From Nostoc sp. PCC 7120 = FACHB-418 (lineage in GTDB: Bacteria > Cyanobacteriota > Cyanobacteriia > Cyanobacteriales > Nostocaceae), in NCBI RefSeq assembly GCF_000009705.1, contig NC_003272.1, positions 3,570,001 to 3,602,000 of the forward strand: a DNA stretch of 32,000 nucleotides. The letters run 5' to 3'. The notes beneath the pieces were generated by a model. The model saw nothing but the letters and a program-made list of their open reading frames with translations. It ran no database searches and had not been told where the DNA came from. A program made the translations under genes and the position numbers. Positions 1 through 32,000 of this stretch are shown here, piece after piece (position 1 is the first letter of the stretch; the number at the start of each line of letters is the position of its first letter).

Positions 1-413
1 TATCTGGGATGACTATGCCAAAAATGATCAGTTTCTTCCGCCAACAACCAGAGGAATTAAATAACTACTTACCACGTTGGGAAAGATTTGTTTTCTTCCA
101 AGAAACTGGTAGTAGGCCAGCTACTGGTAGTATCAACGTACCAGTAACCCCAGAACGTTCTATTGCCACAGATAAATCTTTAATGCCTCCGGGCGCACTA
201 GCACTTGTTCATACTTCTATTCCCTTTCCCGTCGCTGGTGGAAGAATGGAGTATCGCACTGTCAGCCGCTATGTATTAGATCAAGATACTGGTAATGCGA
301 TCAAAGGCCCAGGAAGAGTAGATTACTTCATGGGAACTGGGAAACAAGCAGGCGATCGCGCAGGTGTTACAGGTGGCCATGGTTCACTCTATTATTTGTT
401 GTTGAGGAAATAG
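1..413 (+). CDS. mltA: Lytic murein transglycosylase A (MltA-like, 3D domain), C-terminal part; the 5' end lies outside the window
   Basis: The frame is open from nt 3, upstream of the listed Met. The tail ...RSIATDKSLMPPGALA...LDQDTGNAIKGPGRVDYFMGTGKQAGDRAG fits the MltA/3D-domain signature DTGxAIKGxxRxDxFxGxG. Confidence 0.8.
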   Translation, partial: SGMTMPKMISFFRQQPEELNNYLPRWERFVFFQETGSRPATGSINVPVTPERSIATDKSLMPPGALALVHTSIPFPVAGGRMEYRTVSRYVLDQDTGNAIKGPGRVDYFMGTGKQAGDRAGVTGGHGSLYYLLLRK

Positions 414-446
414 GCCAGGAAACAGGGAGCAGGGGAGAATAACAAC

Positions 447-1451
447 TCAACACTCACAATTCCCCACTCCCCATTCTCCATTTCCCACTTTCATACATTC
501 AAATAGATGTAAGCCTAACTGCTGAGAAAGTTCTTCGCACACCTTCACTCCTCGCACACTGTTACCTCGAATATCTAAAGGTGGAGAAAACACGGCAATT
601 CCCATCAGATTCGGAACAACTGCCATAATTCCCCCACAAACGCCGCTTTTTGCCGGAATACCGACTTTATAAGCCCACTCTCCAGCAAAGTTGTACATCC
701 CACAGGTGTACATGACGCTGAGGATATCTTTTATATATCTACTATTTACCGCTTGTTCTCCTGTGATTGGGTTCACACCCCTGTTCGCCAAGGTAGCGGC
801 CATCACCGCCAGATCGTGACAGTTAACCATCACAGCGCATTGCTGAAAATATAGGTCTAATGCTTCTTCTATATTTCTATCTATCATGCCAAAGTTGAGC
901 ATGAGATGTGCCATCGCCCGATTACGGTGTCCTGTACTGCGTTCGGAGGTAAATACGGAAATATCAACAAACACATCATGACCAATATATCGGCGAAACA
1001 TTTCTAGTACCCGATTGAGGCGTTCCGTTGCCCCAGCCCCTTTGATTAAACTAGTGGTGGCGATCGCCCCAGCATTGACCATTGGGTTATAAGGTCGCTT
1101 CGACTGCTCATCCAAAATAATCGCGTTAAATGCTTCCCCTGTTGGTTCTACACCAACCCTAGTCAACACATAATCCCGTCCATGATCTTCTAACGCTAGT
1201 CCGTAGGCGAAAACTTTAGAAATAGACTGGATAGTAAATAGTTGTTGATAATCTCCTACCTGATAAACCTGACCATCCACTGTAACGATGGAAATACTAA
1301 ACAGGTCTGGGTTGACTTTGGCCAGCTCTGGTATGTAGTTCGCTACTATCCCCTCTTTGAGTGACTTGTATTTAGAATGCAAATCGTTGATCACCTTTAA
1401 TAGGGGAGAGGGACGTATTTCTAAATCTCCTTGATTGGCTTGATCGCTCAT
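447..1451 (-). CDS. glsA: Glutaminase A
   Basis: 334-aa ORF with an ATG at 1451. It has the beta-lactamase-fold glutaminase motifs QSISKVF (Ser-x-x-Lys), [17 protein letters not shown] and KSGVCGGI. Confidence 0.95.
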
Positions 1452-2276
1452 CAGCTAATAGCTTGCTCTCAAAAATTGCGTTTTATTAAGTAATTTGGGG
1501 CTTTTGGAGTAAAAGTTATATTTTATACATTTAAAAGTTAATCTACTCAAACTAAAGCCCAGTTTTTCATTATCTCACTATATAATTCAGGTTTTACTTA
1601 AAAATAAATAAGCTACAAAAGTAAGCAGTTTTTTTTACTTAGCTTTACTGTGGTCAATTGTCATTGGCATCACGTTTTTTTACTAATTTGAGAGTAGTAT
1701 TACATATCTATGTATCATAAAAATTAGCTGAGGATAAATACTCACTAGTATTTGTCCTTAAAATATTTATCTCTGTAACTATTGACATATATCAGGTGTA
1801 AGCTAATATAAAGGAAATATGAACATAGCTTAACTCAGTAGGTTTAACATAACTTTTTTGTATTATAATTGATTATTATAATGTCTATCAGATAAAATAA
1901 TAAGTTAGAGAATACACATATTGTCTAAGCAATAATGCTGTCATTTATGACAATTTTTATGGCAATTTTTGTCCAGGAAATTGTTAAGTTTTGTTAAGAA
2001 AACCTTGGTAGATCGAAAAAAACGCTACATGGGTGAAATCCGCATTTGAACAAGGTTTCACGCTTATTATCAGAAAACAAATTTGGGAAAAGCGCCGATC
2101 CCTACGATAAAACCCTGATCCCCAACGCCAGAAGTTCATGTTAGTCTGATGCGAGTTATAAAACAGAAAGTGAAAGCGGAACGAGTTTGCATTTTTAGGA
2201 GTTGCCACTAAAAGTGAAGCAAATTCTTATGAGTTAACAAAACTGCTGTTCTACAGTCGCTTTAAAAATCGGACGC

Positions 2277-3392
2277 ATGAATCAAAGACATTTGTGGACT
2301 ATTGTTGCCCTATCTGTAACTGTTTTGGGTACGCCCGCAGTCGGTCGGACTCAAACTACTAAAGCTACAGCACCAGCACAGCAAATCCTAGCTAGTGATG
2401 CAGTCAAGGTAGGAGAGTTTCAATCATCAGAAGGGAAAAGAACCTCGGATGCTGTGATTACGAGCATTCATCCTCATAACCTTGGAGGTCGTAGGGCGGC
2501 AACCCTATTTATTCGGAAAATTCCAGTTCTTACCTTTGTGAGTTCTAACCCAGTTGCCAGCGTGGAGACAAAAGTAGGAGCAATTGGAGATAATGAGGGC
2601 GTGCAACCGTACGCCCTTAATACTGAGAAATCAGTTCAGGTGGCAAGTCTGGGGAATTTAGCAGATGCCAGAATCCAGAACCGTTCGCAAAACGACGATC
2701 CCGTTAAAAGAGCTAGTTTAGTAGCAGCAAAAATCAATCAGCTCATCAGGGATAATGTCAAGGCTGACCAGATTACTGTAAGTTGGAAGGGTGCAGACTC
2801 TTCATTAGTTGCCTCTCAATCTCAAAATAAAAGTTCTTCCAGTCAGCAAAAGTCAGAGCGCTACACCATCAAAGTCAAGAATCAAGAATTGGTGGAAATT
2901 AATCAAAACACAAGGCTAGCAGATTCCACCAACAACCTTGCTAACGATGCGTTGCAAGCAACTAATCGTCTCCGCAGACTTGTAGGTAATGCTTCGCCTC
3001 TCAAAGAAATCGCTAATTTACCAGCACGCTCACCAAAGCGTTCGTCAAACCCAATAGCAAATCTGCCGCAGCGAATTGCTAGCAGTATTAGACTCAGTTT
3101 TCAGGGGATAGCTTCCTTTTATGGACGTGGAGATGGGTTTGCTGGCAGACCAACTGCTACTGGTGAGAGATTTAATCCAGAAGCCATGACTGCTGCTCAT
3201 CGTAGCTTACCTTTCGGCACAAGAGTTCGTGTTACCAATACCCGCAACGGTCGTTCTGTAGTGGTGCGAATCAACGACCGGGGCCCATTTACTCGCGGCC
3301 GAGTGATTGATTTATCCACAGGTGCAGCCAGAGTGTTAGGAATGATCGGTAGTGGTGTTGCACCAGTCAGGATTGAAGTTTTGGGAAGATAG
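2277..3392 (+). CDS. rlpA: RlpA-family (septal ring) lytic transglycosylase / rare lipoprotein A-like, with a signal peptide and a C-terminal DPBB domain
   Basis: ATG at 2277. The N-terminal hydrophobic signal is [23 protein letters not shown]. The C-terminal [60 protein letters not shown]...IDLSTGAA is the classic RlpA double-psi beta-barrel. Confidence 0.85.
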
Positions 3393-3511
3393 AGATTAGG
3401 GATTGGCAAGGGAAAATGAGGGGATAGGGAAAGCAGGAGACCAGTATCCCCCATGACCCAGTACCCAATTCCTAATACCCAACCCCCAATTCCTCTAGTT
3501 CACTCATCTCT

Positions 3512-3575
3512 TACCCCTATTTCAGATATAAACTAACGGGGGAGAGGTTCAATGAGGAACTAGGGGTATTTTTTT
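3512..3575 (+). terminator. Candidate rho-independent terminator of rlpA (long-loop hairpin plus T7 run) directly abutting the panC GTG
   Basis: TACCCCTA (3512-3519) pairs with TAGGGGTA (3561-3568) and is followed by TTTTTTT (3569-3575). The loop is long (41 nt), so this is uncertain. Confidence 0.4.
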
Positions 3576-5180
3576 GTGCGCCTGTTGACAACAGTTGCGG
3601 CTTTACGCTGCTATTTAAATAAACGTCGCTGGGAAAGTCGGCTGACAGCATCAGAAGAACAGATACTAGATAGTATGACTAGCTGGTATCAAACTGCGAT
3701 TGGCCTGGTGCCAACAATGGGGAGTTTACATCAAGGCCATTTGAGCCTGATTGAACGAGCGCGGCACGAAAACTCTACTGTAATTGTGAGTATTTTTATC
3801 AATCCTCTGCAATTTGGCCCAAATGAGGATTATGGAAGGTATCCCCGCACTTTAGAACAAGACCGACAATTGTGCGAGCAAGGGGGAGTTGATGCGATTT
3901 TTGCCCCTTCTCCGGAAGAATTAGGCATACCTCAGAAAAATATACAAGAATCTCAAGTTACACAAGTAATCCCTCCATCTGTTATGATATCTGGCTTGTG
4001 TGGTCATTCTCGGTTAGGTCACTTTCAGGGTGTGGCGACGATTGTGACCAAGCTTTTGAACTTGGTACAACCTGACCGAGCTTATTTCGGTCAAAAAGAT
4101 GGTCAGCAGTTAGCTGTGATTAAACGGCTGGTGGCTGATTTAGATTTGCCTGTAGAAATTGTTGCTTGTCCCACTGTGCGGGAAGCATCGGGTTTAGCCT
4201 GTAGCTCTCGCAACCAGTATTTAACTGCTCAAGAAAAACAGCAAGCAGCAGTATTGTATCGTGGCTTGCTGCAAGCTGAGGCTGCATTTAAGGCAGGTGT
4301 CCGCTATAGCAGTAGGTTGCGAGAAGTGGTACGGCAGGAATTAGCCAAGGTTAGTAGTGTTTTAGTGGAATATATAGAATTGGTTGAACCGACTACGTTA
4401 ATGCCATTAGATAAAATTCAGGAGGAAGGAATGCTGGCGATCGCTGCTCGTCTTGGCTCTACACGTTTGATTGACAATACCATTTTGCGCGATCGCCAAC
4501 CTATCATCGCTATTGATGGGCCAGCCGGTGCAGGAAAATCCACCGTGGCTCGTCAAGTAGCAACTAAACTCGGTCTAGTGTATCTAGATACAGGAGCGAT
4601 GTATCGTGCTGTGACTTGGTTGGTGCTACAACAGGGTATTGCCATTGACGATGATTGCGCGATCGCTGAATTAGCGAGCAAGTGTAAAATCGAGCTAACT
4701 CCTAGCCAAGATTTACAATCTCCGGTGCGTGTTTGGATTAATGATACTGATGTTACCCAGAACATTCGCACGATTGAGGTGACTTCTCAAGTATCGGCGA
4801 TCGCTGCTCAAGCTGCTGTACGTCAAGCGCTAGTGAAGCAACAACAACGCTGGGGTAAACGCGGTGGACTGGTAGCTGAAGGTAGAGATATTGGTACTCA
4901 CGTATTTCCTGACGCTGAAGTAAAAATCTTTTTAACCGCCTCCGTGGGTGAACGCGCTCGTCGTCGCCAGCAAGACTTTCAAAAACAAGGTCAACCAGAA
5001 GTCAGTCTAGAACAGCTAGAAAAAGACATCGCTGAACGCGATTGGAAAGATAGCACTCGCAAAGTTTCCCCTCTACAAAAAGCAGCAGATGCAGTTGAAC
5101 TGCAAACAGATGGACTCAGCATATCGGATGTTGCTAGCCAAATTGTTGATTACTACCAACAACGCTTGTCTCAATGGTAG
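3576..5180 (+). CDS. panC: Bifunctional pantoate--beta-alanine ligase / cytidylate kinase (PanC-Cmk fusion)
   Basis: GTG start at 3576. The N-terminal half has VPTMGSLHQGHLSL and FGQKDGQQ (PanC). The C-terminal half has the P-loop IAIDGPAGAGKST and DTGAMYR (Cmk). This fusion is typical of cyanobacteria. Confidence 0.95.
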   Translation: MRLLTTVAALRCYLNKRRWESRLTASEEQILDSMTSWYQTAIGLVPTMGSLHQGHLSLIERARHENSTVIVSIFINPLQFGPNEDYGRYPRTLEQDRQLCEQGGVDAIFAPSPEELGIPQKNIQESQVTQVIPPSVMISGLCGHSRLGHFQGVATIVTKLLNLVQPDRAYFGQKDGQQLAVIKRLVADLDLPVEIVACPTVREASGLACSSRNQYLTAQEKQQAAVLYRGLLQAEAAFKAGVRYSSRLREVVRQELAKVSSVLVEYIELVEPTTLMPLDKIQEEGMLAIAARLGSTRLIDNTILRDRQPIIAIDGPAGAGKSTVARQVATKLGLVYLDTGAMYRAVTWLVLQQGIAIDDDCAIAELASKCKIELTPSQDLQSPVRVWINDTDVTQNIRTIEVTSQVSAIAAQAAVRQALVKQQQRWGKRGGLVAEGRDIGTHVFPDAEVKIFLTASVGERARRRQQDFQKQGQPEVSLEQLEKDIAERDWKDSTRKVSPLQKAADAVELQTDGLSISDVASQIVDYYQQRLSQW

Positions 5181-5221
5181 TCATGGTCAACTGTTGTTAG
5201 TTTTGGATTTTTTCAACTTAT

Positions 5222-5258
5222 TAGGGAGTAAGTGTACAACATTGACTCCCTATTTTTT
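5222..5258 (+). terminator. Rho-independent terminator of panC-cmk
   Basis: TAGGGAGT (5222-5229) pairs with ACTCCCTA (5245-5252) and is followed by TTTTTT (5253-5258), 42 nt after the stop codon. Confidence 0.75.
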
Positions 5259-5578
5259 ATGCTATGGCCGTAGCCAGATAGATTAGGACATCAAGCTAAG
5301 ATAAAATCTTCAGCTATAAGGGGACAGGGCTTTTTGATATCTAATCTCAGATTCATGACACAAACCCTCCACAGCCTTTTATCTTGATGCTAGTTAGTGA
5401 AAATTTTAACTGTCTTAAAATATCATTCATCTAACTTTAGATAGATTAGAAAACTATTCAATCCTATTTCTAAAGATGGAAGTTTCTGAAATTAGGAGAT
5501 ATCTAAATAGATTTGTAGAGAACAATTTCTTGATTAAATCAATTACTTTTATTAACCTACTTAGTAGCTGTGCGTAAA

Positions 5579-5613
5579 TATATCCCCGATTTTTTTGAAA
5601 GATCGGGGATATA
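5579..5613. repeat. CCCCGAT...ATCGGGG palindromic element (dispersed cyanobacterial hairpin repeat family)
   Basis: TATATCCCCGAT (5579-5590) and ATCGGGGATATA (5602-5613) are perfect reverse complements around the loop TTTTTTGAAAG. A related hairpin TCCCCAA/TTGGGGA lies at 25183-25209. Confidence 0.55.
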
Positions 5614-5889
5614 TCGCCTGATAAGTAATTTCAATCATCTTGCACCCCACATTGCTAATAAGATGAGTTATGAAGGTGTAAGCTTAGTAGTCCCTTTGCT
5701 GAGAGATGGAGACGAAAGCTTAAAAGTCTTATGCTGTTCATCAATAATTTTCATACTGACAGACTTTAATCAAGGTTAACCCCAAATGTATTAGCCGTGT
5801 TTATTTATAGTCATTGATTGACCGGATTTTGACTTATTAAAAAACTACTTTGTCTGAATCTTCACTTTGGTAGTAGAATGACGATGTTA

Positions 5890-5923
5890 AGTTTTATATC
5901 CCAGGATTTAAGGATATAAAACT
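5890..5923. promoter_or_regulatory. Perfect 12-bp inverted repeat about 80 nt upstream of sodB (candidate operator or 5'-UTR hairpin)
   Basis: AGTTTTATATCC (5890-5901) and GGATATAAAACT (5912-5923) are exact reverse complements with a 10-nt spacer. The sodB ATG is at 6003. Confidence 0.35.
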
Positions 5924-6002
5924 AGTCAGCACCAAACCTGTAATTTCCCAGGCTGCTGCAATAGCTTTTAAATGGAAACTGCTAAAGAGAGGACTTCACA
6001 AA

Positions 6003-6605
6003 ATGGCATTTGTACAGGAACCACTACCCTACGACTTTAATGCTTTAGAGCAGTATGGCATGAAAGGTGAAACCTTCGAGTATCACTACGGCAAACATCA
6101 CAAAGCTTATGTAGATAACCTGAACAAGCTCACCGATGGTACAGAATTGGCTGATAAATCCTTAGAAGAAGTCATCCAAATTGCCTTTAAGGATGCCTCT
6201 AAAGCTGGAATCTTTAACAACGCTGCTCAAGTGTGGAACCACACCTTCTTCTGGAATTCTTTAAAGCCCGCAGGTGGCGGCGCGCCTACAGGTGAATTCG
6301 CAGCCAAAATTAACCAAGACTTTGGTAGCTTCGACAAATTGAAAGAAGAATTTTCCAACGCTGCTGCAACTCAGTTCGGTAGCGGATGGGCTTGGCTAAT
6401 TGATGATGGCGGTACACTGAAAGTCACTAAAACTCCAAACGCCGAAAATCCCCTGGCTCATGGACAAAAAGCACTCTTAACCTTGGATGTCTGGGAACAC
6501 GCCTACTACATCGACTTCAGAAATGCTCGCCCAGCTTTTATCAAGAACTACTTAGATAACTTGGTTAACTGGGACTTTGCTGCTGCGAATTATGCTAAAG
6601 CTTAG
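6003..6605 (+). CDS. sodB: Iron superoxide dismutase
   Basis: 200 aa. It has HYGKHH, AAQVWNHTFFWNS (Fe-type rather than the Mn-type GGHINH) and the metal-ligand motif DVWEHAYY. Confidence 0.97.
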   Translation: MAFVQEPLPYDFNALEQYGMKGETFEYHYGKHHKAYVDNLNKLTDGTELADKSLEEVIQIAFKDASKAGIFNNAAQVWNHTFFWNSLKPAGGGAPTGEFAAKINQDFGSFDKLKEEFSNAAATQFGSGWAWLIDDGGTLKVTKTPNAENPLAHGQKALLTLDVWEHAYYIDFRNARPAFIKNYLDNLVNWDFAAANYAKA

Positions 6606-6623
6606 TTGTCCAGTCAGATGAGG

Positions 6624-6663
6624 GCTGTTGCTGAATCTCTCCAGCAGCAATAATTAATTTTTC
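6624..6663 (+). terminator. Candidate terminator after sodB (first hairpin)
   Basis: CTGTTGCTG pairs with CAGCAGCA (8 bp including one G-U) around an 8-nt loop. A T-run at 6658-6663 follows after a short spacer. Confidence 0.45.
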
Positions 6664-6674
6664 TTCAACAAAAC

Positions 6675-6704
6675 AAGCAGTCACGATTGAGTCGTGGCTG
6701 CTTT
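6675..6704 (+). terminator. Second hairpin after sodB
   Basis: AGCAGTCACGA / TCGTGGCTGCT form an 11-bp stem (one T-G) with the loop TTGAG, followed by TTT. Confidence 0.45.
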
Positions 6705-6726
6705 GCTCTCTAGTTATTTGCCAGTT

Positions 6727-6968
6727 CCTACAGGCTACCGTGTACACACAAGTACTATCTGCAAGGGTTTCAAGCAGTAAAGACCCTTTTAACTGTCATT
6801 ACGAGCGGAGCGAAGTAATCGCATCATCCTGTAGTTTTTGTGATTGCTTCGTCGTTCCTCCTCGCAATGACAGGCTTCCAGAGCGATCGCACAGCCTAGA
6901 GCTAGACGACGAAACCAAGCGTTAGGCGTTATTTCAAGACTTGTGTGTACACCGTAGGTTCCTACAGG
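6727..6968. mobile_element. MITE-like non-autonomous element (about 240 bp) with imperfect terminal inverted repeats and an internal hairpin
   Basis: The ends are CCTACAGGCTACCGTGTACACACAAGT (6727-6753) and ACTTGTGTGTACACCGTAGGTTCCTACAGG (6939-6968). Internally, GTCATTACGAGCGGAGCGAAGTAATC faces GATTGCTTCGTCGTTCCTCCTCGCAATGAC. This motif is widely repeated in Nostocales genomes and gives spurious ...LLRSARND... ORFs. There is no transposase. Confidence 0.6.
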
Positions 6969-7153
6969 AGGAAGTTTGCAGAGGGTGTCGCAGACAAAGC
7001 AGAAGTTATAAACACTATGATGCTTGAGTTTATTTCTTGTCTTCTGTTCCTCACTTACTCGCAAATTGCTGTATTTTCTGTAGGAGTAGATTTTGAATTT
7101 TCAATTAGTATTACATATCCTAAAAGTAGTTGGACAATCAACATCAGAAATAT

Positions 7154-7360
7154 ATGGATAGCAAACAACTGGCTCAATACATGGAATCCACTGATAGCAT
7201 TGCTAAACCTTGGCTATTGGTGCAACTACGCTTGAAAAAATTACAAGAACACCGAGATACTATTCCCGCAAATGTCTACGCTGAGGAATTAGCAGATATT
7301 CACGAAGATTTAATGAATTTGGGTGAATGGTGGCGTGGTGTTGAAGATGAGGTTTTTTGA
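7154..7360 (+). CDS. Small hypothetical protein (68 aa from the first ATG; the ORF track starts at a TTG at 7130)
   Basis: The composition is protein-like, acidic and helical (…YAEELADIHEDLMNLGEWWRGVEDEVF). It does not overlap repeats. I recognise no family. Confidence 0.45.
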   Translation: MDSKQLAQYMESTDSIAKPWLLVQLRLKKLQEHRDTIPANVYAEELADIHEDLMNLGEWWRGVEDEVF

Positions 7361-7489
7361 TGAGTCAGCTCTGCGAGGGAGAGGAAAATATCCTTTCAGG
7401 TTTTGCAGGATAGTCAGAATGGTTTTTTGAGTTTGGTCACGCTGTACTAGTATTCTGCCACGGGAGTATTTACAGATAAGCGTGTTATT

Positions 7490-7535
7490 AGTAAGCACTT
7501 TAGTGCTTAAATGTTTGAGTACTAAAGTGCTTACT
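7490..7535. repeat. Long near-perfect hairpin (18-bp arms)
   Basis: AGTAAGCACTTTAGTGCT (7490-7507) and AGTACTAAAGTGCTTACT (7518-7535) are reverse complements with one mismatch. The loop is TAAATGTTTG. Confidence 0.6.
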
Positions 7536-7943
7536 ATAAATTTAGTAAACTTTCGCCGTTGAATACTCCAGCAATCACAATCTATTTCAGCTTCCTGTAA
7601 ATTGAAAACATAGTAGAAGTCAAGTTACATTTGATACATTCTTAAAAAGAATCTCGTGTATAAGAAAGCTACAATCGCTCTATAAAATAGATTATTTAAC
7701 GATTATTTATCTGAATATTTACCTAAGTACGCAAATAGTAGTTATAGCAATATTCGTCACTGCTACTTATGAAGGCAATTGGAAATACTCATGACCAGAA
7801 GCATTGAGATTTGCTAACGTAGTCTTAACATATTGAAAAATTTCTGCTAATTGGCACTAATCTAACGTGCTAAGTATTTCTCTTTTATTTAAGTGTGATG
7901 TGCTGGTCTGTGAGAAATCGAGTATTTTTATTCAGAGAGGGTT

Positions 7944-8630
7944 ATGGTTATAAATTTTGCTCGAACATCTGCTTCCACCGAACTATTAAAGCAAGTATTT
8001 CAGACAATTGATGCTCAAAGTTGTCCGAAGTTATTTAATTTTCATATGCACACTGTTTATTCGGATGGTAGATTGCAGCCAAGTGTGTTGATGGAGCAGG
8101 CGATCGCTATCGGACTACAAGGTTTTGCAATCACTGATCATCATACTGTAGGTGGGTATGAAGCAGCGCAAGCTTGGTTAGAAAACTGGAAATGGAACAA
8201 TCCGGGTGTAACAACTCCTCACCTGTGGAGTGGTGTAGAAATTAATGCCAATTTATTGGATGTAGAGGTTCACATTTTGGCTTATGCTTTCCAGCCAGAA
8301 CATTTTAGTCTGAAACCTTATCTGCAAAGAAAGATAACAACCGATAGAGAATATCAAGCAGGTAACGTAATTGAGGCCATTCATGCAGCCGGAGGGATAG
8401 CGGTATTGGCGCATCCAGCACGTTATCGAAAATCTCACTTCGATTTGATTCCGGCGGCTGCTGGATATGGGATTGATGGTGTAGAAACATATTACGCCTA
8501 CAACAACCCCAACCCGTGGAAACCCAGTGTGATTGAATCAGAACAAATACAAAATCTAGCCAAAGAGTATGGCATTTTCAATACTTGCGGTACTGATACC
8601 CACGGTTTAAGCTTACTCCAACGGTTATAA
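7944..8630 (+). CDS. PHP-domain metal-dependent phosphoesterase
   Basis: FNFHMHTVYSDG, AITDHHT, LAHPARY and TDTHG form the His/Asp motif series of the PHP family. Confidence 0.9.
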   Translation: MVINFARTSASTELLKQVFQTIDAQSCPKLFNFHMHTVYSDGRLQPSVLMEQAIAIGLQGFAITDHHTVGGYEAAQAWLENWKWNNPGVTTPHLWSGVEINANLLDVEVHILAYAFQPEHFSLKPYLQRKITTDREYQAGNVIEAIHAAGGIAVLAHPARYRKSHFDLIPAAAGYGIDGVETYYAYNNPNPWKPSVIESEQIQNLAKEYGIFNTCGTDTHGLSLLQRL

Positions 8631-8717
8631 AGATGCGTTCCGCTTGCACAAAACTCCTGGTGTAAACAGCCAGGGGCGACTAATCACAAGTGCTACGATG
8701 AGTATCACAGTCACTTC

Positions 8718-10436
8718 CTAATCTTGAAAAATCATAATGTTACCAGAATAACAAGCTACCCAAACTTCTCTAGTTTGTGGATCGTAAGTAATACCGATGG
8801 GATCAGGTTCAACTTTGACTTTTTGTAATACCTTCATGTCACTAGTCCGAACCTTACTAACCGTATCTTCACCGTAGTTCACAACATAAAGTGTTTGACC
8901 ATTAGCTGATAAAACCATACTCCGGGGAGCATTACCTGTAGCGATTTTCTTGACTAAATTACCTTGAGGCAAGCTGATTTTAGCAATTTTGCCTTCACCA
9001 TTTAAAGAAGCATAAAGATATTTACCCGCAGGATCAATATTCAAGTGACGCGGCGAACTACCAATGTTCCGCAGCCACTGTACAGAAAAATCTCTCAAGT
9101 TAACTTTAGCAATGTTGTAAGACCCCATAACAGCGACGTAGGCTGTTTCGGAAGCTGGATCAACGACAATTCCGCGAGGATAGGGGCCTAATTTGATCCG
9201 TTTAATTTCTTGATTTTGATTAATATCTACCACACTCAAATCCCAAGAACACCAGTTGCTCACCAGTATTAGGTTCTCATCGGTAGAAGTAGCCACAAAT
9301 TTTGGTACAGAACCAACTGGAATAACTCTGTCTATCTTGAGGGTTTCTGTATTAATGCGATATAAAAAACTCTTATCTGTCTTCTGAGATGGATGACATT
9401 TATCACTACCGGGGTTATTAAAACCAGGGCCGTACATTTGATAGTTAGATATCCAAGCATACTTGCCATTATGGGAAAAACTAGCTTCAACTGGAGCGCC
9501 TCGATACTTACCCTTGAAGCGGGAATGACCATATTTAGATAAATCCACTTCGTCGGGGATAACTTTAACTAATTCATAGTTGCGGTCATATACAGTAATT
9601 GTGTGGTTATACATCATATTTTGGGCAAAGAATAAACCATTACCCGAATAAACCACTGATTTAGGAGAAATTTTCCCAGAAATAGTTTTGATTAGCCGCA
9701 TTTTTTGTGAGGGACTGGGAGGCGCAGCTGATTGGGGTGATATTTTTACCTGATTTTGTGGCTGCTGTGTTAAAAAAGGTTCGAGGGTAGTTTTTTGAGG
9801 TAACGAAGCCGCTAATTTTCTGGTACTTGATGCTAAAACTGATGATGTTTGTGGCCCGACAATCCCATCAACAACGAGCCGATTAGCTTGTTGAAATTGA
9901 ATTACAGCTGCTTGGGTTGCAGCATCAAAATTTCCAGTAATCGCTCCTTGATAGTACCCATCGGCTTGTAGTTTTTCTTGCAAAGACATGACCCTATCGC
10001 TAATATCACCCTGTTTGAGAGAAGATTTAGACGTAGCTATTTGGGGATCTGTGATACTAGATTCTGATACACCTATACTAGATTCTAAAGCTGCCAAGGT
10101 TGCTGCCCCAACAATTCCATCAGCCTTTAAACCATTAGCTTGTTGAAATCTCTTCACAGCTGCTTCAGTGACAGAACCAAAATATCCTGTGGCAACTTGG
10201 GGAAAATATCCGCTTGCTCGCAACTTTTGCTGGAGTGATGCTACCTGAGGATTTCTGTGACCTTTTTTCAAAGCAGCCACAGTAGGAAGACACCAATTTA
10301 AAGAACCCATTGCAAAAGAAGCCACCAACATTAAAGCGCTACTCTGGTTCTTTGTCCAAGGTATTTCTGGGGAAGATTCATCTGTGGTAGATGTTTCATA
10401 AGTCTCAGCCAAATGCAAATAAGCAAGTGTGTCCAT
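8718..10436 (-). CDS. Membrane-anchored protein with two peptidoglycan-binding (PG_binding_1) domains and a C-terminal YVTN/YncE-like beta-propeller
   Basis: Two repeats of the form LQ.KL...GY......G.F...T..AV..FQ.AN.L..DGIVG..T are present. The C-terminal half has repeated ...P.GI..DP....YVA.. blades (YVAVMGSYNIAKV, LYASLNGEGKIAKI, LYVVNYGEDTVSKV, VWVACYSGNIMIF). Confidence 0.85.
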   Translation of the reverse strand: MDTLAYLHLAETYETSTTDESSPEIPWTKNQSSALMLVASFAMGSLNWCLPTVAALKKGHRNPQVASLQQKLRASGYFPQVATGYFGSVTEAAVKRFQQANGLKADGIVGAATLAALESSIGVSESSITDPQIATSKSSLKQGDISDRVMSLQEKLQADGYYQGAITGNFDAATQAAVIQFQQANRLVVDGIVGPQTSSVLASSTRKLAASLPQKTTLEPFLTQQPQNQVKISPQSAAPPSPSQKMRLIKTISGKISPKSVVYSGNGLFFAQNMMYNHTITVYDRNYELVKVIPDEVDLSKYGHSRFKGKYRGAPVEASFSHNGKYAWISNYQMYGPGFNNPGSDKCHPSQKTDKSFLYRINTETLKIDRVIPVGSVPKFVATSTDENLILVSNWCSWDLSVVDINQNQEIKRIKLGPYPRGIVVDPASETAYVAVMGSYNIAKVNLRDFSVQWLRNIGSSPRHLNIDPAGKYLYASLNGEGKIAKISLPQGNLVKKIATGNAPRSMVLSANGQTLYVVNYGEDTVSKVRTSDMKVLQKVKVEPDPIGITYDPQTREVWVACYSGNIMIFQD

Positions 10437-10697
10437 AGTTCAGGGAATCACTAAGACTCTGGTAAATTTAGTAAAAATTATAACTCATTGCATCAATTGT
10501 ACTGACAAAATTCCGGTCTTCTGATGACCAATTTGCTGATATGCTATGTATAAATTGCTGTGAATAAATAGAATGAGTGCGATCGCTACTATTAGTTGCA
10601 GTCAGTTCTAGTAAATGAATAGCTAGCTTCAGAATAATGGACTGAATCTTCAGCTTCCAGAGCCTGGTGGGGCATAGATTTTTTATTCTCATTATTT

Positions 10698-11297
10698 ATG
10701 ACTGTGACAATTCCTCCCAAAAAACGCAAATTACCCACCCAAGCTATAGGTGCTAAGATTTTCCACTCTGTTAATATCGTTAGCTTGTTCCTCATGCTCA
10801 CCAGTGGACTGCAAATTTACAACGCCAATCCCGTTTTTGGTGGCCGCGCTGGCTTACACATTCCGCCAATATTTACCTTAGGTGGGTGGTTAGCTGGAGG
10901 TAGACATTGGCATTTTGCTGCCATGTGGTTATTCTCTTTAAATCTTTTGTGGTACGGATTTTATATATTATTTACTCAACGCTGGCGACATCGATTTGTA
11001 GGTGCTAATGACATCAAAGCATTGCAAAAAAGCCAAAATAATAAACGTTTAATATACGCCTGGCATCGCATTATCTACACATCGATAATTCCCATATTGC
11101 TGCTAGCTCTACTGACTGGCATAGGTATGTATAAACCTGCTCAATTCCCTTGGATTGTCGATATGTTTGGTAATTGGCAAAGTCTACGAATTGTTCATTT
11201 TGCCTCAGTACCGATGGTAATTATATTTGTCATAGTTCACTCTTTATTAGGACGTAAAGCAGGTGGTGAAGAATTAACAGAGTCCATGTTCTGGTAA
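10698..11297 (+). CDS. Membrane b-type cytochrome subunit (cytochrome b561/PhsC-like, 4 predicted TM helices)
   Basis: 199 aa with hydrophobic helices carrying conserved His residues (FHSVN, GRHWHF, AWHRI, VHFAS..VHS). It sits 25 nt upstream of a Mo-oxidoreductase gene. Confidence 0.75.
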   Translation: MTVTIPPKKRKLPTQAIGAKIFHSVNIVSLFLMLTSGLQIYNANPVFGGRAGLHIPPIFTLGGWLAGGRHWHFAAMWLFSLNLLWYGFYILFTQRWRHRFVGANDIKALQKSQNNKRLIYAWHRIIYTSIIPILLLALLTGIGMYKPAQFPWIVDMFGNWQSLRIVHFASVPMVIIFVIVHSLLGRKAGGEELTESMFW

Positions 11298-11322
11298 AGT
11301 CTAGTCAATTGGTATTGAAAAT

Positions 11323-12045
11323 ATGGGTTTAATTCATATTCGTCGTCTACAATTAACACGCCGACAGTTTCTGCAACTTTCTGGAATGTCAAGTGTAAGT
11401 CTGCTATTAGGTGGCTGTGGTACACCAGCTTTAGAAGATTTAGTGGGTACAGTTTCTCAACCACTCAACCAAAAAGTAGAAAAGTTAATATTTAATCCTC
11501 AAAAGTTAGTACCAGAATTTTCCCCAAGTGAAATCCAACCAGAAGGATTAATAGTTAATAGCTTTCGTTCTACACCGATTATTGATGTCGATAAATATCG
11601 TTTAATTGTGGACGGGGAAGTTAATCATCCTCTAAATATCAGTATGGCAGAAATCCAAAACTTGCCCTTGACTTCCATGATTATACGCCATGTTTGTGTG
11701 GAAGGTTGGGCGGCGATCGTGCAGTGGGGTGGTGTACAGCTAAGAGAGATTATTGCCCTCGCGCAACCAAAAGAAAATGTGCAGTATGTTTATTTCAAAT
11801 CTGCTGATGGTTACTATGAAAGTTGGGATATTGCCTCAGCTTTGCATCCCCAAACATTATTAGCTTATGAAAAAAATGGTGAATCTTTACCCATTGATAA
11901 TGGCGCGCCTTTACGTTTAGCTGCACCAATTAAACTTGGTTATAAGCAGAGTAAATGGGTAACTCAGATTACTTTGGCTAGTCATTTATCAATATTTAAA
12001 GGTTATTGGGAAGACAAGGGTTATGAATGGTTTGCAGGAATTTAA
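11323..12045 (+). CDS. Molybdopterin-dependent oxidoreductase (sulfite oxidase/YedY-MsrP-like catalytic subunit) with a Tat signal
   Basis: The Tat motif is LTRRQFLQLSG. The Mo-ligand region is RHVCVEGWAAIVQWGGVQL, and the sequence also has NGAPLRLAAPIKLGYKQSKWV. Confidence 0.88.
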   Translation: MGLIHIRRLQLTRRQFLQLSGMSSVSLLLGGCGTPALEDLVGTVSQPLNQKVEKLIFNPQKLVPEFSPSEIQPEGLIVNSFRSTPIIDVDKYRLIVDGEVNHPLNISMAEIQNLPLTSMIIRHVCVEGWAAIVQWGGVQLREIIALAQPKENVQYVYFKSADGYYESWDIASALHPQTLLAYEKNGESLPIDNGAPLRLAAPIKLGYKQSKWVTQITLASHLSIFKGYWEDKGYEWFAGI

Positions 12046-12083
12046 ATTTTATATCGGACTCATACTTGATTTTTGAAATTTAG

Positions 12084-12134
12084 GTAGGGCAATGCTTACC
12101 TTATCATGGTTTTGGTGGGCAATGCCCACCCTAC
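12084..12134. repeat. Palindromic dispersed repeat (GTAGGG..GGTGGGCAATGCCCACCCTAC type)
   Basis: GTAGGGCAATGCTTACCTTATCATGGTTTTGGTGGGCAATGCCCACCCTAC. A near copy lies at 13757-13811 in the same orientation. Confidence 0.7.
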
Positions 12135-12174
12135 AGATACTGAGAATTTTATACCTAATTACCTAACAAATAAA

Positions 12175-13608
12175 ATGATTTTTTTCGATAAACTACATCA
12201 AAATATATCGCAAAATCAGAGTTTACTTTTTGTTGGACTTGACCCAAACCCTGAAATGATGCCCGGACGCTATAGCTCTCAGGATATCATAGATGGATTG
12301 TGGGATTGGTTGCAATTTATTATTGCTGAAACTGCTGATTTTGTTTGTGCATATAAGCCAACATTAGGTTTTTATGAAGCCTTGGGTGTTCCTGGTTTAG
12401 AACTGTTACAAAAAACTTTAGCTGCTATTCCTAGCCATATTCCCATCATTTTAGATGCTAAACATAGCGATTTAAATACAAGTACTATTTTTGCCAAGAC
12501 TGTATTCACACAATGGGGGGTAGATGCAATTACTCTCAGCCCATATACAGGACAAGATCATGTGGCTCCATTTTTAGTTTATCCTGATAAAGCTGTGTTT
12601 ATTCTATGTTCTACATCTAACCCTGGTGCAGAGGCTTTACAGCAATATCCAACAAGAGAATCACCCCTTTATTTACAAGTTGTACAAGAGTCCAAAAATT
12701 GGGGTACTCCAGAACAATTAGGTCTAGAAGTTGGCACTACAAATGCTGAAGTTTTGGCAAGAATTCGCCAAGTTGCGCCGGAAAGAATGATTATGGTACG
12801 CAGTATTTGGGCTGAAGGAGGCAATTTAAACCGCATTTTAGAAGTTGGTTTAAATACTGATGGTAATGGTTTGTTAATTCCTGTTCCCCAAGATATGTTA
12901 GCAAGTGCAAATTTATCTAAGGAAATTCAATCTCTACGTGCAGAAATTAATCAGGTGAGGGATATAACTGTTCGTGATGTTGCTAGCTGTTCTGTATGGC
13001 TACCTGATGTTTTTACTGTTAAGCAACACCCTCTACATGATTTAATTTTGCAGCTATACGATATTGATTGCATTATGTTTGGTAATTTTGTCCAAGCATC
13101 CGGTGCGGTGTTTCCTTACTATATAGACTTACGTAAAATTATTTCTAATCCTCAGGTATTTAATCAAGTACTTAGTGGCTATGAAAATATTGTTAAAAAT
13201 CTCACTTTCGATAGGTTGGCAGGTATTCCTTATGGTTCTTTACCAACAGCAACTGGTTTAGCTTTGCGTCTCAATTGTCCGATGATTTTTCCGCGTAAAG
13301 AAGTGAAAGCCCACGGAACTCGGAGGTTAATAGAAGGTAATTTTCGTACTGGTGAAGTAGTGGTAGTAGTTGATGATATTCTCATCAGTGGTAAGAGTGT
13401 GATGGAAGGGGCAGATAAGTTAAAATCAGCAGGGTTAAACGTTCATGATATTGTAGTATTTATTGACCACGAGCAAGGTGTGAAAGATAAGTTACAAGCA
13501 AATGGGTATCGGGGTCATGCAGTTTTAACTATTTCGGAAATTACTAGTGTTTTACACCAAGCAGGGCGGATAAATGATGAGCAGTTTTTGGCTCTAACTG
13601 CTGAATAA
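12175..13608 (+). CDS. pyrF: Bifunctional orotidine-5'-phosphate decarboxylase / orotate phosphoribosyltransferase (PyrF-PyrE fusion)
   Basis: The N-terminal half has LFVGLDPN, ILDAKHSD and TLSPY (OMP decarboxylase). The C-terminal half has the PRPP loop VVVVDDILISGKS (OPRTase). I prefer the ATG at 12175, because the 23 codons upstream (ORF-track start 12106) are the translation of the palindromic repeat. Confidence 0.9.
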   Translation: MIFFDKLHQNISQNQSLLFVGLDPNPEMMPGRYSSQDIIDGLWDWLQFIIAETADFVCAYKPTLGFYEALGVPGLELLQKTLAAIPSHIPIILDAKHSDLNTSTIFAKTVFTQWGVDAITLSPYTGQDHVAPFLVYPDKAVFILCSTSNPGAEALQQYPTRESPLYLQVVQESKNWGTPEQLGLEVGTTNAEVLARIRQVAPERMIMVRSIWAEGGNLNRILEVGLNTDGNGLLIPVPQDMLASANLSKEIQSLRAEINQVRDITVRDVASCSVWLPDVFTVKQHPLHDLILQLYDIDCIMFGNFVQASGAVFPYYIDLRKIISNPQVFNQVLSGYENIVKNLTFDRLAGIPYGSLPTATGLALRLNCPMIFPRKEVKAHGTRRLIEGNFRTGEVVVVVDDILISGKSVMEGADKLKSAGLNVHDIVVFIDHEQGVKDKLQANGYRGHAVLTISEITSVLHQAGRINDEQFLALTAE

Positions 13609-13620
13609 ATCTGAATTTGT

Positions 13621-13650
13621 CAGTTGTTAGTAGTCAGTAGTCAGTGGTCA
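13621..13650. repeat. STRR-like tandem heptamers (CAGTNGT x4)
   Basis: CAGTTGT TAGTAGT CAGTAGT CAGTGGT CA, immediately after the pyrFE stop. Confidence 0.65.
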
Positions 13651-13756
13651 ATAATTTTTAATGCTGCTTCTGTAAGAATAAGGATTTAAAGTAAGTAGAA
13701 AAACAACTGTTAATTGACATTAACTATAAGATTCATACTCGATCTATAAAATTTAT

Positions 13757-13811
13757 GTAGGGTGGGTATTACCCATCGGCTCATGGTTTTGGTGGGCAAT
13801 ACCCAGCCTAC
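13757..13811. repeat. Second copy of the palindromic dispersed repeat
   Basis: GTAGGGTGGGTATTACCCATCGGCTCATGGTTTTGGTGGGCAATACCCAGCCTAC shares ...TCATGGTTTTGGTGGGCAAT.CCCA.CCTAC with 12084-12134. Confidence 0.7.
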
Positions 13812-13850
13812 ACATACTTATATTTTTCAACAATCAAATCTGATTTATAT

Positions 13851-14954
13851 ATGAATATTTCACTCAATCAATTGATTAAATGGTTAATAATAACCCTACT
13901 GTTTCCTCTGGTTTGTTTAAATGGTTGGTTAGTTTTTGCATTTTTCCAGTATTTTCAACCGTTAGTGACAATATTTGTCCTGGCAATATTACTGGCATTT
14001 GTTTTAAACTACCCTGTTTCTGCTCTTCAGAAACGGGGTATTAAACGTAGTAATGCAGTAGGATTAGTTTTTGTTCTGACTGTGATTATTTTAATTGCTT
14101 CAGGTGTCACCTTATTACCCATAGCAATAGAGCAATTCCATGAAATTGCTAAAATTTTACCCTTATGGATTGATTCTAGCCAAGAAAAACTACAAAACTT
14201 AAACGATTGGGCTATTGGTCAACATTTCAAGTTGAATATAGGGCAGATATTAACACGGATTATTGATAAAATTCCTGATGAATTGGAGTCTGTTTCTAAT
14301 CAAACTTTTAAGATTATTGTAGAAACAGTTGATAGTATATCCGAAGCTATAGTTACAGTTGTGATCACTTTTTATCTGTTAGTAGATGGGCAAAGAATTT
14401 GGGAAGGAATATTTAAAAAATTACCGATGTCTTTGGCTCAAAAGTTAAAACAATCTATTCAGAAGAATTTTCAAAATTATTTGATTGGACAAGGGACTTT
14501 AGCTTTACTGATGGGAACCTCTCAAACTCTTTTGTTTTTAGCTTTTCAAGTGCAGTTTGGGTTACTGTTTGGCTTAGGAGTTGGGTTTTTAAGCTTAATT
14601 CCTTTCGGTGATGTTGTTAGCTTGATTGTGATTACTTTAATCGTAGCTACCCATGACTTTTGGTTAGCGTTGAAGATTTTAGCAGTAGCAGTTGTCATTG
14701 ATCAAATTATTGATCAGGCGATCGCACCCCGCCTTTTAGGTAGTTTTACAGGACTGCGACCTATTTGGGTGTTAGTTTCTTTGCTTGTGGGGACATACAT
14801 TGGCGGTTTGCTAGGATTGCTAATTGCTGTCCCTGTCGCTGGTTTAATCAAAGATGCAGTCGATGGTTTCCCATCCTTAACTACTGGTATTGAGAACGTT
14901 TTACCGACCGAAACCACGACAGAAGTCTTAAGTCCAGAATCAACGTCATCATGA
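13851..14954 (+). CDS. AI-2E family transporter (PerM-like permease)
   Basis: 367 aa with about 8 hydrophobic helices. It shows the family pattern ...YLLVDGQRIW..., YLIGQG..AL..G, IPFGD and AVPVAG.IKD. Confidence 0.88.
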   Translation: MNISLNQLIKWLIITLLFPLVCLNGWLVFAFFQYFQPLVTIFVLAILLAFVLNYPVSALQKRGIKRSNAVGLVFVLTVIILIASGVTLLPIAIEQFHEIAKILPLWIDSSQEKLQNLNDWAIGQHFKLNIGQILTRIIDKIPDELESVSNQTFKIIVETVDSISEAIVTVVITFYLLVDGQRIWEGIFKKLPMSLAQKLKQSIQKNFQNYLIGQGTLALLMGTSQTLLFLAFQVQFGLLFGLGVGFLSLIPFGDVVSLIVITLIVATHDFWLALKILAVAVVIDQIIDQAIAPRLLGSFTGLRPIWVLVSLLVGTYIGGLLGLLIAVPVAGLIKDAVDGFPSLTTGIENVLPTETTTEVLSPESTSS

Positions 14955-15221
14955 GGTGATGTAACTATTTTTATATAGGCGATTAGCAAAGCTAGGCGTT
15001 CCGCTATCGCCTAACTTATGTTTTCTTGAGTTTTCACCTGATTTGCTTCGGTAATAATGGGCGCAAAAGTATCATTTATATACATTTTCTCTGACCATAA
15101 CTCCACTTAGTTTCCAAATAAGCATTAAAATTATGCAATTTTTGCATTTATGCGGATGCGCTAAAGTCCAGTCAATGGCATTCTCTATATTTAGGAATAG
15201 AGTTGATGGCATACTTAAACA

Positions 15222-15249
15222 CCCCTGGAATTTTCCGGGGGCTTTTTAT
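15222..15249 (+). terminator. Rho-independent terminator with no gene directly upstream (orphan)
   Basis: CCCCTGG (15222-15228) pairs with CCGGGGG (15235-15241) around the loop AATTTT, followed by CTTTTTATTT. The nearest upstream CDS ends at 14954. Confidence 0.6.
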
Positions 15250-15382
15250 TTCATATACAGGAGAGGGAATGACTTAGTGCTGTTAGTGGTAGCGGGGTAA
15301 TCGATTACCTGCATAAACAGCAACGCTAATACATATGAGTTAATGGAAGGTACAGCTTAACTTTAAGTATTGGTGAAGTATC

Positions 15383-15814
15383 ATGAAAAACATCACAAAA
15401 TGGCTTTTAGGCTTGGCGATTGTTCCCGCGAGTTTGATATTGGTATCTAGTCATACTCAAGCTAGTCAAGTTGCTAGTGAGTGGTTCTTTGGTTTGTGGG
15501 ATTGTAATATTGACGGTAGACCAGCCCAAATGCAATGGAAAGTAGTAGATGACCCACAGACTACTTGTGATGGTGATGTTTGCTCTACTACTTCTGGTGT
15601 CCGTCTCATCGGGCGGTTTAGTGATAATGGTAATAGATGGGTTCCTTTAGGAAAACGTTTTTCCAACAGATCAAAACAGGATTTAGGGATTCGTTATTTA
15701 GGTGCAGAGCAAGATAATTGGTATCTTAGATACAACAGTCGTACTAAGATTGCAGATGGTTGGACAACATGGCGAGGTAATCGTTATCCCCTACAATGCC
15801 GCAATCGTAGATGA
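15383..15814 (+). CDS. Small secreted protein, function unknown (signal peptide, 4 Cys in the mature part)
   Basis: ATG at 15383. The signal peptide is MKNITKWLLGLAIVPASLILVSSHTQA. The mature part is Trp/Arg-rich with CNIDG...CDGDVC...C. I recognise no family with confidence. Confidence 0.7.
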   Translation: MKNITKWLLGLAIVPASLILVSSHTQASQVASEWFFGLWDCNIDGRPAQMQWKVVDDPQTTCDGDVCSTTSGVRLIGRFSDNGNRWVPLGKRFSNRSKQDLGIRYLGAEQDNWYLRYNSRTKIADGWTTWRGNRYPLQCRNRR

Positions 15815-15819
15815 GTTTA

Positions 15820-15855
15820 GGGGTGTAAGGGTGTGGGGGTGTAAGGGTGTAGGTG
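15820..15855. repeat. Tandem octamer array GGGTGTRR x4 (G-quadruplex-prone)
   Basis: G GGGTGTAA GGGTGTGG GGGTGTAA GGGTGTAG GTG, starting 6 nt after the stop at 15814. Confidence 0.85.
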
Positions 15856-15952
15856 CAAGATATTTTTCATCTATAACTGTGAAACTTGTTTCATGGGGAC
15901 TGCCTATAATAAGTGTGCATCTAATACCAATTTGAAAAAAGAATGTGACAGA

Positions 15953-16068
15953 TATAGCTGGGGACTGGGGACTGGGGACTGGGGACTGGGTGAAAAATCT
16001 TTTTGTGTCTAGGTTGTATCATTTTTGTATCATTTATTGATGTCCTAACACTAATGGCGACAGCTATA
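15953..16068 (+). mobile_element. MITE-like element, 116 bp, with 8-bp TIRs TATAGCTG/CAGCTATA and 4.5 copies of STRR1 (GGGGACT)
   Basis: TATAGCTG-(GGGGACT)x4.5-GGTGAAAAATCTTTTTGTGTCTAGGTTGTATCAT...GATGTCCTAACACTAATGGCGACAGCTATA. An inverted copy lies at 22379-22477. Confidence 0.65.
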
Positions 16069-16102
16069 CATAGCCCCAAAAGTTTGTTCTGTCTTGATTC
16101 TT

Positions 16103-16128
16103 AATTTTGAATTTTGAATTTTGAATTG
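16103..16128. repeat. Tandem heptamer AATTTTG x3.5
   Basis: AATTTTG AATTTTG AATTTTG AATTG. It overlaps the TTG start (16121) proposed by the ORF track. Confidence 0.85.
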
Positions 16129-16168
16129 GTATAAGTGTGCATCTAACTTCAGATTGGAGGAAACAATT

Positions 16169-17176
16169 GTGAAAGCCGTTCTGATGACCGCACCGGGGAA
16201 TCCTGAAGTACTGCAATTGCAGGAAGTACCCAATCCTGGCGTTCCTGTAGGTAGTACAGAACTTTTAGTTCGTTTGGTAGCGGCTGGTATTAACCCCATT
16301 GATACTAAACTACGCAAGCGTGGCACTTTTTACCCTGAGCAAATGCCTGCCATTTTAGGATGTGATGGTGCTGGTGTTGTAGAAGCTGTGGGTGCTGGTG
16401 TCCAGGGTTTTCGTGTGGGGGATGCAGTGTATTTTTGCAATGGTGGTTTAGGAGGACATCAAGGCAATTACGCTGAATATACTATTGTCGATGAACGTTT
16501 TGCTGCCCATAAGCCAGCTTCCCTGACCTTTGCTGAAGCCGCCGCCGCACCTTTGGTACTAATCACCGCTTGGGAAGCTTTATATGAACGGGGAAGATTA
16601 GAACCAAAAGAGAGGGTTTTAATTCATGCGGGTGCGGGTGGTGTTGGTCATGTAGCGATTCAATTAGCAAAATTGAAAGGTGCAATTGTTTCCACTACGG
16701 TTGGTTCGGAAGATAAGGCGAATTTTGTAAAACAACTGGGTGCGGATCATGTGATTTTATATAAAAATACAGATTTTGCCCAAGCTGCTTTAGATTGGAC
16801 GAACGGGGAAGGTGTAGATTTAGCTTTTGATACTGTTGGCGGTGAAACTTTTCACAAAACCTTTCCCGCAGTGCGTATCTATGGCGATATTGTGACGATT
16901 TTGGAACCAGATGCAAATACAGTTTGGAAAGTTGCCAGAAACCGCAATTTACGCATTGGCTTGGAATTAATGCTGACACCGATGTTGTTAAATTTAGTGG
17001 AGGCGCAGCAACACCAGGCAGAAATTTTGACAGAATGTGCTGATTGGATTGATCAAGGTAAGTTAAAAATTCACGTTAGTCATAAGTTTCCTTTGCAAGA
17101 TGCAGCTAAAGCTCATCAGTTACTTGAATCTGGCAGTATTGCGGGTAAAATTGTTCTGCTGATTAGCGATGAATGA
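16169..17176 (+). CDS. NAD(P)H:quinone oxidoreductase / zeta-crystallin-like medium-chain dehydrogenase
   Basis: MKAVL.. starts at the GTG at 16169, preceded by GGAGG 7 nt upstream. It has the GroES-like N-terminus, the nucleotide-binding motif HAGAGGVGHVAIQLAK and the C-terminal GKIVL. The ORF-track extension back to 16121 lies in repeat DNA. Confidence 0.9.
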   Translation: MKAVLMTAPGNPEVLQLQEVPNPGVPVGSTELLVRLVAAGINPIDTKLRKRGTFYPEQMPAILGCDGAGVVEAVGAGVQGFRVGDAVYFCNGGLGGHQGNYAEYTIVDERFAAHKPASLTFAEAAAAPLVLITAWEALYERGRLEPKERVLIHAGAGGVGHVAIQLAKLKGAIVSTTVGSEDKANFVKQLGADHVILYKNTDFAQAALDWTNGEGVDLAFDTVGGETFHKTFPAVRIYGDIVTILEPDANTVWKVARNRNLRIGLELMLTPMLLNLVEAQQHQAEILTECADWIDQGKLKIHVSHKFPLQDAAKAHQLLESGSIAGKIVLLISDE

Positions 17177-17188
17177 TAGAGAATCCTA

Positions 17189-19384
17189 TTGCATACGTTG
17201 TTGACTTGCTGGCGGAAAGCTAAATTTTTCATAAGTTTGTGTGCGTTGTTAGTATTATTGCTCCCTTTGCCAGTTTGGGCTGCACCAACACAACCAGAAC
17301 GCACACCCTTAACCCTAGAATTATTACAAGAGCGATTACGAACACCAACGCTACGGGAAGGGAATTTAACTGTAGATTTGCGGCAACTGGTAATTGATTT
17401 GCGTCCAGAAAACTCTATTTTTCGAGATGGATTTTATCAATTGTTGCGTAAAGAACTGCAAAAAACTGGTGCAAAACCTTTAGGTTTAGACTTGAGTTAT
17501 TCTCTGATTCAAGGGGATTTTGTGGGTAGTGATTTGGGTTTAAGAACACCTTTATACGCTCAGGCGATCGCTCCCATTTTTACCAAAACTGAACAAGAAC
17601 AATTAGAACGCTTACGCCTCGTTTGTTTGCAATCATTGGCTGTGAGTTTGCCTAATTCTAAAGATTGCCAATCACTTCTAGGAACTCAGCCAACAGTAGC
17701 AGGTGATGTGACTGTTTTTCGCGGTGCCTTAACCCTGGAACAAACCCGATTTAATGGAGAAGTAACATTTGTTAATACCTTTTTTCTGCAATCTGTCAAT
17801 GCTAAAAATGCTACTTTTCTCCAGCCTACTAACTGGCATGAAAGTAGATTTAGTCGTCCTGTAAACTTTAATAATGCCAGTTTTAGACAAGCCTGTAATT
17901 TTCAAGACAGTGTTTTCTTTGATAAAGCTAATTTCAAACAAACTCAATTTCAGGAGACAGCTAATTTTCAAAGAATCTCTTTTGAAAATGTGGCTAATTT
18001 TAACGAAGCTCAGTTTAAGCAATTGGCTAAATTTGGTGGTGTCCAGTGGCAAGATAATGCTGATTTCTCTGGGGTAAGATTTGCCAATCAAGCACAGTTT
18101 ACCAGAGCTAGTTTTAATCAGTCACTATCTTTAGTAGAAACAACTTTTGAGCAAGCCGTCATTTTTCGAGAAGCATTATTTAATCGACCTGTAGATTTAC
18201 GTGGTGCAAGTATTCTCAATCAAGCAGATTTTAGTGATGCCATATTTTCTTCGGCATCATTTTTAAATGTCCCTGGATTAACTTTTAATTCTAATCAAGC
18301 AAAAATTTTAGGTAATCCTGGGCAAATTGGACAAATGTTTGATATCCCTACATTACAAGGTAATCAAAATGTTTTGCGAAATTTAGGGCAGAATTTCCGG
18401 CAGCAACAGCAAGTTGCCGATGCGAATCAATTAGAATATACCAAGCAACAATTACGCCTCAAAGAGTTAAGTAAACGTTTAATTGGCACAAATATTAATA
18501 GTGCCTTGGTAGCAAGTTTAGTTAAGTTGGGTTTTTCTCCTACACAAGCAAATGTCATTGACCAACGTCGGCAAATAAAAGCATTTCGCAATAGTAGTGA
18601 GTTATTGAGTTTAGCCGACATTGATTTAGAAATATACAATAAACTGAGCGATCGCCTGGTAGTTGCGGAACCTCTCTCCTTGGGAAGCTGGTTGCTGGAA
18701 GCTTGGCTGTGGTTAGCTTTGAGTGTATTACTGTTGTTGAGTGGCTACGGTACAAACTTTTGGTTAGTATTTGGAGTGGGGGGAGTAGCGATCGCTTATT
18801 TTGGGTTAGTTTTTTGGTTGGTAGATCGCGCGCGTCGTCTGCGTCCTGTACCAATTATTCCCACCTACTACGAAACCGTTTCTGTCCTCATTAGTTTTAG
18901 TTGTTTAGAATTTTTTAGCTTATTAGCTATTTTTCAGAATGCGGAACAACCTTTGCTCACACTAGGCTGTATTTTGATTATTATCGTTCCCGTACCTGTA
19001 ACTTTATTGACTCGCCTTTATCAACAAGGTCGTTATCACGATTTAATCAATGTTTCTTACTTCACAGAAGACGGAACCTTTAGACAACTGCGGTTATTGA
19101 TTGGACGTTTACCAGTCATTCCCAGAAATCCCACCTTTCGGGAAAGATATATGCCATTATTAAGCGATCGCCATTGGAACTGGCTCAATTATTATGATTT
19201 TAGCCTCAATAATTTAGTCAGGTTGGGATTTAACGATATTCGCCTCAGAGACGAACATTTACCAGGAATTATCGCTACCCTGGCTTGGTATCAATGGAGT
19301 TTAGGCGTACTCTACATCACCTTAGTTCTGTGGACACTATCCCGCACTATCCCAGGGTTGAATCTATTAATTTATCTTAAGTAG
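17189..19384 (+). CDS. Pentapeptide-repeat protein with an N-terminal signal peptide and a C-terminal multi-pass membrane domain
   Basis: TTG start(s) at 17189-17201, with no in-frame ATG. The signal peptide is ..FFISLCALLVLLLPLPVWA/AP. About 35 pentapeptide units span roughly aa 175-355 (NFNNASFRQACNFQDSVFFDKANFKQTQFQETANFQRISFENVANF...). Several hydrophobic helices follow from about aa 495. Confidence 0.85.
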   Translation: MHTLLTCWRKAKFFISLCALLVLLLPLPVWAAPTQPERTPLTLELLQERLRTPTLREGNLTVDLRQLVIDLRPENSIFRDGFYQLLRKELQKTGAKPLGLDLSYSLIQGDFVGSDLGLRTPLYAQAIAPIFTKTEQEQLERLRLVCLQSLAVSLPNSKDCQSLLGTQPTVAGDVTVFRGALTLEQTRFNGEVTFVNTFFLQSVNAKNATFLQPTNWHESRFSRPVNFNNASFRQACNFQDSVFFDKANFKQTQFQETANFQRISFENVANFNEAQFKQLAKFGGVQWQDNADFSGVRFANQAQFTRASFNQSLSLVETTFEQAVIFREALFNRPVDLRGASILNQADFSDAIFSSASFLNVPGLTFNSNQAKILGNPGQIGQMFDIPTLQGNQNVLRNLGQNFRQQQQVADANQLEYTKQQLRLKELSKRLIGTNINSALVASLVKLGFSPTQANVIDQRRQIKAFRNSSELLSLADIDLEIYNKLSDRLVVAEPLSLGSWLLEAWLWLALSVLLLLSGYGTNFWLVFGVGGVAIAYFGLVFWLVDRARRLRPVPIIPTYYETVSVLISFSCLEFFSLLAIFQNAEQPLLTLGCILIIIVPVPVTLLTRLYQQGRYHDLINVSYFTEDGTFRQLRLLIGRLPVIPRNPTFRERYMPLLSDRHWNWLNYYDFSLNNLVRLGFNDIRLRDEHLPGIIATLAWYQWSLGVLYITLVLWTLSRTIPGLNLLIYLK

Positions 19385-19451
19385 TACCAACTCTGCGGCA
19401 AAATACAGACTAAGCTGATGCGCGTCTAAATTGCATAACTACTAATAATCG

Positions 19452-19477
19452 CTGTTAACTGTCAACTGTCAACTGTC
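19452..19477. repeat. STRR-like tandem heptamer AACTGTC x3
   Basis: CTGTT AACTGTC AACTGTC AACTGTC, in the convergent intergenic region. Confidence 0.8.
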
Positions 19478-19525
19478 CTCACAATGGATTGTGCAACTTA
19501 AAAGCAGAATAGCTTACTTGATAGT

Positions 19526-20740
19526 TTAATCCAACACAGCTAAAACAGATTTTGGCAATAATTTATCTTTAAACCAAATGATTTTTGCCGGCACATTATC
19601 CAACTTAACTCCAGCTTTTTCCAAATTCAATCTTTCGGAAATAGCCAAGATTAAATTATCACAACCAGAACGCCGCACTTGGGAAAACTTCTTTTGTAAA
19701 TATTCTGGTCGCCAATAACCAACTATTTCTAATAAAAATTCTCTCCCATCAGGATGAACTAAGCGAAAGTCGGGAATCATCACACTCCCAGGAATGGGAA
19801 TTAAATCTACTTCTCTTTCTAATACCCATGCTGTTTTTAAAGCATCCCATTTATCAGCAAAGGATGCTTCTAACATACTATCGTAGGGTTTCCCTTTGGA
19901 GTAATGAGAGACTAAACCACACTCGGAATTAAGGGTAAATCTGCCTGTTTTCCATGTATCTGTGTAGACATCACGGGTTTGTAATGTGGCTGCTAGACTC
20001 CATTTGGTGACATGAAGTAAGGCGGGGATGAGTTTGGCGATCGCTAACCCATAGCGTGTACTAGAATTAAATAAGCTGGTCGGCCCATCAACGGTGATTG
20101 TAAAGCCGTGGTCAGCATCGCCTTCAATATAAGCCATGAGTTGAAATAGCTTCAGATAGCGGAATAACAGTTTATATTCCCCTGGAACATTGCGATGAGC
20201 ATTTAAAATTAACTTGCTGGCTTTATAGAATATTCCCTGCACCTGGGACAAGTTATAGCGATTTAATATATCTACTGGTGTGGGGACATCAAAGTTTGTC
20301 AAAATTTTATTTTCAGACAAATCAGCATAAAGTCCATCACGGACTTGTTCTGATAAAACTTCCCGTTCTAATTCTTGAGTTAATTCATCAGCAATCTTGC
20401 TCAATGTCAGTTGTGTTGATTCCCGACTAGGTGCAGATTTCGCAGCCAAAGAAAATACCCGTTCTCTTAACATTGGTGGTTCTAGAGGACTCACTACTTC
20501 AAAGGTGCAGAAATTGCTTTTGATAATGTAAGCTAAACCCCGTTTTACACGATAATCTGTAGCGTCTCCTTCTAAATCCAAAAGTTGATTTTCTAAAAAG
20601 CCTTGAGTCTTACCTTGTGCTGCTTGAAAACAACTGATTAATTCATTAGTTAAATCTATGGTTTTCTGATCAATCTTCAGTCTTTTTGGTATTATTTCTT
20701 CGCCGTTTAGGCGATGGCTGAGGAGTTCCGTTGGTAGCAT
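19526..20740 (-). CDS. DUF790 family protein (Bax1-like PD-(D/E)XK endonuclease, partner of XPB-type helicases)
   Basis: ATG at 20740. The N-terminal MLPTELLSHRLNGEEIIPKRL is typical of DUF790. The C-terminal core is YDSMLEASF...WVLEREV...MIPDFRLVHPDGREFLLEIVGYWRPEYLQKK (E...D...E-x-V/K nuclease fold). It lies immediately downstream of the helicase and overlaps it. Confidence 0.82.
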   Translation of the reverse strand: MLPTELLSHRLNGEEIIPKRLKIDQKTIDLTNELISCFQAAQGKTQGFLENQLLDLEGDATDYRVKRGLAYIIKSNFCTFEVVSPLEPPMLRERVFSLAAKSAPSRESTQLTLSKIADELTQELEREVLSEQVRDGLYADLSENKILTNFDVPTPVDILNRYNLSQVQGIFYKASKLILNAHRNVPGEYKLLFRYLKLFQLMAYIEGDADHGFTITVDGPTSLFNSSTRYGLAIAKLIPALLHVTKWSLAATLQTRDVYTDTWKTGRFTLNSECGLVSHYSKGKPYDSMLEASFADKWDALKTAWVLEREVDLIPIPGSVMIPDFRLVHPDGREFLLEIVGYWRPEYLQKKFSQVRRSGCDNLILAISERLNLEKAGVKLDNVPAKIIWFKDKLLPKSVLAVLD

Positions 20741-22223
20741 TTCCCTGGTTGTTAGCTGATGAATTATCGACTACATAATTGATTTCTATTTGCTCGGCAG
20801 CTTTAGCGGTTGTTCCCTTACCACTGCCATAAACTACTTGTAAATTTGCTTTCTTATCTTCCCCGCGTCGCCGTGCCGAAGTATTTTCCTCACTGGTATC
20901 TTCCGCTATCACTTCATATAAAATCGCCTGTTTATTTTGAATATTTCCCTTACGTAAAATTCTTCCTAAACGTTGAATATATTCTCTAGTTGAACCTGTC
21001 CCAGATAAAATAATGGCGATAGCAGCAGCCGGCACATCAACACCTTCATTCAACACATGGGAAGCAACTAAAGTATTATATTCACCTTCTCGAAATTTAG
21101 TTAAAATTTCGTGGCGTTCTTTGACTGGTGTTTGATGAGTAATGGCGGGAATTAGTAAATCTTGAGATATTTTATAAACGGTAGCATTATCAGCCGTGAA
21201 AATTAACACTCGTTCTGGATAATGCTTGGCGAGTAAATTAGCTAAAATTCTTAACTTGCTATCAGTACCCAAGGCGATTTCTTTGGCTTCACGGTGCGCT
21301 AACATAGCTCTACGTCCAGATTGCGATCGCGCACTCATCTGCACAAACATCTGCCAGCCTTGTATACTACCCAAGGAAACCTTTGATTGGCGCAAAAAAT
21401 CGTTGCGAATTTGAATTAAATTGTTGTATCTTTCCCGTTCCTGCTGGGATAACTTCACCTTAATTTGCACAATTTCGTGTTCAGCTAGCGCCTTCCCCGC
21501 CAAATCTTCAGCACGTTTGCGGTACACTTCCTGACCAATGAGAATATTCAAATCGGCGTGTTTACCATCGGTGCGTTCTGGGGTGGCTGATAATCCCAGA
21601 CGGTAGGGAGCGATCGCATACTCGGCAATCACTTTGCTAAAATCGGTAGGTAAATGATGGCACTCATCAAAGACAATCAAAGCATACTGATTCCCCAAGG
21701 CTTCGGCGTGAATGGCTGCACTATCGTAAGTTGCAACTAAAACTGGTGATTTATCCCGCGAACCACCCCCAAGTAACCCCACTTCAGCATCGGGAAACGC
21801 CGCCACCAAATGAGCATACCATTGGTGCATCAAGTCTAAAGTCGGCACAACAATTAAGGTAGTCCGTGGTGTGGCCTGCATCGCCAACTGCGCCAGATAA
21901 GTCTTTCCCGCCGCCGTTGGTAACACCACCACCCCCTGTCTTCCCGCTAGTTTCCAAGCTGCTAGAGCCTCACTCTGATGGGGATAGGGTTCCATTTCTA
22001 AACTAGGAACCAAATCTATGGGGTAAAATTGCTTGGCTTCATCGATGAAAAATACGTCTTCCGCTTGCAGTGCTTCCACCACAGCGCGATATCTCATCGC
22101 CGGAATCCGAAATTTTTCTACTCTATCATCCCACGTAGCATAATCCATCCAGGCTTTGCCCCGTGGTGGTGGATGCAGAATTAGTGTACCGCGATCGTAG
22201 CTTAAGGTGGGAGTGCGAGCCAT
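20670..22223 (-). CDS. XPB/ERCC3-like superfamily 2 DNA helicase (DEAD/DEAH, ResIII type)
   Basis: ATG at 22223. Motifs present are LPTAAGKT (I), FDECHH (II), GLSATPERTDG (III plus the position of the XPB RED motif), LNEGVDVP (V) and QRLGRILR (VI). The N-terminal LSYDRGTLIL resembles the XPB damage-recognition domain. The C-terminal tail is low-complexity and basic. Confidence 0.88.
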   Translation of the reverse strand: MARTPTLSYDRGTLILHPPPRGKAWMDYATWDDRVEKFRIPAMRYRAVVEALQAEDVFFIDEAKQFYPIDLVPSLEMEPYPHQSEALAAWKLAGRQGVVVLPTAAGKTYLAQLAMQATPRTTLIVVPTLDLMHQWYAHLVAAFPDAEVGLLGGGSRDKSPVLVATYDSAAIHAEALGNQYALIVFDECHHLPTDFSKVIAEYAIAPYRLGLSATPERTDGKHADLNILIGQEVYRKRAEDLAGKALAEHEIVQIKVKLSQQERERYNNLIQIRNDFLRQSKVSLGSIQGWQMFVQMSARSQSGRRAMLAHREAKEIALGTDSKLRILANLLAKHYPERVLIFTADNATVYKISQDLLIPAITHQTPVKERHEILTKFREGEYNTLVASHVLNEGVDVPAAAIAIILSGTGSTREYIQRLGRILRKGNIQNKQAILYEVIAEDTSEENTSARRRGEDKKANLQVVYGSGKGTTAKAAEQIEINYVVDNSSANNQGNATNGTPQPSPKRRRNNTKKTED

Positions 22224-22324
22224 TGGAAAATTGGGGAATTTGGGAACCTCTCTAAGAATAAGGGGTGATGGTAACTGATACTAGAATACCAATTCCGTGT
22301 TCCAAGAAGAACCCCTCCCCTGCT

Positions 22325-22348
22325 AGGCTACCGTCTACACACACAAGT
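22325..22348. repeat. Solo terminal repeat related to the 6727-6968 MITE end
   Basis: AGGCTACCGTCTACACACACAAGT compares with AGGCTACCGTGTACACACAAGT at 6732-6753. Confidence 0.45.
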
Positions 22349-22378
22349 CTGATCAACCTTGCCCCATAACCCATTAAT

Positions 22379-22477
22379 TATAGCTGTCGCCAGTAGTGTT
22401 AGGACATCATATAGATGATACAACCTAGACACAACAAGACTTTTCACCCAGTCCCCAGTCCCCAGTCCCCAGCTATA
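22379..22477 (-). mobile_element. Inverted copy (99 bp) of the TIR/STRR1 MITE-like element
   Basis: The reverse complement reads TATAGCTG-(GGGGACT)x3.5-GGTGAAAAGTCTTGTTGTGTCTAGGTTGTATCAT..GATGTCCTAACACTACTGGCGACAGCTATA. By hand alignment it is about 90% identical to 15953-16068. Confidence 0.65.
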
Positions 22478-22494
22478 ATAGCTCACAACCTAAG

Positions 22495-24855
22495 TTAGTT
22501 AGAAGAGGATGAATTAGGTCTAAGTCTTTCCCGCCAAGAAGGTGTTGGTGCAGAACTGGCCGAGCCAGAGCTATTATCTACTGTGGATGAAGACCGTCGA
22601 GACCTGCGGGACGGTTGTGAAGTATCTGATTCTACAACTGGTCTGCGCCGTCTTGTGCGGGGTGATTCTTCACTACCACTAGAACCTGATTCTTGGCTAC
22701 GATATCGTCTACGTCTTCTAGGTGAATCAGTTGGAGTGGTTTCTTCTAATCGTTGGGAGCGCCTTCTGCGTCTGCTGGAAGAACCAGTCTCTTGCGCTGA
22801 CTCTTCATTAGGTGTCAGAGAACGATTGAGAATTTGTTTTGCTTTGATGGGTTTTGCTTTGATGCTGCCCTTGCGACCTTCCAGTTTTGGTCTTTCGGGA
22901 AATTTTTCTATTGGCATTCCCTCTATGGCTTTTTCCATAAATTCATGCCAAGTGTAAGCAGCACTGCCACTACTACCATAAGTAGGACGATTATTATCGT
23001 TACCCAACCAAACCCCTGTAACTACTTGGGGAATATAGCCAATAAACCATAAATCGCGGGCTTCATCAGATGTACCTGTCTTACCAGCAACGGGTCTATT
23101 AGGCAATTGGGCGGCTGCACCAGTGCCTGCTTCGACCACGTTACGTAACATCCAGGTCATAATAGCGGCACTAGTAGGATCAAGCACTCGCTTCGAGTCA
23201 AATTTTGCTGACCAGATGACCTCACCTTTGCGGTTGAGGATACGACGGATGCCATGAGGTTCCGAGTGTAACCCAAGGGTTGCAAAACTGCCGTAAGCAC
23301 TGGTTAACTCTAAGAGATTAACTTCATTGGAACCAAGGGCTAGAGAATAATGAGGATTGAGTTTTGATTTAATCCCCATGTTCTTGGCTAGTTGAATTGT
23401 TGGCTCAAATCCCACATCTAGCATGATTTTCAACGCGACCACATTCACCGAACGGGTGAGGGCATCGCGCATATTCATTGTGCCTCGGAAGGTTTCCCCG
23501 TAGTTTTTCGGTTCGTAACCATCGACTACAACGGGAGCATCTACATAAGTATCGTTGGGGTTTTTACCAGTGGCGATAGCTGTCGCATAGACAAAACCCT
23601 TAAATGTGGAACCTGGCTGGCGTTGCGCTTGGGTAACACGGTTAAATTGGTTTTGACCAAAGTCTTGACCCCCAACCATTGCCTTGATTTCCCCATTACG
23701 GGGATCGATGGCAACTAAAGCGGCTTGTTTGAAGTTTTGCCATCGTCCTTGATTGCGTAAAGTTTTAGCAACGGCTGCTTCTGCGGCTTGCTGCCAAGTT
23801 GGGTTTAAGCTGGTTTCCACAGTTAAACCCCCATTCGCTAACACTTCCGAAGAAACATACTTGGGCAATTCTTGCTGAATATAGCTGGTGAAGTAGGGGG
23901 ATTCTACTTGTAACCGCTTGGGTAAACTAGATTTGAGGGTAATTACTGCTTGGGTGGCTGCTTGCCTTTGGGCTGGTGTAATAAAGCCCTCTTTTTCCAT
24001 CCGTTGCAATACCAAATTTCGTCGTTGTTTGGCTGCTTGCGGGTTTTTGTCTGGTGAAAATAAGCTCGGTGCAGGAGGCATTCCCGCGATTGTTGCCGCT
24101 TCCGGGAGGGTAAGTTGGTCTACTGGTTTACTGAAGTATACCCAGGCTGCATCTGCTACACCATAAGCCCCAGCACCTAAATATACTAAATTCAAATAAC
24201 GCTCTAAAATCTGGTCTTTGGTTAATTCTTGTTCTAGCTTTTGGGCAAGGCGTACTTCCTTAAGTTTGCGCCAAACTGTACGCTCTTGTTTGAGGAAAAG
24301 AATCCGTGATAACTGTTGAGTAATCGTGCTACCACCTTCTACCACATTTTGCGATCGCAAATTATTTACGGCTGCTCTGACAATTCCTTGGGGGTCAATA
24401 CCTTGGTGCTGAGTGAATCTGCTGTCTTCGGAGGCAATAAAAGCATTTTTGAGGATCTCCGGCATCTGCTCCAGATTGACTTTTTCCCTGGTTGCTTCGC
24501 CTTGCTGTTGTAATATAGTGCCATCAACAGCTTTGATGGTAATTGTTTGCTCACGGACGACAGCTTGCAATTCCGCTTTCTCAGGTAAGGTTTTATCGAT
24601 TTCCCCTAATAAGTAATTGAAGGCAATGATGCTACCACCTACACTTAAGCCCGCCCAAAACCATACACGGCGATAAATTGGGTGTTCACGGCTTGTAAAC
24701 CTAGTAACAATCCCAGATGTTATACCACTTATCTGGTTTAATAATTTTTTTTGTCTTACCACCTGAGTTGGCGGTAAGTTCTCGTTTGTGGTTTCCTCTT
24801 GCTCGTAACGATTACTAGGTGGCAAGCGTGGTTCCCCCTTGTCAGAGTCACTCAA
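22495..24855 (-). CDS. Class A penicillin-binding protein (PBP1A-type bifunctional transglycosylase/transpeptidase) with an Arg/Ser-rich C-terminal tail
   Basis: The glycosyltransferase motifs are ASEDSRFTQHQGID, GGSTITQQ and RKLKE. The transpeptidase motifs are GSTFK, SVN and KTGTS. The start is non-ATG (TTG at 24855, or GTG at codon 32). Confidence 0.93.
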   Translation of the reverse strand: MSDSDKGEPRLPPSNRYEQEETTNENLPPTQVVRQKKLLNQISGITSGIVTRFTSREHPIYRRVWFWAGLSVGGSIIAFNYLLGEIDKTLPEKAELQAVVREQTITIKAVDGTILQQQGEATREKVNLEQMPEILKNAFIASEDSRFTQHQGIDPQGIVRAAVNNLRSQNVVEGGSTITQQLSRILFLKQERTVWRKLKEVRLAQKLEQELTKDQILERYLNLVYLGAGAYGVADAAWVYFSKPVDQLTLPEAATIAGMPPAPSLFSPDKNPQAAKQRRNLVLQRMEKEGFITPAQRQAATQAVITLKSSLPKRLQVESPYFTSYIQQELPKYVSSEVLANGGLTVETSLNPTWQQAAEAAVAKTLRNQGRWQNFKQAALVAIDPRNGEIKAMVGGQDFGQNQFNRVTQAQRQPGSTFKGFVYATAIATGKNPNDTYVDAPVVVDGYEPKNYGETFRGTMNMRDALTRSVNVVALKIMLDVGFEPTIQLAKNMGIKSKLNPHYSLALGSNEVNLLELTSAYGSFATLGLHSEPHGIRRILNRKGEVIWSAKFDSKRVLDPTSAAIMTWMLRNVVEAGTGAAAQLPNRPVAGKTGTSDEARDLWFIGYIPQVVTGVWLGNDNNRPTYGSSGSAAYTWHEFMEKAIEGMPIEKFPERPKLEGRKGSIKAKPIKAKQILNRSLTPNEESAQETGSSSRRRRRSQRLEETTPTDSPRRRRRYRSQESGSSGSEESPRTRRRRPVVESDTSQPSRRSRRSSSTVDNSSGSASSAPTPSWRERLRPNSSSSN

Positions 24856-24908
24856 ATTTAGTTACTGATTGCTTGAACCTGGAAGTTAAGTTTCTCCACA
24901 TTAGTTCC

Positions 24909-24926
24909 GTGCAGAATATTCTGCAC
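24909..24926. promoter_or_regulatory. Perfect 18-bp palindrome upstream of the PBP gene (candidate operator)
   Basis: GTGCAGAATATTCTGCAC is its own reverse complement. It lies 54-71 nt upstream of the TTG at 24855. Confidence 0.35.
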
Positions 24927-25180
24927 TAACTCTTAAGGGATAGATTAGAGTTTGGTGCAAGACGTTCGTGTTAGTATAATATCCTATAAACAATTAACTG
25001 AATTCATTGCTACAAAAAAATGTTTTTAAAGTAAATGTTAAATAAGCAATATTTCAACTTGTAATTACCTCAGAAAATTAATAAAGACCTCATCAATTTT
25101 ATTTTATAAAAACGTCCAACCCTGATATAATAGCCTTTCTTCAGTCTTTAAAGCTGTTTTCAATTATTTTTGAGCAGCAT

Positions 25181-25211
25181 GGTCCCCAATTTTTTAGAGA
25201 AGTTGGGGATC
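25181..25211. repeat. CCCCAA...TTGGGG hairpin, same architecture as 5579-5613
   Basis: TCCCCAA (25183-25189) pairs with TTGGGGA (25203-25209) around the loop TTTTTTAGAGAAG. Confidence 0.45.
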
Positions 25212-25298
25212 TTTAGCTAGAAGCCATGATCAGGTAGGCATGAGTGCTATAGTATTTAAGTAATCAATGTTTGTAAAATAACAATACATTAAATAATA

Positions 25299-25853
25299 TT
25301 GTCTGTTGAGAACAAAAAAAATAGCCTAGAAATATTCACAAAGCACAATGCAGAGTTTAAACCAAAGATCCAGGCAAGCGCGATCGCTCTTGGTAGTAAC
25401 ATCGGTGATTCTTTAACAATATTAGAAGCTGCGACAGCAGAATTAGCAGCTATTCCAGGCATTCAAATACAAGCAAAATCCAGTTGGTATATCACCAAAG
25501 CAGTAGGGCCGCCACAGCCAGATTATTTAAATGGTTGCATCATACTACAAGTAGAACTTGACCCCCCAAAATTGCTAGAAGTATTGCTAACAATAGAACA
25601 GAAGTTTGGGCGGGTGCGTCAAGAGCGCTGGGGGCCGCGATCGCTAGACTTGGATTTGTTATTGTATGATGACTTAATTATTGATACACCAACTCTCCAA
25701 ATACCCCATCCGCGAATGCAAGAGCGAGCCTTTGTTTTAGTACCTCTAGCGGAGATTGCGCCCGACTGGTTAGAACCAATTTCCGGATATGTAATTAGAG
25801 AACTGGTAAAAAAGGTAGACTGTTCTGATGTACATTTGTTAAAGGGCAGTTAA
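25299..25853 (+). CDS. folK: 2-amino-4-hydroxy-6-hydroxymethyldihydropteridine diphosphokinase (HPPK)
   Basis: IALGSNIGDS, RWGPRSLDLDLLLY, PHPRM and RAFVLVPL are present. The only canonical start upstream of the ALGSN motif is the TTG at 25299, because a stop codon lies 9 nt upstream. Confidence 0.9.
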   Translation: MSVENKKNSLEIFTKHNAEFKPKIQASAIALGSNIGDSLTILEAATAELAAIPGIQIQAKSSWYITKAVGPPQPDYLNGCIILQVELDPPKLLEVLLTIEQKFGRVRQERWGPRSLDLDLLLYDDLIIDTPTLQIPHPRMQERAFVLVPLAEIAPDWLEPISGYVIRELVKKVDCSDVHLLKGS

Positions 25854-25938
25854 AACCATTACCCAGAGCAGAAAACGCTGATAGAATGATCAACTCCAGT
25901 GTTTATCTGTGCTATTTAAGACAAAACAAGCTTAAATT

Positions 25939-26487
25939 ATGCCATTAGGTAGAGAATTACCACAGCTATTAAAACAGCGCTTGTTCTATAAAGGGCGCAA
26001 GTTTGATTTTGAAGTTAATCGCTTGCGTTTACCCAACAAAGCTGAAGGAGAATGGGAGTGCATTCGTCACCCCGGCGGCGCTTTAGCTGTGCCTGTAACG
26101 CCAGAAGGTAAACTTGTACTCGTCCGCCAATATCGTTTTGCTGTGCAAGGACGGATACTCGAATTTCCCGCAGGAACTTTAGAACCCACAGAAGATGCCT
26201 TAACAACAGTCAAGCGCGAAATAGAAGAAGAGACTGGTTACAGCGCGCAAAAGTGGGATAAATTAGGCGAATTTTTCCTAGCACCTGGCTATTCCGATGA
26301 AATTATCTATGCTTTTTTGGCGAGGGATTTAGAAAAGCTAGACACACCACCAAAACAAGACGACGACGAAGATATTGAGACTGTGCTGTTAACACCAGAA
26401 GAACTGGAAAGAGCCATTCTCGACGGAGAACCCATAGACGCGAAGTCAATCACTAGTTTTTTCTTGGCGCGACCGTTTTTAGTTTAA
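25939..26487 (+). CDS. NUDIX hydrolase (ADP-ribose pyrophosphatase-like)
   Basis: The Nudix box is GTLEPTEDALTTVKREIEEETGY (Gx5Ex7REUxEExGU). Confidence 0.9.
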   Translation: MPLGRELPQLLKQRLFYKGRKFDFEVNRLRLPNKAEGEWECIRHPGGALAVPVTPEGKLVLVRQYRFAVQGRILEFPAGTLEPTEDALTTVKREIEEETGYSAQKWDKLGEFFLAPGYSDEIIYAFLARDLEKLDTPPKQDDDEDIETVLLTPEELERAILDGEPIDAKSITSFFLARPFLV

Positions 26488-26494
26488 GAACAAG

Positions 26495-26536
26495 GGGGGT
26501 GTGGTAAAGCTGATATTTACCACACCCCCATTTTTT
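26495..26536 (+). terminator. Strong rho-independent terminator after the NUDIX gene
   Basis: GGGGGTGTGGTAAA (26495-26508) pairs with TTTACCACACCCCC (26516-26529), a 14-bp perfect stem, followed by A-TTTTTT (26531-26536). Confidence 0.88.
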
Positions 26537-26589
26537 GCTATTGAGCGTGCCAATCATCATTGAATACCAACAATAGCTAATGAAATCGG

Positions 26590-26982
26590 CTATTGTTTTA
26601 AGGCTGAATTAATAATTGACTTCAATTCTTCCTCTGTCCAGGGTTTGCGGATGCAAGCATAAAGATTAGCTTGCTGTTCGGCACGCTCAATAGCCTCTTT
26701 GTCAGCTTGTCCAGTTAGCATGACGGTAATCACTTCTGGAAAACGTTGGTGAACTTTAATCAAAAACTCATCACCTCTAACATTGGGCATTAACCAATCA
26801 GAGACAATAATGAGAATTTTGATTTCGTCTTCTTCCAATTCATCAATAACCGTCCAGGCTTCTTCAGAACTTTGGGCAACTTCGTAGACATATCGATTGC
26901 CAAATAACCTTTTGAGTTGTTCCTTGAGAGCTTTTAATATAGAAACTTCATCATCTACACAGAGAATAGCAGCATTAGACAT
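26590..26982 (-). CDS. Single-domain response regulator (CheY-like receiver)
   Basis: It has the acidic pocket CVDDE, the phospho-acceptor context IIVSDWLMP, T in VMLTG and K in IRKPW. It lies 22 nt downstream of the kinase gene. Confidence 0.9.
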   Translation of the reverse strand: MSNAAILCVDDEVSILKALKEQLKRLFGNRYVYEVAQSSEEAWTVIDELEEDEIKILIIVSDWLMPNVRGDEFLIKVHQRFPEVITVMLTGQADKEAIERAEQQANLYACIRKPWTEEELKSIINSALKQ

Positions 26983-27004
26983 AAATTAAATTTCCTCTTG
27001 TTAT

Positions 27005-28657
27005 CTAAGTTAATATGGGCAAGCAAACACTGAATTGAGTATGACCTGGATTGCTCTCCATTTTGATCTGTCCTTGATGTTTGTCAAGAATTTTTTTGCA
27101 AATGTGTAATCCCAGACCACTGCCTTCTCCAGCAGGTTTGGTGGTAAAAAAGGCATCAAAGATTTTTTGCTGCACTTCTGGAGGAATGCCCAATCCGGTG
27201 TCTGTAATGCTGACTTCAACGTATTCTTCTGCTTTACGAATAGCAATGGTCAGTGTCCCACCTGATTCCATTGCTTGAATCGCATTGAAAATAAGATTTG
27301 TCCAGACTTGAATGAGTTCATCAGGGTATCCCCAAATGTCGGGAACATCCTGGTAATCTCGAATTAAATGAATATTGCGTTTCAGTTGATTCTGATAGAT
27401 GGCAATGGTAGTTTCTAGTCCTGTAGTTACCTGCATCAACTGCTTATTGCCACTTTGATCAAAATGAGAATAGCTTTTAAGCGCAAAAACGATTTTAGCA
27501 GAACGATCAACAGCATTGAGAATCATCTGATTATTGCTAAAGCAGCAACTTAGGTCATAAGCGAACTGTAAAGCCCATTCACCATGATCACTTTTTAACA
27601 TAGGCAGTAAAGATTCCCAATCTTCAGCAATGCCCATATCTATCAAGAGATCAGCAATATCTCTAGCATTTTCAATGTTATGCTCTTGCAGATGAGCAGT
27701 AATTTTACGTTTAAGTGAACGGTCTGGTTGAAAAAGTGTCGTAGGTTGGTTTTTTAATCCTTGATTAATGAGTTGAAAAAAGCTTTCTTGTTCTTGGGAA
27801 TTCAAACGCTGATGTAAAGAGGGAAGCTCAGTCAAGGCTGCTTGCAGGGCTTGTTCTGTGTTAGTCGCTGATGCTTGAATAATACCCAAGGGATTATTGA
27901 TTTCATGGGCAACTCCCGCAACCAGTTGTCCTAAGGCTGCCATTTTTTCTTGTTGAATCAATTGATCTTGGGTTTGTTTGAGTTCTTGGAAAGCAGCTTC
28001 TAACTGTTGGTTTTTGTTCAACAAGCTTTTGCTGTACTTGTATGACAAAGCACCAATAATAACAGATGCGAATATTAAACAAAAAGTAGTGCCAATATCT
28101 GCAAATTGTCTAGTCTGTTGCTTCTGCGCTACGTAGACTTCTTCCAGGGTTGTTACTTCAGCGTATAAATCATCATAGATTTCATCAATGCCATCTGCAT
28201 CAACATTTATCGCTTCTTTGGTTTTGCCTTGAGCAACGAGCTGTAAAGCGTTGTCAATTGCTTGTTGATAGCTGGTATGAAGGGCAAAAATATTGTCCAG
28301 ATTTTTTTGTGGTTTAATTTGTCGTAGCTGCTGCAAAATGCTATCTGTACTTTGCTTATTTTCTGCCAGCTCTTCGGTTAAATCCTCATCAATTTCGCCT
28401 TTGGAAATGCCCTCCCATTCTAAGGCGTTAAGTCTGCTCACTTGCTCTTTTAATCGAGTCAAAAGCAATCTCTTGTCATTGCTGCGTTCTGCTAACTGAT
28501 TGAGTTCATAAATAGTAGCAGCACTGGCGATCGCAATTATAATTGCACTTAACAAGATAGACCATGTGGAGAGTTGGGGTTTCCGCTTGACTAAAACCTT
28601 TGTAAAATCAGCATTTAATGAAAGACAGAAGCGATTAAGAAGCATAAGCGTCACCAA
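27005..28657 (-). CDS. Sensor histidine kinase (two TM helices bracketing a coiled-coil-rich periplasmic/sensor region, then HisKA plus HATPase_c)
   Basis: It has the H-box AHEINNPL, N-box NLIFNAIQAM, G1 DTGLGI and G2 GEGSGLGL. The ORF-track start is a TTG at 28657, and an ATG four codons in (28645) is the more likely start. Confidence 0.9.
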   Translation of the reverse strand: MVTLMLLNRFCLSLNADFTKVLVKRKPQLSTWSILLSAIIIAIASAATIYELNQLAERSNDKRLLLTRLKEQVSRLNALEWEGISKGEIDEDLTEELAENKQSTDSILQQLRQIKPQKNLDNIFALHTSYQQAIDNALQLVAQGKTKEAINVDADGIDEIYDDLYAEVTTLEEVYVAQKQQTRQFADIGTTFCLIFASVIIGALSYKYSKSLLNKNQQLEAAFQELKQTQDQLIQQEKMAALGQLVAGVAHEINNPLGIIQASATNTEQALQAALTELPSLHQRLNSQEQESFFQLINQGLKNQPTTLFQPDRSLKRKITAHLQEHNIENARDIADLLIDMGIAEDWESLLPMLKSDHGEWALQFAYDLSCCFSNNQMILNAVDRSAKIVFALKSYSHFDQSGNKQLMQVTTGLETTIAIYQNQLKRNIHLIRDYQDVPDIWGYPDELIQVWTNLIFNAIQAMESGGTLTIAIRKAEEYVEVSITDTGLGIPPEVQQKIFDAFFTTKPAGEGSGLGLHICKKILDKHQGQIKMESNPGHTQFSVCLPILT

Positions 28658-29031
28658 TAATACTTAAGAGGAAATTGTGGCAACTTAGTCTTGGTAGTAC
28701 TAGCGATCGCCATAAACCAAAACGCCGACAGCCAAAGAATGTAACCCATACCACAAATACTGAACATCTACTGAGTAATCTACTACTCTCAATCTCTATG
28801 TTTCCCAGTCGTGAAAAAAAAATACATTGTTTTTCAAAACTTGTTATTAGTGATTGTTATGTGGCAATTTAAAATAATAATCTTTACATTGAGACATTCC
28901 TTGAATCATTTAAGTACTATTTTTAATAGTTGTATTAATGAAAATAAAGTCAATATGAAGAAAAAATGTTTTGTTGATAGCAGTGGGAAACCACAATTTC
29001 TAGTGAGTTTATAGTGTTCTAATCAGGTAAA

Positions 29032-30624
29032 ATGCTAACTAAAAAAGAATCTATTTCCCAAGTCATCGTTACTGCTGCACAAATGCGGGAAATTGAAGGG
29101 CGGATATTTGCAGCAGGAATGCCAGTACCCGCTTTGATGGAAAAAGTGGCAGGATTAATTGCTAGCCGCATTCAAGATTTCTCTTCCAACTTTGAACAAG
29201 GTAGACAAAGAGAACAAGTAAGGATTTTGCCTCCATTTCCTTGCGTGGGAATCCTCGTTGGGCCTGGACACAACGGTGGCGATGCTTTGGTTGTGGCAAG
29301 AGAATTGCATTTTAGGGGTTATGCGGTTTGGGTTTATTTGCCTTTTGATAAACTCAAGGAATTAACATCACAGCATTTGCAATATGCTCAGAGTATAGGT
29401 ATACCTTGTTATGGAGAAATTGAGCAATTACCAGATTGTGATGTTTTGGTTGATGGGTTATTTGGCTTTGGCTTAGAAAGAACAATTACCGATCCCATTG
29501 CTTCAGTAATTAATCAGTTGAATGAATGGAACAAGCCAATTATTAGTATTGATTTGCCTTCAGGTTTGCACACTGATACAGGTGAGGTTTTAGGGACTGC
29601 GATTCGAGCAACTTACACCCTGTGCTTAGGTTTGTGGAAACAAGGTTTGTTGCAGGATCAGGCTTTAGATTATGTAGGTAAAGCTGAGTTAATTGATTTT
29701 GATATTCCCTGGGCTGATGTGCAAGCTGTGTTGGAAGATGTACCCAAAGTCAAACGCATTACACCAGCAACAGCTTTATCTACTTTGCCTTTACCTCGTC
29801 CACCAGTAACACACAAGTATAAGGAAGGACATTTACTGTTAATTTGTGGTTCACGACGTTATGCTGGGGGGGCAATTTTGACGGCTTTGGGTGCTAGGGG
29901 TAGCGGTGTAGGGATGTTATCAATTGCTGTACCCGAATCTCTGAAACAGCTTTTGGTATCACACTTGCCGGAAGCATTAGTGATTGGTTGCCCAGAGACA
30001 GAAAGTGGAGCGATCGCCCAGTTACAATTACCAGAGAAGACAGAGTTAAGTTCCTTTAGTGCGATCGCCTGCGGCCCTGGTTTAACGAAAGATGCTACAT
30101 CTATTGTGGAAGAAGTCTTAGCAAGCGATCGCCCTTTAGTTCTCGATGCCGATGGTTTAAATATTTTGGCACAGTTGGGGACAATACCCACACTGCAACA
30201 GCGCCCAGCAGTAACAGTACTCACACCCCACACAGGCGAATTTCAACGATTGTTTCCTGATGTTGCTGATGCTAAACATGATCGAGTCAAAGCCGTGCAG
30301 GAAGCAGCCACCCAAAGCGGTGCGGTGGTATTGTTAAAAGGAGCGAGAACTGCGATCGCCAATCCTCAAGGTTCAGTATGGATTAATCCCGAAAGTACGC
30401 CGGCTTTAGCTCGTGGTGGTAGTGGCGATGTGTTAACGGGGTTATTGGGTGGATTGTTGGCACAAGTGGCAAATAAAGAAATACCTGTAGAAGATATTGT
30501 GGCTACGGCTGCATGGTGGCACGGGCAAGCAGGTATTTTAGCCGCCAGTGAGCGCACAGAGTTAGGCGTGGACGCATTTACGTTGTCACAGTATTTGTTG
30601 AAGGTGATTGTTGGTCGCTCTTAG
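29032..30624 (+). CDS. nnr: Bifunctional NAD(P)H-hydrate repair enzyme (epimerase / ADP-dependent dehydratase)
   Basis: The N-terminal YjeF_N domain has GPGHNGGDALVVAR. The C-terminal carbohydrate-kinase domain has GGAILTALGA, LDADGL and GGSGDVLTG. Confidence 0.92.
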   Translation: MLTKKESISQVIVTAAQMREIEGRIFAAGMPVPALMEKVAGLIASRIQDFSSNFEQGRQREQVRILPPFPCVGILVGPGHNGGDALVVARELHFRGYAVWVYLPFDKLKELTSQHLQYAQSIGIPCYGEIEQLPDCDVLVDGLFGFGLERTITDPIASVINQLNEWNKPIISIDLPSGLHTDTGEVLGTAIRATYTLCLGLWKQGLLQDQALDYVGKAELIDFDIPWADVQAVLEDVPKVKRITPATALSTLPLPRPPVTHKYKEGHLLLICGSRRYAGGAILTALGARGSGVGMLSIAVPESLKQLLVSHLPEALVIGCPETESGAIAQLQLPEKTELSSFSAIACGPGLTKDATSIVEEVLASDRPLVLDADGLNILAQLGTIPTLQQRPAVTVLTPHTGEFQRLFPDVADAKHDRVKAVQEAATQSGAVVLLKGARTAIANPQGSVWINPESTPALARGGSGDVLTGLLGGLLAQVANKEIPVEDIVATAAWWHGQAGILAASERTELGVDAFTLSQYLLKVIVGRS

Positions 30625-30665
30625 GCTGCTCTAAACTTAAGATAATTAAACATTATATAAACACT

Positions 30666-30896
30666 ATGAGCTATCGCAATATTATCACTATTGAACCAGA
30701 TAAACGAGGTGGTAAGCCCTGTATTCGACGAATGCGAATTACAGTGTACGATGTTCTGGGGTGGTTAGCTGCTGGTATGTCCCATGCAGATATTTTAGAA
30801 GATTTTCCTGAATTGACAGAGGAAGACATCAGAGCCTGTCTAGAATTTGCTGCTGATCGTGAACATCGTTTAGTTGCTTCAGTGGGTGATGCTTGA
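30666..30896 (+). CDS. DUF433 protein (predicted antitoxin of the DUF433/PIN-like pair)
   Basis: DKRGGKPCIRRMRITVYDVLGWLAAGMSHADILEDFPELTEEDIRACLEFAA is the canonical DUF433 pattern. Confidence 0.85.
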   Translation: MSYRNIITIEPDKRGGKPCIRRMRITVYDVLGWLAAGMSHADILEDFPELTEEDIRACLEFAADREHRLVASVGDA

Positions 30897-31225
30897 AGTT
30901 ACTTTTTGATCAAAATTTGAGTCGCAAATTGGTGACAAGATTGGCGGACATATACCCTGGTTCTAGCCATGTTCAGTTTCATGGGTTGGCAGAGAAGACT
31001 GATACCGAAATATGGCAATTTGCTAGAACCAACGACTTTTGTATTGTGACTCAAGACGCAGATTTTGCTGAGAGAAGCCGCCTGTATGGTTCTCCGCCTA
31101 AAATTGTATGGTTACGCTGCGGCAATGTTCCAACTAATCAAATCGAAGTCTTAATTCGTTCTGGAGTAGAAGCAATTGAAGAGCTTTTAAATAACCCTAA
31201 TTTACATTGCTTAGAACTCTATTAG
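30893..31225 (+). CDS. DUF5615 / Mut7-C-like PIN-fold protein (predicted toxin)
   Basis: The TTG start overlaps the upstream TGA (TTGA at 30893-30896). It has (M)KLLFDQNL, the acidic QDADF and the family pattern ...KIVWLRCGN. Confidence 0.82.
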   Translation: MKLLFDQNLSRKLVTRLADIYPGSSHVQFHGLAEKTDTEIWQFARTNDFCIVTQDADFAERSRLYGSPPKIVWLRCGNVPTNQIEVLIRSGVEAIEELLNNPNLHCLELY

Positions 31226-31305
31226 TATAGATATGTTTTTCTCAAAAGTATCATGGTGGTAGCCGAGACTATTATGTGACTGATTAGCTATCATGAGCGA
31301 ATTTA

Positions 31306-32000
31306 TTATGATGCTTTCAAAGTTTTTATCGCACTAGCCTGAGATACTCTCTCAAGCCATATTTCCTTGTACAGGTTCATCTCTTGTGGAGTTATAATGA
31401 ATTCATTATAAGAACCATCGTTAATCAAATAAATTAACGCTGCTTGTTCAACAGGATATAGAGTTTCAATTGGGATATAGTAAGCTGCTAATTGAATAAT
31501 CTTATCCTGAATCCAATTTATGGAAACTTTGGGCTTTATAGAAGTTTTGAAGTCACTAAGGGTTAAAGTTTTTCTATAAAAACCTAAGTGGTCAATTTTA
31601 CCAAAATACCGATATTTGAAGCTTACAACAAATTGTTCTGATAGTATAGTTTCTCCAAAATTGGGCAACAATGTATTAAGAGATTGAAGATAATTTTGAT
31701 AAAGTTTGTCAACAGGTTTAGCTTTTTTTCCCATTAAGTGAGAATGAAGATAAGCATGAATAGCATTTCCTGCTTTAACTGCTTCATTTCTAATACGGTT
31801 AGCTTCTTGTTGCCCTACTCTAAGCATCCACTCACGAAGAGCTTCTTTAGAGCTTTCTTCTTGTGTTAGTTTCAGAATATTGCTGACGCTGCGAAGAGGA
31901 TTCTGTTTATTTGATTGTATACCTTGGGCTATATAGCAAGACTCGCCATTTAAAATTACTCTAGATAAAATAGGTAAATTAGATTCTTTATGGGTTAGGG
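31306..32000 (-). CDS. PD-(D/E)XK-type nuclease-like protein, 5'-truncated by the window edge
   Basis: The minus-strand frame stays open from the listed Met (31827) to nt 32000, with no stop in 57 further codons. It has the candidate D...(D/E)xK motifs GKIDHL and LSDFKTS. It is AT-richer than neighbouring genes in my hand count of 100-nt samples. Confidence 0.5.
   Translation of the reverse strand, partial: LTHKESNLPILSRVILNGESCYIAQGIQSNKQNPLRSVSNILKLTQEESSKEALREWMLRVGQQEANRIRNEAVKAGNAIHAYLHSHLMGKKAKPVDKLYQNYLQSLNTLLPNFGETILSEQFVVSFKYRYFGKIDHLGFYRKTLTLSDFKTSIKPKVSINWIQDKIIQLAAYYIPIETLYPVEQAALIYLINDGSYNEFIITPQEMNLYKEIWLERVSQASAIKTLKAS

Follow-up and report, generated by a model that had tools for sequence, protein, structure and literature searches.

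The two overlapping genes at positions 19,526 to 22,223 of the window (the whole stretch of 32,000 nucleotides of Nostoc sp. PCC 7120 DNA that was analysed) probably code for the orthologue, in a bacterium, of archaeal XPB–Bax1, a helicase–nuclease machine that would serve chromosome maintenance in heterocyst-forming cyanobacteria. The pair adds an unstudied member to a family that is already known; it represents neither a new kind of system nor a new mechanism. The initial annotation, which had described it as the best candidate in the window for an undescribed system, went too far in this respect, since each of the two proteins is clearly homologous, over its full length, to its counterpart in the crystallised archaeal complex.

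A literature search found no paper linking XPB or Bax1 with cyanobacteria, and the literature searched treats the complex as archaeal. According to Balasingham 2012, a bacterial XPB–Bax1 complex was not known, and XPB is present in few if any cyanobacteria (PMC3353954). The structure of XPB–Bax1 has been worked out well, but what the complex does in the cell is not settled, even for archaea. A complete pair which is under purifying selection across a bacterial order that includes the genetically tractable model Anabaena/Nostoc PCC 7120 thus makes a convenient in vivo test system. The analysis also documents a bacterial subfamily, characterised by an R-x-D motif, a short-form Bax1 and relatives that are plasmid-borne in Deinococcus.

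The XPB-type helicase and the Bax1-type nuclease

The upstream gene (20,670–22,223; both genes, their domains and motifs, and the two intergenic regions given below are on the minus strand) is an open reading frame of 517 amino acids which encodes an XPB-type SF2 helicase. The protein matches the Pfam families XPB_DRD (E = 1.6e-26, residues 7–63), ResIII (6e-25), Helicase_C (5e-20) and ERCC3_RAD25_C (1e-17). The XPB of A. fulgidus (AfXPB, 6p66_A/2fwr_A) aligns end to end with residues 7–457 (E = 1e-102) and XPB2 of S. tokodaii (StXPB2) gives an E-value of 4e-100, whereas the eukaryotic XPBs match only at about 1e-22 to 1e-25. By homology the helicase is an archaeal-type XPB, with a predicted DNA-dependent ATPase and 3'-5' helicase or translocase activity.

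The damage-recognition domain (DRD, residues 7–63, positions 22,035–22,205) covers the full Pfam model PF18458 (model positions 1–57 of 57) and includes the segment LSYDRGTLIL at residue 7. All the SF2 motifs (I, Ia, II, III, V, VI) are in place: PTAAGKT, DECHH, SAT, NEGVDVP and QRLGRILR have their counterparts in the alignment with AfXPB and StXPB2, and they are invariant among the bacterial relatives compared. Walker A, or motif I (PTAAGKT, residues 102–108, positions 21,900–21,920), lies opposite PTGSGKT of AfXPB, and its G106 and K107 are invariant in five bacterial XPBs. Motif II (FDECHH, residues 185–190, positions 21,654–21,671) was placed by the archaeal XPB alignment, with D186, E187, H189 and H190 invariant. 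NEGVDVP is found at residue 392, and motif VI (QRLGRILR, residues 417–424, positions 20,952–20,975; Q417, R418, L419, G420 and R421 invariant) is identical to that of AfXPB.

Instead of the RED motif that follows motif III, the helicase has R-T-D (R217, T218 and D219, positions 21,567–21,575, in SATPERTDG at residue 212), opposite R-E-D of AfXPB and R-D-D of StXPB2 (PMC7672443). R217 and D219 are invariant in the bacterial XPB members, with T, G, S or A between them. Given R-D-D in StXPB2 and R-G-D, R-S-D or R-A-D in bacterial relatives, the middle residue is not strictly defining.

Helicase domain 2 carries a long thumb (ThM) insert of the archaeal type, at about residues 270–311 (positions 21,291–21,416), which aligns gap-free with ThM residues 258–299 of StXPB2; the ThM stretch of AfXPB also aligns without a break. 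Our own mapping, based on the alignment and on PMC7672443, puts W290, which is invariant in the bacterial XPBs compared, opposite the wedge residue F278 of StXPB2. The C-terminal tail (residues 458–517, positions 20,673–20,852) is a lineage-specific, low-complexity, basic segment with no counterpart in archaeal, Deinococcus or Latescibacteria XPB.

The downstream gene (19,526–20,740) is an open reading frame of 404 amino acids which encodes a Bax1-type (DUF790) endonuclease. Pfam DUF790 is matched over its whole length (model positions 1–387 of 387, protein residues 1–403) with an E-value of 2.7e-155 and a score of 517 bits (cut-off 28.8), and the protein also matches the PDB Bax1 chains 6p66_B (1e-30), 8gy8_A (1e-28) and 6p4o_B. 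The AF2 model (pLDDT 90.1, pTM 0.82) has eight significant fold matches, all eight of which are Bax1 chains, with a probability of 1.00, about 400 aligned columns and TM scores of 0.53–0.60. According to this model the protein has the multi-domain Bax1 fold, with N-terminal, Cas2-like and nuclease domains. The RMSD to the Bax1 structures is high, about 10 Å, which is consistent with a different orientation of the domains within this fold.

The nuclease motifs SMLEASF, MIPDF and LLEIVGYW are found at residues 288, 321 and 336. The nuclease core (positions 19,727–19,870) contains the predicted catalytic residues E291, D324 and E338, opposite E274/275, D305 and E318 of AfBax1. The metal site of AfBax1 consists of E275, D305 and E318 (PMC7293015), and the motif I glutamate aligns one position ahead of the residue number given in that work. 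E291, D324 and E338 do not vary among the Nostocales sequences (78 of 78); of 10 other bacteria, 10, 10 and 9, respectively, keep them. Similarly, Y138, D140, Y162 and N163 of the N-terminal domain (positions 20,252–20,329) are putative XPB-contact residues: they lie opposite Y131, D133, Y155 and N156 of AfBax1, which sit at the XPB–Bax1 interface (PMC7293015). These four are invariant in the 78 Nostocales sequences and mostly retained in the 10 other bacteria. The position of AfBax1 E135 is occupied by the variable S142, next to a conserved E143.

The two reading frames lie exactly where the initial annotation had put them, and all the motifs that it had quoted were recovered. The profile matches, which lie far beyond chance for XPB_DRD, ResIII, Helicase_C, ERCC3_RAD25_C and DUF790, bear out the resemblance it had noted between the N-terminal LSYDRGTLIL segment and the XPB damage-recognition domain. 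Its view that the helicase is XPB-like and forms one encoded unit with a nuclease of the DUF790/Bax1 type is supported. Its reading of R-T-D for R-E-D is also correct, even if the middle residue varies elsewhere.

Both proteins fall below the cut-offs of the NCBIfam equivalog models, which are specific to archaeal clades in the case of Bax1. The helicase reaches 194.7 bits with the XPB model NF045503 (cut-off 610), in two separate stretches, and the nuclease 166.8 and 146.9 bits with the Bax1 models (cut-off 500). The two proteins therefore belong to a distinct subfamily.

The same two-protein composition is known from the archaeal XPB–Bax1 of A. fulgidus, S. tokodaii and P. furiosus (6P66, 6P4O, 6P4F, 6P4W, 8GY8), which resembles the window pair in gene order and in the adjacency or overlap of the genes. 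The XPBs share the DRD, helicase domains 1 and 2, the long thumb and the R-x-D motif; the Bax1 proteins share their three domains, the catalytic E/D/E and the XPB-contacting Y/D/Y/N. The window pair differs by its bacterial host, by a Bax1 identity of only about 23–26%, by the threonine in the middle of RED and by the additional basic tail of 60 residues that runs over the start of bax1. Its Bax1, with 404 residues compared to 468–501 in AfBax1 and StBax1, is without the C-terminal domain of the latter two and is a short form like the 375-residue protein of P. furiosus.

Eukaryotic XPB (ERCC3/Ssl2, in TFIIH, with XPG/XPF) has a homologous core, a DRD, a RED motif and the same concept of bubble opening combined with a junction nuclease, but the similarity is much weaker, the thumb is short, and the protein works in a 10-subunit complex (PMC7672443) with no Bax1. 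The bacterial XPB of M. tuberculosis has 3'-5' helicase activity (PMC3353954). Actinobacterial XPB stands alone, however, with no Bax1 partner reported (PMC3353954). The window XPB, which matches NF045503 only in two stretches and far below its cut-off, aligns end to end with archaeal XPB.

Gene coupling, distribution and genomic setting

The 3' end of the helicase gene and the 5' end of the nuclease gene overlap by 71 nt in different frames (20,670–20,740), so that the last 23 helicase codons lie over the start of Bax1. The geometry is the same in most Nostocaceae loci, where the helicase ends 68 nt plus the stop codon inside Bax1, while the outgroup pairs have an overlap of 1–14 nt or a gap of 6 nt. 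Of 86 loci, 78 have the helicase gene upstream of Bax1, and almost all loci have both frames intact. A helicase with XPB_DRD is also adjacent to DUF790 in Deinococcus, in Latescibacteria and in one metagenomic relative. In some lineages the two genes lie apart, or Bax1 has no XPB nearby, and in the Calothrix clade the pair is interrupted by insertions.

Close relatives were found in at least 311 species genomes. The best 80 of these are almost all Nostocales, and among them the identity, which runs from 99% down to 77%, follows the taxonomy: Nostoc and Anabaena stand at the upper end, Calothrix and Rivularia at the lower. For both genes dN/dS is 0.04–0.10, with dS of at least about 0.9. The XPB–Bax1 pair of Nostocales is order-wide, chromosomal and under strong purifying selection. 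It is neither patchy nor an accessory island, and it persists while its flanking genes differ between genomes. A gene of the pair is retained in Richelia intracellularis, a diatom symbiont. This pattern speaks for a role in maintenance. Searches of phage collections and of cyanobacterial plasmids found no copies of the pair. The nearest outside relatives are the XPB–DUF790 pairs of Deinococcus plasmids and of Latescibacteria (45–51% identity for Bax1, 47–60% for XPB), and plasmid-borne relatives are found in Deinococcus (12 plasmids) and in haloarchaea (about 30 megaplasmids). The Deinococcus, Latescibacteria and uncultured-bacteria pairs show the same adjacency and, like the window pair, a small residue in place of the glutamate of RED.

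The initial annotation had set the pair between dispersed repeats and next to non-housekeeping genes. The repeats are indeed present, but the genes that flank the pair in the window are housekeeping genes (class A PBP, FolK, a NUDIX protein, PyrF/E, MsrPQ, SodB and PanC-Cmk), and a PADLOC scan of the 10 nearest neighbours gave no real match and no partner genes of Pbe/Dpd-type systems. The upstream intergenic region (22,224–22,494), which presumably holds the promoter, contains a MITE-like insertion of about 100 nt (22,379–22,477), an inverted copy of which lies at 15,953–16,068. The downstream intergenic region (19,385–19,525) contains a tract of three GACAGTT heptamers and is followed by a gene for a pentapeptide-repeat protein in convergent orientation. 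Only three loci, whose strains are identical or nearly so, have these flanking repeats; Nostoc genomes commonly contain short dispersed repeats of this kind.

In many other Nostocales a motif, TTTTGCG(T/C)TATTAGTAAT, is conserved about 35–50 nt 5' of the start codon; in the window it is degenerate. Neither a LexA box (SOS) nor an NtcA box was found when the upstream region was compared with the two consensus sequences. The conserved motif suggests that the pair may have a dedicated, non-SOS regulation. Across the loci, genes for a PAS histidine kinase and for an adenylate cyclase are the most frequent neighbours.

Proposed mechanism and competing explanations

The helicase and nuclease genes would be co-transcribed, and the overlap of 71 nt suggests that their translation is coupled. 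The conserved interface residues and the homology to PDB 6P66 and 6P4O point to a 1:1 heterodimer, in which Bax1 would bind XPB through its N-terminal domain, at helicase domain 2 and at the thumb. XPB would sense distorted or forked DNA via its DRD, its R-x-D motif and its long thumb, and translocate on the duplex with ATP, while W290 of the thumb would wedge the strands apart and the bubble would extend. The PD-(D/E)XK-type domain of Bax1 (E291, D324, E338) would then cut one strand near the junction of single strand and duplex. Candidate substrates are a bulky lesion, a crosslink, a stalled fork or a bubble. For the bacterial pair, the complex formation, the polarity and the cut site are predicted by homology to the archaeal proteins.

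The most economical reading is the processing of lesions or structures alongside UvrABC. In archaea the deletion of xpb or bax1 causes no damage sensitivity, or a marginal one (PMC4471258, PMC7690668), and for this reason "repair" is unproven even for the archaeal prototype. A more ambitious and less probable proposal is that an archaeal-type XPB–Bax1 was fixed in heterocyst-forming cyanobacteria as a second, UvrABC-independent pathway of bubble or fork incision, which would have its own non-SOS regulation, would be related to the Deinococcus plasmid copies, and would owe its order-wide retention to a lineage-specific need such as UV or desiccation damage. If this were true, the in vivo phenotype of XPB–Bax1, so long missing, could for the first time be found in a genetically tractable organism, Anabaena PCC 7120.

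The complex could also process DNA structures and not lesions (stalled or reversed forks, R-loops, transcription bubbles, recombination intermediates), with Bax1 as a structure-specific flap or fork nuclease. Nostocales already carry UvrABC, and the absence of an SOS box, together with the conserved upstream motif, goes in the same direction. Moreover, archaeal XPB–Bax1 binds forked and bubble DNA and is stimulated by it, lesion or not (PMC7293015, PMC7672443), and the archaeal knockouts have no clear UV phenotype (PMC4471258). However, the helicase has kept its damage-recognition domain whole, genes of replication or recombination are not regular neighbours in the loci surveyed, and the sequence does not separate the reading of structures from that of lesions. 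An exclusive role in structure processing is considered unlikely.

An anti-phage or anti-plasmid function, in which the helicase would scan or unwind invading DNA and the nuclease would degrade it, is very unlikely for the Nostocales pair. The architecture itself, an SF2 helicase beside a PD-(D/E)XK-type nuclease, is that of other two-gene helicase–nuclease defence systems and recalls the Pbe/Dpd helicases of PADLOC. Indeed, the helicase core matches PADLOC PbeA with an E-value of 9e-54, and the mREase_IV and DpdF models more weakly, but the PbeA match covers the generic helicase core alone (model positions 248–638 of 672), and DUF790 is absent from PADLOC and matches none of its models.

The genomic context of some relatives speaks for defence. 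The nearest non-cyanobacterial relatives are plasmid-borne, and the Deinococcus pair is found among restriction–modification, NERD and Lamassu-like genes: on a 59-kb plasmid of D. wulumuqiensis it adjoins genes for type I restriction–modification, for a helicase with a NERD domain and for a 3'-5' exonuclease, and in D. reticulitermitis LmuB_C/MC3/CTD7 genes. In Armatimonadetes a DUF790 gene is near a type IIG restriction–modification gene, and in a few loci of Nostocales the three closest neighbours include DISARM-like (DrmA/DrmD), DpdF-like or TnpB genes. By contrast, when 280 neighbour families (141 + 139) were compared with PADLOC, strong defence matches were few and singletons, and the window neighbours gave none. 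Defence genes are patchy and turn over fast, whereas the chromosomal Nostocales pair is conserved like a core gene. The suggestion in the initial annotation of an action on foreign DNA thus does not fit the order-wide distribution, the purifying selection, the lack of phage and cyanobacterial plasmid copies and of a constant defence neighbourhood.

Finally, hardly any credence is left for the idea that the pair was acquired long ago by horizontal transfer and is now a relic in decay, without current function: the split pairs of the Calothrix clade and the Bax1 genes with no nearby XPB might recall decay, but almost every locus has intact frames, the residues for catalysis and ATPase activity do not vary, and the selection analysis, with its low dN/dS at high dS, effectively refutes it.

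An archaeal-type XPB helicase and a Bax1 nuclease encoded by overlapping genes

The XPB-type helicase is the product of a 517 aa ORF on the minus strand (20670-22223), and the Bax1/DUF790 nuclease that of a 404 aa ORF on the same strand (19526-20740). The 3' end of the helicase gene overlaps the 5' end of the nuclease gene by 71 nt, in different frames. Both ORFs are exactly where the initial annotation placed them, and all the motifs that it quoted are present in the two proteins. The HMM searches that it proposed give Pfam matches for both: the helicase matches XPB_DRD (1.6e-26, residues 7-63, the entire model), ResIII (6e-25), Helicase_C (5e-20) and ERCC3_RAD25_C (1e-17), and the nuclease matches DUF790 (2.7e-155), with the model and the protein both spanned end to end. 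Neither the ORFs nor these matches are attributable to chance.

Compared with solved structures, residues 7-457 of the helicase align without large gaps to Archaeoglobus fulgidus XPB (E 1e-102) and residues 28-453 to XPB2 from Sulfolobus tokodaii (StXPB2, E 4e-100), whereas yeast and human XPB match in two pieces, with 1e-22 to 1e-25 at best. These alignments identify the helicase as an archaeal-type XPB, with the damage-recognition domain, the two RecA-like domains and a long thumb insert all present. W290, as mapped from the structure alignment, is at the wedge position of the thumb (F278 in StXPB2) and is invariant across five bacterial XPBs. The "RED" motif is R217-T218-D219, of which the arginine and the aspartate are invariant. 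At the middle position StXPB2 has Asp (PMC7672443), and other bacterial XPBs have Gly, Ser or Ala. The initial annotation was right to call R-T-D, but the substitution is probably a clade trait and not a defect.

The nuclease matches the Bax1 chains of A. fulgidus (1e-30), P. furiosus (1e-28) and S. tokodaii (7e-25). Its AlphaFold2 model, computed from an 88-sequence alignment, has a mean pLDDT of 90.1 and a pTM of 0.82; in the PDB, this model significantly matches eight Bax1 chains and nothing else, with about 400 aligned columns and a probability of 1.00 in every case and a TM of 0.53-0.60. The metal-binding residues in the nuclease domain of A. fulgidus Bax1 (AfBax1), E275, D305 and E318 (PMC7293015), correspond to E291, D324 and E338, which are invariant in 78 Nostocales sequences and nearly invariant in ten other bacteria. 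The AfBax1 residues Y131, D133, Y155 and N156, located at the interface with XPB (PMC7293015), correspond to Y138, D140, Y162 and N163, invariant in Nostocales (78 sequences).

By most of the criteria tested, the locus belongs to the XPB–Bax1 family and would work like its members, which does not fit the "undescribed system" put forward initially. Both proteins score under NCBIfam's strict equivalog cut-offs. The nuclease lacks the C-terminal domain present in A. fulgidus and S. tokodaii Bax1. This bacterial subfamily departs from the archaeal prototypes in three ways: by a small residue in the RED motif, by its short-form Bax1 and by a lineage-specific basic tail of the helicase, which overlaps the bax1 start. 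The locus is a bacterial subfamily of XPB–Bax1, distinct from the archaeal proteins, of which the pair is not a near-identical orthologue.

Distribution in Nostocales and in other bacteria

CP183817.1 (a 6.41-Mb chromosome) and another assembly both encode an identical protein. When one genome per species was scanned, 311 stretches with a close relative were obtained; the taxonomy and identity figures of the relatives concern the best 80 of these 311. With the exception of a handful of unclassified cyanobacterial MAGs and a single "Leptolyngbyaceae" MAG (95% identity), the best 80 all have a heterocystous cyanobacterial annotation; Nostoc, Anabaena, Nodularia, Cylindrospermum, Dolichospermum, Sphaerospermopsis, Scytonema, Calothrix, Rivularia, Richelia and Mastigocoleus are represented. 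The phyletic survey suggested in the initial annotation shows an order-wide pair with variable flanks, whose identity falls from 99% to 77% among the best 80 of 311, tracking taxonomy. The helicase gene is upstream of the nuclease gene in 78 of 86 loci and the overlap geometry is common to most Nostocaceae; the flanking genes of the window recur next to the pair in just 3-5 of the closest genomes. The dN/dS ratios of both genes, from pairwise comparisons with eight Nostocales, are 0.04-0.10, with synonymous sites near or beyond saturation. Judged from sequence, this is what vertical inheritance and strong purifying selection of a gene pair would leave in genomes with a shuffled gene order, and it is unlike the pattern of an island.

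In the Calothrix/Dulcicalothrix clade, the XPB and Bax1 genes are 3.5-4 kb apart (L078 6326-9822; also L080, L081, L083 and L085). Within the insert are genes for an SLH-domain protein (Pfam SLH, 8e-26) and for a toxin–antitoxin pair of the GNAT/TacA type (TacA1, 2.9e-26). The loci of Richelia intracellularis (L075) and of a Calothrix MAG (L086) have no XPB gene within 10 kb upstream of Bax1, which is intact in both (404 aa, 77-78% identical); no long ORF is present in the 2 kb upstream of Bax1 in Richelia. The XPB gene may have been moved or lost in these two cases.

Beyond the Nostocales, a Leptolyngbya MAG encodes a protein with 65% identity, and the next full-length relatives (45-51% identical) include those of Deinococcus species, Latescibacteria and metagenomic bacteria. 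An XPB_DRD helicase is encoded directly upstream of DUF790 in D. reticulitermitis, in a Latescibacteria MAG and in a metagenomic contig. Other arrangements were also observed: in an Armatimonadetes locus (L089 3542-7215), DUF790 and an Hrq1-like helicase (WHD_HRQ1, MZB) are divergently oriented, with a type IIG methyltransferase/endonuclease close by, and in an 8-Mb genome (L090 6001-7233) DUF790 is alone, with no helicase within 6 kb.

The literature searched contains nothing on XPB, Bax1 or DUF790 in cyanobacteria and describes the XPB–Bax1 complex from archaea only. One paper states that a bacterial complex was not known and that XPB is present in few if any cyanobacteria (PMC3353954). The order-wide cyanobacterial pair is therefore unstudied; databases already list its members as "DUF790 family protein", with a "DEAD/DEAH box helicase" alongside. 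Because deletions in archaea lack a clear phenotype (PMC4471258, PMC7690668), a tractable bacterial host of XPB–Bax1 is of some value for finding the phenotype that is missing there.

Gene neighbourhood and the question of defence

The initial annotation described the neighbours of the pair as non-housekeeping genes. The window encodes MltA/3D, glutaminase, PanC-Cmk, Fe/Mn superoxide dismutase, MsrPQ, PyrF/E, a Zn-dependent dehydrogenase, a pentapeptide-repeat protein, a class A penicillin-binding protein (PBP), FolK, a NUDIX protein, a two-component pair and YjeF. It is housekeeping overall, and the ten genes nearest the pair have no real defence match in PADLOC, which contradicts that description.

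That the pair is a defence system is a low-probability explanation, which draws on the Deinococcus plasmid contexts. A tblastn search of 72,556 plasmids gives 42 records, 12 Deinococcus plasmids and about 30 haloarchaeal megaplasmids, nearly all annotated "DUF790 family protein" and "DEAD/DEAH box helicase"; no cyanobacterial plasmid is among the 42. On a 59-kb D. wulumuqiensis plasmid (L092), the pair adjoins NERD helicase, exonuclease, RepA and type I restriction genes. More generally, the closest non-cyanobacterial pairs (L092, the D. reticulitermitis locus L087 and the plasmid matches H1-H30) are in plasmid settings with NERD-helicase, exonuclease, type I restriction–modification and LmuB_C/MC3/CTD7, a hint of plasmid-borne spread of the module in other lineages. 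No copy was detected by tblastn in 50,697 phage records, and a scan of IMG/VR with two peptide patterns, of limited sensitivity, gave no match.

Against defence, no PADLOC model matches DUF790, and for the helicase only the generic helicase core matches (PbeA and DpdF models). In 80 Nostocales loci, the ORFs flanking the pair, three per side, form 282 families, of which 280 were scanned with PADLOC. The strong matches are scattered (DrmA/DrmD in three families, DpdF in one, TnpB, Cas12f-like, in three) and the remaining ones are to generic kinases and ATPases, so the survey for nearby defence genes advocated in the initial annotation yields only dispersed cases. Taken with the lack of window-neighbour matches, these results make the defence reading weak for Nostocales, and it was rejected as the main one. 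The commonest flank families are a PAS histidine kinase (24/80 loci), an adenylate cyclase (12) and a PIN protein (11); a third conserved component was rejected, the top neighbour being present at 24/80 loci only.

The class A PBP gene (22495-24855, minus strand) is upstream of XPB. From the gene order it is presumably all2952 of Anabaena PCC 7120, and the pair would then be approximately all2951/all2950. Neither all2950 nor all2951 is mentioned in the literature searched. all2952 has been linked to high-light-induced cell rounding (2026 preprint). The PBP gene adjoins XPB in only 4 of 86 loci; it is therefore not part of the XPB–Bax1 module, and a common operon was rejected.

Predicted mechanism, upstream region and repeats

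The genes overlap and are adjacent, the ATPase, thumb, R-x-D, nuclease and interface residues are intact, and both genes are under purifying selection; these features are established here. By homology with the archaeal complex, as characterised structurally and biochemically (PMC7293015, PMC7672443), the N-terminal domain of Bax1 would dock onto helicase domain 2 and the thumb of XPB, and the heterodimer would encircle about 10 bp at a duplex/single-strand junction. ATP hydrolysis would drive XPB along the duplex while the thumb parts the strands, and the Bax1 nuclease domain would then cut the 5'-overhang strand near the junction.

LexA-box matches with one mismatch number 14 in the window, versus 7.7 expected, which is close to what chance would give. 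The XPB gene has no such match upstream, and neither a LexA nor an NtcA consensus is present there. The upstream regions of 74 loci contain the LexA consensus in no case and GTAN8TAC in four. SOS or nitrogen control of the pair was rejected on these grounds. A motif unlike the LexA and NtcA boxes, TTTTGCG(T/C)TATTAGTAAT, is conserved in many Nostocales (L037, L056, L066, L072, L079, L085 and others), at about 35-50 nt from the XPB start codon on its upstream side; its exact 9-mers are found in 18-21 of 74 loci, and a degenerate version is present in the window (22224-22290). This motif may be a dedicated promoter or operator.

Sequence comparison reveals a MITE-like element of about 100-115 nt in two inverted copies, at 15953-16068 (+) and 22379-22477 (-), with ends TATAGCTG...CAGCTATA and 3-4 CTGGGGA heptamers inside. 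The copies bracket a 6.3-kb segment with the dehydrogenase, pentapeptide, Bax1 and XPB genes. An exact 20-mer of the element is restricted to three loci, whose strains are identical or near-identical, and the 89 other fetched loci lack it. A mobile cassette was rejected, the copies being limited to these strains and the other Nostocales pairs having different flanks. A tract of three tandem GACAGTT heptamers is just downstream of the Bax1 stop codon (around 19455-19480); such short tandem repeats are common in Nostoc intergenic regions. The dispersed mobile repeats noticed initially, MITE-like copies and GACAGTT tract, are real; the MITE-like element is unrelated to the pair.

The two copies of a 73-nt direct repeat, at 12078-12150 and 13755-13827, lie on either side of the pyrF/pyrE fusion gene. 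They are 75% identical, contain internal palindromes and probably represent another small dispersed repeat family. The PG_binding/beta-propeller gene (8718-10436) is intact in the window (572 aa); its counterpart on CP183817.1 (L001 20305-21215) is truncated at 244 aa, with a DDE_Tnp_ISAZ013 transposase after it, a strain-specific IS insertion. At the right edge of the window, a DUF5615/PIN-like protein (6e-37) is encoded at 30893-31225 (+); a DUF433 gene is beside it in L001 and L002, and the two are probably a toxin–antitoxin pair. PanC (pantoate–beta-alanine ligase) and Cmk (cytidylate kinase) are fused in one ORF at 3576-5180 (+).
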